From Alphaproteobacteria bacterium (lineage in GTDB: Bacteria; Pseudomonadota; Alphaproteobacteria; SHVV01): a stretch of 64,000 nt of DNA. The stretch spans positions 1,344,001 to 1,408,000 of the forward strand of contig OZ253470.1 in NCBI GenBank assembly GCA_965261735.1, in the 5' to 3' direction. Below the pieces are notes generated by a model that was not told the DNA's origin, ran no database searches, and saw only the letters and a list, made by a program, of their open reading frames with translations. The translations under genes and the position numbers were made by a program. This document shows, one piece after another, positions 1 through 64,000 of this stretch; position 1 is the first letter of the stretch, and every line of letters begins with the position of its first letter.

Positions 1-1287
1 CTCGGCGCCGCCGATCTTCGCTCACTGAGGGGGCTCTCCTACCCCGAGCTCGCGGTCCGGGTGATGGCGCCCTACGTCGGCGAGGCGCTATCCGAGGCCG
101 AGCTGGGCGAACTCGTCACGCAGGCCTACGCCACCTTCTCCCACGAGTCGGTCACCCCGCTCCGCGAGCTCGGCGAGAACGAGTGGCTGCTCGAACTGTT
201 CCACGGGCCGACGCTGGCCTTCAAGGACTGCGCGCTACAGCTCCTGGCCCGGCTGTTCGATCATTGGCTCGCGCGCCGCGGCGAGCGCGTGACCATCGTC
301 GCCGCGACCTCGGGTGACACCGGCTCCGCCGCCATCGCGGCCTGCGCCGGGCGCGCCGCGCTCGAGATCGTGGTGCTCCATCCGGCCGGGCGGGTTTCCG
401 AGGTGCAGCGCCGGCAGATGACGACAGCCGCCGGCGCCAACGTCCACAACATCGCCGTCGAGGGCACGTTCGACGATTGCCAGGCGCTCGTCAAAGCCAT
501 GCTGGGCGACGCGGCGTTGCGCCGCGAGACGCGCCTCGCCGCCGTCAACTCCATCAACTGGGCACGGGTGATGGCGCAGATCGTCTACTACGTGCACGCA
601 GGTCTGGCGCTCGGCGCGCCCGAGCGCGAGGTCGCGTTTGCCGTGCCGACCGGCAATTTCGGCGATGTCTTCGCCGGCTATGGCGCGCACCGCATGGGCC
701 TGCCGATCGCGCGCCTGATCGTCGCCACCAATCGCAACGACATTCTCGCGCGCTTCTTCGAGGACGCCGAGTACCGGCTCGGCGCGGTGCAGCCGACAAT
801 AAGCCCGAGCATGGACATCCAGGTGGCAAGCAACTTCGAGCGACTCCTGTTCGAGCTGTGCGGGCGCGAAGGGAATCGCGTGGCAGCGTACATGGAGGCG
901 ATGGCCGAGGCCGGCGCGTTTCGCGTCACCACGGCCGAGCTCACGCGCGCCGGCGCTCTCTTCGCCGCCGCGCGCGTCGACGAGGACGCGACGCTGGCGA
1001 CGATCGCCTCGATCTACCGCGACACCGGCATCATCGTCGATCCGCACACCGCCGTGGGCATCGCCGCAGGCCGGGCGCGGCACGATAGCTCGGCGCCACT
1101 CGTGTGCCTCGCGACCGCCCATCCGGCGAAGTTTCCGGATGCGGTCGAGGAGGCCACCGGCGTCCGCCCCGAATTGCCCGCGCCGTGGGCCGATCTGTTT
1201 ACACGCGAGGAGCGCTATGATGTGCTGGCTAACGATCTCGAGGCGGTCAAGGCCTACGTCCGCGAGCACGCGGGCGCTGCAGGTTGA
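1..1287 (+). CDS. thrC: Threonine synthase (5' end lies before the window)
   Basis: PLP-lysine motif LELFHGPTLAFKD, plus ATSGDTG, AVNSINWAR and VPTGNFG; frame 1 is open from position 1. Confidence 0.95.
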   Translation, partial: LGAADLRSLRGLSYPELAVRVMAPYVGEALSEAELGELVTQAYATFSHESVTPLRELGENEWLLELFHGPTLAFKDCALQLLARLFDHWLARRGERVTIVAATSGDTGSAAIAACAGRAALEIVVLHPAGRVSEVQRRQMTTAAGANVHNIAVEGTFDDCQALVKAMLGDAALRRETRLAAVNSINWARVMAQIVYYVHAGLALGAPEREVAFAVPTGNFGDVFAGYGAHRMGLPIARLIVATNRNDILARFFEDAEYRLGAVQPTISPSMDIQVASNFERLLFELCGREGNRVAAYMEAMAEAGAFRVTTAELTRAGALFAAARVDEDATLATIASIYRDTGIIVDPHTAVGIAAGRARHDSSAPLVCLATAHPAKFPDAVEEATGVRPELPAPWADLFTREERYDVLANDLEAVKAYVREHAGAAG

Positions 1288-1302
1288 ATGAAGGAGGCGC
1301 CA

Positions 1303-2562
1303 ATGAACGCGCAGGTAACGACCCTGGCCAACGGGTTTCGCGTCGCCAGCGATCCCGTGCGCTCGCTCGAGACGGCCGCGCTCGGCGTGTGGGTCGACGT
1401 CGGCGCCCGCAACGAGGGTCCGGAGATCAACGGCGTTTCCCACATGCTCGAGCACATGGCGTTCAAGGGGACGGAACGGCGCAGTGCGCAAGCCATCGCC
1501 GAGGAGATCGAGGCGGTCGGCGGCCACCTCAACGCCTATACCTCGCGCGAGCAGACCGCGTATTTCGCCCGGGTGCTGGCCGACGACGTCGCCCTGGCGG
1601 TCGACCTCCTGGCCGACATCCTCCAGCACTCGGTCTTCGACGAGAGCGAGCTGTCGCGCGAGCGCGAGGTCATCATCCAAGAGATCGGCCAGACCGAGGA
1701 CACGCCCGACGACCTCATCTTCGACCGCTTCCAGGAGGCGGCGTTCCCCGAACAGGCGCTCGGGCGTTCCATCCTCGGCACCGTCGAGCGCGTCGGCGCC
1801 ATGTCGCGCGGCGACCTGCTCGCCTACATGGGTGCCCACTATCGGGCGCCGACGATGGTCCTCGCGGCCGCGGGACGGGTCGATCACGAAGCGCTCGTCG
1901 AGCTCGCCACTGAGGCCTTCGGCGCCCTGCCCGCCGGCGAGGATGGTGGGCGCGAGCCGGCGCGCTATGTCGGCGGCGATACGCGCGAGGCGCGCGACCT
2001 CGAGCAGGTCCACATCACCCTCGGCTTCAACGGCGTCTCCCATACCGACGAGGACTTCTTCGCCGTCCAGGTGGTGGCGACGCTGCTCGGCGGCGGCATG
2101 TCCTCGCGGCTGTTTCAGGAGGTTCGCGAGAAGCGCGGCCTCGCCTACGCCATTTCCTCCTTCGCCTCTTCCTACCTCGACGGCGGCCTCTTCGGCGTTT
2201 ACGCCGGCACCGGGGAGGCGCAGGTCGGCGAACTCGTCGACGTGGTCTGTGCGGAGATCACGGACGTCGCCGGCGCGGTCACGGCGGACGAGCTGGCGCG
2301 CGCGCGCACCCAACTCAAGGCCGGCATGATGATGGCGCTCGAAAGTCCGACGGCGCGCTGCGAGCACCTGGCCCGCCAATTGCTCATCTTCGGGCGCGCG
2401 ATCCCGGTCGCCGAGATCGTCGCCAAGATCGACGCCGTCGACGGTGCCGGGGCGGCACGCGCGGCGCAGCGGATCGTCGCCTCCGGCCCGCCGGTGATCG
2501 CGGCGCTCGGCCCGATCACGCAGCTTGCCAGCTACGACGCGATCGCGGCAAAATTCGCGTGA
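1303..2562 (+). CDS. M16 family (MPP-beta-like) zinc peptidase
   Basis: Inverted zinc motif HMLEH, NAYTSRE, GGGMSSRLFQEVREKRGL; AAGGAGG RBS before ATG 1303; usual position after thrC in alphaproteobacteria. Confidence 0.93.
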   Translation: MNAQVTTLANGFRVASDPVRSLETAALGVWVDVGARNEGPEINGVSHMLEHMAFKGTERRSAQAIAEEIEAVGGHLNAYTSREQTAYFARVLADDVALAVDLLADILQHSVFDESELSREREVIIQEIGQTEDTPDDLIFDRFQEAAFPEQALGRSILGTVERVGAMSRGDLLAYMGAHYRAPTMVLAAAGRVDHEALVELATEAFGALPAGEDGGREPARYVGGDTREARDLEQVHITLGFNGVSHTDEDFFAVQVVATLLGGGMSSRLFQEVREKRGLAYAISSFASSYLDGGLFGVYAGTGEAQVGELVDVVCAEITDVAGAVTADELARARTQLKAGMMMALESPTARCEHLARQLLIFGRAIPVAEIVAKIDAVDGAGAARAAQRIVASGPPVIAALGPITQLASYDAIAAKFA

Positions 2563-2596
2563 GAATGCGCCGCGGCCGCGGCGCGGAGGAGGCGCG

Positions 2597-3196
2597 GTGA
2601 GTTCATTGTTGCGAAATCTGGTGACGCCTATCGCCGAGCGGGTGGTGAATGGGGGGTACGTCTACGTGCGCGCGCCGCAGCCGCGCGACTGGCCCGCGTG
2701 GTCCAAGGTGCGCGCCGAATCGCGCGACTTCCTCGCCCCTTGGGAGCCGATCTGGCCGCATGACGCGCTGACGCGCGCCGCCTTCCGCCGCCGGCTGCGG
2801 CGCTACGACGAGGATTCGCGCGACGATACCGGCTATGCCTTCTACGTGTTCCGCAGGGCCGACGATGCGCTCCTTGGCGGCGTCACGCTGAGCCAGGTCC
2901 GGCGCGGCGTCACCCAATCCTGCTCGCTCGGCTATTGGATCGGCGAGGCCTACGCGCGCCAGGGCTACATGACCGATGCGCTGGCCGCCCTCGTGGAGTT
3001 CGTCTTCGAGGAAATGCGCCTGCATCGCATCGAGGCGGCTTGCGTGCCCACCAACGAGGCGAGCAAGTCGCTGCTCGAAAAGTCGGGCTTCACCCACGAG
3101 GGCTACGCCCGACAATATCTCTGCATCAACGGCGCCTGGCGCGACCACCTGCTCTACGCCCTGCTGACCTCCGACCCGCGCCCGGCGAGCGGCTGA
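2597..3196 (+). CDS. rimJ: RimJ-like GNAT N-acetyltransferase
   Basis: SRDFLAPWEP, VRRGVTQSCSLGYWIG, LHRIEAAC, YLCINGAWRDH; GTG start after GGAGG. Confidence 0.85.
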   Translation: MSSLLRNLVTPIAERVVNGGYVYVRAPQPRDWPAWSKVRAESRDFLAPWEPIWPHDALTRAAFRRRLRRYDEDSRDDTGYAFYVFRRADDALLGGVTLSQVRRGVTQSCSLGYWIGEAYARQGYMTDALAALVEFVFEEMRLHRIEAACVPTNEASKSLLEKSGFTHEGYARQYLCINGAWRDHLLYALLTSDPRPASG

Positions 3197-3212
3197 GGGT
3201 CGGCGACCGGCC

Positions 3213-3788
3213 TCAGGCGTGGCCGGCTTCGCCCGATAGCATCGACACGTCGATCCCGAGCTTGGCCACGGCGCTGGTCCATTTCTCGTGAATGTTGACG
3301 CCGAAGATGAGGCCTTCGTCGGCCGGCGCGTGGAGCCAGCCGTTGGCCTGTATCTCGGTGTCGAGCTGGCCCGGCGCCCAGCCGGCATAGCCGAGCGCGA
3401 GCAGGCGCTGGCGCGGGCCCTCGCCCGTGGCGATGGAGCGCAGCACATCGATCGACGCGGTCAGGCCGATGTTGTCGTTGACGTTCATGGTGCCCGACTG
3501 GGAGTAATCCGCCGTGTGGAGCACGAAGCCGCGGCTTGTCTCCACGGGGCCGCCGAAATGGACTTTGATCTCGTGAATGGTGCCGGGCGCCTCGATCCCG
3601 AGCTGCTCGAGGAGGTCGGGAAAGGTGATGTTGTCGAGCAGGCGATTGAGCACGAGCCCCATCGCGCCAGCCGGCGAATGCGCGCACATGTAGATGACGG
3701 TCCGCTCGAACCGGGGGTCACCCATGCTCGGCATCGCGATCAAGAGCTGGCCGGTGAGGTACGCGGAATCGTCAGCCATGGCGTTCAT
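3213..3788 (-). CDS. YqgE/AlgH (UPF0301) family protein
   Basis: LLIAMPSMGDPRFERTV, GGPVETSRGFVLH, LGYAGWAPGQL; start at 3788 or 3779. Confidence 0.92.
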   Translation of the reverse strand: MNAMADDSAYLTGQLLIAMPSMGDPRFERTVIYMCAHSPAGAMGLVLNRLLDNITFPDLLEQLGIEAPGTIHEIKVHFGGPVETSRGFVLHTADYSQSGTMNVNDNIGLTASIDVLRSIATGEGPRQRLLALGYAGWAPGQLDTEIQANGWLHAPADEGLIFGVNIHEKWTSAVAKLGIDVSMLSGEAGHA

Positions 3789-3954
3789 GTCCCATGAAGA
3801 ACCGCTCGATAAGCACGCGCCGCGCCGTTTTATTGCCAACGGCGCTTCACGATAATATGAGCCCACTCCCTTAATCAAACTTCTATATTGGCCTTCCGAT
3901 AAAGCGCGGAAGCGGCCAGCGACGGGCGCCGGCGAGATGCTACGGGGCAAGGTC

Positions 3955-4806
3955 ATGAGGGGTATCGGCTGGCTGTTGTTGCTGGCGATCGTCGCGGGCA
4001 CCGCCATGCGGCCCGCGCCGGCGGCGGCGCAGGCAACCCCGTGGGTGGCGTCCGAGTCCTCGCGCGCGCGCCTGGTCGCAACCACGAGCGGCGTCGGTGC
4101 GGGCGAGTCGGTGACGCTCGGCCTCCATATCCGCCTGGCCAAGGGTTGGAAGACCTATTGGCGCGTGCCGGGTGACTCGGGCGTGCCGCCGCGACTCGAC
4201 TGGCGCGGCTCGGGCAATGTCGCCGCCGCACAACCCGCCTGGCCGGCGCCGACGCGCTACAGCGCGTTCGGGTTCGACACCTTCGGTTACGCGGACGAGG
4301 TCGTGTTCCCGATCACCGTGACGCTCACGCGCCCCGGGACGACGGCGCAGCTGCGGTTGTCCGTCGACTACGCCGCCTGCGAGCGCATCTGCGTCCTCGA
4401 GGAAGCTCAGTTCGTGCTCGACATTCCCGCCGGGGACGCGCTGCCGACCCCCCATGCGGCGCTGGTCGAGCGTTACGCCATGCGCGTACCGAAATCCGGC
4501 GAGGGCGCGCCCTTCGTCGTCGAAAGCCTGGTGGTCGATCGCGGCGCCGAACCGACCTTGCTAATCACCGCGCAGTCGGCTGGGGCGCCCTTTGTCGCGC
4601 CCGACCTGTTCGTCGAGGGGCCCGCGGGGCTAACCTTTGGTGCGCCCGAGATTGAATTCAACGAGGCCGGGCACATCGCCCAATTCGCGCTCCCCATTCG
4701 CCCGGCGGGCGAGGGCGCGTCGCTCGAAGGGGAAACGCTCACGCTGACCCTGGTCGACGGTGGGCGCAGCGCCGAGCAGGTGCTGACCGCGGGCTCGGGC
4801 AGCTAG
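3955..4806 (+). CDS. Exported DsbD N-terminal-domain (disulfide reductase-like) protein
   Basis: Signal peptide, GWKTYWRVPGDSGVPP motif and CERIC cysteine pair. Confidence 0.8.
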   Translation: MRGIGWLLLLAIVAGTAMRPAPAAAQATPWVASESSRARLVATTSGVGAGESVTLGLHIRLAKGWKTYWRVPGDSGVPPRLDWRGSGNVAAAQPAWPAPTRYSAFGFDTFGYADEVVFPITVTLTRPGTTAQLRLSVDYAACERICVLEEAQFVLDIPAGDALPTPHAALVERYAMRVPKSGEGAPFVVESLVVDRGAEPTLLITAQSAGAPFVAPDLFVEGPAGLTFGAPEIEFNEAGHIAQFALPIRPAGEGASLEGETLTLTLVDGGRSAEQVLTAGSGS

Positions 4807-4882
4807 GCTGAGACGGTAAACCCCTACCTCGGCGCGAGGGAGCGCCTCCACCTGCAAGATCCACCGTTTTGGGAGCGTGCCC

Positions 4883-5365
4883 ATGACGATCAAGGTTGGC
4901 GACAGAATCCCGCAGACAACCCTCCACTACATGGCCGAGTCGAGGCCGGCGCAGATATCGACGGATGATGTCTTCGCGGGCAAACGCGTCGCGCTGTTCT
5001 CGGTACCTGGCGCCTTCACGCCGACATGCTCGAACCAGCACCTCCCGGGCTTCGTCAAGAGCGCGGGCGCGCTTCATGCCAAGGGCATCGATGCCATCGC
5101 CTGCGTGGCCGTGAACGATGCCTTCGTCATGCATGCCTGGGGCGAGGCTCAAGGCGTCGGCGACAAGGTGCAGATGCTGGCCGACGGCAACGGCGCCTTC
5201 GCCGCCGCGCTCGGGGTCGAGCTCGATGCGAGCGCCCATGGCCTCGGCACGCGCTCGCGCCGATTCTCGATGATCGTCAACGACGGCGTGGTCGAGGCCC
5301 TCAACCTCGAGGAGGGCGGCGGCTTCGAGGTGAGCTCCGCCGAGCGCCTCCTCGACCAAGCCTAA
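4883..5365 (+). CDS. Peroxiredoxin (Prx5/type II)
   Basis: VPGAFTPTCS and VNDAFVMHAW motifs. Confidence 0.93.
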   Translation: MTIKVGDRIPQTTLHYMAESRPAQISTDDVFAGKRVALFSVPGAFTPTCSNQHLPGFVKSAGALHAKGIDAIACVAVNDAFVMHAWGEAQGVGDKVQMLADGNGAFAAALGVELDASAHGLGTRSRRFSMIVNDGVVEALNLEEGGGFEVSSAERLLDQA

Positions 5366-5391
5366 AAGAGAGCGTCGGGGCCAGCGCCCGG

Positions 5392-5847
5392 CTAGGGGGC
5401 GGGCGGCTGCGCCAGGGCCTCGCGCGCGAGCGCGTCGGCGCGCTCGTTTTCCGGGTGGCCTGAATGGCCCCGGACCCAGCGCCACTCGACCTCATGGCGC
5501 GCCAACGCCGTATCGAGTCGCTGCCATAGGTCGATGTTCTTGACCGGCTTGCGGGCCGCGGTGCGCCAGCCGTTCGTCTTCCATTTGTTGATCCACGCGG
5601 TGATGCCGTCGCGCAGATATTTGCTGTCGGTGTGAAGAACGGCGCGCACCGGCCGCTTCAGCGCCTCGAGCGCGGCGATCGCCGCCATGAGCTCCATGCG
5701 GTTGTTGGTGGTCGCGGGCGCCGCGCCACTGATTTCGCGCGTGTGGTCGCCAGAGACGAGCAGCGCGCCCCAGCCGCCGGGCCCTGGGTTGCCCGAACAC
5801 GCGCCGTCGGTATAGATGTCGACCCGCTCGACCTCGGTGCCGGTCAT
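5392..5847 (-). CDS. rnhA: Ribonuclease HI
   Basis: [36 protein letters not shown]. Confidence 0.96.
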
Positions 5848-6815
5848 GCCGCGCGCTCGAGGCCGTAGGCCGCGGGTCCCTTGACGTCGCGGTGGAAGCG
5901 GAGCTTGTGGAGGTATTCGAGCGGATCCTTGGGGCGGACGAGCGCGCCCTCGACGTGGTGGATCCAGTCGTGCAGGCGCGTGAGCAGGAAGCGCAGCGCG
6001 GCTCCCCGGGCGAGCAGCGGCAGCGCGTCGAGCTCGGCTGCGGTGAGCGTGCGCACCTTGCCGTAGGCGGCAAGCAGCGCGCGCGCCTTGGTGATGTTGA
6101 AGGAACCATCGGGCTCGAAGCACCACGCGTTCATCGAGATCGCCAGGTCGTAGGTGAGGGAGTCGTTGCAGGCGAAATAGAAATCGATGAATCCCGACAG
6201 GCTGCCATCGAGGAAAAAGACGTTGTCGGGAAAGAGGTCGGCGTGGATGATCCCCTGGGGGAGTTCGGCCGGCCATGCCGCGGCGAGGTCGGCATACTCC
6301 CCGGCGATTTCGGCGCCCAGCCCGGGCCGCACCTCGTCGGCGCGGCCGCCGCACGCCGCTAGGAGCTTGCGCCAACCGTCGACCGATAGATCGTTGGCGC
6401 GAACCTGAGCGAACTCGGCGCCGGCCAGATGCATCTGCGCCATGGCGCGCCCGACCTCGGCACAGTGCGCCACCGTGGGCCGGCGCACCCACAGCCCGGC
6501 CAGGTAGCTCACGATCGCGGCCGGCCGGCCGGCGAGCTCGCGCAGCGCAGCGCCGTCGCTGCCGTGGATCGGCGTGGGGCACGCGAGGCCCCGGCTCGCC
6601 AGGTGATCCATGAGGCCGAGAAAGAAGGGCAGGTCGCGCCTGGCGACGCGCTTCTCGTAGAGCGTGAGGATGTAGGTGCCGGCGCTCGTCAGCAGCAGGT
6701 AGTTCGAGTTCTCGACGCCCTCGGCGATGCCCTTACAGGAAACGACCCGGCCGATGTCGTACTGGGCCACGAAACGGATCAGCTCGTCGTCGGGAAACTC
6801 GGTGTAGACGGCCAT
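5844..6815 (-). CDS. thrB: Homoserine kinase type II
   Basis: MAVYT start, [30 protein letters not shown]; ispH-thrB-rnhA synteny. Confidence 0.94.
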
Positions 6816-6823
6816 CGCCCCAA

Positions 6824-7780
6824 TCACCCCGCCAGTGCGTGGGGCAGCCGAAAGCGCACATCCTCCTGGGCGACGGCGACCTCCTCGATGCTCACGCGGA
6901 AGCGCTCGCCGAGGGCGGCGATGACCTCGCCGACGAGCTGCTCGGGTGCCGACGCACCGGCGCTGACACCTACGGTGCGCACGCCCGCGAGCGCCGGCCA
7001 ATCGATGTCCGCGGCGCGCACGACCAGGGCCGCGCCCGCGCACCCGGCGGCACGCGCGACCTCGACGAGCCGCAGCGAGTTCGACGAGTTCGGCGCACCG
7101 ATGATGAGCACGGCCTGGCAGCGCCCGGCGATCGCCTGCACCGCCTGCTGGCGGTTGGTGGTGGCGTAGCAGATGTCCTCCTTGTGGGGCCCGCGAATGG
7201 CCGGAAAACAGTGCTTGAGCTCGGCGACGATGGTGGCGGTGTCGTCGACCGACAGGGTCGTCTGGGTGAGATAGGCGAGGTGGTCCGGATCGTCGGTCGC
7301 GAAGGCGCGGGCGCCGGCGAGGTCCTCGACGAGCGTCATCGCGCCGTCCGGGACCTGGCCCATGGTACCAACCACTTCCGGGTGGCCGGAGTGGCCGATG
7401 AGCACGATGTGGCGCCCCTCGCGGTGATGGTGCTCGGCCTCGCGGTGGACCTTGGTCACCAGCGGACACGTGGCGTCGAGGTGGTCGAGCCCACGGCCCA
7501 CGGCCTGTTCCGGCACCGACTTCGGTACGCCGTGGGCGGAGAACACCACGTGCGCGCCCTCCGGCACCTCGTCGAGCTCGTCGACGAAGACCGCGCCGCG
7601 CGCCTCGAGGCCCTCAACCACGAAGCGGTTGTGGACGATCTCGTGGCGCACGTAGACCGGCGCGCCATACTTGGCGAGCGCGGTCTCGACGATCTGGATC
7701 GCGCGATCGACGCCGGCGCAGAAGCCGCGCGGATGGGCGAGCAGGACGGCGAGCGGCGGCTTGTGCGGCGGCTTGGGCAT
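6824..7780 (-). CDS. ispH: 4-hydroxy-3-methylbut-2-enyl diphosphate reductase
   Basis: [36 protein letters not shown]. Confidence 0.96.
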
Positions 7781-7961
7781 GGGCGGGCCTCCTCGCCTCA
7801 TCCTAGCGGATTTCGCCGCGAGCCGGCCATGGCGTTGGCCTGGATCGAACTCGCAGTACGCGCGCGCCCGGTGCTTGTGCGGCCCAACCGGCTCCGATAC
7901 AGTCGCCGCGGCCGGCGCGGGCCGCGACGCCTGCCAGGCACATAACGAGGGAACACTTGAC

Positions 7962-8204
7962 ATGCCTGACGGACAGATCGCCCAAAAGGGGCCCTACCCC
8001 CAAGAAGTCGAAGCCGGCAAGTCGTACTATTGGTGTGCCTGCGGGCGCAGCAACAACCAGCCTTTCTGCGATGGCTCCCACAAGGAGGCGCCAGGTTTCG
8101 AGCCGATTCCGTATACGGCCGAGCGCGCCACCACCGTCTATTTCTGCGGCTGCAAGCACAGCGCCAACAAGCCGCTCTGCGACGGCACCCACGGCAAGCT
8201 TTAG
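7962..8204 (+). CDS. Double CDGSH [2Fe-2S] protein (MiNT-like)
   Basis: [17 protein letters not shown] and [17 protein letters not shown]. Confidence 0.92.
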
Positions 8205-8241
8205 AGACCCGGCGCGGCGCCCAGCCTCGGGGCGCAGCAAG

Positions 8242-8763
8242 ATGCGCGCCGCGCTGGCGGCGCCGGTGGTGGCGCTGGCCGCGACGCTGGCGGCCTGCGG
8301 CGGCGGTCCGGAGCCGATCAATCCGTGCCCGCGCGTCTCGATCCTGCGCGACGCAGAGAGCTTGACGCGGTTCGTGCCGGGGCCAGGGCGCGACCTTATC
8401 GACGTGCGCTTCGAGAGCGCCTTCGGCGCCATCAACGCGACCTGCCGCGTACGCGAGGACCGCGTCGACATGAGCCTCGACATCGAGGTCATCGCGAACC
8501 TGGGCCCGGCGGCGCAAGCGCGCGTGGCCGAGGTTCACTATTTCGTCGCCGTCATCGACCGCACCGGCGCGATCCTCGCCAAGGAGGCCTTCGCGGCGGC
8601 GATCGAGTTCCCCGGGAGCGCGAGCCGCGCCGGCTTGCGCGACGAGATCGTCCCGCGCATACCGCTCGCCGAGGGCGCCCGCGCCGCCGACTACGAGGTC
8701 CTGATCGGTTTCCAGCTCGACGCCGCCGAACTCGACTACAACCGCCGCAAGGCCGTGCGCTAA
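8242..8763 (+). CDS. Conserved alphaproteobacterial lipoprotein
   Basis: Lipobox LAAC after a hydrophobic leader; CPRVSIL and YFVAV...YEVLIGFQL pattern. Confidence 0.75.
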   Translation: MRAALAAPVVALAATLAACGGGPEPINPCPRVSILRDAESLTRFVPGPGRDLIDVRFESAFGAINATCRVREDRVDMSLDIEVIANLGPAAQARVAEVHYFVAVIDRTGAILAKEAFAAAIEFPGSASRAGLRDEIVPRIPLAEGARAADYEVLIGFQLDAAELDYNRRKAVR

Positions 8764-8811
8764 CACGACCATTCCCGATCAGCCCAGATCTCCCGGTCCG
8801 CGGGCCCCATG

Positions 8812-8944
8812 CTTCGACAGGCTCAGCATGAGGTCTTGATGGCTGGCAAATCGGCTCCCTCACCCTGATCTTGTCGAAGGATGAGCCCTTCGAAGGGTCG
8901 GCGGTGCCAAACCCCACCTCACCCTGAGCCTGTCGAAGGGTGAG
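8812..8944. repeat. Cluster of three REP-like palindromic repeats plus a short palindrome
   Basis: CTTCGACAGGCTCAGCATGAG (8812-8832, inverted), CTCACCCTGATCTTGTCGAAGGATGAG (8859-8885), CTCACCCTGAGCCTGTCGAAGGGTGAG (8918-8944) and palindrome CCCTTCGAAGGG (8886-8897). Confidence 0.8.
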
Positions 8945-9032
8945 CCCGCCGCATCCCTCGGCGAATGCGCGGCTGAATCGACACCCGCGCAACAAAATTA
9001 CGCTCGCGCCCCCTCCCTGCGCGTCCAAGTCA

Positions 9033-9101
9033 ATGCGTTATGATTTGACACGGCTCTAAATGTATCGTATAATGATACGTAACGCATCACGTCTGAGGGA
9101 G
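9033..9101 (+). promoter_or_regulatory. Perfect consensus sigma70 promoter with flanking inverted repeats and RBS
   Basis: TTGACA 9045-9050, 17-bp spacer, TATAAT 9068-9073; inverted repeat ATGCGTTA 9033-9040 / TAACGCAT 9080-9087; GTATC-N7-GATAC over the -10; GAGGGAG 9095-9101. Confidence 0.85.
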
Positions 9102-9108
9102 AGCGGCG

Positions 9109-9992
9109 ATGAGCTTCATGATCGAGGCCCGGAAGATCGAGAGAATTCACGTAAGCGGCGCGGACACCGCGAAGGTCAAGCCGGACTACATCGCCGAGCG
9201 CCTGGCGAAGCTCGCCGGCTGGGCCTACGGCTGGAAGTGGCACAAATACTTTCTCGTCGAGAAGGGCACTGGCTGCAGGGTGGAGGACGCCAAGGATAAG
9301 CCCGTGTGCAAGACCGGGCTGCGTCCTTCGTTCGGCTCGATGGATGTGGAGAAGGAATATTTCGATCAGCTGGAGGGCTCCGAGGGCCGCATCCCCTACA
9401 TGTACCTCGATTCTAAGGGCAACGTGACCGTGGGCCTGGGCCACCTGATCGAGAGCCCGGAGGCAGCGACCGGCCTTCGGTTCTATTGGGGGCGCACGGT
9501 GGTCGACTACGACTATCCGGCCTCGGCCGAGGACATAAGATGGGCGTTCGAGGCGGTCCACAAAAGACAAGACCTTGCAAGCGGCGGGCACACCAAGTTC
9601 GAACCTCTGACCGACATCAGGATGTCGCAGAACGACATCGGCGACCTGGCGGTGCTCGATATCTGGCGAAAGGTACAGGAGATAAAAAGGAAGACAGAGT
9701 TTTCCGGCTTCGACACCTTCCCGCCCGCGGCCAAGCTCGGGCTCTTGGACATCGCCTACAACTCGGGTGTCGCGGTATTTATCATCCGCCGGAAAAAGGC
9801 GGGTTCCCGGAACTCATCAAAGCCGTGGAAATGCGCGACTGGAAACGGGCGGCAAGGGAATCGGGTCGCGAGATCGTGTCCGAAGAGCGCAACATGCAGG
9901 TGCGGAAGTGGTTCGAGGAGGCGGCCAAGAAGGAGCCCCATTTCATCCACCCCACCTGCAGGGCGAAAGGCCTGCAACAGTGGTACTTCTAG
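9109..9992 (+). CDS. Lysozyme-like (T4L/GH24-type) muramidase with unknown N-terminal domain; 1-nt frameshift near 9772-9776
   Basis: SEGRIPYMYLDSKGNVTVGLGH carries E-x8-D-x5-T. LLDIAYNSG (frame of 9109) joins FPELIKAVEMRDWKRAARES...RN (frame of 9486) if one base is added, giving 294 aa. Confidence 0.75.
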
Positions 9993-10030
9993 CGGACAAA
10001 CCCGGAGGGCCCATCCGACGGGTGGCACTC

Positions 10031-10781
10031 CTAGCCGCGGCAGGCCTCTATTTCCGCTGTATTCAGGATTCGCAACACGGCATTTGGATACGCCCGCGAC
10101 AATAGGAGCTGCCGCGTCCCTCCCCATGTCCCTCCCGTCGCGCCCGCCACTACCCGCACCACCAGGTCGTCGAGCCCGTCGCCGTTGAAGTCGCCGCGCG
10201 CCATCGCCTCGACGCCAACGCTCATTCCCGGCGACTCGAACTCCATTTCATTTGGGCCAGCAATCTTGATTTTGCTCACCTCAGAAGCCTGGGCGAGCGG
10301 GATACCCTTTTCGTTGGCCTCGCATTGCCATCTCACCCCGCTGGTAAAGGGATGCAGATCGACCATGGCCGGCAGGTAGTTGATCGCGTCGGCGTCGAGC
10401 GCGAACTCCCGAACGTGGCTCTTTCGCGCCGGTTTCGCGTGCCGCAGCAATTCGATGATGCGGCACGTTATCTCGTTATACTATAGGGCCTTAAAGTTTG
10501 GGTTTATGCGCGCTTCGTAGCCCTGCGCCGCCCAATGCTTGAGCGAGTTGCAGTTGTCGACATGCGCGCTCTTCCGCTCCCCCCCCCTTGCCCTTGTAGA
10601 CGGTGAAGTCGAGCGTCCGCCGCGCAAGCCTCTCGTCGATGTCACCGAGGCTTTCAAGCTCCAGCGCCGGAGACCACCACACCGGGTAGGCTTCTTCCTC
10701 GGCCATCGAGTGCGATGCCGCGAGCGCCGCTGTCATTGCGGCCGCGAGCAGCCGTGCCGATCGCCTCGCCCCACGCCTCAT
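10031..10781 (-). pseudogene. Secreted 'YPVWW' family protein, disrupted by a G9 tract (10579-10587) and an in-frame TAG (10481-10483)
   Basis: Signal peptide, then YPVWWSP. G8 restores the frame through DNCNSLKHWAAQGY...*...CRIIELLRHAKPARKSHVREF to a C-terminal GDFNGDGLDD loop; colinear with 62626-63050. Confidence 0.7.
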
Positions 10782-10893
10782 GAAGACATCCTACGGCAGT
10801 CCTCATCCACGATGCATCCACATTCGCAACCTGTGGCTGCGGGGCCGCCCCGGGGGTGCGCCGCGGCGTACGCGTAGTGTATAGTCGCCGGCC

Positions 10894-12471
10894 ATGTCCG
10901 GTTCGCGCCCACGCCCGCTGGTGCTCTGCGTCCTCGATGGCTGGGGCCATCGCCGCGAGACCGACCACAACGCGATAGCACTGGCGCAGACGCCCCACTA
11001 CGACGGTTTCCTGAGCCATTGCCCGCACAGCCTGCTCGCCGCCTCGGCCGCCGACGTCGGCTTGGCGGCGGGGCAGATGGGCAACTCCGAGGTCGGCCAC
11101 ATGAACCTCGGTGCGGGCCGCGTGGTGGTCCAGGACCTACCGCGCGTGGACGCCGCGATCGCCGACCGCAGCCTGTTCGCGGCGCCGGCTTTCGCGCGCC
11201 TCGCCGAGCACCTTGGCCGCGGCGGCACCTGCCACCTCATGGGCCTGCTCTCGCCCGGCGGCGTGCACGCCCACCAGGCGCATTTGGCCGCGCTCGCCCG
11301 CGCACTGACTGAGCGCGGAGTCCGCGTCGCGCTGCACGCCTTCCTCGACGGCCGCGACACGCCGCCCCGGAGCGCGCGCGACCACCTCGCGCGCTACTTG
11401 GCCGATACCGCCGACCTCGAGGACCATGCGGTGGCGACCCTGTGTGGGCGCTACTACGCGATGGACCGTGACAAGCGCTGGCCGCGCGTGGCCGAGGCGT
11501 ACGGCGCCATCATCGACGCCGCGGGCGCGCACGCCGCCGATCCGCTCGCCGCCATCGAGGCCGCCTACGCGGTCGACCTCGGCGATGAGTTCGTGGTGCC
11601 GACCGCGATCGGCGACTACACCGGGATGCGTGACGGTGACGGGCTGCTGATGGCCAACTTCCGCTCCGACCGGGCGCGCGAGATTCTCGCAGCCCTTGTC
11701 GAGCCCGATTTCGACGGCTTCGTCCGACCGCGCACGGTCTCGCTCATCGCCGCCGGCATGGTCGAATATTCGGCCGCGCTCAATGCTCACATGCCAGCGC
11801 TGCTGCCCGCCCTCGACGTCGAGGCGACCCTCGGCGAGCTCATCGCGCGGGCCGGCTTGAGCCAGCTGCGCATCGCCGAAACCGAGAAGTACGCGCACGT
11901 CACCTTCTTCTTCAGCGGCGGCCGCGAGGCGCCGTTCCCGGCCGAGGAGCGCATTCTCGTGCCCTCGCCCAAGGTCGCCACCTACGACCTCAAGCCGGAG
12001 ATGTCGGCCGTCGAAGTAACCGACCGGCTGGTCGCGGCGATCGACGAGGGGCGCTTCGATTTCATCCTCGTCAACTACGCCAACACGGACATGGTCGGCC
12101 ACACCGGCATCCTGCCCGCGGCGGTGCGCGCGGTCGAAGCGGTCGACCCTTGCCTCGGCCGGCTCGCTGACGCGGTGCGCCGCGCGGGTGGCGCCCTGAT
12201 CGTCACCGCCGACCATGGTAACGCCGAGCGCATGCACGACCCCGGCGCCGGCCAGCCGCACACCCAGCACACCACGGAACTCGTCCCGCTGATCCTCGCC
12301 GTGCCGCCGCGCCAGGGGCTGGCGCTACGCGACGGCCGGCTCGCCGACGTCGCCCCCACGGCGCTCGCGCTCCTCGGGCTCGCACAGCCCGCCGCCATGG
12401 CGGGCCGGTCCCTGCTCGTGGCGGCGCGACAACGCAACGGCATCGGCGCCACGAGCAGCGCCAATGTTTGA
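10894..12471 (+). CDS. gpmI: 2,3-bisphosphoglycerate-independent phosphoglycerate mutase
   Basis: LDGWG, GQMGNSEVGH, GRYYAMDRD, AETEKYAHVTFF, TADHGNAE. Confidence 0.96.
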   Translation: MSGSRPRPLVLCVLDGWGHRRETDHNAIALAQTPHYDGFLSHCPHSLLAASAADVGLAAGQMGNSEVGHMNLGAGRVVVQDLPRVDAAIADRSLFAAPAFARLAEHLGRGGTCHLMGLLSPGGVHAHQAHLAALARALTERGVRVALHAFLDGRDTPPRSARDHLARYLADTADLEDHAVATLCGRYYAMDRDKRWPRVAEAYGAIIDAAGAHAADPLAAIEAAYAVDLGDEFVVPTAIGDYTGMRDGDGLLMANFRSDRAREILAALVEPDFDGFVRPRTVSLIAAGMVEYSAALNAHMPALLPALDVEATLGELIARAGLSQLRIAETEKYAHVTFFFSGGREAPFPAEERILVPSPKVATYDLKPEMSAVEVTDRLVAAIDEGRFDFILVNYANTDMVGHTGILPAAVRAVEAVDPCLGRLADAVRRAGGALIVTADHGNAERMHDPGAGQPHTQHTTELVPLILAVPPRQGLALRDGRLADVAPTALALLGLAQPAAMAGRSLLVAARQRNGIGATSSANV

Positions 12472-13636
12472 GCGCATCCACTTCGCCGCCGCGCCCGCGC
12501 TGGCTCTGGCGCTGTGGGCCGTCGCGCCGGCCGCGGCCGCAGCCGAGGAGGCGCCGCGCCAGCGGCTCGAGGCGATCGAGCGGGCGCTCCATGAGGGGCG
12601 GGAGCGGGCGCGCGAGCTGGAGCGGGAAGCGGGAGCGCTCGAGCGCGAGGTCGGCGACTTACGCGCACGGCTGATCGCGGCGGCGGCGGTGGCGCGCCGC
12701 GAGGAGACGGCGGTCGTGGCCCTCGAGCGTAGGCTTCGGGCCTTCGAGGCCGAAGAGGCGAGCAGGAGTGCCGATCTCAAGCGCCGGCACCAGGCGCTGG
12801 CGGCGACGCTGGGCGCCCTGCAGCGGCTCGCCTACCGGCCGCCCGAAGCGCTCATCGTCAGCGCCGCGCCGCCCGTCGAGACCTTGCGCAGCGCGCTGCT
12901 GTTGGGCGCCCTCGTGCCCGAGCTCGAGGCGCGGGCGGCGGCACTCGGCGCCGAACTCAGCGCGCTCAAGGCGGTGCGCGAGGAGGTCGCCGAGGAAAAA
13001 CAACAGCTTGTGGGCGCATTGGCCCGCCTCGATAAGGAGCGGCAGGCGCTCGACCGTCTGATCGAGCGGCAGGCGCGGCGCCACCAGAGTGCCAGCGCCG
13101 CCTATCTCGAGCAGCAGCGGCGCCTCGCTCGCCTAGCCGCCGAGAGCAAGGACCTACACTCTCTCATGGCCAGGATCGCGAACACGCCCGCGGCCCCCGA
13201 TGTCGATCCCGCGCCACCGCGCCGATCCTTCATGGCGGCGCGCGGAACCATGCCCTTTCCGGTGCTCGGCACCATTGCGCGCAGGTTTGGCGAACCCGGC
13301 GAATTCGGCCGGGCGACCAAGGGAATCACCATCCTCGCCCGGCGCGGCGCCGAGGTGATTGCGCCACACGACGGGCGCATCGTGTTCGCGGGGCCGTTCC
13401 GCGGCTACGGGCTCCTCTTGATAATCAGCCACGGCGAGCGATATCATACTTTGATCGCGGGCATGGCCCGCATAGATGGTGTCGTAGGTCAACGGCTGCT
13501 CGCCGGTGAGCCGGTTGGGCGCATGGGCGAAGCGACGGACCTTCAACCGAGGTTATATGTCGAGTTGCGCCGGGCGGGCGAGCCGATCAACCCGCTACCC
13601 TGGCTGAGCGCGAGCGAAGGAAAGGTAAGCGGATAA
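12464..13636 (+). CDS. EnvC-like murein hydrolase activator (coiled coil plus M23 domain)
   Basis: Signal peptide, long coiled coil, FAGPFRGYG...LYVELR; lies between gpmI and ctpA. Confidence 0.88.
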   Translation: MFERIHFAAAPALALALWAVAPAAAAAEEAPRQRLEAIERALHEGRERARELEREAGALEREVGDLRARLIAAAAVARREETAVVALERRLRAFEAEEASRSADLKRRHQALAATLGALQRLAYRPPEALIVSAAPPVETLRSALLLGALVPELEARAAALGAELSALKAVREEVAEEKQQLVGALARLDKERQALDRLIERQARRHQSASAAYLEQQRRLARLAAESKDLHSLMARIANTPAAPDVDPAPPRRSFMAARGTMPFPVLGTIARRFGEPGEFGRATKGITILARRGAEVIAPHDGRIVFAGPFRGYGLLLIISHGERYHTLIAGMARIDGVVGQRLLAGEPVGRMGEATDLQPRLYVELRRAGEPINPLPWLSASEGKVSG

Positions 13637-14952
13637 TGCGGAAGCCCCTGGTGGCGGGCCTTGCCGGCCTGGCCCTTTTGCTGGTTCCCGCCGCGGCAAC
13701 CGCCGCGAGTTCGGACACTTATCGCCACCTCAACCTGTTCGGTGACGTGTTCGAGAGGATCCGCAAGGACTACGTCGAGGAAATCGACGAGGGCGAACTG
13801 ATCGAGGCCGCGATCAAGGGCATGCTGTCCTCTCTCGATCCCCATTCCAGCTACCTCAATCCCGAGTTCTTCAAGAAGATGAACGAGGATACGAGGGGCG
13901 CCTTCGGCGGGCTCGGGATCGAAGTGAGCATGGACCAGAACGGGCTCGTTCGGGTCATCGCGCCGATCATCGACACGCCGGCCTTTCGTGCCGGGGTCGA
14001 GGCGGGCGACCTGATCACCCACCTCGACGGCGAGCAGGTGTTGGGCATGACCCTGCACGAGGCGGTCGACAAGATGAAGGGGCAGATCAATACCGATATC
14101 ACGCTCACCATCCTGCGTACCGGCGCAGAGGAACCGCTCAGCATTACGATCAAGCGCGACACGATCAAGGTCAACCCGGTGCGTTTTCGCACCGAGGGCA
14201 ACGCCGCGTATGTGTGGATCACGACGTTCAACGAGCAAGCCGAATCAGGCCTCAAGAAGGCAATGGCGAGCCTCGGCGCCGAACTCGGCGAGGCCATCGA
14301 GGGCGTCATCCTCGACTTGCGCGGCAATCCCGGCGGTCTGCTCGACCAGGCGATCGCGATCTCCGATGCCTTCCTCAACCAGGGCGAGATCGTATCAACC
14401 CGCGGGCGTCAGCCCGAGGACGCCAACCGCTACAACGCGCGCGAGGGCGACATCGCCAACGGCAAGCCGATTATCGTGTTGATCAACAGCCAATCGGCCT
14501 CGGCCTCGGAAATCGTCGCCGGCGCGCTGCAGGACCACGAGCGCGCGATCATCATGGGCACCAAGTCCTTCGGCAAGGGTTCGGTACAGACCATCATGCC
14601 GTTGGCCGGCCGCGGCGCCATCAAGCTCACGACGTCGCGCTACTTTACGCCGTCGGGTCGGTCGATCCAGGCGACCGGTATCGTGCCCGATATCGTCGTC
14701 GAGCAGGCGCGTATTGAGCGGCTCGAAAGCGAGCCGGAGCGTAGCGAGGCCAACCTGCGCAACCACCTCAAAGGCGAGGGCACCGAGTCGCCGAGCGCGG
14801 TGCAGCCGGGCGCCGACGCGACCGAGCCCGAGCCGGCGGCGAGCGCGGATGCGGCTGGGGCACAGCCCGAGAAGCTCGAGGACTACCAGCTCGCGCGAGC
14901 CATCGACCTGCTGCGCGGCATCTCCATGTTCGGCGATCGCCTCGCGAACTGA
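13636..14952 (+). CDS. ctpA: S41 carboxy-terminal processing protease
   Basis: LDPHSSY, PDZ FGGLGIEV, DLRGNPGG, SASASEIVAGALQD, FGKGSVQ. Confidence 0.94.
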   Translation: MRKPLVAGLAGLALLLVPAAATAASSDTYRHLNLFGDVFERIRKDYVEEIDEGELIEAAIKGMLSSLDPHSSYLNPEFFKKMNEDTRGAFGGLGIEVSMDQNGLVRVIAPIIDTPAFRAGVEAGDLITHLDGEQVLGMTLHEAVDKMKGQINTDITLTILRTGAEEPLSITIKRDTIKVNPVRFRTEGNAAYVWITTFNEQAESGLKKAMASLGAELGEAIEGVILDLRGNPGGLLDQAIAISDAFLNQGEIVSTRGRQPEDANRYNAREGDIANGKPIIVLINSQSASASEIVAGALQDHERAIIMGTKSFGKGSVQTIMPLAGRGAIKLTTSRYFTPSGRSIQATGIVPDIVVEQARIERLESEPERSEANLRNHLKGEGTESPSAVQPGADATEPEPAASADAAGAQPEKLEDYQLARAIDLLRGISMFGDRLAN

Positions 14953-14984
14953 CAGCGCCGACGGGGGCCTGACGGCGGCACGAC

Positions 14985-16403
14985 GTGGCAAGAGGACCCT
15001 CGGCGCAGCGACGAGAGGCAAGGCAGGAAGGACGACCACGGCGGCGAGTTGGCGCACTCGCCATAGCCTCTCTCTCGCTTGCGGTGCTCCTGGGTGCTTT
15101 GGTCGGGTGGCTCGCGGTCAGCGATGAGGCGCGCCGACGCTCAGCGTCCGCCGGCATCACCACGGTAGTCCTTGACATGCCGCCACCGCCGGCGAGCGGC
15201 GGGACGGCCCCCGAGGGTAAGGCCGAGGCCACCGAAACGCCTCCCGCGCCCACGCCGGCCGCAGCGGACGGGGCGGGCCCAGGGCCCTCGATTGCAGGCG
15301 ATACGCCAGAACCCTCGATCGTACCCTCGATCGCGGAGGCCGCGCCGCCCGCGGCAGGCGAGCCCGCGCCACCGGTGCAAGAGGCCCGGGCCGAGGCCAA
15401 GGTAGAGGCAGAGGCAGAGGCAGAGGCAGAGCCGGCACCCGACGTCGCTGGCCATGCCGAAGAGTCTCCGTCCGCCGGCGGCGAGCAGCCCGCGTCACCG
15501 ACCGAGGAAGCCGAGAAAGCGCCCACGCGGGTCGCCGCTGCGGCGCCGGAAACGCCGCCGCCAAGCCCGCCGGCAGGCGCCCTGGGGCCGCAGATAGCGC
15601 TCGCCCCGGTGCCGGACCCGGGCCTGGTACGGGACAGCCCCGATGGGCCGCTGCCCGTCATCGCTCCCGACGGCCGGGAGCCCTGGCGGGTTTATGCCCG
15701 GCCGTTCAGCACGGCCAGCGACCGGCCGCGTGTCGCCATCCTGTTGCGCGGCATCGGTCTCAGCCAATCGGCGTCCAATGCCGCCATTCAGCAGCTACCA
15801 GGTGAAATCACACTGGCGTTGGCGGCCTACGCCCCCAACCTCACCACCTGGGTCGCCACCGCGCGCGCGGCCGGTCACGAGGTGCTGCTGCAGGTGCCGA
15901 TGGAGCCGCACGACTACCCGGCAAGCGACCCGGGACCCCACACCCTGTTGACCTCGTTGTCCGCGGACGCGAACGGCGAGAGGCTGCAATGGCTCCTCGG
16001 CCGGTTCGCCGGATATGTCGGCATCGCCAACATTGCGGGGGCCAAGTTCGCGACCTCGCCGGACCACGTGCGGCCCATCCTGCTGGCGCTCAAGGAGCGC
16101 GGGCTGATGATCGTGGACGGGCGCGCCGCCCGCAACAGTCTGCTGGCCCCGATCAGCGGCGAGGTCGGCGTTCCTCACGCGATCAACAACCGGGTCATCG
16201 ACAACGAAGCCTCGCGCGTCGCCATCGACGCGCGCCTGTTAGAGCTCGAACGCATCGCCCAATCGGTGGGCTTTGCGGTCGGTATCGGCTACCCCTTCCC
16301 GGTTACCATCGAGCGCCTCGCCGCCTGGGTGAAGACGCTCGATCAGAAGGGCTTGGCGCTGGCGCCGGTGTCGGCCGTCGCGGTGAGCGAGGGCGGCGAG
16401 TGA
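14985..16403 (+). CDS. Divergent polysaccharide deacetylase (YibQ-like) with membrane anchor and long Pro/Ala/Glu linker
   Basis: GHEVLLQVPMEP, DPGPHTL, AVGIGYPFPVTIE; TM helix near the N-terminus. Confidence 0.88.
   Translation: MARGPSAQRREARQEGRPRRRVGALAIASLSLAVLLGALVGWLAVSDEARRRSASAGITTVVLDMPPPPASGGTAPEGKAEATETPPAPTPAAADGAGPGPSIAGDTPEPSIVPSIAEAAPPAAGEPAPPVQEARAEAKVEAEAEAEAEPAPDVAGHAEESPSAGGEQPASPTEEAEKAPTRVAAAAPETPPPSPPAGALGPQIALAPVPDPGLVRDSPDGPLPVIAPDGREPWRVYARPFSTASDRPRVAILLRGIGLSQSASNAAIQQLPGEITLALAAYAPNLTTWVATARAAGHEVLLQVPMEPHDYPASDPGPHTLLTSLSADANGERLQWLLGRFAGYVGIANIAGAKFATSPDHVRPILLALKERGLMIVDGRAARNSLLAPISGEVGVPHAINNRVIDNEASRVAIDARLLELERIAQSVGFAVGIGYPFPVTIERLAAWVKTLDQKGLALAPVSAVAVSEGGE
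15405..15431 (+). repeat. (GAGGCA)4 in-frame hexamer repeat encoding EAEAEAEAE
   Basis: Four exact tandem copies plus GAG. Confidence 0.85.
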
Positions 16404-16921
16404 GCCCACCCCGAAAGGGCGGGCTCGCGTACCGCCGCGGCGTCGGCATGATGGTGCTCAACGAATGCAATCGGGTGCTCGTCGCGCGCCGGCGCGATAT
16501 CTCGGCGGAGGCCTGGCAGATGCCCCAAGGCGGCATCGACCGCGGCGAGACGCCACGCCGCGCGGCGCTGCGCGAGCTGGGCGAGGAGATCGGCACCGAC
16601 AGGGCGGTGATCATCGGCGAGAGCCGCGGTTGGCTGAGCTACGACCTGCCGCCCGACCTGGTCGGCAAGGCCCTGCGCGGCCGCTATCGAGGCCAACGCC
16701 AGAAATGGTTCGTCCTGCGCTTCACGGGCAGTGAGCGCGATATCGACGTCGCCGGCGCTCACGCCGAATTCACCGACTGGAAATGGATCCCCGTCGAGGA
16801 GCTGCCCGACATCATCGTCGGCTTCAAGCGTCCCCTCTACGAGGCGATTCTCGCCGAGTTTCGCGCCCTACTCGAAGGGGACGGGGCGGCCGGTAAGGCG
16901 GCGACGCGGTCGCAGCGTTGA
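16400..16921 (+). CDS. rppH: RNA pyrophosphohydrolase
   Basis: YRRGVG, WQMPQGGID, Nudix RELGEEIG, YRGQRQKWF; GTGA overlap with the upstream stop. Confidence 0.92.
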   Translation: MSPPRKGGLAYRRGVGMMVLNECNRVLVARRRDISAEAWQMPQGGIDRGETPRRAALRELGEEIGTDRAVIIGESRGWLSYDLPPDLVGKALRGRYRGQRQKWFVLRFTGSERDIDVAGAHAEFTDWKWIPVEELPDIIVGFKRPLYEAILAEFRALLEGDGAAGKAATRSQR

Positions 16922-16989
16922 CGTGGTCACAGTGGTGACGCGGTCACGACGATGACGCAGCGCCCTCGCGCGCACTGACGCCGCGGCCC

Positions 16990-18204
16990 ATGAGCGATGC
17001 GCCTGCCCCCGGCCTCACCCGCGCGCTCGGCCTGTGGCGACTGGTCTTCTATGCGCTCGGCACCATTATCGGCGCCGGCATCTACGTGCTGCTGGGAGAG
17101 GTCGCCGGGCGCGCGGGCGCCTCGACACCGCTCTCCTTCATCACCGCCGGCGCCCTCGCCGCGTTGACCGGACTGTCCTATGCGGAACTCGCGGCCCGCC
17201 ACCCCGAGGCCGCCGGCGCCGCCGCGTACGTCCGCCACGCGTTCAACTCGGATGCGCTCTCGCACGTGGTCGGCCTCGCCATCGCCGCCGCCACGGTGGT
17301 CGCGGCGGCCTCGATCGCCCGCGGCAGCGCCGGGTACCTGCAGCAGTTCGTCTCCTTGCCCGACGCGCTCCTGGCTGGCGGGGTCGTCGTGGCGTTCACG
17401 GCCGTGGCCTGCGTTGCGGTGACCCTCAGCGTTGGCGCGGCGGCACTATTGTCGGTGGTCGAGGTCGCCGGCCTGCTTCTGGTGATTCTCGTTGGCGCCC
17501 CGGCGCTACTCGATTTCCCGGCGCACGCCGGCGCGCTCATCCCCGATGACGCGGCCGGCTGGCGCGCCACGATGGGGGGCGCCTTCCTCGCCTTCTTCGC
17601 CTTTCTCGGCTTCGAGTCGCTGACCAACATGGCCGAGGAAACGAAGGACCCGAGCCGCACTTTGCCGCGGGCGATCCTGCTCGCCATCGCCATCACCGCC
17701 TTCTTCTACACCGTGGTGGCGCTGGTCGCCGTGCTCGCCGTTCCGCCGAGCGAACTCGCCTACTCGAAGGCCGCCCTCCTCCTGATCGTCGCGCGCGCGC
17801 CCATCGATGTGGTGGCGGTGTTCGCGGTCATCGCCGGCATCTCGACGGTCAACGGCGTGTTGGTCGAGATATTGCGGGTCTCACGGCTCACCTACGGCAT
17901 GGCGCGCGTGGGATTGCTGCCGCACTTCCTGCAGCGGGTCAACGCGCGCACCCGCACGCCCGTCAACACCACGGTGCTTGTCGGCGGCATCACGCTGGCG
18001 CTCACGGTGACGCTCGATTTCGGTGTCCTCGTCCGCGCGACCAGTGCGGTGACGCTGTTGATCTTTATTGCCGTCAACCTAGCGCTGTGGCGGCTCAAGC
18101 GGCGCGATCCGCGGCCCGAGCTCAGCTTTCATGCGCCGCGCTGGGCGCCGCCGGTGGGGGCGGCCGCCTGCGCCGGCCTGATCGTGGCGGAACTGTCGAG
18201 GTAG
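16990..18204 (+). CDS. APC-superfamily amino acid permease
   Basis: GTIIGAGIY, SYAELAAR, FAFLGFE, AEETKDPSRTLPRA; many TM helices. Confidence 0.9.
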   Translation: MSDAPAPGLTRALGLWRLVFYALGTIIGAGIYVLLGEVAGRAGASTPLSFITAGALAALTGLSYAELAARHPEAAGAAAYVRHAFNSDALSHVVGLAIAAATVVAAASIARGSAGYLQQFVSLPDALLAGGVVVAFTAVACVAVTLSVGAAALLSVVEVAGLLLVILVGAPALLDFPAHAGALIPDDAAGWRATMGGAFLAFFAFLGFESLTNMAEETKDPSRTLPRAILLAIAITAFFYTVVALVAVLAVPPSELAYSKAALLLIVARAPIDVVAVFAVIAGISTVNGVLVEILRVSRLTYGMARVGLLPHFLQRVNARTRTPVNTTVLVGGITLALTVTLDFGVLVRATSAVTLLIFIAVNLALWRLKRRDPRPELSFHAPRWAPPVGAAACAGLIVAELSR

Positions 18205-18205
18205 G

Positions 18206-19024
18206 TTATGCGGCCAAGCGGTCAAGGTGGCGGACGCGGACGCGCATGAGCCACCAGACGGCGCGCGCGGCCATCGCAGCGAGGGTGCCGTGCGGGTTGA
18301 GCCCGACCGCCTTGAGGATCATGGCGATGCCGCGGACGACATGGTCGTAACGGTAGAGGGGATAGGTGCGGCGAACATAGGCGCGGTTGAAGCGCCGCCG
18401 GTCGTAGGGAGCGCTCTCGCCGAGCCCGCAATAGTAGGCGTAGGCGAGCTCGTCGTCGTTGCTCTCGATGAAACGAACGAGCGAGGCACGCAGGCGAGTG
18501 AGCAGCACCGGTCGCTCGCGCGCGAGGTAGCGCTGGAGATGGGTGTAGAACAGCTTGTAGTGGCGGATTTCATCCCTCGCGATGTGGCGGCAGATGGCCT
18601 TGAGCGCGGGCTCGTCGGTGGCGTCGCGCAGAGCGCTGTAGAACGAGCTCGTGCCGACCTCGACCATGCAGCGCGCGATGAGCTCGCCGCTGCGCGAACC
18701 GCGTACCGATTCGGTCGCCGTCAGCGGAAGCCGGTGCTTTTCCGTGTAGCGCGCGAAGCTGGCTGCGAAATCGAACGACGGATCGGCGAGCTCGGCCCAG
18801 CGGCCGAGGGCACGCCCGTGCTGCAGCTCCTCCTCGCCCCAAGCCCGCGCCGCCGCGATGAACTCGGGATCGTCGCGGAACACGCTGGCGAGGTAGGCGA
18901 CGTAGTCCTCGGCATCGTGCTCGACCACGGATGCCGCCTTGACCGCCTCGAGCTCGGCCGGCTCAACCTTCGACGCGTCGAACCGGTGCCAAGGAATATC
19001 CTCCAGCGTCCAGTGCCTGCCCAT
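18206..19024 (-). CDS. Ferritin-like diiron domain protein
   Basis: HWTLEDIPW start; EELQH and DEIRH ExxH motifs; VEVGTSSFY. Confidence 0.85.
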   Translation of the reverse strand: MGRHWTLEDIPWHRFDASKVEPAELEAVKAASVVEHDAEDYVAYLASVFRDDPEFIAAARAWGEEELQHGRALGRWAELADPSFDFAASFARYTEKHRLPLTATESVRGSRSGELIARCMVEVGTSSFYSALRDATDEPALKAICRHIARDEIRHYKLFYTHLQRYLARERPVLLTRLRASLVRFIESNDDELAYAYYCGLGESAPYDRRRFNRAYVRRTYPLYRYDHVVRGIAMILKAVGLNPHGTLAAMAARAVWWLMRVRVRHLDRLAA

Positions 19025-19074
19025 CACGCCCCCGCGGTGCGTACTCTGGCAACAGCCCATTTTACCTTAGGCAA

Positions 19075-19103
19075 GGGCCTCCGCCAACCGCGGGGGGAGG
19101 CCC
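19075..19103 (-). terminator. GC hairpin immediately after the atpC stop
   Basis: GGGCCTCC 19075-19082 pairs with GGAGGCCC 19096-19103; U-tract is weak. Confidence 0.45.
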
Positions 19104-19505
19104 CTACGACAGCGCGCTCAACATGTCTTTCAGGAGCTGGAGCGCGCCTTCGGCGTGGTGGCGCTCGTCGTCGGTGGTGGCGTCTGCGAGATCTTCCTCG
19201 GTGTCGCGGATGCGCGCCTCAAGGGTGGCGCGGTCGAGCTCGGCCACCGGTACCGCCTCCTCGGCCAGCACCACGCACGCCTCGTTGGTGACCTCGGCGA
19301 AGCCGCCGCGCACGAACACGCGCTCGGGCGCGGCACCCTCGTCGTGGATCTCGATCACGCCGGGGCGCAGACCCGAAACGACCGGCTGGTGGCCCGCGAG
19401 GACCCCGAAGTCGCCCTCGGTGCCAGGAATAACGACCATGTCGGCCGCGACCGACATCACCAGGCGGTCGGGCGAGACCAGCTCGAAGGCGACCTTGTTG
19501 GCCAT
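19104..19505 (-). CDS. atpC: F1 ATP synthase epsilon subunit
   Basis: FELVSPDR, PGTEGDFGVLAGH, GGFAEV. Confidence 0.96.
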   Translation of the reverse strand: MANKVAFELVSPDRLVMSVAADMVVIPGTEGDFGVLAGHQPVVSGLRPGVIEIHDEGAAPERVFVRGGFAEVTNEACVVLAEEAVPVAELDRATLEARIRDTEEDLADATTDDERHHAEGALQLLKDMLSALS

Positions 19506-19517
19506 CGTAAGCAGGCC

Positions 19518-21852
<2,335 letters not shown>

Positions 21853-21902
21853 GAATCGCCTGGCTGAGCGCGCGCGTTGTGCCCGGATCCCCTATCCGGG
21901 GC

Positions 21903-23431
<1,529 letters not shown>

Positions 23432-23432
<1 letters not shown>

Positions 23433-23992
23433 CACCGGACCCCTTTCATGGCCAGCTCCAGGCGCTCGAGCTTGGTGCGTATCGAGGCATCGATCATGCG
23501 TGAGCCGAGGCGCACGACGAGCCCGCCGATGAGGCCGTCATCCACCTTGAGTGCGACCTTGACCTCGCGCCCCATGGCGCGCGCGAGGCCGGCGGCGAGC
23601 GCTTTCATCTGCGACGGGCTGAGCTCCTTGGCGGCGGCGACCTCGGCCGTGAGCTCGCCACGATGGTGGGCGAGCAGAGCGCGAAACGCGTCGATCATGG
23701 CGGCGAGCGCGAACAGCCGGCGGTTGTGCGCCACGAGCCCGAGGAAGCGCCGCGTGATCTCGTGCATCTCCGCCTTTTCCGCCAGCGCCGCCATGGCCCG
23801 GGCCTGGTCCTCGCGGGCCAGCACCGGGCTCCTCAGCAGTCGCCCGAGGTCCTCGCTTTCGGCCATCATCGCCACCAGCGAATCGAGGTCGTCGGCCACC
23901 GCATCGAGGACGCCGGCCTCTTCCGCCAGCTCGAACAAAGCGGAGGCGTAACGGCCGGCGAGGCCGGAGACGAACGAGCTTGCGGCAGCCAC
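23432..23992 (-). CDS. atpH: F1 ATP synthase delta subunit
   Basis: [28 protein letters not shown]. Confidence 0.96.
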
Positions 23993-24057
23993 CTGAGATG
24001 CCTTGGATTGACCTGGACCGGCTAATCTAGCCTTTTGAAAATACTGAACAAATGAAC

Positions 24058-24126
24058 GGCGGGAGGGACTCTGACGACCCCGCCGGAAAGCCGCGGATAC
24101 CTAGCACAGAGCCATCGGCCATGCAA
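24058..24126 (-). promoter_or_regulatory. Probable atp operon promoter and 5' leader hairpin
   Basis: Minus strand TTGCAT (24126-24121), 17-bp spacer, TAGGTA (24103-24098); hairpin GGCGGG...CCCGCC 24058-24084. Confidence 0.5.
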
Positions 24127-24287
24127 CCCGGCGGGGTCGACCGGTGCGGCACCGAGGGCAGCGTAGTGCCTGACCGGAAGGGGTGCCAGGGCGCTGGAGC
24201 CTGAACGCGCTTCGAAATCATAGGTTTTCGCCAAGGCGATACCACGACCTGCTATGAAAGCTCGGATCAAAGGGCATGGATGCGGCC

Positions 24288-24530
24288 ATGAAGCGAAACA
24301 CCATCGTCGTGCGTGCGCAATGGGACCCCGAGGCAGAGGTTTGGGTCGCAACCAGCGACGATCTGCCCGGCCTGGTCACCGAGGCGGACAATCAGCAGGA
24401 GCTCGTAAAGAAGCTCCACGACATGATTCCCGATTTGCTTGAGGGCGAGGAATTTGGCGGCGGGGATCTCGCCGAGATCCCGGTCATGATCATGTCGGAG
24501 CAGCTGGAAAAGGTGCGCCTGCGCGCCTAG
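24288..24530 (+). CDS. DUF1902 (HicB-like) antitoxin
   Basis: VRAQWDPEAEVWVATSDDLPGLVTEA motif; no DNA-binding tail; start at 24276 or 24288. Confidence 0.8.
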   Translation: MKRNTIVVRAQWDPEAEVWVATSDDLPGLVTEADNQQELVKKLHDMIPDLLEGEEFGGGDLAEIPVMIMSEQLEKVRLRA

Positions 24531-24721
24531 AACCTTTTTTCTAGCCCCGCCGACTTGGGTCTCTCGTTTGCGGTATGGCGGGATTCGATCTTCCCGTCCA
24601 CCGTGATCCTTCGGTTGGTGATGGGGCTGTACCAAATCTCATGGTCGCCCTTTCCCTGCCGCACGAACTGACAGCCTTCCTCGGCCAGTTCCTCCCTCAC
24701 CCCCTGTCCATAGTCGGCCAT
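24527..24721 (-). CDS. hicA: HicA-family mRNA interferase toxin
   Basis: GCQFVRQGKGDHEIWYSPIT and SRHTAN...AGL. Confidence 0.8.
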   Translation of the reverse strand: MADYGQGVREELAEEGCQFVRQGKGDHEIWYSPITNRRITVDGKIESRHTANERPKSAGLEKRF

Positions 24722-24820
24722 CGCACTGAACCGCCGCTCACTTCGTATAGACCCATCGAACTTGATCTATACGCCGTTACCACCAAGGAAACAAAGACAT
24801 CACCGAGCGGTGCCAACGCT

Positions 24821-27034
24821 CTACAGAAAGCTGTAGGGGTCGACGTCGACCTGGATGCGCACGCTGGCGGCCGGCTTGACGCGGGCGAGCCAGGCGCGCA
24901 GCACGTCGGGCACGTTGACCTCGCGCGCGGCGCTCAGTAGCAGCCGCTGGCGGTGGCGGCCGCGGATCAGGGACAGAGGCGCCGGGGCCGGCCCGAGCAC
25001 GCGAAGCTGCGCGCCTTGCGGCGATGCTGCCCCGAGCGCGCGCGCCGTCGCCCGGACGCGTTCCTCGTTCGCGCCGGACACGATCAGCGCGGCCAGGCGG
25101 CCGAAGGGCGGCAGGCGCCGGGCACGCCGCTCCTCGGCCTCGCGGGCCAGGAAGCGCTCCGCATCACCCGACAGCAGGGCCTGCATGACCGGGTGCTCGG
25201 GCATGTAGGTCTGCAGGAGGACGCGGCCCGGGTGTGCGGCGCGGCCGGCCCGCCCCGACACCTGCACCAGAAGCTGATAGGTGCGCTCGGACGCGCGCAG
25301 GTCGCCACCCGACAGGCCGAGATCGGCATCGACCACGCCGACCAGGGTGAGGTGCGGAAAGTGGTGCCCCTTGGCCATGATCTGGGTGCCGATGAGGATG
25401 TCGATCTCGCGGTCCGTGACCTGGCGCACGACCGCCGCAGCGGCCTTGGGGCTGGCCAGCGTGTCGCTCGCCATGATCGTAAGCCGCGCCTCGGGCAGGA
25501 GCGCGCCAACCTCCTCGGCGAGCCGCTCCACCCCGGGTCCGCAGGCGGCGAGGCGCCCTTCGGCGCCACATTCGGGGCACAGCTTCGGCGGCGCGGCGGT
25601 ATGCCCGCAGTGATGGCAGACCAGGCGGCCGGCAAACCGGTGCTCGACCAGCCAGGCCGAGCAGTTGGGGCACTCGAGGCGGTGGCCGCAGGCGCGGCAC
25701 AGCGTAAGCGGCGCGTAGCCGCGGCGGTTGAGGAAGAGCATGGCCTGCTCGCCGGCGGCGACGGTTTCGCCCAAGGCCTCGACCAGGGCCGGTGCCAGCC
25801 AGCGTCCTGCCGGTGGCGCATCGCGGCGCAGGTCCAGGGCTGCAATGTGCGGCAGCTCGGCGCCGCCGTGACGGTCCGGAAGATGAAGCCGTCCGTAGCG
25901 CTCGCTCTCCGCATTGACGAGGGTTTCGAGCGACGGCGTCGCCGATACCAGGACGATGGGGAACCCGCCGAGATAGGCGCGCACGATCGCCATGTCTCGG
26001 GCGTTGTAGATGACGCCATCCTCCTGCTTGAAGGCGCCGTCGTGCTCCTCGTCGACGACGATCAAGCCGAGCCTGGGGAGCGGCAGGAACAGCGCCGAGC
26101 GGGCCCCGACCACGACCTTCGCGCGACCCTGCGCCACGGCGCGCCAGGTCGCGCGGCGCTCGCTCGCCCTCAGGTCCGAGTGCCACTCGAAGGGCGCGGT
26201 GCCGAAGCGCGCCTCGAAGCGGGCCAGCCATTGTGCGCTGAGGGCGATCTCGGGTAACAGGACCAGCACCTGGCGGCCGGCCTCGAGGGCCGCCGCGGCG
26301 GCCTCGAAATAGACCTCGGTCTTGCCGGCGCCGGTCACGCCGTCAAGCAGGGTGACGCTGTACGAATCGGCGGCGACCCGGCACAGGAGATTGGCGGCCG
26401 CCGCGGCCTGCGCCGGCGACAAAACCGGCGCGACGCCGCGGCCCTCGCTCGTTCTCGCGCCGGCGCCCTCTGGCAGCGTCAGGCGCTGCAGCGCACCGGA
26501 ATCGGCGAGCCCGCGTACGACGGCCGTGCTCACACCCGCCGCGGCGGCGAGTTCGACCGCCGCGCGCGGCGCGCTCGCGGCGGCGAGCCCGAGTACGCGC
26601 CGGCGCGCCGGCGTCATTCGCTTGGGCTCGGTCGCGCCCAGCCCGTAGGCGATACGCGGTGTTGGCGGCTGCAGCGCTTGGGGTACGCTCAACACCATGC
26701 GCAGCACGGTGCCCGGCGGCGACACGGTGTAGCGCGCCACCCAGTCGACGAATTCGAGAAGCGCCGGCTCGAGTGGCGGCACGTCGAGCCGGGCCACGAT
26801 CTCGCGTAGCCGCGCCTCGTCCGGTGCCCCGGCTCCTGCCGCGCCGGCCGCGCCTGCGTCCCACACCACGCCGTTGACTTCGCGGACGCCAAGTGGCACG
26901 CGCACCACATGGCCTCGCTCGAGTTCGAGTCCGTCCGGCACCCGGTAGTCGAACGCGCCCGCCACCGGCAGCGGCAACAGGACCCGGACCCGCCTTGCGG
27001 CGGTTGTTGAAGAAATGGTAGGGGAAGCGCCCAT
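24821..27034 (-). CDS. priA: Primosomal protein N' helicase
   Basis: [26 protein letters not shown], four CxxC, DVDPYSFL. Confidence 0.96.
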
Positions 27035-27107
27035 ACGCTACACTGTGCCAACCGGCGGGGCGCCGGACAAGGCGGCGCAAGCGAAGGTGCCGGAGAGGCC
27101 GAGTCTG

Positions 27108-27770
27108 ATGAAGTTCTTCGTCGACACCGCGGACATCGATGAGATTCGTGATCTCGCGGCGACCGGCCTCCTCGACGGCGTCACCACCAACCCCTCGCTC
27201 GTCGCCAAGACCGGGCGCGACTTCTTTACCATTCTCGGCGATATCTGCGAGGTCGTGGACGGCCCGGTGAGCGCCGAGGTCACGGCGACCGACTCCGACG
27301 CCATGGTCTCCGAGGGCCGCCGTCTCGCCGACCTCGCCGACAACGTCGCCGTCAAGGTGCCGCTCACCTGGGACGGCCTCAAGGCGTGTCGCGCGCTCGC
27401 TCAGGCCGGAATCGCCGTGAACGTTACGCTGTGCTTCTCGCCCACCCAGGCGATCCTGGTCGCCAAGGCCGGAGCCCGCTTCGTCTCGCCCTTCGTCGGC
27501 CGGCTCGACGACATCAGCCACAACGGCATGGAGCTGGTCGCCGACATCCGCGCCATCTACGACAACTATGACGACTTCACGACCGAGATCCTCGTCGCCT
27601 CGGTGCGCCATCCCGGCCACGTCATCGAGGCCGCCCGGATCGGCGCCGACATCTGCACCGTCCCGCCCGCGGTCCTGAGGCGCCTCGCCCAGCACCCGCT
27701 CACCGACCGCGGCCTCGAGGCCTTCCTCGACGACTGGCACAAGACGGGCCAGTCGATCCTCAACTCGTGA
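27108..27770 (+). CDS. fsa: Fructose-6-phosphate aldolase / TalC-type transaldolase
   Basis: [32 protein letters not shown]. Confidence 0.9.
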
Positions 27771-27780
27771 CGGAGCCCGC

Positions 27781-28503
27781 GTGACGACGAATCCCAAGAA
27801 GGCCGGCATCGAGCGCGAGCCGCGGCTGACCGCCGGCCGGGTCAAGGCCTATCTCGAGGCGCACCCCGATTTCCTCAACGCCCACCCCGACCTGCTCGCC
27901 GCGCTCACGCCGCCGGCCCATCGCCGCGGCGAAACGGTCGTCGACATGCAGCGCTTCATGCTCGACCGGCTGCAGCGCGAGGTCGCGAAACTGGGCCAGG
28001 CGCGGGACGAGCTCGTCGCCGCCGGCCGCGGCAACCTGTCGAGCCAGAGCCAGATTCACGTCGCGATGCTGGCCCTGCTGGAGGCGCGTACCTTCGAGCA
28101 ATTCATCGAAACCGTCACCGCCGAGCTCGCGAGCCGGCTCGACGTCGACGCCGTGAGCCTTTGCATCGAGCGCGCCGCCGAGGGTGACACCGCGGGCGGC
28201 ATCACCTGTGGGGTCCGGGTCGTCGAGCGCGGCACGGTCAACGGCTGGCTCGGCGAGGGCCGTGATGTCGTGCTGCGTTCCGGCATCGACGGCGACCCGG
28301 CGATCTATGGCGAAGCCGCGCCGCTGGTGCGGGCGGAGGCGCTGCTGCGCCTCAAGATCGGCGCCCATGCGCCGCTCGGCATGCTGGCGATCGGCTCACG
28401 CGACAAGGTCCGCTTTCATCCCGGCCAGGGCACCGAGCTCCTGAGCTTCATGGGCGGCGCCATGGGCCAAATGATCGGCGGATGGCTGTACCTGCCGGCC
28501 TGA
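27781..28503 (+). CDS. DUF484 family protein
   Basis: VKAYLEAHPDFL, VVDMQRF, FHPGQGTELL; usual xerC neighbour. Confidence 0.88.
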   Translation: MTTNPKKAGIEREPRLTAGRVKAYLEAHPDFLNAHPDLLAALTPPAHRRGETVVDMQRFMLDRLQREVAKLGQARDELVAAGRGNLSSQSQIHVAMLALLEARTFEQFIETVTAELASRLDVDAVSLCIERAAEGDTAGGITCGVRVVERGTVNGWLGEGRDVVLRSGIDGDPAIYGEAAPLVRAEALLRLKIGAHAPLGMLAIGSRDKVRFHPGQGTELLSFMGGAMGQMIGGWLYLPA

Positions 28504-29414
28504 GCGACTTTCCGGCCGATGCGGCGGTGCGGGCGGCCGCCGAGGATTGGTGCCGCTGGTTGGCGGCGGAGCGACGCGCCTCACCGCATACACTGGGGGC
28601 CTACGGCCGCGATCTCGCGGCCTTCTTCACCTTTCTCGCCGAGCACATCGGCGGGCCGCCGGGCTGGTCCGATCTCGCCGAGCTGCGTGGCGGCGACTTG
28701 CGCAGCTACCTGGCGCGCCGCCGCCGCGATGGCTATGCGGCGGCCTCGACGGCGCGCGCCCTGTCGTCGTTGCGCGGCTTCTTCCGCCACCTCGCGCGCG
28801 CGGGATTCCTCGACAACCCGGTTTTGGCCACCGTGCGCGCCCCGAAGATCCCGCACAGCGTGCCCAAGCCGTTGGCCGCTGCGGCGGCGCGGCGCATCGT
28901 GGAGGCGAGCGATGCATCGTGGCTCGCCTTGCGCGATGCCGCGCTTTTTACCCTGCTCTACGGCGCCGGGCTGCGCATCTCCGAGGCGCTCGGGCTTAGC
29001 TGCGCCCAGGCGCCGGCGGGCGAGAGCATGGTGATCGTTGGCAAGGGCGGCAAGGAGCGGCTGGTGCCGCTGCTACCGATCATCCGCAGCGCGACGGCCG
29101 CCTATCTCGATGCCTGCCCCTTTGAGCTCGGCCCGGGCGATCCGCTCTTCGTGGGCGCGCGCGGCCGGCGGCTGCAGGCGGGCGTCGTCCAGGCCCAGAT
29201 GCGCCGCCTAAGGGGGCACCTCGGCTTGCCGGCGACGGCAACGCCGCACGCGCTACGCCACAGCTTTGCCACCCACCTGCTGGAGGGGGGCGCCGATCTG
29301 CGCACCATCCAGGAGTTGCTCGGCCACGCCTCGCTGTCGGCGACCCAGCGCTATACCGCCGTCGACGCCGCGCACATGCTCAAAGTCTACGACAGGGCAC
29401 ACCCGCGCGCCTAG
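28482..29414 (+). CDS. xerC: Chromosomal tyrosine recombinase XerC
   Basis: YGAGLRISE, GKGGKER, TPHALRHSFATHLL, LGHASLSATQRY; DUF484-xerC synteny. Confidence 0.92.
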   Translation: MAVPAGLSDFPADAAVRAAAEDWCRWLAAERRASPHTLGAYGRDLAAFFTFLAEHIGGPPGWSDLAELRGGDLRSYLARRRRDGYAAASTARALSSLRGFFRHLARAGFLDNPVLATVRAPKIPHSVPKPLAAAAARRIVEASDASWLALRDAALFTLLYGAGLRISEALGLSCAQAPAGESMVIVGKGGKERLVPLLPIIRSATAAYLDACPFELGPGDPLFVGARGRRLQAGVVQAQMRRLRGHLGLPATATPHALRHSFATHLLEGGADLRTIQELLGHASLSATQRYTAVDAAHMLKVYDRAHPRA

Positions 29415-30625
29415 TCCTCGGCTTCAACCCGCGCCGGGCGACCGAAGATCGCCAGCGCCACGGGTCCGAGCAGCGCGCCCACGCCCATGGTTGCGAAGGC
29501 CAGGCCCCAGGCGAGGCCGGGCCAGGCGGCCGCGAGGTCGAGGACGACGCCGACCGAGAGCGAGCCCAGGAAGCCGGCGCCGACACCGAGGGTGGAGTGC
29601 ACGGCCATGGTTGCGCCGCGCGCGCCCGGCGGTGCAGCGGCCACCGCGCCGGCGGTGATGGAGGCCGAATCACCGGTCGTGGTAATGCCGTAGAGCAGGC
29701 ACAGGAGCGCCACGGCCACGAACGGCAGCGCCGCATTGAACCCGATCGCGACGGCCAGCGCCGCCGAAGCCAGCATGATGAGGGTGATGACGCGGCGCCG
29801 GCCGAAGCGCACCGCGAGCTCGTTGCCGAGCACGCTCGAGGGCAGGCCGAGGAGGTTGGCGATGGCCACGATCCAGGTCGGGTTCCAGCTTGGCCCGGCG
29901 CCTCCCTGCAGGCTCTGGCTGTACACCAGGAAGGTGACGAGCCAGCTGCGCAGCGCGAACAGCTCCCACACGTGGGCGGCGTAGGCCAGGATAAAGCCCA
30001 TCGCCGGCCGCGCCCTTAAGACCGGGCGAAAGTCGAGCAGGCGCGGCGCCCCGACCCCGGGCGCAACCGGCTCCGCGGGCGGCAGCCCGCGGGCGATGAT
30101 GACGAAGGCGGCAAGCGAGCCGAGCGCGGCCGCCCCGAACGCGTAGCGCCAGTCGAGCCACACCGCGATCTCGCCGGCGAGGAAAAACGACAGGCTGACG
30201 CCGACGCCGAAGGTCGCTGTATAGAACGCCACCGCGCGCGCTTGTGCCGGGCCCTCGATGCGATCGCTGAGCGCCTTGAGCCCGGGCATATAGGTGCCGG
30301 CGAGGCCGATGCCGGCGAGGCAGCGCAGGGACAGCGCCGACCAGAGGCCGTCGGCGAACAGGGCGAAGGAGAGCGCGGCGATGCCGCCGAGCGCCGTGCC
30401 GGCGAGATAGATGCGGCGCGGATCGACACGATCGGTGAGGGCCCCGAGCAGCGGGACGCTGACCATGTAGCCGGCGTCGTAGATGCCGGCGATCCAGCCC
30501 GCTTGCGTGTTGGTGAGCCGCCACGCCTCGATGAATCCCGGCAGCAGCGCGGGCAGAGTCGCGAATCCCGCCATCCCCAGGACTTCGGCGACGCAGAGCG
30601 TGAGAACCAGGCGGCCGTGCGACAT
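29411..30625 (-). CDS. MFS transporter
   Basis: About 12 TM helices; LTDRVDPRR, GTYMPGLKAL, HVWELFALRSW. Confidence 0.88.
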   Translation of the reverse strand: MSHGRLVLTLCVAEVLGMAGFATLPALLPGFIEAWRLTNTQAGWIAGIYDAGYMVSVPLLGALTDRVDPRRIYLAGTALGGIAALSFALFADGLWSALSLRCLAGIGLAGTYMPGLKALSDRIEGPAQARAVAFYTATFGVGVSLSFFLAGEIAVWLDWRYAFGAAALGSLAAFVIIARGLPPAEPVAPGVGAPRLLDFRPVLRARPAMGFILAYAAHVWELFALRSWLVTFLVYSQSLQGGAGPSWNPTWIVAIANLLGLPSSVLGNELAVRFGRRRVITLIMLASAALAVAIGFNAALPFVAVALLCLLYGITTTGDSASITAGAVAAAPPGARGATMAVHSTLGVGAGFLGSLSVGVVLDLAAAWPGLAWGLAFATMGVGALLGPVALAIFGRPARVEAED

Positions 30626-30750
30626 AGCGGGGCCGGATTATGGCGGCCGAGGCGCGCGGTAGCGAGGCGAAAGCGCGACGCCAACGTGATAGATCGGCAG
30701 TGATATAGTCGTTTCGCGGATCGGCGCTAGCTGGCAGGGGGGGAACGGGG

Positions 30751-33700
30751 TTGCCGGAGGTTTCGCTGGGCAGCAGCGAGTACGCGACGCGCGCTCGAAG
30801 GACAGCGCCGCCAAGTCACCGTTCTGTTCACCGACATGACCGGGTTCACCAGAGCATCCGAGAAGCTGGGGGCGGAGCGCACCTATGCCCTGATCCAGCG
30901 CCTCTCTCAATTGATGGCCGATGCGGTTCATGAGCACAAGGGCACGATCGGCAACTTCACCGGCGATGGCATCATGGCGCTGTTCGGCGCACCGGCGGCG
31001 GTCGAGGATGCGCCGCTCCGGGCCTGCCGAGCCGCACTCGACATCCAGTCGCGGATGAGGGACAGGGAGGACGCCTTGGTGGCGGAGTTCGGCCTGTGCC
31101 CGAGCTTGCGCATCGGCATCCACACTGGGCAAGCGGTGGTGGGCGAGGTGGGAGCCGACTTGCCGACGGACGTCACGGCGCTCGGCGATACGGTCAACCT
31201 GGCCTCGCGCATCGAGTCGGCGGCCGAATCCGGCGGCATTCTGATGAGCGAGGCCACATATACGCTGGTCGAGGGATATGTGGAGGCGCGCTTCGCCGGG
31301 GCGCGCGAGGTCAAGGGCAAGGAAGCGCCGCAGCGCACCTATCGCCTCGACGGCCTCAAGTCCGGGATCGGGCGCTTCGACGTCGCGGTGCGCCGCGGCC
31401 TCACGCGGCTGGTGGGCCGCCAGCACGAGCTGGAGACCTTGGAGCGCTGCTGGGAGGAGGTGCGCGGCGGCGCCCTTCGGATCGCCAACGTGGTGGGTGA
31501 GGCGGGCATCGGCAAGTCCCGCCTGGCCTATGAGTTTCAGAAGTCGCTGGCTGACGAGCGCGCCTTCCTGCTGCCAGGCCATTGCACCGCCGATGGCCGC
31601 AACGCGCCGTTCCTTCCGTTCATCGAAGTGGTGCGGACCTCGTTCCGCCTGGGCGAGGGGATGGCGGCGAAAGAGGTCGAGCGCAAGCTGCGCCGGGGGC
31701 TCGACGTTCTCGGGCTCGACGCCGAGGCGGCCCTGCCCTATCTGCTGCATCTGCTGGGCCAGCCGGTCAACGGGGCCCTCGACGGCGTCGCCGCGGAAGT
31801 CGTGGGCATCCGCACCCGCGACACCATCCTGGGCCTGCTGCGCGAACGCTGCCGCATGTCGCCGACGCTGATGTGCGTCGAGGACCTGCACTGGATCGAC
31901 AGCGCCTCGGAGGAGGTGTTGGTCCGCGCCATGGAGGACCGCGACAAGCTGCCGCTGATGATCCTGTGCACCTACCGCCCGCAATACCGGCCGCCGGCGA
32001 AGGGACCGGAAGCGGCGAAGGTGATCGAGCTCAGGCCGCTCTCGGGCAAGGGCACCATCGATCTCCTGAAGAGCCGCCTCGATACCGACGACCTGCCGGC
32101 CGAGCTCACCCGGCTGGTTCTCGCCAAGGCCGAGGGTAACCCGCTATTCGCCGAGGAGATCGCCAACTACCTGCTGGACAAGGGCAGCCTGCGGCGGGGC
32201 GAGGGAGGGATATCGTACGACACCCCCGATGTGAGCTCGGCCGTTTCGGTGACGCTGGAGAACCTCCTGATGGACCGCTTCGACCGGCTCGACGAAGGGC
32301 CGCGCGCGGCCTTGGAGATCGCCGCGGTGGTCGGCCAGCGCTTCTCGCCCGATCTGGTGCGGAGCGTCCTCGGCGTCGACGGCGCGCTCGCCGAACACCT
32401 GCGCGCCCTGGAGCGCCAGGAGTTGATCTTTCGCGATCCCGGCCGCGGCGACTACCGCTTCAAGCACGCGCTGGTCCATGACGCCGTGTACAATAGCCTA
32501 CTGACCGGGCGCCGCGAATCCCTGCACGAAAGGGTGGCCGTGGCCATCGAGACGGAAGCCACCGACGGCGCCGGCGAGCACGCCGACGCGCTGGCCCACC
32601 ACTACAGCAACACCCCGCGTGCCGAGAAAGCCGTGCGCTACATGGCGCTGGCCGGCGAACGCAGCCTGCGCGTTTATGCACTGGAGGAGGCGGAGCTACG
32701 CTTCCGCCAGGTCCTCGACCTCATCGAGACGGTCCCCGGCTGCGCCGACGAGGGGTCCTCGTCGACGTCCTCCTGAACGTCGCCCGCGTCTACTATTTCC
32801 GCGCCGATTTCAAGAGCATCATCGCCCTCGTGGAACGATATCTCCCTCGCGTTGAGGCGTTGGGCGACAAGAAACGCCTATCGCGTTTTTTGTTTGAAAC
32901 CGGCTACGCCCACGTCTTCGCCGCACGCGATGAAGAGGGCAAAGTGCTGCTGGAGCGCGCCCTGGCTTTGGGCGAGGAAATAGAGGACGAGGAAGCCATC
33001 GCCTACGCCAACTTCGGCTTGATGTGGATCCAGTCTTGCTGGGGTCAACCGGGGAGCGACCGGCTTCAGACCCTGGAACGAATAGGTCAGCGGGTGTTCG
33101 AGGTCGGCACGAAACTCGGTGACGTCTGGCTTACCGCGAAGGCAATTCATTGTCTGGCCGTCGACAGTCTGGCCTGGGGCCGGCCCCGCGAGAGCCGACA
33201 ATACTGCCTTCAATTGATCGAGCTGAGTCGAGAGACGGGCGACCCTCGACCGCGGACCCTCGGAATGTGGGCATTGGGATACCTCAATGCCATCACGGGC
33301 GAGTACGAGGAAGGAGTCGAGTGCGCGGATGAAAGCCTGCGAAGTGCCCTGAGTAGTTTGGATCGCTGGTGCGCGCAGAATCCCAAAGGGTTTGCGCTCG
33401 CCATGCTCGGACGGACCGAAGAGGGACTGAACGTATTGGGCGAGGCACGACGTCAATGGGAGACCGGCGGGCTCCGCATGACCGCCGCAGCGAACGAAAT
33501 GCTCTACGGTGCGGCCTTGGTTCTCGCTGGCGATATGGCGGGCGGCGTCCGGATTATCGAAGAGGCCGAAGGCCGCGTGCCCGGGTGGGGGCGACAACCG
33601 TTTACCCGCGCCTTCGGTCACTTCTTTCTCGGCCAAATCTATCTCAGCATGGCGCTAGGCGAAAAGACGCCGCCGCTTTCGGTGCTGCTGCGCAACATCG

Positions 33701-33957
33701 GGTTTCTGGTACGGACGATGCCCTTTGTCGCGGCCAAGGCGCGCCGCCACCTCGAAGCGTCCGTTGCCGAATGTCGAACATTGAACGCGCCCTATTTCAT
33801 CGCCGCAAACCTCTGCAACCTCGGTCTCCTGCACAAGGCGAAGAGGCGGCCGGCGGAAGCGCGCATCTGCCTAGAAGAAGCGCGCGAGATTGCGCTGCCG
33901 CTGGAAGTCACGGTTCTGATCGACCAGATCGACGCCGCCCTCGCCGAGCTTCCCTAA
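30751..33957 (+). pseudogene. Class III nucleotidyl cyclase - STAND/AAA ATPase - TPR protein, frameshifted near 30790 and 32752-32756
   Basis: EGQRRQVTVLFTDMTGFT, FTGDGIMALFG, GDTVNLASRIE, Walker A GEAGIGKS, Walker B VEDLHWID, GNPLFAEE, YRFKHALV. Adding one G to the GGGG run at 32752-32755 joins the TPR-like ORF 32830-33957. Confidence 0.8.
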
Positions 33958-33959
33958 AC

Positions 33960-35369
<1,410 letters not shown>

Positions 35370-35399
35370 AGCATCCTTTTCCGGGGCCCTGTCATGCGC

Positions 35400-36620
35400 T
35401 CACAGCCCCAGGAGCAGGCGGCCCGGGTCCTCGATGCACTCCTTGACGCGGACGAGGAAGCGCACCGCCTCGCCGCCGTCGATAACGCGGTGGTCGTAGC
35501 TCAGCGCGACATACATCATCGGCCGGGCCTCGATCGCGTCGCCGATCACGACGGGGCGCTTCTCGATCTTGTGCATGCCGAGGATGCCGGACTGCGGCGG
35601 GTTGAGGATCGGCGAGGACAGCAGCGAGCCGAAGACGCCGCCGTTGGAGATCGTGAAGGTGCCGCCGGTGAGGTCGTCGAGCGCGAGCTTGCCGTCGCGG
35701 GCGCGGCGCCCGAGCTCGGCGATCCTCTTTTCCAGCTCGGCGAAGCTCAGCGCGTCCGCATCGCGCACGACCGGGACCACCAGGCCCTGCGGCGTGCCGA
35801 CGGCGACGCCGATGTCGTAGTAGTTTTTGTAGACGATATCGTCGCCGTCGATCTCGGCGTTGACGCCCGGAATCTCCTGGAGCGCCGCGATGCAGCCCTT
35901 GACGAAGAACGACATGAAGCCGAGCCGCACGCCATGCTTCTTCTCGAAGGCATCGCGGTGCTCAGCGCGCAGGGCCATGGTCTGCGTCATGTCGATTTCG
36001 TTGTAGGTAGTGAGCATGGCCGCCGTGTTCTGCGCCTCCTTCAGGCGCTCGGCGATGCGCTGGCGGAGCCGCGTCATGCGCACCCGCTCCTCGCGCTCGG
36101 CGCGCGGGCGTGGGCCGGCGGGCGTCGCGGGCGGTGGTTGCGCGGCGGCCGCGGCGGGGGCCGGCGCGGCGGCGCGGCCACCCTCGATCACCGACAGCAC
36201 GTCGCCCTTGGTCAGGCGGCCGCCCTTGCCACTGCCCGAGGTCGCCGCCGGATCGAGGTGATGCTCGGCGACGAGCTTGCGGACGGACGGCGACAGGACG
36301 ACTTCGGGTGCCGGCGCGGGCTCGGGTGGCGCGGGCTTCTCGGCCTGGGCCGGGGGCGCAGGCTTGGACGCCGGCGCGCCCTCGCCCTCGGCGATGCGCC
36401 CGAGTACGGCGCCGATGGCGACGGTCGCGCCGGCATCGGCGACGATCTCGGTCAACAAACCCGGTACCGGGGCCGGCACCTCCATCGCCACCTTGTCGGT
36501 CTCGAGCTCGACCAGCACCTCGTCCCGGGCCACAGCCTCACCGACCGTCTTGAACCACTTGGCTATCGTCGCCTCGGTGACTGACTCGCCGAGCGTCGGA
36601 ACCACGATATCGGTGCTCAT
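35400..36620 (-). CDS. sucB: 2-oxoglutarate dehydrogenase E2
   Basis: Lipoyl motif [15 protein letters not shown]. Confidence 0.97.
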
Positions 36621-36639
36621 CGGATGTCTCCCTCGGCAC

Positions 36640-39504
<2,865 letters not shown>

Positions 39505-39674
39505 CAGGCCACAGGCGCACGCCGGGCGCGCACCGCCTCTTGTTGCCGTTCCGCCAGGTTCATGTGCGTGGAGCTAGGGGCCGAAACCACGGCCGATCCT
39601 CCGTCATTCACCATTAACAATTCGTTGCATCGGGGCCGATTTCAACCGGCGCGCCGACCTACGCGGCTCGGGCG

Positions 39675-40543
39675 CTAGAGGAGCTCGGCCAGCGTGCTGC
39701 CGATCGCCGCGGGTGATTCGGCCACGATCATGCCAGCCGAGCGCATGGCCTCGATCTTGGCCTCGGCGCCACCCTCGCCACCCGAGATGATCGCACCGGC
39801 GTGGCCCATGCGCCGGCCCGGCGGCGCCGTAAGGCCGGCTATGAACCCGACGGTCGGCTTCTTGATCTTGCTCGCCTTGAGAAAGGCGGCCGCCTCCTCC
39901 TCGGCCGCACCGCCGATCTCGCCGATCATGATGATCGCTTCGGTCTCGTCGTCGCCGAGGAAGAGCTCGAGGCAATCGATGAAGCTGGTGCCGCTGACGG
40001 GATCGCCGCCAATGCCGATGCAGGTCGTCTGGCCGAGGCCCGCGGCCGTGGTCTGGCCCACCGCTTCGTAGGTGAGCGTGCCCGAACGCGACACGATGCC
40101 GACACGGCCGCGGGTGTGAATGTGCCCTGGCATGATGCCGATCTTGCATTCGCCGGGCGTGATAACCCCCGGACAGTTGGCGCCGATGAGGCGCGAGCCC
40201 GAGCCTTGAAGCGCGCGTTTGACCCCCACCATGTCGAGCACCGGGATGCCCTCGGTGATGCAGACGATCAGGCTCACGCCGGCATCGATCGCCTCGTGGA
40301 TGGCGTCGGCGGCGAACGTGGGCGGCACGTAGATCACGGAGGCGTCGGCACCGGTCGCGGCCACCGCCTCGTCGACCGTATCGAAGACCGGCAGGTCGAG
40401 ATGGACGCTGCCGCCCTTGCCCGGCGTCACGCCGCCCATCATGCGCGTCCCGTAGGCGATGGCCTGCTCGGAATGGAACGTGCCCTGGGCGCCGGTGAAG
40501 CCCTGACAGATGACCTTCGTCGCCGAGCCCACGAGAACCGACA

Positions 40544-40544
<1 letters not shown>
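39675..40544 (-). CDS. sucD: Succinyl-CoA synthetase alpha subunit
   Basis: [29 protein letters not shown]. Confidence 0.97.
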
Positions 40545-41713
<1,169 letters not shown>

Positions 41714-41869
41714 GGTGCCCGGGCCGCCGCTTCAGCTCCGTCGTGCTTCGTCATGGCGCTTCAGCCCCGCCGCCCAAAAGAGTTTCACGAAAAACGCGCC
41801 GCGGTTGCGCGCGGCCTCCAACACCGTGATGCCAGTCAGCTATTAAGATCGGGTTCGCGCAGCCCTGCT

Positions 41870-42979
<1,110 letters not shown>

Positions 42980-43058
42980 CTAGCGCGTTTCACGGCCCGC
43001 CGCAAGGACGGCCCGGAGCGAGCGGCGGGCGGAGGCGGAGCCGGTGCCGGCCAGGCGC

Positions 43059-43407
43059 TCAGCGTCGCCGGGCGACGAGCCGGTTGTAGAGCCAGGCGAT
43101 CAGCGCGCCGCCGATGAGCCCGCCGACGAACGCCCAGACAGCGCCGCTGACGGCACCGACGAAGCTCGGCTCGTAGCCGATGTAGAGCGAGGACAGCACC
43201 TGCACGACGAGGATGCCCCAGCCGAACAGTCCGGCGCCGATGCCGATGACGAACACGGTAAGCGCGGAGACGATACCGAGCGCCAGGCCGAAACTGGTGA
43301 CCGCGAGTTCGGCCCGCGGCGCGACGCGGCGCGCGCGCCGGCTCCTCTATGGTCTCCCTATTGGGCTCGGCGCTCTCGGCCGGCCCGCGGTGCTCGCTCT
43401 CGCTCAC
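43059..43407 (-). CDS. Small two-TM membrane protein (holin-like annotation class), probably frameshifted in the (GC)n run at ~43329-43339
   Basis: ELAVTSFGLALGIVS...SSLYIGYEPSFVGAVSGAVWAFVGGLIGGALIAWLYNRL has no upstream start in its own frame; adding 2 nt joins it to the GTG at 43407. Confidence 0.55.
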
Positions 43408-43565
43408 GCGTCCCCCCTGGTGCCGCCGCGCGCTTTCGGGCGGCGGCAGTTTAGGGACTTGCGCGCAGGCGCGCCAACGATTATGTGCGGGATGACCCGA
43501 GCGGCCCCGTCGTGGGTCCGGTCGGCTGCGCTACCCGTGCACCCCCATCAAAGCGGAAAACAGCC

Positions 43566-45443
43566 ATGGCGGAGGAAAAACGCAACTTCGAGGCCGAGGT
43601 CAGCAAGCTCCTGCAGATCGTCGCCAACGCGCTCTACAGCGAGAAGGAGATTTTTCTGCGCGAGCTCATCTCCAACGCGTCCGACGCCTGCGACCGGCTG
43701 CGCTACGCCGCCCTTACCGAGCCCGAGCTCGCCGACGACGACGCCCGCTTTCGCATCACGCTCGCGCTCGACCGCAAGGGGCGCACGCTCAGTGTCGCCG
43801 ACAACGGCGTCGGTATGAACCGCGAGGAACTGGTCACCAACCTCGGCACGATCGCGCGCTCTGGCACGACCGCGTTCCTCGAACAGCTATCCGACGATGC
43901 GCCCAAGGATCTGAGCCTGATCGGGCAGTTCGGCGTCGGCTTTTATTCGGCCTTCATCGTCGCCGACGAGGTTGTGGTGACGAGCCGCAAGGCCGGCGAC
44001 CCGCACGCCTGGAGTTGGCGCTCGGATGGCGCCGGGGAGTTCACCGTGGCAGACGCCGAGCGCGCCGAGCGCGGGACCACCGTCACGCTGCATTTGAAGA
44101 AAGGGGAGGACGAGTTCCTCGATCCGGAGCGCTTGCGCACCATCGTCAAGACCTACTCCGATCACATCGCCCTGCCGATCGAGCTCGCCACCGACGGCGC
44201 CGAGGGGCCCGAAACCCTCAATACCGCCTCGGCCCTGTGGACGCGCCCCAAGAAGGACATCACGCCCGAGCAGTACAAGGAATTCTACCACCACGTCGGG
44301 CACGCGTTCGACGACCCGTGGCTCACGGTGCACGCCCGGGCCGAGGGCCGCATCGAATATGCCATGCTCCTGTTCGTGCCCTCGGCGCGCCCCTTCGACC
44401 TCTTCGATCCGGCGCGCAAGCCCAGGGTCAAGCTATACGTCAAGCGCGTCTTCATCTCCGACGACAGCGAGGACCTAGTACCGCCGTACTTGCGCTTCGT
44501 GCGCGGCATCGTCGATTCCGAGGACCTGCCGCTCAACATCAGCCGCGAGATGCTGCAAAACAACCCGGTGGTGCGCGCCATGCGCAAGGCGCTGACCAAG
44601 CGGGTGCTGGGCGAGCTGCAGAAGAAGGCGGACAAGGCGCCTGAAGATTACGCCACCTTCTGGAACAATTTCGGCGCCGTCCTCAAGGAGGGGATCTACG
44701 AAGACGCCGAGCACAGGGACACCTTCCTCAAGCTCGCCCGCTTCCACACGACACGCTCCGGCGACGGGCTCGCCTCGCTCGCCGACTATGCCTCGCGCCT
44801 GCGAGAGGGCCAGGACGCCATTTACTACATCACCGGCAACGAGATCGGGCCGCTGCGCCAAAGCCCGCAGCTCGAGGGGTTTGCCGCCAAGGAGGTCGAA
44901 GTCCTGCTGCTGACCGATCCGGTGGATGAGTTCTGGGTCGGTCACGTCGGTGAGTACGAGGGCAAGCCCTTCAAGTCGGTCACCCGTGGTGGCGCCGATC
45001 TCGGCACGATCAAGGCCGGTGAGGCCGCGGAGCCGGAGGCGGAGACCGCTGCGCCGGCAAGCGAGCTCGACACGCTGATCGCCCTGCTCAAGCTCAACCT
45101 CGGCGAAAAGGTGAAGGACGTGCGGCCCTCCGACCGGCTCACCGACAGCGCCGTCTGCCTCATTGCCGACGAGGGCGACCTCGACATGCACCTCGAGCGC
45201 CTGCTGAAGCAGCACAACCAGGAGATCCCGACTGCGCGCCGCATTCTCGAGATCAACCCGCGCCACCGGCTCATCAGGGCGCTGGCGGAATCGGCGATGA
45301 AAGCGGGTGCAGCGGATGCGCTCGCCGATGCGTCCGAGCTCCTGCTGGATCAAGCGCGAATCATCGAGGGCGAGCCGCTACCCGATCCCGGTGCCTTCTC
45401 GCGCCGCCTGACCGACGTCATGACCAGGGGTCTCGCGGTCTAG
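43566..45443 (+). CDS. htpG: Chaperone Hsp90
   Basis: LYSEKEIFLRELISNASDA, IGQFGVGFYS, DLPLNISRE. Confidence 0.97.
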   Translation: MAEEKRNFEAEVSKLLQIVANALYSEKEIFLRELISNASDACDRLRYAALTEPELADDDARFRITLALDRKGRTLSVADNGVGMNREELVTNLGTIARSGTTAFLEQLSDDAPKDLSLIGQFGVGFYSAFIVADEVVVTSRKAGDPHAWSWRSDGAGEFTVADAERAERGTTVTLHLKKGEDEFLDPERLRTIVKTYSDHIALPIELATDGAEGPETLNTASALWTRPKKDITPEQYKEFYHHVGHAFDDPWLTVHARAEGRIEYAMLLFVPSARPFDLFDPARKPRVKLYVKRVFISDDSEDLVPPYLRFVRGIVDSEDLPLNISREMLQNNPVVRAMRKALTKRVLGELQKKADKAPEDYATFWNNFGAVLKEGIYEDAEHRDTFLKLARFHTTRSGDGLASLADYASRLREGQDAIYYITGNEIGPLRQSPQLEGFAAKEVEVLLLTDPVDEFWVGHVGEYEGKPFKSVTRGGADLGTIKAGEAAEPEAETAAPASELDTLIALLKLNLGEKVKDVRPSDRLTDSAVCLIADEGDLDMHLERLLKQHNQEIPTARRILEINPRHRLIRALAESAMKAGAADALADASELLLDQARIIEGEPLPDPGAFSRRLTDVMTRGLAV

Positions 45444-45460
45444 CGCGAAAGAGAAAGGCG

Positions 45461-46627
45461 CTACCCGGCCGGGAGTGCTGCCGCCGGAGCCGTGTGTGGG
45501 TCGGCGTCCTGCGCGACGTTGTGTTTGGGTTCGAGGGCGGGGCTGCCGTCCATGAACACGCAGTGACCGCGCGAGCCCCGAGACTGAGCTTTCGCTCGGT
45601 ACATTTGCTGGTCCGCCGTCTTGATGAGATCGTCGATCCCGACGGGCTCCGCCGGATCGTAGATGGCGATACCCATGCTGAGCGACACGCCGATGCGGCT
45701 GGCGTCAAAGCCCTCGGCGATCCTTTGGGCGATCAGGGGAGCTTGGGCCGCATTGGTGCGCGGCATGATGAGGTAGAACTCATCGCCACCGTAGCGGCAG
45801 GCAATGTCGGTCGCTCGGGACGCCTGGCGAACGGCGGTCGAGACTTCCATAAGCACCTCGTCCCCCGCCTGGTGACCACGTGAGTCATTGACCAGCTTGA
45901 AGCCGTTGAGGTCGATGTAAAGAAGGCCCAGCGGTTCGCTCGAGCGCTCCGCGGCACCGCACTCACGGCGCAGGTGCTCGTAAAACGACCTCTGGTTGGC
46001 GATGCCGGTCAGTGGATCCAGGCGTGACAGCTCGGCGAGCTCGCGGGTGCGCTCCGCGACCTGCTCCTCGAGGCTCAACGCGTAGCGCTCGACTTCGTAT
46101 TTCGCCACCTCCAGCTCCGCGACCAGGCTCGCGATGTAGGTATCGAACACGAGCTGAATGTCGAACATGAAGAGCTTCTGCAGCGCGACGCGGCGCTCGG
46201 CGGCGTAGGCGCCGGCGCCGTCTACTTCGGATTCCAGCTCGCGTTCGAGCAGGGACTGCAGGATCCGCAGCGCCGTCGTGTAGAGCTTGGGCGAGACGCC
46301 GATGCGCTTGTGCACCTTGCCGACACGCAATCGCTTGTTCACGTAGTCGGCGTCGTAGGTGCCGCCGAATATCTCCAATATGTAGGCGCGCATGGCCCGC
46401 TTGAGCCGCGACAGGGTCTCGGTATCGCCAATGACAAGAGCGATTTCCGGTGTCTCCGTCTGTATTTCGTAAAATTCCTCGACGATGTGATCGATCCTGC
46501 CGTGAATATGGGCCTTGCACGAAAACAGCAGCTGGGTGTCGTCCTCGGTGATCCCGAGGAGGCGCTTTCGCTCCTCGATCTCGAACTTGCTCATTCGCAT
46601 CTGCTGGGCGAGCGTCTGATGCGCCAC
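45461..46627 (-). CDS. Globin-coupled diguanylate cyclase (protoglobin plus GGDEF, DosC-like)
   Basis: Globin region with RVGKVHKRIG proximal His; DPLTG, DLNGFKLVND, RATD I-site, RYGGDEF; start uncertain (46600-46720). Confidence 0.88.
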   Translation of the reverse strand: MAHQTLAQQMRMSKFEIEERKRLLGITEDDTQLLFSCKAHIHGRIDHIVEEFYEIQTETPEIALVIGDTETLSRLKRAMRAYILEIFGGTYDADYVNKRLRVGKVHKRIGVSPKLYTTALRILQSLLERELESEVDGAGAYAAERRVALQKLFMFDIQLVFDTYIASLVAELEVAKYEVERYALSLEEQVAERTRELAELSRLDPLTGIANQRSFYEHLRRECGAAERSSEPLGLLYIDLNGFKLVNDSRGHQAGDEVLMEVSTAVRQASRATDIACRYGGDEFYLIMPRTNAAQAPLIAQRIAEGFDASRIGVSLSMGIAIYDPAEPVGIDDLIKTADQQMYRAKAQSRGSRGHCVFMDGSPALEPKHNVAQDADPHTAPAAALPAG

Positions 46628-46925
46628 CCTTAGCGACGCCGAGCGACTGAGACCCGGTTCATGGCCGGCGATGTTGGGCACGAATGGACATCCTTGTTCG
46701 GCGCCCAAACGGCGCGGCACCGGTACGCGGAGAGAAGGCCCCCCGGACGAGCCGGAGACTCCTCGGAAAAGGTAGTCTCAGTCCATTGTTAAAGGGTGAA
46801 GGGCGATCCGGGGCGGGCGCCGGGCCGACGGCTCGGCGATAGGGCCCGCGGGCCGCCGATCGCCGGCCGGCACCGCTCGCTCCTCCGCGCTGAAAGTCGA
46901 GGCGCGCGCCTCGGCGCGATCGCGC

Positions 46926-47666
46926 TTAGTTGGTGGGGACGATGTCCATGCGCGCGGCGCCGATGACCGGGCCGAGCCGGTCGCGCTGCACGACCACGGC
47001 ACAGCCGTCACGCCCGCCCGCCGCGAGGTCGGAGAGCGCGAGTGGAATGTCCATCGCGGCGCCGCGCCAGGTGCCGATGTCGCGCACCTCGCGCACGACG
47101 TTGGTGTAGGTGAGCTCCTTGCCGGCATTCTCGCCGCGTCCGATCGCCACCTGCTGGCGGCTGTCATAGCGGAACAGCCACACCGTGGCCGGCCCGCTCT
47201 CGCCACCTGCCGCGGCGCCGACGTGCGCGATCACGGTGCCATCTTCATCGGTGTCGAGCGACACCTCGACGGGGTTGGGCGCGCGGTGCTTGTCGCTCAG
47301 CATCGCCCATTCGACGCCATACCTGTTCGAGCCGACCACGTGCACGGTGCCGCCGATCACCATCTGCGGCGTATAGACGCGGCCCCCGCGCATGGTGCGG
47401 CCATAGTTGCGCTGACGGCTCGTCGTCACGTCCGTGGCGAAGGTGTCCTTCCAGCCGAGATAGTCCCAATAGTTGACGTGCAGGCTGAGCGCGACCACGT
47501 CGTCGCGCGCGGCAATGTCGCCGAGCATCTCGTCGGCGGGCGGGCAACTGTTGCAGCCCTGCGAGGTATAGAGCTCGACGACCGTGACCGGGCCGCCGGC
47601 GTGAGCCGCGCCGGACGCAGCCAGCGCGAACGCCACGGCGAAGAGGAGTGGGGACAGCCGTTTCAT
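46926..47666 (-). CDS. DUF1223 thioredoxin-like exported protein
   Basis: VVELYTSQGCNSCPPAD, HVNYWDYLGWKD, VYTPQMVI, GENAG. Confidence 0.9.
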   Translation of the reverse strand: MKRLSPLLFAVAFALAASGAAHAGGPVTVVELYTSQGCNSCPPADEMLGDIAARDDVVALSLHVNYWDYLGWKDTFATDVTTSRQRNYGRTMRGGRVYTPQMVIGGTVHVVGSNRYGVEWAMLSDKHRAPNPVEVSLDTDEDGTVIAHVGAAAGGESGPATVWLFRYDSRQQVAIGRGENAGKELTYTNVVREVRDIGTWRGAAMDIPLALSDLAAGGRDGCAVVVQRDRLGPVIGAARMDIVPTN

Positions 47667-47738
47667 GCTCCCTCTATAGCGCCGCCCGGGGCTGGCTACG
47701 AATCACGTCTCGGTGAGACCCACGTGACGCACCCCGCC

Positions 47739-50432
47739 TCAGGCCGCGCGCGCGAGCTGGCGCAACACGTAGTGGAGGATTCCTCCGTTGGTGTAATACT
47801 CGACCTCGTCAACCGTATCGATGCGGCAGAGCAGGCTGATCTCGCGCGTCTTGCCTTTGCCGCCCGTGATTCGACAGGCGACATCCATACCCGGAGTAAT
47901 CCCTGCCGCGAGGCCAGTGATGTCGAAGGTCTCGCTGCCGTCGAGGCGCAGGCGCTTGCGGTCCATGCCGTCCTTAAACGTGAGCGGCAGTACTCCCATG
48001 CCGACGAGGTTGGAGCGGTGGATGCGCTCGAAGCTCTCTGCGATCACGGCCTTGACCCCGAGAAGTCCGGTCCCCTTGGCGGCCCAGTCGCGCGATGAAC
48101 CGGTGCCGTACTCACGCCCGGCGACCACCACGAGCGGCGCCCCGCGGCGCCGGTACTCCATCGCCGCGTCGTAGATCGACATCGGCTTGTCCTCGGGCAT
48201 CAGCCGGGTGACGCCCCCCTCGGTGCCGGGCACCATTTCGTTGCGCAGCCGGACGTTGGCGAAGGTACCGCGCATCATCAGCTCGTGATTGCCGCGCCGC
48301 GAGCCGTAGGAATTGAAGTTGCGCTGGTCGACGCCGTGTCCCGCGAGATAAGAGCCGGCGGGCCCGTCGCGGCTGATCGAGCCGGCGGGCGAGATATGGT
48401 CGGTCGTGATGCTGTCGCCGAGCAGCGCGAGCACGCGCGCGCCCTTGATGTCGCCGATGGGCGCCGGTTTGCCGCTCATGTCCTGGAAATAGGGCGGCTC
48501 CTTGACGTAGGTCGAGCGCGGATCCCATGCGTAGGTTCGGCTCTTCGGCGTCTTGATGCGGCCCCAATCGCTGTCGCCGCCGAACACGTCCGCGTACTGC
48601 TTGCGGAACAGCGCCGCCGACATGCTCTTGCGCAAGGCCTCGCCGATTTCCTTGCTCGTGGGCCAGATGTCCTTGAGGAAGACGGGCCGACCCTTGCGGT
48701 CGGCGCAGATGGGATCGCGCGCAAGGTCGATCAGCATCGAGCCGGCGAGCGCGTAGGCCACGACCAGGGGCGGCGAGGCGAGATAATTGGCTTTGATGTC
48801 GGGGCTGATGCGGCCCTCGAAATTGCGGTTGCCGGACAGCACCGCGCAGGCGACGAGGTCGTTGTCGCGGATGGCGCCGGCGATGGGCTCGGCGAGCGGT
48901 CCCGAATTGCCGATGCAGGTCGTGCACCCGTAGCCGACGAGGTTGAAGCCGAGGGCATCGAAGTGCTTCTGCAGCCCGGCCTTGGCGAGATAATCGCTGA
49001 CCACCTTGGAGCCCGGCGCGAGCGAGGTCTTGACCCACGGCTTGACGCGGAGCCCGCGCGCGACGGCGTTGCGGGCGAGCAGCCCGGCGCCGAGCATCAC
49101 CGAGGGGTTCGAGGTGTTGGTGCAGCTCGTGATGGCGGCGATCACGACGTCGCCGTGGCCGAGGTCGTGCGAGCTGCCGGCAATGGCGACCCGGCGGTGC
49201 GGGCTGCCGGTTGTCGCGAATTCCTCCTTGAGCGCCGCCGCGAAGGCCGGGGCGGCGCGCGACAGCGGAACCCGGTCCTGCGGGCGCTTGGGCCCCGCGA
49301 GGCTCGGCTCGACGGTGCCGAGGTCGAGTTCGAGGGTGTCGGTGAACACCGGATCGGGTGTCCGGCGCCCGCGCCACATACCCTGGCGCTTGGCGTAGGC
49401 CTCGACGAGCGCGACCGCGGCCGGCTTGCGGCCCGTGGCCTTGAGGTAGGCGATGGTCTCGGCGTCGATGGGAAAGAAGCCGCAGGTGGCGCCATACTCC
49501 GGCGCCATGTTGGCGATCGTCGCGCGATCGGCGAGCGAAAGCTGGTCGAGCCCGTGGCCGTAGAACTCGACGAACTTACCGACCACGCCCTTCTTGCGCA
49601 GCATTTGGGTCACGGTCAGAACGACGTCGGTCGCGGTGGTGCCCTCGCGCGGCCACCCGCTGAGCTTGAAGCCGACGACCTCGGGGACCAGCATCGAGAT
49701 CGGCTGGCCCAGCATCGCCGCCTCGGCCTCGATGCCACCGACACCCCAGCCGAGTACCGCGAGGCCGTTGACCATGGTGGTGTGGCTATCGGTGCCGACG
49801 AGGGTGTCGGGGTAGGCGAGCCGACCGCGCCCCGATTTGGCGGTCCACACGACCTGGGCCAGGTATTCGAGGTTGACCTGGTGGCAGATGCCGGTGCCGG
49901 GCGGCACGACCCGGAAATTGTCGAACGCCGTCTGCCCCCAGCGCAAAAAGGCATAGCGCTCGTGGTTGCGCTCGTACTCGAGCTTGACGTTGGCCTTGAA
50001 GGCGCGCCCGCTGCCGTAATTATCGACCATCACGGAATGGTCGATAACGAGGTCGACCGCCGTCAGTGGGTTGATCGCGTTGGGGTCGGCGCCGAGCTTG
50101 GCCATGGCCCCGCGCATGGCGGCCAGGTCGACGACCGCCGGCACGCCGGTGAAATCCTGCATCAGCACCCGCGCGGGGCGATAGGCGATCTCGCGGTCGA
50201 TCTTGCGGCGCTTCAGCCATCTCGCGAGCGCCTTGATGTCGGCCACTGTCACGGAGCGCCCGTCCTCGTGGCGCAACAGGTTCTCGAGCAGCACCTTGAG
50301 CGAGTACGGCAGCCGCGAGAGGTCCCCGAGCCCAGCCTTTTCGGCCGCCTTGAGACTGAAATAGTCGTAGGCCCGGCCGCCCACGGTGAGGCGGCGGCGG
50401 GTCTTCAAGCTGTCGAGACCGGGGGCTGTCAC
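47739..50432 (-). CDS. acnA: Aconitate hydratase A
   Basis: [47 protein letters not shown]; GTG start after AAGGAG. Confidence 0.97.
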
Positions 50433-50565
50433 GGCGTTGCTCCTTCGCGAGGGCGGGCGGGGGGCGGCGGCGAGGCGGCGCGGCGCTAAGTGTGGTTGCA
50501 TGGTGCCCAGAATTCAACCGACATTGCGCCGGCGCGGGCGTCCGCGCCACGAGGGGGATCCAGGT

Positions 50566-51330
50566 ATGGCAGTCAGCGTCGAGAACAACGGTCCCGTCAC
50601 CACCGTCATCATCGACCGACCCGAGATCAGAAACGCGGTTGGCCGTGCCGACGCCGATGCCCTCGCCCAGGCCTTCCGCGCCTTCGACCGGGACGAATCG
50701 GCGAGCGTCGCGGTACTGACGGGCGCCGCTGGCACCTTCTGCTCCGGCGCCGACCTCAAGGCCATCGCCGGCGGCGGCACGGTCAACCGCATCGCTGCAG
50801 ACGGCGATGGCCCGATGGGCCCCTCGCGCATGCGGCTGAGCAAGCCGGTCATCGCCGCCATCGCCGGCTACGCGGTAGCCGGCGGGCTCGAGCTCGCGCT
50901 GTGGTGCGATCTGCGTATCGCCGAGAAGAGCGCGGTCCTTGGCGTCTTCAACCGGCGCTACGGCATTCCGCTCGTCGACGGCGGCACGGTTCGCCTGCCG
51001 CGGCTCATCGGCATGAGCCGCGCCCTCGATCTCATCCTTACCGGCCGCGCCGTGGGCGCCGAGGAGGCGGCGTCCTTCGGCCTCGTCAACCGGGTGGTCG
51101 CCGACGGCACGGTACGCATCGAGGCCGAGGCCCTGGCGGCCGAGCTCAGCGCGCTGCCGCAGGTCTGCCTGAGGTCGGACCGCGCGGCGGCCTACGAGCA
51201 AGGGGGGCTGCCGCTCGACGCTGCGCTCGCCGCCGAGTTTCGTCACGGCGTTGGGACTCTCGATTACGGTTGGGTCGAGGGAGCCAAGGCCTTCGTGGCC
51301 GGCGGCGACAAGGCCGACGCGAACGACTGA
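50566..51330 (+). CDS. Crotonase / enoyl-CoA hydratase family protein
   Basis: FCSGADLK, AGGLELALWCD, PLVDGGTVRLPRLIG. Confidence 0.92.
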   Translation: MAVSVENNGPVTTVIIDRPEIRNAVGRADADALAQAFRAFDRDESASVAVLTGAAGTFCSGADLKAIAGGGTVNRIAADGDGPMGPSRMRLSKPVIAAIAGYAVAGGLELALWCDLRIAEKSAVLGVFNRRYGIPLVDGGTVRLPRLIGMSRALDLILTGRAVGAEEAASFGLVNRVVADGTVRIEAEALAAELSALPQVCLRSDRAAAYEQGGLPLDAALAAEFRHGVGTLDYGWVEGAKAFVAGGDKADAND

Positions 51331-51397
51331 GCGCGTGCCTCGGCGCGGCGGCGGATGCTATACCGCCGCAGGGGCGAACGGCTCGGGGCGAGGCGGC

Positions 51398-52051
51398 ATG
51401 GCGTTCGAGGGGCGGGGGCTGGCATGCGTGCGTGGCGAGCGCACCGTCTTCGACCACGTCGATTTCCTCCTCGACAACGGCGCGGCCTTGGTGCTCAGGG
51501 GCCCCAACGGCAGCGGCAAGTCGAGCCTGCTGCGTCTCGCCGCCGGGCTGTTGCCGACGGCCGCGGGCGCGCTCCTGTGGGACGGCGCGCCCATCGCCGG
51601 GGCGCCCGAAGCCCACCGGGCGCGGCTCACCTATGTCGGCCACCTCGACGCCGTGAAGCCCGCGTTTACGGTGGTCGAGAACCTGTCCTTCTGGGCCGCC
51701 ATGTCGTTGCACGCGAGCGCCACCGATGAGGCCCTCGCCGACGCACTCTCGCGCTTCGCGCTTCAAGGGCTCGCCGACATCCCGGCGCGGCTCCTCTCGG
51801 CGGGCGAGCGCCGCCGCGTCGCCCTCGCCCGGCTCGCCCTGTCCGACGCGCCGCTGTGGCTGCTCGACGAGCCCACCGCCGCGCTCGATGCCGCCGGCAG
51901 CGCCGCGCTCAACGCGCTGATGGTGCACCACCTCGCCCGCCGCGGCCTGATCATCGTCGCGACCCACGTCGATCTCGGCCTCGCCGAGGCCACTACCCTC
52001 GACCTCGGAGCCGGAGCCGGGGCCGGCCGGGCCGGGGGGAGCGCGCCATGA
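51398..52051 (+). CDS. ccmA: Heme exporter ATPase
   Basis: GPNGSGKS, LSAGERRR, LLDEP; first gene of the ccm cluster. Confidence 0.93.
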   Translation: MAFEGRGLACVRGERTVFDHVDFLLDNGAALVLRGPNGSGKSSLLRLAAGLLPTAAGALLWDGAPIAGAPEAHRARLTYVGHLDAVKPAFTVVENLSFWAAMSLHASATDEALADALSRFALQGLADIPARLLSAGERRRVALARLALSDAPLWLLDEPTAALDAAGSAALNALMVHHLARRGLIIVATHVDLGLAEATTLDLGAGAGAGRAGGSAP

Positions 52052-52713
52052 GGCTCTTCCTCCTCATCGTGCGGCGCGACGTTGCGCTCGCGGTCCGCCA
52101 GGGCGGCGCCAGCCCGCTCGCGATCGCCTTCTTCATCCTCATCGTGACTCTGTTTCCGCTCGGCGTCGGACCCGAGAGCGCGACGCTCGCGCGCGTGGCC
52201 GCCGGGCTCGTCTGGGTGGCGGCGCTGCTGGCGACCATGCTGTCGCTCGACCGGCTGTTCCAGGCCGACCTCGAGGACGGGACCCTCGATCTGCTGGTGC
52301 TGGCGCCGCTACCGCTCGGCGCGACCGTGATCGCCAAATGCACGGCCCACTGGCTCGCGACCGGGGTCCCGCTCATCGTCGCCGCCCCCATTCTCGCGCT
52401 GTTTCTCAACATGGACGCCGCCGGGCTCGGCACCATGGCGCTGGCGATGCTGCTGGGGACGCCGACCCTGAGCCTGATCGGCGGCATCGGTGCGGCGTTG
52501 ACGGCGGGCCTGCGCCGGGGCGGGGTGTTGTTGCCGCTGCTCGTGCTGCCGCTCACCATTCCGGTGCTCATCTTTGGCGTGGGTGCCGTCGATGCGGCCA
52601 TTTTGGGCCTCACGCCGCGCCCCCATTTGTTGATCCTCGCGGCCGAGCTCCTCGGCGCCATCGTGTTGGCGCCGTGGGCGAGCGCCGCCGCCCTTAGGCT
52701 CAACTACGAATGA
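52048..52713 (+). CDS. ccmB: Heme exporter permease
   Basis: LFPLGVGP, LDRLFQADLEDGTL, LVLPLTIPVLIFG. Confidence 0.95.
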   Translation: MRLFLLIVRRDVALAVRQGGASPLAIAFFILIVTLFPLGVGPESATLARVAAGLVWVAALLATMLSLDRLFQADLEDGTLDLLVLAPLPLGATVIAKCTAHWLATGVPLIVAAPILALFLNMDAAGLGTMALAMLLGTPTLSLIGGIGAALTAGLRRGGVLLPLLVLPLTIPVLIFGVGAVDAAILGLTPRPHLLILAAELLGAIVLAPWASAAALRLNYE

Positions 52714-52806
52714 GGGCCGATCACGGCGCGTCACAATCGCGCGACGGGGGGCAGCCGCGGCGCCGCGAGTTGCGCCGGCCGCGCCTGAGGCGCTATATCA
52801 ACGGCC

Positions 52807-53520
52807 ATGCAGCGTTTCGCCAACCCCGCGCGTTTCATGCGCCTGAGTGCCCGGCTACTTCCGTGGACCGGCGGCCTCGCCGCGGGGCTGATCGGGGTCG
52901 GCCTCTACATGGCGCTGTTCGAGGCCCCGGCCGACTACCAGCAGGGCCAGTCCGTGCGCATCATGTTCGTGCATGTGCCCTCGGCCTGGATGGCGCTGAT
53001 GATCTACACGGTCATGGCGAGCGCCAGTGCCGTCGGCTTGATCTGGAAGCATCCGCTCGCCGATCTCGTCGCCAAGGCCTGCGCGCCGATCGGCGCCTCG
53101 TTCACCTTCGTCGCGCTGGTGACCGGCGCGCTGTGGGGGCAACCGATGTGGGGCACCTGGTGGGTGTGGGACGCGCGGCTCACCTCGGTGCTCATCCTGC
53201 TGTTCCTCTACATCGGCTACATGGCGCTGTGGCACGCCTTCGACGAGCCCACCCGGGCGGCCAAGGCAGCGGCGATTCTGGCTCTAGTCGGCTTCGTCAA
53301 CGTGCCGATCATCAAGTTCTCGGTCGACTGGTGGAACACGCTCCACCAGCCGGCGAGCGTGGCCAAGCTGGGCGGGCCCTCGATCCATGTCTCGCTCCTG
53401 ATCCCGCTGTTGGTCATGGGCGCCGGTTTCACCGCCTACTTCGTCACCGTGCTGCTGCTGCGCGTGCGGCGCGAGATCACGGCGCGCAAGATCCGCGCCC
53501 TGCGTTACAGTCTCGCGTAA
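52807..53520 (+). CDS. ccmC: Heme exporter protein C
   Basis: HVPSAW, WGQPMWGTWWVWDARLT, WWNTLHQ. Confidence 0.96.
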   Translation: MQRFANPARFMRLSARLLPWTGGLAAGLIGVGLYMALFEAPADYQQGQSVRIMFVHVPSAWMALMIYTVMASASAVGLIWKHPLADLVAKACAPIGASFTFVALVTGALWGQPMWGTWWVWDARLTSVLILLFLYIGYMALWHAFDEPTRAAKAAAILALVGFVNVPIIKFSVDWWNTLHQPASVAKLGGPSIHVSLLIPLLVMGAGFTAYFVTVLLLRVRREITARKIRALRYSLA

Positions 53521-53628
53521 GCGAAAGGCGCGGCGCGCCGGCGTCATGACCCTGGGTTGCACGGGGAGGGCCAAGGCCACATCTTTATGTGCACTTCCCG
53601 CCGCGCGTGAATGAATGGACGCTCGAAC

Positions 53629-53841
53629 ATGGAGGCGCTCGCCGAGTTCCTGTCGATGGGAGGCTATGCGGTGTTCGTATGGCCGGCGTTTGCCGTCGCC
53701 GCCGTGGTGATGGTGGCGCTCTTTATCGAGAGCCGGCGCACCCTGCGCGCCGACGAGCGCACGTTCGAGGCGCTGCAAGGTGAGCGCCGCCAGGACCGCC
53801 GGCGCGGTGCGCCCGAGGCCGAGGCCGCCGATGACGCGTAA
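53629..53841 (+). CDS. ccmD: Heme exporter protein D
   Basis: FLSMGGYAVFVWPAF, single TM helix, basic tail. Confidence 0.88.
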   Translation: MEALAEFLSMGGYAVFVWPAFAVAAVVMVALFIESRRTLRADERTFEALQGERRQDRRRGAPEAEAADDA

Positions 53842-54283
53842 GCAGCAGCGCCTCCTGGTCGTGGCCGGAGGCATGGCGCTGCTCGGCGTAGCGGCCGCGC
53901 TGGTGCTGAGCGCGTTCCAGGACAATCTCGTGTTCTTCTACAGCCCGAGCGAGGTCGTCGCGCGCGACGTTGCGCCCGCCCGACCCTTCCGCCTCGGTGG
54001 CCTGGTCGAGGAGGCGAGCGTCGTACAAGCCGGCGTCACCACGACCTTCCGCGTAACCGACCGGGCCCACGCCGTCGCCGTCACCTTTACCGGCCTGCTC
54101 CCCGACCTGTTCCGTGAGGGCCAGGGGGTCGTCGCCGAGGGACGCATCAACGGTGCCGGCGTCTTCGAGGCGAGCCGCGTCCTCGCCAAGCACGACGAGA
54201 CCTACATGCCGCCGGAGGTCGCCGAGGCCCTGAAAAAGGCGGGCCAATGGCGGCCCGAGGGCGCCGCCGGACAGTCGCCATGA
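53831..54283 (+). CDS. ccmE: Heme chaperone
   Basis: LPDLFREGQGVV, LAKHDETYMP. Confidence 0.96.
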   Translation: MTRKQQRLLVVAGGMALLGVAAALVLSAFQDNLVFFYSPSEVVARDVAPARPFRLGGLVEEASVVQAGVTTTFRVTDRAHAVAVTFTGLLPDLFREGQGVVAEGRINGAGVFEASRVLAKHDETYMPPEVAEALKKAGQWRPEGAAGQSP

Positions 54284-56277
54284 TCGCGGAAATCGGTCAC
54301 TTCGCACTGGTGCTCGCGCTCCTGCTGGCGCTCGCCCAGGGCACCGTCCCGCTCATCGGCGCGGGCCGCGGCGATGCCAACTGGATGGCGATCTCGGGGC
54401 CGACTGCGTTGGCCCAGCTGTTGTTCGTGGGCATCGCCTTCGCGGCGCTGACACACGCCTACATCGTCTCCGACTTCTCCCTCGTCAACGTCGCCGACAA
54501 CTCCCATACCGCCAAGCCACTGCTCTACAAGATCACCGGCGTCTGGGGCAATCACGAGGGCTCGATGCTGCTATGGGTCTTCATTCTCGCCCTGTTCGGC
54601 GCCGCGGTCGCCGCCTTCGGCGCGAATCTACCACCCGACCTGCGCGCCCGCGTCATCGCGATTCAGGGGCTGATCGGCGTCGGCTTCCTTTTGTTCATCC
54701 TCTTTACCTCGAACCCCTTCGCGCGCGCCGTCCCGGCCCCGGCCGAGGGCAGCGGGCTCAACCCGCTGCTGCAAGATCCCGGTCTCGCCTTCCACCCGCC
54801 CTTCCTCTATCTCGGCTATGTCGGCTTTTCGATGGCCTTTGCGTTTGCCATCGCCGCCCTCATCGAGGGCCGGGTCGATCCGGCGTGGGCGCGCTGGGTG
54901 CGGCCGTGGACGCTGGCCGCGTGGTGCTTCCTCACGATCGGCATCGCGCTCGGTAGCTGGTGGGCCTACTACGAGCTCGGCTGGGGCGGCTGGTGGTTCT
55001 GGGACCCGGTCGAGAACGCCTCGTTCATGCCGTGGCTGTTGGGGACCGCGCTCCTGCACTCGGCGGTCGTGGTCGAGAAGCGCGGCGGCCTGAAGAGCTG
55101 GACCGTGCTGCTCGCGATCCTGACCTTCAGCCTGAGCCTGCTCGGGACCTTCATCGTGCGCTCGGGCGTGCTGACCTCGGTCCATGCCTTCGCCGTCGAT
55201 CCGACGCGCGGCGTTTTCATTCTCGCGTTCCTGATCCTGGTCGTCGGCGGCTCGCTCGCGCTCTACGCCGTTCGCGCGCCGGCGCTAAGGTCGTCCGGCC
55301 TGTTCGCGCCCATCAGCCGCGAGGGCGGGCTCGTGCTCAACAACCTTCTGCTCGCCACGGCCGCCGCCACGGTCCTTCTCGGCACTATGTATCCGCTGTT
55401 CCTCGATGCCTTGACCGGTGACAAGGTTTCGGTTGGCCCGCCCTACTTCAACGCGACCTTCGGTCCGCTGATGGTGCCGGTGGTGGCGGCGATGGCGGTC
55501 GGGCCGATGCTCGCCTGGCGCCGCAGCGACCTCGCGGGCGTCCTTGGGCGGCTCAAGTTCGCTGCCGTCGCCGCCGTGATCGCGGCGCTCCTCGCCTGGT
55601 ACGCCGCCAGCCGCGGCCCGTTGATCGCCGTCGTCGGCCTCGGCTTCGCCGCCTGGCTCGCCGTCGCCTCGCTCGTCTACGTCGCCGAGCGCATCAAACT
55701 CTTTCGGGCGCCGCTCAAGGACAGCTGGCGGCGCGCTCGACACCTGCCGCGCGCCGCCTATGGCGTCGCCGTGGCGCACGCCGGGATGGCGGTCGTGATC
55801 GTCGGCATCATCGCGTCGACCACGTGGGAGTCGGAGAAGCTTCAGATCATGCGGCCGGGCGAAACCGTGGGACTGGCCGGCTACGACGTAACGTTCGACG
55901 GCGTCCGCCCCGTGGCCGGCCCCAACTACCGAGCCATACGCGGCCACTTCACCATTGGCCGCGATGGACGGACGATCACGCGGATGGAGCCCGAGACGCG
56001 CGACTATCCGACCCCGCCGATGCAGACGACCGAGGCGGCGATCCGGCCCCGGCCGACCGCCGACCTCTACGTCGTGCTCGGTGATGCCGACGGCACCGGC
56101 GGCTTCGCGACCCGCCTCTACCACAAGCCGTTCGTGCACTGGATCTGGTTCGGCGCGCTGGTCATGGTGGCGGGCGGGGCGCTCTCGCTCAGCGACCGGC
56201 GCCTGCGCATCGGCGCGCCGGCGCGGGGCGCGCGCCCGGCCACCGCCGAGGCGGCCGAAGCGGCGGCCAGCGCCTGA
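54280..56277 (+). CDS. ccmF: Heme lyase CcmF
   Basis: WGNHEGS, GLNPLLQ, WAYYELGWGGWWFWDPVEN, SVHAF. Confidence 0.97.
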   Translation: MIAEIGHFALVLALLLALAQGTVPLIGAGRGDANWMAISGPTALAQLLFVGIAFAALTHAYIVSDFSLVNVADNSHTAKPLLYKITGVWGNHEGSMLLWVFILALFGAAVAAFGANLPPDLRARVIAIQGLIGVGFLLFILFTSNPFARAVPAPAEGSGLNPLLQDPGLAFHPPFLYLGYVGFSMAFAFAIAALIEGRVDPAWARWVRPWTLAAWCFLTIGIALGSWWAYYELGWGGWWFWDPVENASFMPWLLGTALLHSAVVVEKRGGLKSWTVLLAILTFSLSLLGTFIVRSGVLTSVHAFAVDPTRGVFILAFLILVVGGSLALYAVRAPALRSSGLFAPISREGGLVLNNLLLATAAATVLLGTMYPLFLDALTGDKVSVGPPYFNATFGPLMVPVVAAMAVGPMLAWRRSDLAGVLGRLKFAAVAAVIAALLAWYAASRGPLIAVVGLGFAAWLAVASLVYVAERIKLFRAPLKDSWRRARHLPRAAYGVAVAHAGMAVVIVGIIASTTWESEKLQIMRPGETVGLAGYDVTFDGVRPVAGPNYRAIRGHFTIGRDGRTITRMEPETRDYPTPPMQTTEAAIRPRPTADLYVVLGDADGTGGFATRLYHKPFVHWIWFGALVMVAGGALSLSDRRLRIGAPARGARPATAEAAEAAASA

Positions 56278-56279
56278 TC

Positions 56280-56813
56280 ATGCGCACCGGCACCCTCCTG
56301 CCGCTCGGCCTGTTCGCAGCCCTCGCCGTTGCGCTCGCCTTCGGCCTTACGCTCAAGCCGCGCGAGATCCCCTCGGCACTTATCGGCCAGGCGGTGCCCG
56401 AGTTCGCCCTCCCGCCGGTGCAGGACCATGAGCTCGGCCTCGCGACCGGCGATCTCAAGACTGGCGAGGTGGCGCTGGTCAACGTGTTCGCCTCGTGGTG
56501 CGTCGCCTGCCGGGTCGAGCATCCGCTGTTGATGGCGCTGCGCCGCGAGGGTGTCGTGCCGGTGCACGGCCTCGCCTACAAGGATGCTTCGGCCAACGCC
56601 ACCGCCTGGCTGGTCCGCTTCGGTGATCCCTACGAGCGCACCGGCCTCGATCTCAAGGGTCGCGTCGGCATCGACTGGGGCGTCTATGGCGTGCCCGAAA
56701 CCTTCGTCGTCGATGGCGCCGGCACCATCGTGGCCAAGCACATCGGACCCATCACCGAGCGCGACCTGGTGGAAACGATTCTTCCCGCCATCGAGCGCGC
56801 GCGCGCGCGATGA
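56280..56813 (+). CDS. ccmG: Thiol:disulfide interchange protein CcmG/DsbE
   Basis: ASWCVAC, GVYGVPETF. Confidence 0.94.
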   Translation: MRTGTLLPLGLFAALAVALAFGLTLKPREIPSALIGQAVPEFALPPVQDHELGLATGDLKTGEVALVNVFASWCVACRVEHPLLMALRREGVVPVHGLAYKDASANATAWLVRFGDPYERTGLDLKGRVGIDWGVYGVPETFVVDGAGTIVAKHIGPITERDLVETILPAIERARAR

Positions 56814-57280
56814 TGACTGCGCGCACCCTGGCCGTGGCTGCCTGGCTGGCGCTCGTCGCCGGGAGTGCGGGCGCGATCGGCGTCGACACGCCGCTCCCAG
56901 ATCCGGCGCAGGAGGCGCGCGCGATCGCCATCCACAAGAACTTGCGCTGCCTCGTCTGCCAGAACCAGTCGATCCTCGACTCCAACGCCGATCTCGCCCG
57001 AGACATGCGCCGCATCGTGCGCGAACGCATCGCCGCCGGCGCCGACGATACCGCTGTCGTCGATTATCTCGTGGCCCGCTATGGCGACTGGGTGTTGCTC
57101 AAGCCGCCGCTCAAGGCAACCACCGTGGCGCTGTGGACGGGACCGTTCGTCATCTTGGCGCTCGCCATCGGCGCCGCCTTCGCCTACTTCCGCCGCACGG
57201 GTTCCGCGCCGGCGAGCGCGCCGCCTCTGTCGAGCGACGAGCAGAAACGGCTCCAGGAACTGCTCAGTCACGAGACCTGA
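56810..57280 (+). CDS. ccmH: Cytochrome c biogenesis protein CcmH
   Basis: LRCLVCQNQSI, RYGDWVLLKPP. Confidence 0.94.
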   Translation: MMTARTLAVAAWLALVAGSAGAIGVDTPLPDPAQEARAIAIHKNLRCLVCQNQSILDSNADLARDMRRIVRERIAAGADDTAVVDYLVARYGDWVLLKPPLKATTVALWTGPFVILALAIGAAFAYFRRTGSAPASAPPLSSDEQKRLQELLSHET

Positions 57281-57289
57281 GTCACTGCC

Positions 57290-58681
57290 ATGCTGTGGCT
57301 GACCCTCGGGGTGATGGCGGCGGCGGCGGCGGCGGCGCTGGCATTGCCCCTGCTGCGCACGGGGCCGCAAGCTCCCGATCGCGGCGCCTACAATCGTCAA
57401 GTCTACCGCGACCAGCTGCGCGAGCTCGACCTCGAGATCGAGCGCGGCGTCGTCAGCGCCGACGAAGCCGACGGCGCCCGCCTCGAGATCGAGCGCCGGC
57501 TGTTGCAGACGGGTGCGGATGCGGGCCCGAGCGGGCTCGGCAACCTGCACCGCCACAATGTGACGGCAGCGGTGTTCGCCCTCCTGCTGCCCGTGGCGGC
57601 CGCAGCGCTCTATGTGTGGCTCGGCTCACCCGGCATCCCTGGCGCGCCCGGCAGCGGCCAGCCCGAGCCGGTCGCGGCGGCGGGCGGCATTCCCGGCGAT
57701 CTAGCCGAACGCGTCACGGCGCTGGCGGCCCGCCTCGAACAGGATCCGCAGGATCTCCGCGGCTGGGTCCTGCTCGGGCGCTCGTACTGGGTGCTGCAGC
57801 GCTACGCCGAGGCAGCCGACGCCGTGCGCAGGGCGATCGCGATCGAACCCGAGGATGCGGACCTCCACTCGCTCCTCGGCGAAGCCCTCGTCATGGCCGC
57901 CAGCGGAGTGGTCGATACCCCCTCACGGGAGGCCTTCACTGAGGCCCTCGCCCTCGATGCGCGCCACCCCGGCGCGCTCTACTACCTCGCCCTCGCCAAG
58001 GCCCAGGGCGGCGCCGTCCAGGAGGCGCTCGACATGTGGCTCGCGCTCCACCGCGAGTCGGCCGTGGACGCGCCGTGGCGCGGCGAGCTCGAGGCACGGA
58101 TCACCGAATCGGCGACGGAGCTCGGCGTCGACGCCGAGGCGCTGCTGGCGGCGGGCGGCGCCGCGCTAACAGCCGCGGCGCAGCCCGGGCCCACGGCCGC
58201 CGACGTCGCGGCGGCCGCGCAAATGACGGCGGAGGATCGTAGCGCGATGATCCGCGGCATGGTCGCCGGCCTGGCCGCACGCCTCGAGGACGAGCCGCAG
58301 GACCTCGACGGCTGGCTCAGGCTAGCGCGCGCCTATGGCGTGCTCGGCGAGCGCGAAGGGGCGCGCGATGCGCTGGCTCGCGCGGCGGCGCTGCGGCCCG
58401 ACGATACCGGAATCCTTGTCGACTACGCGGCCGCGATCGTGGCCACGGCTACGGACGAAGGCCCGGTGCCGCCAGCCGCGGTCACGCTGCTGCGCCGGGT
58501 ACTCGCGCTCGATCCTGACAACGCCGATGCGCTCTATTACACCGGCCTCGTCGACGCCCGGGCCGGTCACCCCGAAATGGCAGCCAAAGCCTGGCGCAAG
58601 CTCTTGGCCGAGCTCGACCCAGCGAGCCCGGCCTATGCCGAGGTCAAGCGGCAGCTCGACGCGCTCGATCTCGGCCAATGA
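57290..58681 (+). CDS. ccmI: Cytochrome c biogenesis TPR protein CcmI/CycH
   Basis: VYRDQLREL, LYVWLGSP, TPR repeats, MIRGMVAGLAARL. Confidence 0.9.
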   Translation: MLWLTLGVMAAAAAAALALPLLRTGPQAPDRGAYNRQVYRDQLRELDLEIERGVVSADEADGARLEIERRLLQTGADAGPSGLGNLHRHNVTAAVFALLLPVAAAALYVWLGSPGIPGAPGSGQPEPVAAAGGIPGDLAERVTALAARLEQDPQDLRGWVLLGRSYWVLQRYAEAADAVRRAIAIEPEDADLHSLLGEALVMAASGVVDTPSREAFTEALALDARHPGALYYLALAKAQGGAVQEALDMWLALHRESAVDAPWRGELEARITESATELGVDAEALLAAGGAALTAAAQPGPTAADVAAAAQMTAEDRSAMIRGMVAGLAARLEDEPQDLDGWLRLARAYGVLGEREGARDALARAAALRPDDTGILVDYAAAIVATATDEGPVPPAAVTLLRRVLALDPDNADALYYTGLVDARAGHPEMAAKAWRKLLAELDPASPAYAEVKRQLDALDLGQ

Positions 58682-58859
58682 GGCTCTGGCGCCCCTAACC
58701 GGCACCAAACTACTGGTTTAAGCACCATCCCACCCCCATATGTAGAGTCAGCGTCCAGCGTTTGTCCGCGATCGTTAACGGCTTGTTTGCCGTCTTATCC
58801 GCTGACAGGCTACAATGTGATCTCGATCACGGGCTAGGCGCCAGCAAAGGGCACGAGGC

Positions 58860-59120
58860 ATGGTTCAGATCGGTTCGTCGGTCCCGCCTCCGACCCCACC
58901 GGTCGTGGGAGCGGTGGGTGATGGGCCGGGCGCGCGCCGCGTCAGCGACCAGGAGAGCGAGAGGCCGGTTCCCGCGGTCAACGGGATCGAGCCCGACCGG
59001 CGCGAGGAGGCGCGCGCCGCTGAGGCGGCGGCGGCCGAAAGGCGAAGCGAGCGCGAGGCCGCGGACGAGGCGCGAAAGGAGCGGCACGACGTCGGCCGCG
59101 AGGTCGATATCAGCGTCTGA
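58860..59120 (+). CDS. Small low-complexity hypothetical protein ending GREVDISV
   Basis: GAGG RBS, charged helix, followed by a terminator. Confidence 0.6.
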   Translation: MVQIGSSVPPPTPPVVGAVGDGPGARRVSDQESERPVPAVNGIEPDRREEARAAEAAAAERRSEREAADEARKERHDVGREVDISV

Positions 59121-59143
59121 GCGGCGCCGCGCGCGGCCCGAGT

Positions 59144-59166
59144 AGCGCCTGAGCGGCGCTTTTTTT
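59144..59166 (+). terminator. Rho-independent terminator
   Basis: AGCGCC-tgagc-GGCGCT followed by a T run. Confidence 0.8.
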
Positions 59167-59433
59167 GTGCCCGGGACCCGGCTGGACGGGGCCGGGACGG
59201 CGTGCCAGAGTCGATCCATGATCGAGCGAGCGAGGCCGGCCGGCCCGGTTGCGGTGCGGGTTCCCGAGGGCGATAACCGGCCGCGTCGCGTTTGCGATGA
59301 TTGCGGCTTTATTGATTACGTCAACCCCAAGGTCGTGGTCGGAGCGGTGTGCAGCTCGGACGAGAGGATCCTGCTGTGCCGGCGCGCGATCGAGCCGCGC
59401 CCGGGCTTCTGGACCATCCCCGCCGGCTACCTA

Positions 59434-60582
59434 GTGGATTGATCGGAACGAAAGAGTCCGATTTGAGATTCCGTATTGTGCGGTGTCATGCGAGTCTGTG
59501 CTATGCGCACCGGCATCCATTTTACTGTCACGTCTGGCGACCGTCAGCGATTGCAAGCTATCGTCGCGGACCCGAAGAGCTCGCAGAAACATGTCTGGCG
59601 GGCGCGGATCATCCTGAAGAGCGACGAGGGGCTCGGGAACTCGTCGATCATGGCCGAGACCGGCAAGTCCAAGACCTGTGTCTGGCGCTGGCAGGAGCGG
59701 TTCATGCACGAGGGTGTCAACGGCTTGCTTCGCGACAGGTCCCGTCCGCCTGGCAAAGCGCCGATCCCGCCGGAGCGCGTCGCCGAGATCGTCCGCCTGA
59801 CCCAGCAAGCGCCGCCGCACGAGGCGACCCACTGGACGCTGCGCGCGATGGCGAAGGTTGCTGGCGTCGCGGCGTCGACGGTCCAAGCGATCTGGAAGGC
59901 CCATGGCCTCAGCCCGCACCGCTGGCGGCACTTCAAGCTCTCCAATGATCCCGCCTTCGCCGAGAAGCTCACAGATATCGTCGGCTTGTATGTCGATCCG
60001 CCGGCCCATGCCGTGGTGCTGTCGGTTGATGAGAAATCACAGATCCAGGCGCTCGACCGCACCCAACCCGGCTTGCCGATGAAGAAGGGCCGCGCCGGTA
60101 CGATGACCTATGATTACAAACGGCATGGCACGACGACGCTGTTCGCCGCGCTCAACGTGCTGGACGGTACGGTCATCGCACAGAACATGCAGCGCCACCG
60201 CCATCAGGAGTTCATCCGCTTCCTCAACCGCATCGAGCGCGAGGTGCCGACGGACAAGGCCGTCCACGTCATCCTCGACAACTACGCCGCGCACAAGAAG
60301 GACAAGGTCCGCGCCTGGCTCGCCCGCCATCCACGCTGGACCTTCCACTTCACGCCAACCTCGTGCTCGTGGCTCAATGCCGTCGAGGGCTTCTTCGCCA
60401 AACTAACGCGGCGCAGGCTCAAATACGGCGTCTTCCAATCCGTCGTCGACCTTCAGGACGCCATCAACCGATTTGTCCGCGAATACAATGACGCAAACCC
60501 AAAACCCTTCATCTGGAAAGCCGACCCCGATCATATCATCGCCGCACGAAACAGAGGGTTCCAAACGTTGGAATCAATCCAC
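59434..60582 (+). mobile_element. IS630-family insertion sequence, complete
   Basis: Terminal inverted repeats GTGGATTGATCGGAACG / CGTTGGAATCAATCCAC; TA duplication (59432-33 and 60583-84) within a CTAG target. Confidence 0.93.
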
Positions 60583-60585
60583 TAG
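59503..60585 (+). CDS. IS630 transposase
   Basis: SVDEKSQIQALDRTQP, DYKRHGTTTLFAAL, ILDNYAAHK, SWLNAVEGFF. Confidence 0.95.
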   Translation: MRTGIHFTVTSGDRQRLQAIVADPKSSQKHVWRARIILKSDEGLGNSSIMAETGKSKTCVWRWQERFMHEGVNGLLRDRSRPPGKAPIPPERVAEIVRLTQQAPPHEATHWTLRAMAKVAGVAASTVQAIWKAHGLSPHRWRHFKLSNDPAFAEKLTDIVGLYVDPPAHAVVLSVDEKSQIQALDRTQPGLPMKKGRAGTMTYDYKRHGTTTLFAALNVLDGTVIAQNMQRHRHQEFIRFLNRIEREVPTDKAVHVILDNYAAHKKDKVRAWLARHPRWTFHFTPTSCSWLNAVEGFFAKLTRRRLKYGVFQSVVDLQDAINRFVREYNDANPKPFIWKADPDHIIAARNRGFQTLESIH

Positions 60586-60838
60586 AGACCAACGAGAGCA
60601 CGATTGAGGGCGCGCGCCGCGAGGCCTACGAAGAGGCCACCGCCGACATCGAGATCGATGCCCTGCTGGCGGTTTACAACATCGTGCGCCTGAGCCAGGT
60701 GCAGATCATCTATCGCGCGCGCCTGCGCTCGGCCGAGGTCGCGCCGGGCCTTGAGAGCCTGGAGACACGACTGTTCGACTGGCAGGCGATCCCCTGGGAT
60801 GAACTGGCGTTCCCGAGTGTGCATTGGGCGCTGCACCA

Positions 60839-61402
60839 TTACCGCGAGGTCAGGGGCGCGGACGGCTTCGCGCCGCGCGGCAACCTCGAAGGCGCCGGCG
60901 ACCTCGGCCCGCACGGCCTTTGACGCGCGCCGCGCGCCGCGAGCAGGCGCCCCATGAAATCGAACGCCGCGCCATAGATCCCCGGGTCCGAGCTCTCGCG
61001 CGGGCCGGCGACGTTGAGAGCCCGCACATGGTGGACCCGCAGCCACAGCAGACACGCGGCGAGGCTGCGTCCGCTTCCCGGATCGGCGATCCGGCAGGGG
61101 CGGCCTAGGCGCCGCGCCAGGCGAACGGTATCGAGCGTCCCGCGGTCGGCGCGACCGCGCCGCAGCAACACGAGCGTGGCTTCCGAATCGCGGACGTTCC
61201 ACCGGGTGCGCTGGTGGGTCAGCGCGGACGGCGTCGCGCGCAGGGGGTAGCGCGGCGCGATCGGCCCATCCTCGGCCCAACGGCCGCGCGGGCACCAGCC
61301 GCCACAATCGAGGCCGTGCGCGAGGGCGGCATCGAGCGCGGCGCGGTCGACGCCGGTTTGGCCGCCCGAGACGATGCCCGCGATGGGGCCGCGATGCGCC
61401 AC
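60839..61402 (-). CDS. Putative molybdenum carrier / cpYpsA SLOG-family protein
   Basis: IVSGGQTGVDRAALD, GGWCPRGRWAEDG, RTRWNVRDSEATL, LNVAGPRES. Confidence 0.85.
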   Translation of the reverse strand: MAHRGPIAGIVSGGQTGVDRAALDAALAHGLDCGGWCPRGRWAEDGPIAPRYPLRATPSALTHQRTRWNVRDSEATLVLLRRGRADRGTLDTVRLARRLGRPCRIADPGSGRSLAACLLWLRVHHVRALNVAGPRESSDPGIYGAAFDFMGRLLAARGARQRPCGPRSPAPSRLPRGAKPSAPLTSR

Positions 61403-61414
61403 CGAGCGCGTGCG

Positions 61415-61693
61415 CTAGACCTTGCTCAGCGCCGCATCCATCTCGGCCTCGGCGAACGCCGGCATGGTGCGAATCTTGCCGTAACCCTGCTTGGCGTACC
61501 ACACCGAGAAGGTGAGGATCGACAGCGGGTCGGGCGCCTCGACGACGTCGACGAAGTCGAACTCGCCCTGCGTGTAGTAGACCGCCTCGATGGTGATGCC
61601 GAGGTCGCCGAGCTTCGCCTTGGCGCTCTTCAGCCGCTCCTGCGAGCGCTCGATCCAGTCGCGCTCGAGCTGCCCGAGTAGTACATATTTCAT
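61415..61693 (-). CDS. GYD domain protein
   Basis: 92 aa; YYTQGEFDFVDVVEAPD, IRTMPAF. Confidence 0.75.
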   Translation of the reverse strand: MKYVLLGQLERDWIERSQERLKSAKAKLGDLGITIEAVYYTQGEFDFVDVVEAPDPLSILTFSVWYAKQGYGKIRTMPAFAEAEMDAALSKV

Positions 61694-61810
61694 GATCGTT
61701 CCTCCCACGCCGGTTTCTCTGGCGGCGATCCTAGCCGCTCGCGGCGCGGTGACAAAGCGCGCCGGTGGCGCAGCGTTCCGCCGCGCCGCGAAGTGGGCCA
61801 TAGTGCGGCG

Positions 61811-62537
61811 ATGATCGTGCTGTTCATCGATTTCGGCGCCGGCGGGCCCTATGTCGGACAGATGAAGGCAGTGCTCCATCGGTTGGCGCCCGGGGTCGAT
61901 ATCATCGAACTGCTTGCCGATGCGCCGGCGTACGACGTCGAGGCCGCCGCCTACCTCCTGGCCGCCTACGCCGCGGGCTTCCCGCCCGCCACGGTATTCC
62001 TCTGCGTCGTCGACCCCGGTGTCGGTACAGCGCGCCGGGCGGCCGCGATCGAGGCCGACGGGCGCTGGTACGTGGCCCCGGACAATGGCCTGCTCAACGT
62101 GGTCGCGACCCGGGCCGGGCGCTTGTACTGGTGGGACATCACCTGGCGCCCGCAGCGCCTGTCGGCGAGCTTCCACCGCCGCGACTTGTTCGCGCCGGTC
62201 GCCGCCCGGCTCGCCCAGGGCGGCGCGGTGCCGAGCGAGCGCGCAGATACCACCGAGCGCCTCCGGCCCGGCTGGCCCGACGATCTCGCCCGCATCGTCT
62301 ACGTCAGATCATTTCGGCAACGCTATCACCGGCATGCGCGCCTCGGAGCTCGACGACGACCGCGTCATCGCGGCGGCGGGGCGGCGCCTGGGCCGCGCCC
62401 GCACCTTCGCCGACACGCCCCAGGGCGAGGCCTTCTGGTACGAGAACGCAAACGGCCTCGCCGAGATCGCCGTCAACGGCGGCCGCGCCGCCGACGTCCT
62501 CGGCCTTTCCGTGGGGACGGCGGTGCGCGTGATCTAG
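61811..62537 (+). pseudogene. SAM hydroxide adenosyltransferase (DUF62) family; extra A at 62306
   Basis: DFG...YVGQMK, VVDPGVGTARR, APDNGLL, FHRRDLFAP; removing A62306 restores YVDHFGN...ENANGLAEIAVNGG. Confidence 0.85.
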
Positions 62538-62625
62538 GGCATGATGGTGAAACCGAGCCGGCGGCCGGCCTGGCGGGGCCATTCGCGCACTTTCTGGTTG
62601 CAGTGTTCGCTGCTAACATCCGGCC

Positions 62626-63063
62626 ATGGCGCGCACTCGAATCATAGCCGTTCTAGCCTGGGCGCTCTGCGTATGCGCCGGCGTCCTGTCCGCCTCGGCT
62701 GCCGCCGAGCGCTACCCGGTGTGGTGGGCGCCGGAGATCGGGATTGCGAGCCTCGACGAGATCGACGCGCTGCTGGCGAAGCCGTTACCCGAGGAGTTCC
62801 GCCACAGGCTCTACAAGTTCGACTATGGCCGCGGCAAGTGGGAGTCGCCCATCGTCGACCGGCAGCCGATCGAGGACTGCGTATCGCTATTCGAATGGCT
62901 TGCGGCCGGCTACAAGTGGGGCGCCGAGGACCGCGACTATGATGGTTATCACAGGGCGTATCCCTACTGCTACACGCTGCGCGCGATAGACCGGGCCAAG
63001 CCGGCGAAAGAAAGCTACGTGCGCAACTTCGTCATGGACGCGAATGCCCTAGCAGGCTGCTGA
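62626..63063 (+). pseudogene. Secreted 'YPVWW' family protein truncated by IS5 at 63049-63052
   Basis: Signal peptide, YPVWWAP, CVSLFEWLAAGY, AKPAKESYVRNFVMDANAL; the last residues and the stop come from the IS end. Confidence 0.75.
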
Positions 63064-63258
63064 AAAAGTCCTCGCCTTTGCAGTTGTGACATGATTCTGT
63101 GATTCCTTCGAGTGATGGAGGATGGCATGCGGGGTCGAGATCAAAGCAGTGGCAATTTATTCAGCTACGTAGACTTGGAAGAGCGTGTTCCGGATGATCA
63201 TCCGCTGCGTCTGATCCGTGAGATCGTGAACGACGTATTGGGCTCTCTATCTTCGGAG
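63053..63258 (+). mobile_element. IS5-family element, left end and transposase N-terminus (interrupted)
   Basis: CTAG then CAGGCTGCTGAAAAAGTC end; MRGRDQSSGNLFSYVDLEERVPDDHPLRLIR from ATG 63127. Confidence 0.8.
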
Positions 63259-64000
63259 CTTGCCTATCCGGTTAACGCCCATGACCGCTACATGTAGGGT
63301 GCCGCCACTCTCCCGAGTAAAGCTCGGCATAGGTTGGAGCAGAGGTGTCACCCGCGATGCCGAGCAATGAGCGGAAGGCGTTGAACGGGTAGAACCGCCT
63401 GTTGAAGCGGAAGGTGAACTCGTTGAGGTAGGCTTGTAGGTGCTGGTGGCTAACGCCGTGGTGGATACCGATCAGCCACGTCTTCAGGTTGGCGAAAACC
63501 AGATGGATGATCGGCAGGTATTGCTCGGCAACCTCTGGATCAGCACACTCGGCAACAGCGAAGTGCTCATAGCCGCGCTTCCCGAGGCCAGCATAGCCGC
63601 TCCAATCGTCAGTAACGATCAGCGATCGCGGCGCGACGGTGCTCTCGACGAACCCACAGACCGACTCGGCGCTACGGTCGAGCACGACGGCGAGCCGAAC
63701 GCGTCCGGCATAGCGTCCGTCCTTGCCTATCCGGTTAACGCCCATGACCGCTACATGTAGGGTGCCGCCACTCTCCCGAGTAAAGCTCGGCATAGGTTGG
63801 AGCAGAGGTGTCGCCCGCGATGCCGAGCAATGAGCGGAAGGCGTTGAACGGGTAGAACCGCCTGTTGAAGCGGAAGGTGAACTCGTTGAGGTAGGCTTGT
63901 AGGTGCTGGTGGCTAACGCCGTGGTGGATACCGATCAGCCACGTCTTCCTTTCCGGTTGTCGAGCTTGGTGCCCGGCTTTCGATGACGCACCTCGATGGC
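63259..64000 (-). mobile_element. IS1595-family (ISXO2-like) element, 3' part, running off the window
   Basis: IVTDDWSGY, NLKTWLIGIHHGVS, HLQAYLNEFTFRFNRR; terminus CTTGCCTATCCGGTTAA. Confidence 0.85.
63722..63948. repeat. 227-bp direct copy of 63259-63485 with one mismatch
   Basis: Offset 463; A63350 vs G63813. Confidence 0.92.

Follow-up and report, generated by a model that had tools for sequence, protein, structure and literature searches.

The window, the whole 64,000-nucleotide stretch of alphaproteobacterial DNA that was analyzed, contains a convergent gene pair between a lipoprotein-like ORF and gpmI (Table 1), at the position given in an earlier note on this DNA. The stretch occupied by the cassette (8964-10781) is a low-GC islet, with a GC content of 61.1% compared to 70-71% in the flanks. 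The upstream edge is non-coding and contains REP/MITE-like repeats. The repeat pair was found by blastn to be conserved upstream of both type-I cassettes of the genome, and the repeats at 8800-8950 are multi-copy, as indicated by high depth and many joints in all four public runs. One promoter-like site was found within 8700-11000 (shuffled sequences gave a mean of 0.6). The site and its overlapping palindrome recur, with one mismatch, upstream of the intact paralogue of the first gene and at no further place in the genome; since the palindromic promoter motif is present only at the two type-I cassettes, it is uninformative on any regulon. A second, shortened member of the gene-2 family, of type II and matched at genome positions 1406662-1407051, is located near the far end of the window and is followed by pieces of an IS1595 transposase.

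Table 1. Features of the cassette and its surroundings, in window coordinates.
Feature	Position	Strand	Remarks
Lipoprotein-like ORF	7957-8763		lipobox-like LAAC
REP/MITE-like repeat pair (CTCACCCTGA..TGTCGAAGG.TGAGCC)	8812..8960	.	upstream edge of cassette
Promoter-like site TTGACA-N17-TATAAT	9045..9073	+	12/12; overlapped by palindrome GTATC-N7-GATAC
Gene 1 pseudogene, whole	9109-9992	+	1-nt deletion near 9785
Gene 1 pseudogene, 5' part, frame 1	9109..9785	+	N-terminal domain (about aa 1-80) and most of the GH24 domain
Gene 1 pseudogene, 3' part, frame 3	9786..9992	+	TAG stop 9990-9992; reached only via a -1 shift
Gene 2 pseudogene	10031..10781	-	signal peptide, YPVWW, conserved Cys, RGDFNGDGLDD Ca-loop-like motif; broken twice
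In-frame TAG in gene 2	10481..10483	-
C9 homopolymer (G9 on coding strand)	10579..10587	-	source of the gene 2 frameshift
gpmI	10894-12471		Pfam Metalloenzyme and iPGM_N
Second gene-2 family fragment	62626..63063	+	145 aa, type II, cut short; then IS1595 transposase pieces

The deduced sequence of gene 1 contains the T4-lysozyme spacing E-x8-D-x5-T in EGRIPYMYLDSKGNVT, as had been noticed previously, with E92 encoded at nt 9382-9384, D101 at 9409 and T107 at 9427. These residues align one for one with E11, D20 and T26 of T4 lysozyme and agree with the GH24 pattern of E-x8-D-x5-T followed by a G-x-G-H turn. The Glu, Asp and Thr are invariant in 8 of 8 gene-1 relatives, type II copies having a 4-residue insert after the Glu. 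The N-terminus is not hydrophobic, in agreement with the earlier observation that a signal peptide is absent. The structure was evaluated with P0002, an intact paralogue of 296 aa from the same genome to which the window gene is 70% identical. The AF2 model of P0002 (pLDDT 84.4) gave 110 Foldseek matches in the PDB at E<=0.001, and the 50 listed were T4 lysozyme, T4 lysozyme fusions and pesticin-T4 lysozyme hybrids. Alignment with VIA-align returned a T4 lysozyme fusion (Z 14.1, rmsd 2.9, 146 residues aligned), T4 lysozyme itself (Z 13.4), pesticin (4epf, Z 11.9, 170 residues aligned, covering residues 77-279 only), P22 lysozyme (Z 11.7), SpmX (Z 10.2) and SagA of Brucella (Z 6.9). The two-lobed T4 lysozyme fold is present in the P0002 model, and the results support the earlier assignment of gene 1 to muramidase-like proteins of the T4 lysozyme/pesticin fold. 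The gene 1 product is thus a GH24 muramidase-like protein with predicted muramidase activity.

PF00959 matched P0002 with E 0.034 and 14.9 bits versus a Pfam gathering cut-off of 22.3, matched 6 of 8 gene-1 relatives with a best E of 1.1e-7, and was recorded for P0166 in precomputed data. The window gene 1 fragment matched 0 Pfam families at E<=1, five ORF pieces from the window gave nothing significant with Pfam, PHROGs or NCBIfam, PADLOC assigned 0 families to eight cassette proteins, and a viral fold library yielded generic lysozyme matches only. The N-terminal domain of approximately 80 residues is conserved across the family and had no Pfam match and no usable Atlas match. Nothing in the results indicates the role in export or uptake proposed for this domain in the earlier note, and no TonB box was identified.

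The features previously described for gene 2 were found as reported: the gene is convergent with gene 1 and encodes a Sec-type leader followed by YPVWW, the GDFNGDG loop and conserved Cys residues. The leader and the invariant Cys residues place the gene 2 product in the periplasm, the site of peptidoglycan. The family is large, with 117 matches at E<=1e-30 among representatives of 50%-identity clusters (some of these matches being very large proteins built of FG-GAP repeats), and is not covered by any Pfam model. The gene 2 model is alpha/beta and confident (pLDDT 92). Foldseek detected no PDB match at E<=0.001, the best VIA-align Z of 4.1 was tied with unrelated chains, and an Atlas search returned unnamed clusters only. 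Identity as an FG-GAP beta-propeller was rejected based on a single repeat-like loop and no propeller among the fold matches. PF01839 matches 37 of 91 family members in one stretch each, and PDB profile matches are restricted to positions 194-213. The NCBIfam model XAC2610_fam matched 2 of 91 relatives with a best E of 0.0015, far below any cut-off, and the match probably reflects only the Ca-loop motif. A scan of contigs with a narrow gene-2 profile was swamped by FG-GAP repeat proteins and detected a full gene-2 relative at 1 of 8 loci (L031).

Both genes of the window are interrupted (Table 1). Alignment of gene 1 with the intact paralogue (ATCAT-CCGCC) revealed one missing nucleotide, and the segment downstream of the deletion corresponds to residues 206-295, recovered as a second segment by tblastn. 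Gene 2 is 78% identical to intact P0009 and 66% identical to intact P0010; the homopolymer represents a +2 change from the run of 7 implied by the intact paralogues. The lesions were checked in contigs of four public runs from four studies. The gene 1 site showed no indel among contigs of the four runs, that is, the frameshift is present in all four. Runs X4 and X5 have a C-run shorter by one base, leaving the frame still broken, and the gene 2 TAG is replaced by CAG (Gln) in run X7 as well as in P0008, which comes from another assembly. Sequencing or assembly error as the cause of the frameshifts was rejected on the basis of these contigs. The window copy is a pseudogene pair and, because both genes are broken, cannot work.

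The muramidase gene had also been described as an orphan, an incorrect description given that the genome containing the window has 12 gene-1 matches comprising 7 loci and 3 C-terminal remnants. The same genome contains about 20 (21) gene-2 matches, mostly convergent neighbors. Adjacency of the two genes was found at 6 of 7 gene-1 loci: at five, a convergent gene 2 lies within about 60 nt, and at the sixth an IS5 element separates the genes. Each of the three remnants directly adjoins a gene 2 or is separated from one by an insertion sequence, and the orphan gene-2 copies beside 3' gene-1 remnants fit immunity that was kept after loss of the toxin. An intact paralogous pair, P0010 and P0002, is located at 3.3148-3.3165 Mb (3314846-3316522). 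The pairing was found in four other genomes, namely G002, G105 (two loci and a remnant), G182 and G307, the first of which belongs to a different genus and has an intact gene 1 and a gene 2 array at the same site upstream of gpmI. Among 53 metagenome loci with a GH24 gene, gene 2 adjoins it at 5, and no gene 2 was present within the DNA retrieved for the other 48. Homologues of the two genes are thus adjacent elsewhere, as expected if they form the pair originally proposed.

The distribution of the family is patchy. It was found in 3 of 41 relatives and, in a sample of the class that included 12 genomes with gene 2, the gene-1 profile matched in only 6, with adjacency in only 4 of these. Identity among paralogues is only 30-35%. 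In genomes G180 and G094, other members of the same GH24 clade are paired convergently or arrayed in tandem with small, unrelated secreted proteins. Distant gene-2 homologues are found without gene 1 at apparently conserved chromosomal places and, for this reason, the gene-2 family may have another role.

In order to evaluate the interaction of the two proteins, the intact pair P0002 and P0010 was co-folded. The ipSAE scores, which are the model's own confidence obtained with custom alignments (8 rows for chain 1), were 0.83, 0.87 and 0.88 compared to 0.00 for three controls. In calibration of the tool, 116 of 157 solved complexes and 2 of 215 mismatched pairs attained the mark. The gene 2 partner had a pLDDT of 89 or more, and 84% or more of the contacts recurred between runs. 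Chain 1 (P0002) had a pLDDT of only 65-70 within the complex. The predicted interface takes in residues 92-95 (E94) and 103-105 (D103) of P0002, which include the catalytic Glu and Asp. The interface residues of gene 2 are poorly conserved and the scaffold is conserved. A confident interface over the active site (ipSAE 0.87 versus 0.00) is consistent with the partnership first suggested. The synteny, the Sec-type leader and the predicted interface agree with that expected of a pesticin/colicin-type bacteriocin, namely an adjacent immunity gene with a product at the site of toxin action.

The results are best explained by a polymorphic cassette encoding a GH24 toxin and a periplasmic immunity protein, of which the window would hold a defunct copy. 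We consider this reading of a mobile two-gene cassette fairly probable, and the cassette probably serves warfare between bacteria. The recurring pair, the T4 lysozyme fold and the predicted interface at the active site favor the toxin/immunity pair advanced in the earlier note; the window copy is nevertheless broken, and no evidence was found for the N-terminal delivery route proposed there. Gene 1 would encode a muramidase of approximately 296 aa, made in the cytoplasm with the conserved N-terminal domain and no signal peptide, and gene 2, a few tens of bases away in convergent orientation, would encode a Sec-exported periplasmic protein of approximately 255 aa. The latter is predicted to bind the muramidase across the catalytic cleft, blocking the enzyme. 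We infer that the muramidase leaves producer cells, enters the periplasm of competitors and cuts peptidoglycan, and that carriers of the cognate gene 2 are protected. By analogy with pesticin, a possible route would be cell lysis followed by receptor-mediated import via the N-terminal domain. The cassettes would be acquired in the form of low-GC islets, diverge as pairs and decay. Decay would begin with loss of the toxin genes, so that orphan immunity genes remain next to 3' remnants of the toxin. At the window both genes are already inactivated and would have no activity today.

A more extensive and doubtful possibility is that these cassettes represent an undescribed weapon family operating without a T6SS or T4SS, in which the N-terminal region of the polymorphic GH24 muramidase would provide a new route of exit or entry, with GTA- or phage-like lysis-coupled release in some lineages and neutralization by widespread periplasmic GH24 inhibitors of unsolved fold. 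If the toxin/immunity reading is correct, a large unannotated family would be assigned a function, namely inhibition of T4-type lysozymes by a protein whose fold has no PDB match. Polymorphism, multiple copies and mobility would then apply to pesticin-like muramidase toxins in bacteria without the usual contact-dependent delivery, which raises the question of how the protein exits one cell and crosses the outer membrane of another. The orphan immunity arrays beside toxin remnants would also be a clear genomic record of toxin/immunity turnover. The window locus is a fossil, and the copy that merits study is the intact pair at 3.315 Mb.

Genes for known delivery or lysis systems were searched for among 95 ORFs, five in the window and 90 around the paralogous cassettes. 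No holin, phage or T6SS gene was found, confirming what had been observed for the immediate neighbors, and no T4SS family was present among the same ORFs. A phage endolysin belonging to a holin-endolysin cassette was rejected on the absence of a holin, spanin or phage family among these neighbors. TssC (PF05943) was not detected in any of 11 carrier genomes, of 70-100% completeness, a control genome having responded, and an effector-immunity pair of the T6SS was rejected on this basis. Likewise, an X-T4SS effector-immunity pair (X-Tfe/X-Tfi) was rejected since none of the 6 carrier genomes searched yielded VirB4 (PF03135). No TonB box, lysis gene or export/import machinery was identified for the cassettes. 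In G182 the cassette is located between genes for a tail-completion protein (PF11367) and a tail-tube protein (PF06199) in a cluster with terminase, portal, protease and capsid genes, and in G257 gene 1 follows the tail-tube gene of a GTA-like head-tail cluster. The neighbors in both genomes are head-tail genes rather than lysis genes.

The location of gene 1 in these two clusters bears on the alternative that it encodes a phage- or GTA-linked lysin, either virion-associated or used for lysis, and gene 2 a periplasmic anti-lysin, an inhibitor of the superinfection-exclusion type acting on an incoming lysin as Spackle does on the gp5 lysozyme domain. This alternative, which we regard as unlikely, is also consistent with the phage lysozyme fold, with baseplate spike proteins among the viral fold matches, and with the published description of Spackle as an inhibitor that acts on a GH24 domain in the periplasm (PMC7677548). 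However, the 95 ORFs scanned in the window's genome include no phage gene adjoining a cassette, the tail-tube marker PF06199 was not found in that genome, G002, G105 or G307, and PF13550 was not found in the first of these. Moreover, the third-position GC of the G182 inserts is 0.71 compared to 0.84-0.90 in the cluster, as expected of acquired cargo; multi-copy divergent pairs and orphan arrays are unexpected for a structural lysin, and Spackle was not among the fold-search matches of gene 2. A self-directed module is improbable to a greater degree. In this case gene 1 would reach the periplasm of its own cell and gene 2 would avert suicide, the cassette being a selfish addiction-like element and not a weapon. 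The mobile behavior of the islets is compatible with such an element, as are the weak XAC2610_fam matches and the finding, described for Xanthomonas, that XAC2610 guards against cis-intoxication by XAC2609 independently of the secretion system (PMC10933484). The family match is, however, far below cut-off and probably due to the Ca-loop motif only, and the orphan gene-2 copies that outlast the toxin argue for protection against a toxin from outside. Addiction counter-selects loss of the antidote, yet both window genes decay together.

Given slightly less weight still is a housekeeping enzyme for cell-wall remodeling with a dedicated periplasmic regulator and no role in conflict. Non-lytic roles of GH24 proteins exist, SpmX and SagA being among the structural matches, and the distant gene-2 homologues at apparently conserved positions are compatible with such a function. 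Against it, gene 1 has no signal peptide, which leaves the substrate out of reach by the normal route, and the genes are patchy in occurrence, reside in low-GC islets beside insertion sequences, are often pseudogenized and have strongly divergent paralogues. It is very improbable that window gene 1 is alive through a programmed -1 ribosomal frameshift near CGG AAA AAG. In its favor, the frame beyond the shift continues open to the same stop with about 70% identity to the paralogue, and all four populations carry the shift as a fixed change. The shift is seemingly common to the 73%-identical P0004 as judged from protein tails only, and an A AAG motif is present 8-14 nt downstream. However, the missing base aligns at ATCAT-CC, upstream of the A-run, and no shift is required in the intact paralogue or in any other relative. 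In the same populations gene 2 has several different lesions, and the contig of P0004 shows further truncation of both genes, results indicating a pattern of decay.

Several published systems resemble the toxin/immunity cassette favored here. The periplasmic immunity protein Pim of Yersinia pestis is encoded adjacent to the gene for pesticin (PMC3390615). The gene 1 family shares with pesticin a C-terminal T4-lysozyme fold (Z 11.9 versus 4epf), the lack of a signal peptide and an additional N-terminal part, and both toxins have a periplasmic immunity-type partner encoded next to them (PMC3390615). The N-terminal part is approximately 80 aa here compared to approximately 165 aa in pesticin and has no recognized TonB box or receptor domain. 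The partner of approximately 255 aa has an unmatched fold, the cassettes are chromosomal and multi-copy, and the host group is different. The likeness to pesticin is an analogy drawn on the toxin fold and the gene arrangement only. Among T6SS muramidase pairs (Tse3-Tsi3 and the pesticin-like VgrG3cp and TssI2), the periplasmic immunity protein is reported to occlude the active site and orphan immunity genes are common (PMC3792639, PMC9927483, PMC9620997). The combination of a peptidoglycan glycoside hydrolase with a periplasmic blocker at the active site, here predicted, is similar, whereas the genes of the cassette are convergent rather than co-directional and are accompanied by no VgrG, PAAR or other T6SS domain, and TssC was not found in the 11 carriers.

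The T4 gp5 lysozyme domain and Spackle (PMC7677548) offer a comparable case of a GH24 domain inhibited by a protein of the periplasm, a relationship predicted for the proteins described here. Spackle is an early phage protein functioning in superinfection exclusion; in contrast, enzyme and inhibitor are here encoded together on chromosomal islets, and no fold match to Spackle was seen. A signal-peptide-less lysozyme-like protein paired with a periplasmic partner is also found in XAC2609 and XAC2610, the former being an effector of the Xanthomonas X-T4SS and the latter its immunity protein (PMC10933484). The cassettes differ in that VirB4 was not found in the 6 carriers searched, the family match is non-significant and the toxin fold is GH24. 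The lysozyme fold of XAC2609 is probably a different one.

Telocin B is described as a pesticin-like peptidoglycan-degrading bacteriocin:immunity cassette that is cargo of Klebsiella telomere phages (PMC12042878). Carriage by a phage-like element is comparable to the GTA-like clusters of G182 and G257, although host, carrier element and immunity family differ and most of the cassettes studied here are free-standing chromosomal islets. When the GTA-like proteins of G182 were searched against the window's genome by tblastn, terminase relatives only were detected. Separately, one weak capsid match at 2.23 Mb of this genome indicates a prophage that is unrelated to the cassettes.

The GC content over positions 8964-10781 of the window was 61.1%, an islet of low GC between flanks of 70-71%, containing gene 1, encoding a muramidase-like GH24 protein, and gene 2, encoding its convergent secreted partner. 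The gene 1 motif EGRIPYMYLDSKGNVT provides E92, D101 and T107. The sigma-70 consensus upstream is matched at 12 of 12 positions (9045-9078), in a 70%-GC genome, and is overlapped by a palindrome, GTATC-N7-GATAC, that may be an operator. The promoter and palindrome were found only at the two type I cassettes, in the window and at position 3316548 of the window's genome (G000). In all four public sequencing runs compared (X1, X4, X5 and X7) the adjoining repeats at 8812-8960 are highly multi-copy, with depth increased 5-15 fold and contig joints and loose ends numbering in the dozens.

Features of the cassette locus and its borders (window positions)
Feature	Position	Strand	Remarks
Lipoprotein-like ORF	7957-8763		One side of islet
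REP/MITE-like repeats, two, noncoding	8812-8960		CTCACCCTGA..TGTCGAAGG.TGAGCC
Perfect sigma-70-type site	9045-9073		TTGACA-N17-TATAAT; sole promoter-like site in 8700-11000
Gene 1 start	9109	+	Frame 1: N-terminal domain, then motif EGRIPYMYLDSKGNVT
Gene 1, 3' part	From about 9785 to TAG 9990-9992	+	Conserved reading moves to frame 3
Gene 2	10781-10031	-	Sec-type leader, YPVWW, conserved Cys residues, RGDFNGDGLDD
Gene 2 frameshift	10579-10587	-	C9 run
Gene 2 in-frame TAG	10481-10483	-	
gpmI	10894-12471		Other side of islet

Alignment by blastn with the intact paralogous cassette gave 72% identity over 1929 nt, repeats and promoter included, and revealed that the window has lost 1 nt from gene 1 (ATCAT-CCGCC) and has a lengthened G-run in its gene 2. 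Contigs of the four runs, from four studies, were compared over 8800-10800. None contained an indel at the gene 1 lesion site, and the tail of P0001, a 99% identical protein of a separate assembly, is frameshifted in the same way. The breaks are not a sequencing artefact. A programmed frameshift in gene 1 is unlikely. The tail of P0004 (73% identical) is similarly out of frame, and the neighbouring P0012 is truncated. The gene 2 homopolymer differs among populations, with nine residues in the window, X1 and X7 and eight in X4 and X5, and P0008 from another assembly reads one extra Gly across it; no length observed restores the frame of the paralogues. X7 carries G at 10483, converting the TAG to CAG, and also lacks one nucleotide at each of 10007 and 10736. 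The window locus is a decaying pseudogene pair. The cassette described in the earlier note is real, but in the window it is a fossil with both genes broken, and interest lies in those paralogues that are intact and in gene 2 as a family.

An intact 296-aa homologue of gene 1, P0002, is encoded at 3315632-3316519 of G000, where the 12 matches to it make up seven loci and three short C-terminal remnants; the intact gene-2 relatives P0009 and P0010 gave 21 matches. At five gene-1 loci (the window, 3.315, 0.977, 1.412 and 2.916 Mb) gene 2 is convergent with gene 1, the facing 3' ends being about 60 nt or less apart. IS5 separates the genes at 0.78 Mb, and the 4.566-Mb copy of gene 1 is without gene 2. 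Three successive gene-2 copies occupy 3.311-3.3165 Mb, the first two facing only a 20-30-residue gene-1 remnant, one across IS630, and a cluster of gene 2 only is present at 1.696-1.702 Mb. Pfam searches of 95 ORFs near the G000 cassettes revealed no families other than housekeeping and transposase families. A second gene-2 fragment in the window (62626-63063, 145 aa), of type II, is truncated, with pieces of an IS1595 transposase after it. A complete type II cassette (G000 1411535-1413420) lies ∼3.5 kb past the window end, with gene 2 of 286 aa facing a 326-aa gene 1 that is duplicated at 2.916 Mb. Located 33 nt upstream of this gene 1, on the same strand, is a 152-aa ORF (G000 1413453-1413911; L019 9456-9911, minus strand) with a native-like GC3 of 0.95 and no match in Pfam or PADLOC.

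The P0002 model, built from eight sequences (pLDDT 84.4, pTM 0.79), predicts a T4-lysozyme fold at residues 78-277, with Z of 14.1 (T4L fusion), 13.4 (T4L), 11.9 (pesticin) and 11.7 (P22 lysozyme). Foldseek returned 110 matches at E≤0.001, and six of eight gene-1 relatives matched PF00959. Residues 1-77 are modeled as two helices with a small sheet; this part is conserved within the family and gave no matches. The P0010 model from 91 sequences (pLDDT 92.2, pTM 0.86) had no PDB fold match at E≤0.001 with Foldseek (best VIA-align Z 4.1), and its DxNxDGxxD loop is the sole part resembling integrin FG-GAP calcium sites. The profile search gave 8394 matches at E≤0.001, many through this loop only, and 117 at E≤1e-30, many full-length (250-300 aa) and some tandem fusions of 500-786 aa. 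Atlas clusters were unnamed and for the most part from Pseudomonadota. Judged from these sequence matches, the gene-2 family is large. The fusions P0014-P0016, P0017, P0020, P0022 and P0023 contain two to four gene-2 copies per reading frame; a 552-aa example faces gene 1 in genome G105 (L071 2681-4336).

Co-folding of P0002 with mature P0010 gave ipSAE values of 0.83, 0.87 and 0.88 versus 0.00 in all three controls, on a scale whose mark was met by 116/157 solved complexes and 2/215 mismatched pairs, a calibration that is rough here since custom alignments were used. Partner pLDDT was at least 89, with at least 84% of contacts in common between runs. The predicted interface covers the active site, involving gene 1 residues 92-95 and 103-105, including the catalytic Glu and Asp, and gene 2 segments 87-100, 140-149 and 209-221; these segments show low conservation in the family and the scaffold is conserved. 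The model supports, and does not prove, gene 2 as an active-site-capping inhibitor, and it is very probable that gene 2 binds and inhibits gene 1.

Profile searches detected gene 1 in 3 of 41 relatives; of 401 genomes sampled from the class, 33 matched it (E≤1e-5). Gene 2 was detected in 12 of the 401 (E≤1e-12), six of which also matched gene 1. By hmmsearch, gene 2 adjoined gene 1 at 4 of 30 retrieved loci. The pair was also detected in G105 (at two loci, plus a remnant), G182 and G307, and at 5 of 53 metagenome loci (two convergent, one divergent, two co-directional). In G002, of another genus in the same family, an intact 284-aa gene 1 is followed by pieces of IS elements, four complete or partial copies of gene 2 in the reverse orientation and gpmI; the site on the chromosome is the one that the cassette occupies in the window. 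The adjacency described in the earlier note recurs, convergent at further G000 loci and paired in other genomes. The G182 cassette has a 613-aa secreted ORF separating gene 1 from gene 2, and it interrupts a cluster that includes terminase, portal, protease and capsid genes, with the tail-completion gene on one side and the tail-tube gene on the other. In G257 gene 1 comes after the tail-tube gene and before a tandem pair of secreted paralogues belonging to another family. At both places (L069, G182:C9, 10029-13725; L070, G257:C100, 3468-6541) the cassettes are lower-GC3 cargo in GTA-like or prophage head-tail clusters.

TssC was found in none of 11 carrier genomes and VirB4 in none of six, and a GTA-type tail-tube marker was missing in four of six pair-carrying genomes. 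Pesticin is modeled as released and then imported via an N-terminal domain (PMC3390615), a delivery that would be the nearest analogy for gene 1. Telocin B is phage-borne (PMC12042878) and may serve as precedent for carriage of the cassette on phage-like elements. Among the possible readings, toxin and immunity has the best support and is somewhat favored. No description of the gene 1/gene 2 pair was found in open-access full text.

Unrelated small secreted proteins accompany GH24 relatives in G180 and G094, in convergent pairs or in arrays. In G180, which has six GH24 copies inside 53 kb, every GH24 gene of the tandem arrays has its 3' end overlapped by the convergent gene of a ∼160-aa secreted protein (L045, G180:C2, 40-3438). 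In G094 a 564-aa protein with a C-terminal GH24 domain faces two secreted paralogues of the G180 kind (L047, G094:C1, 397-3336). Distant gene-2 homologues without gene 1 (L133, L135 and L138 in family f85 genomes; L134, L136, L137 and L139) occur as tandem pairs in three genomes and single copies in four, the latter adjoining a panC-like gene in at least three. A putative TonB-dependent receptor-like ORF, recognized by eye, lies near the tandem pairs at L133 and L138.
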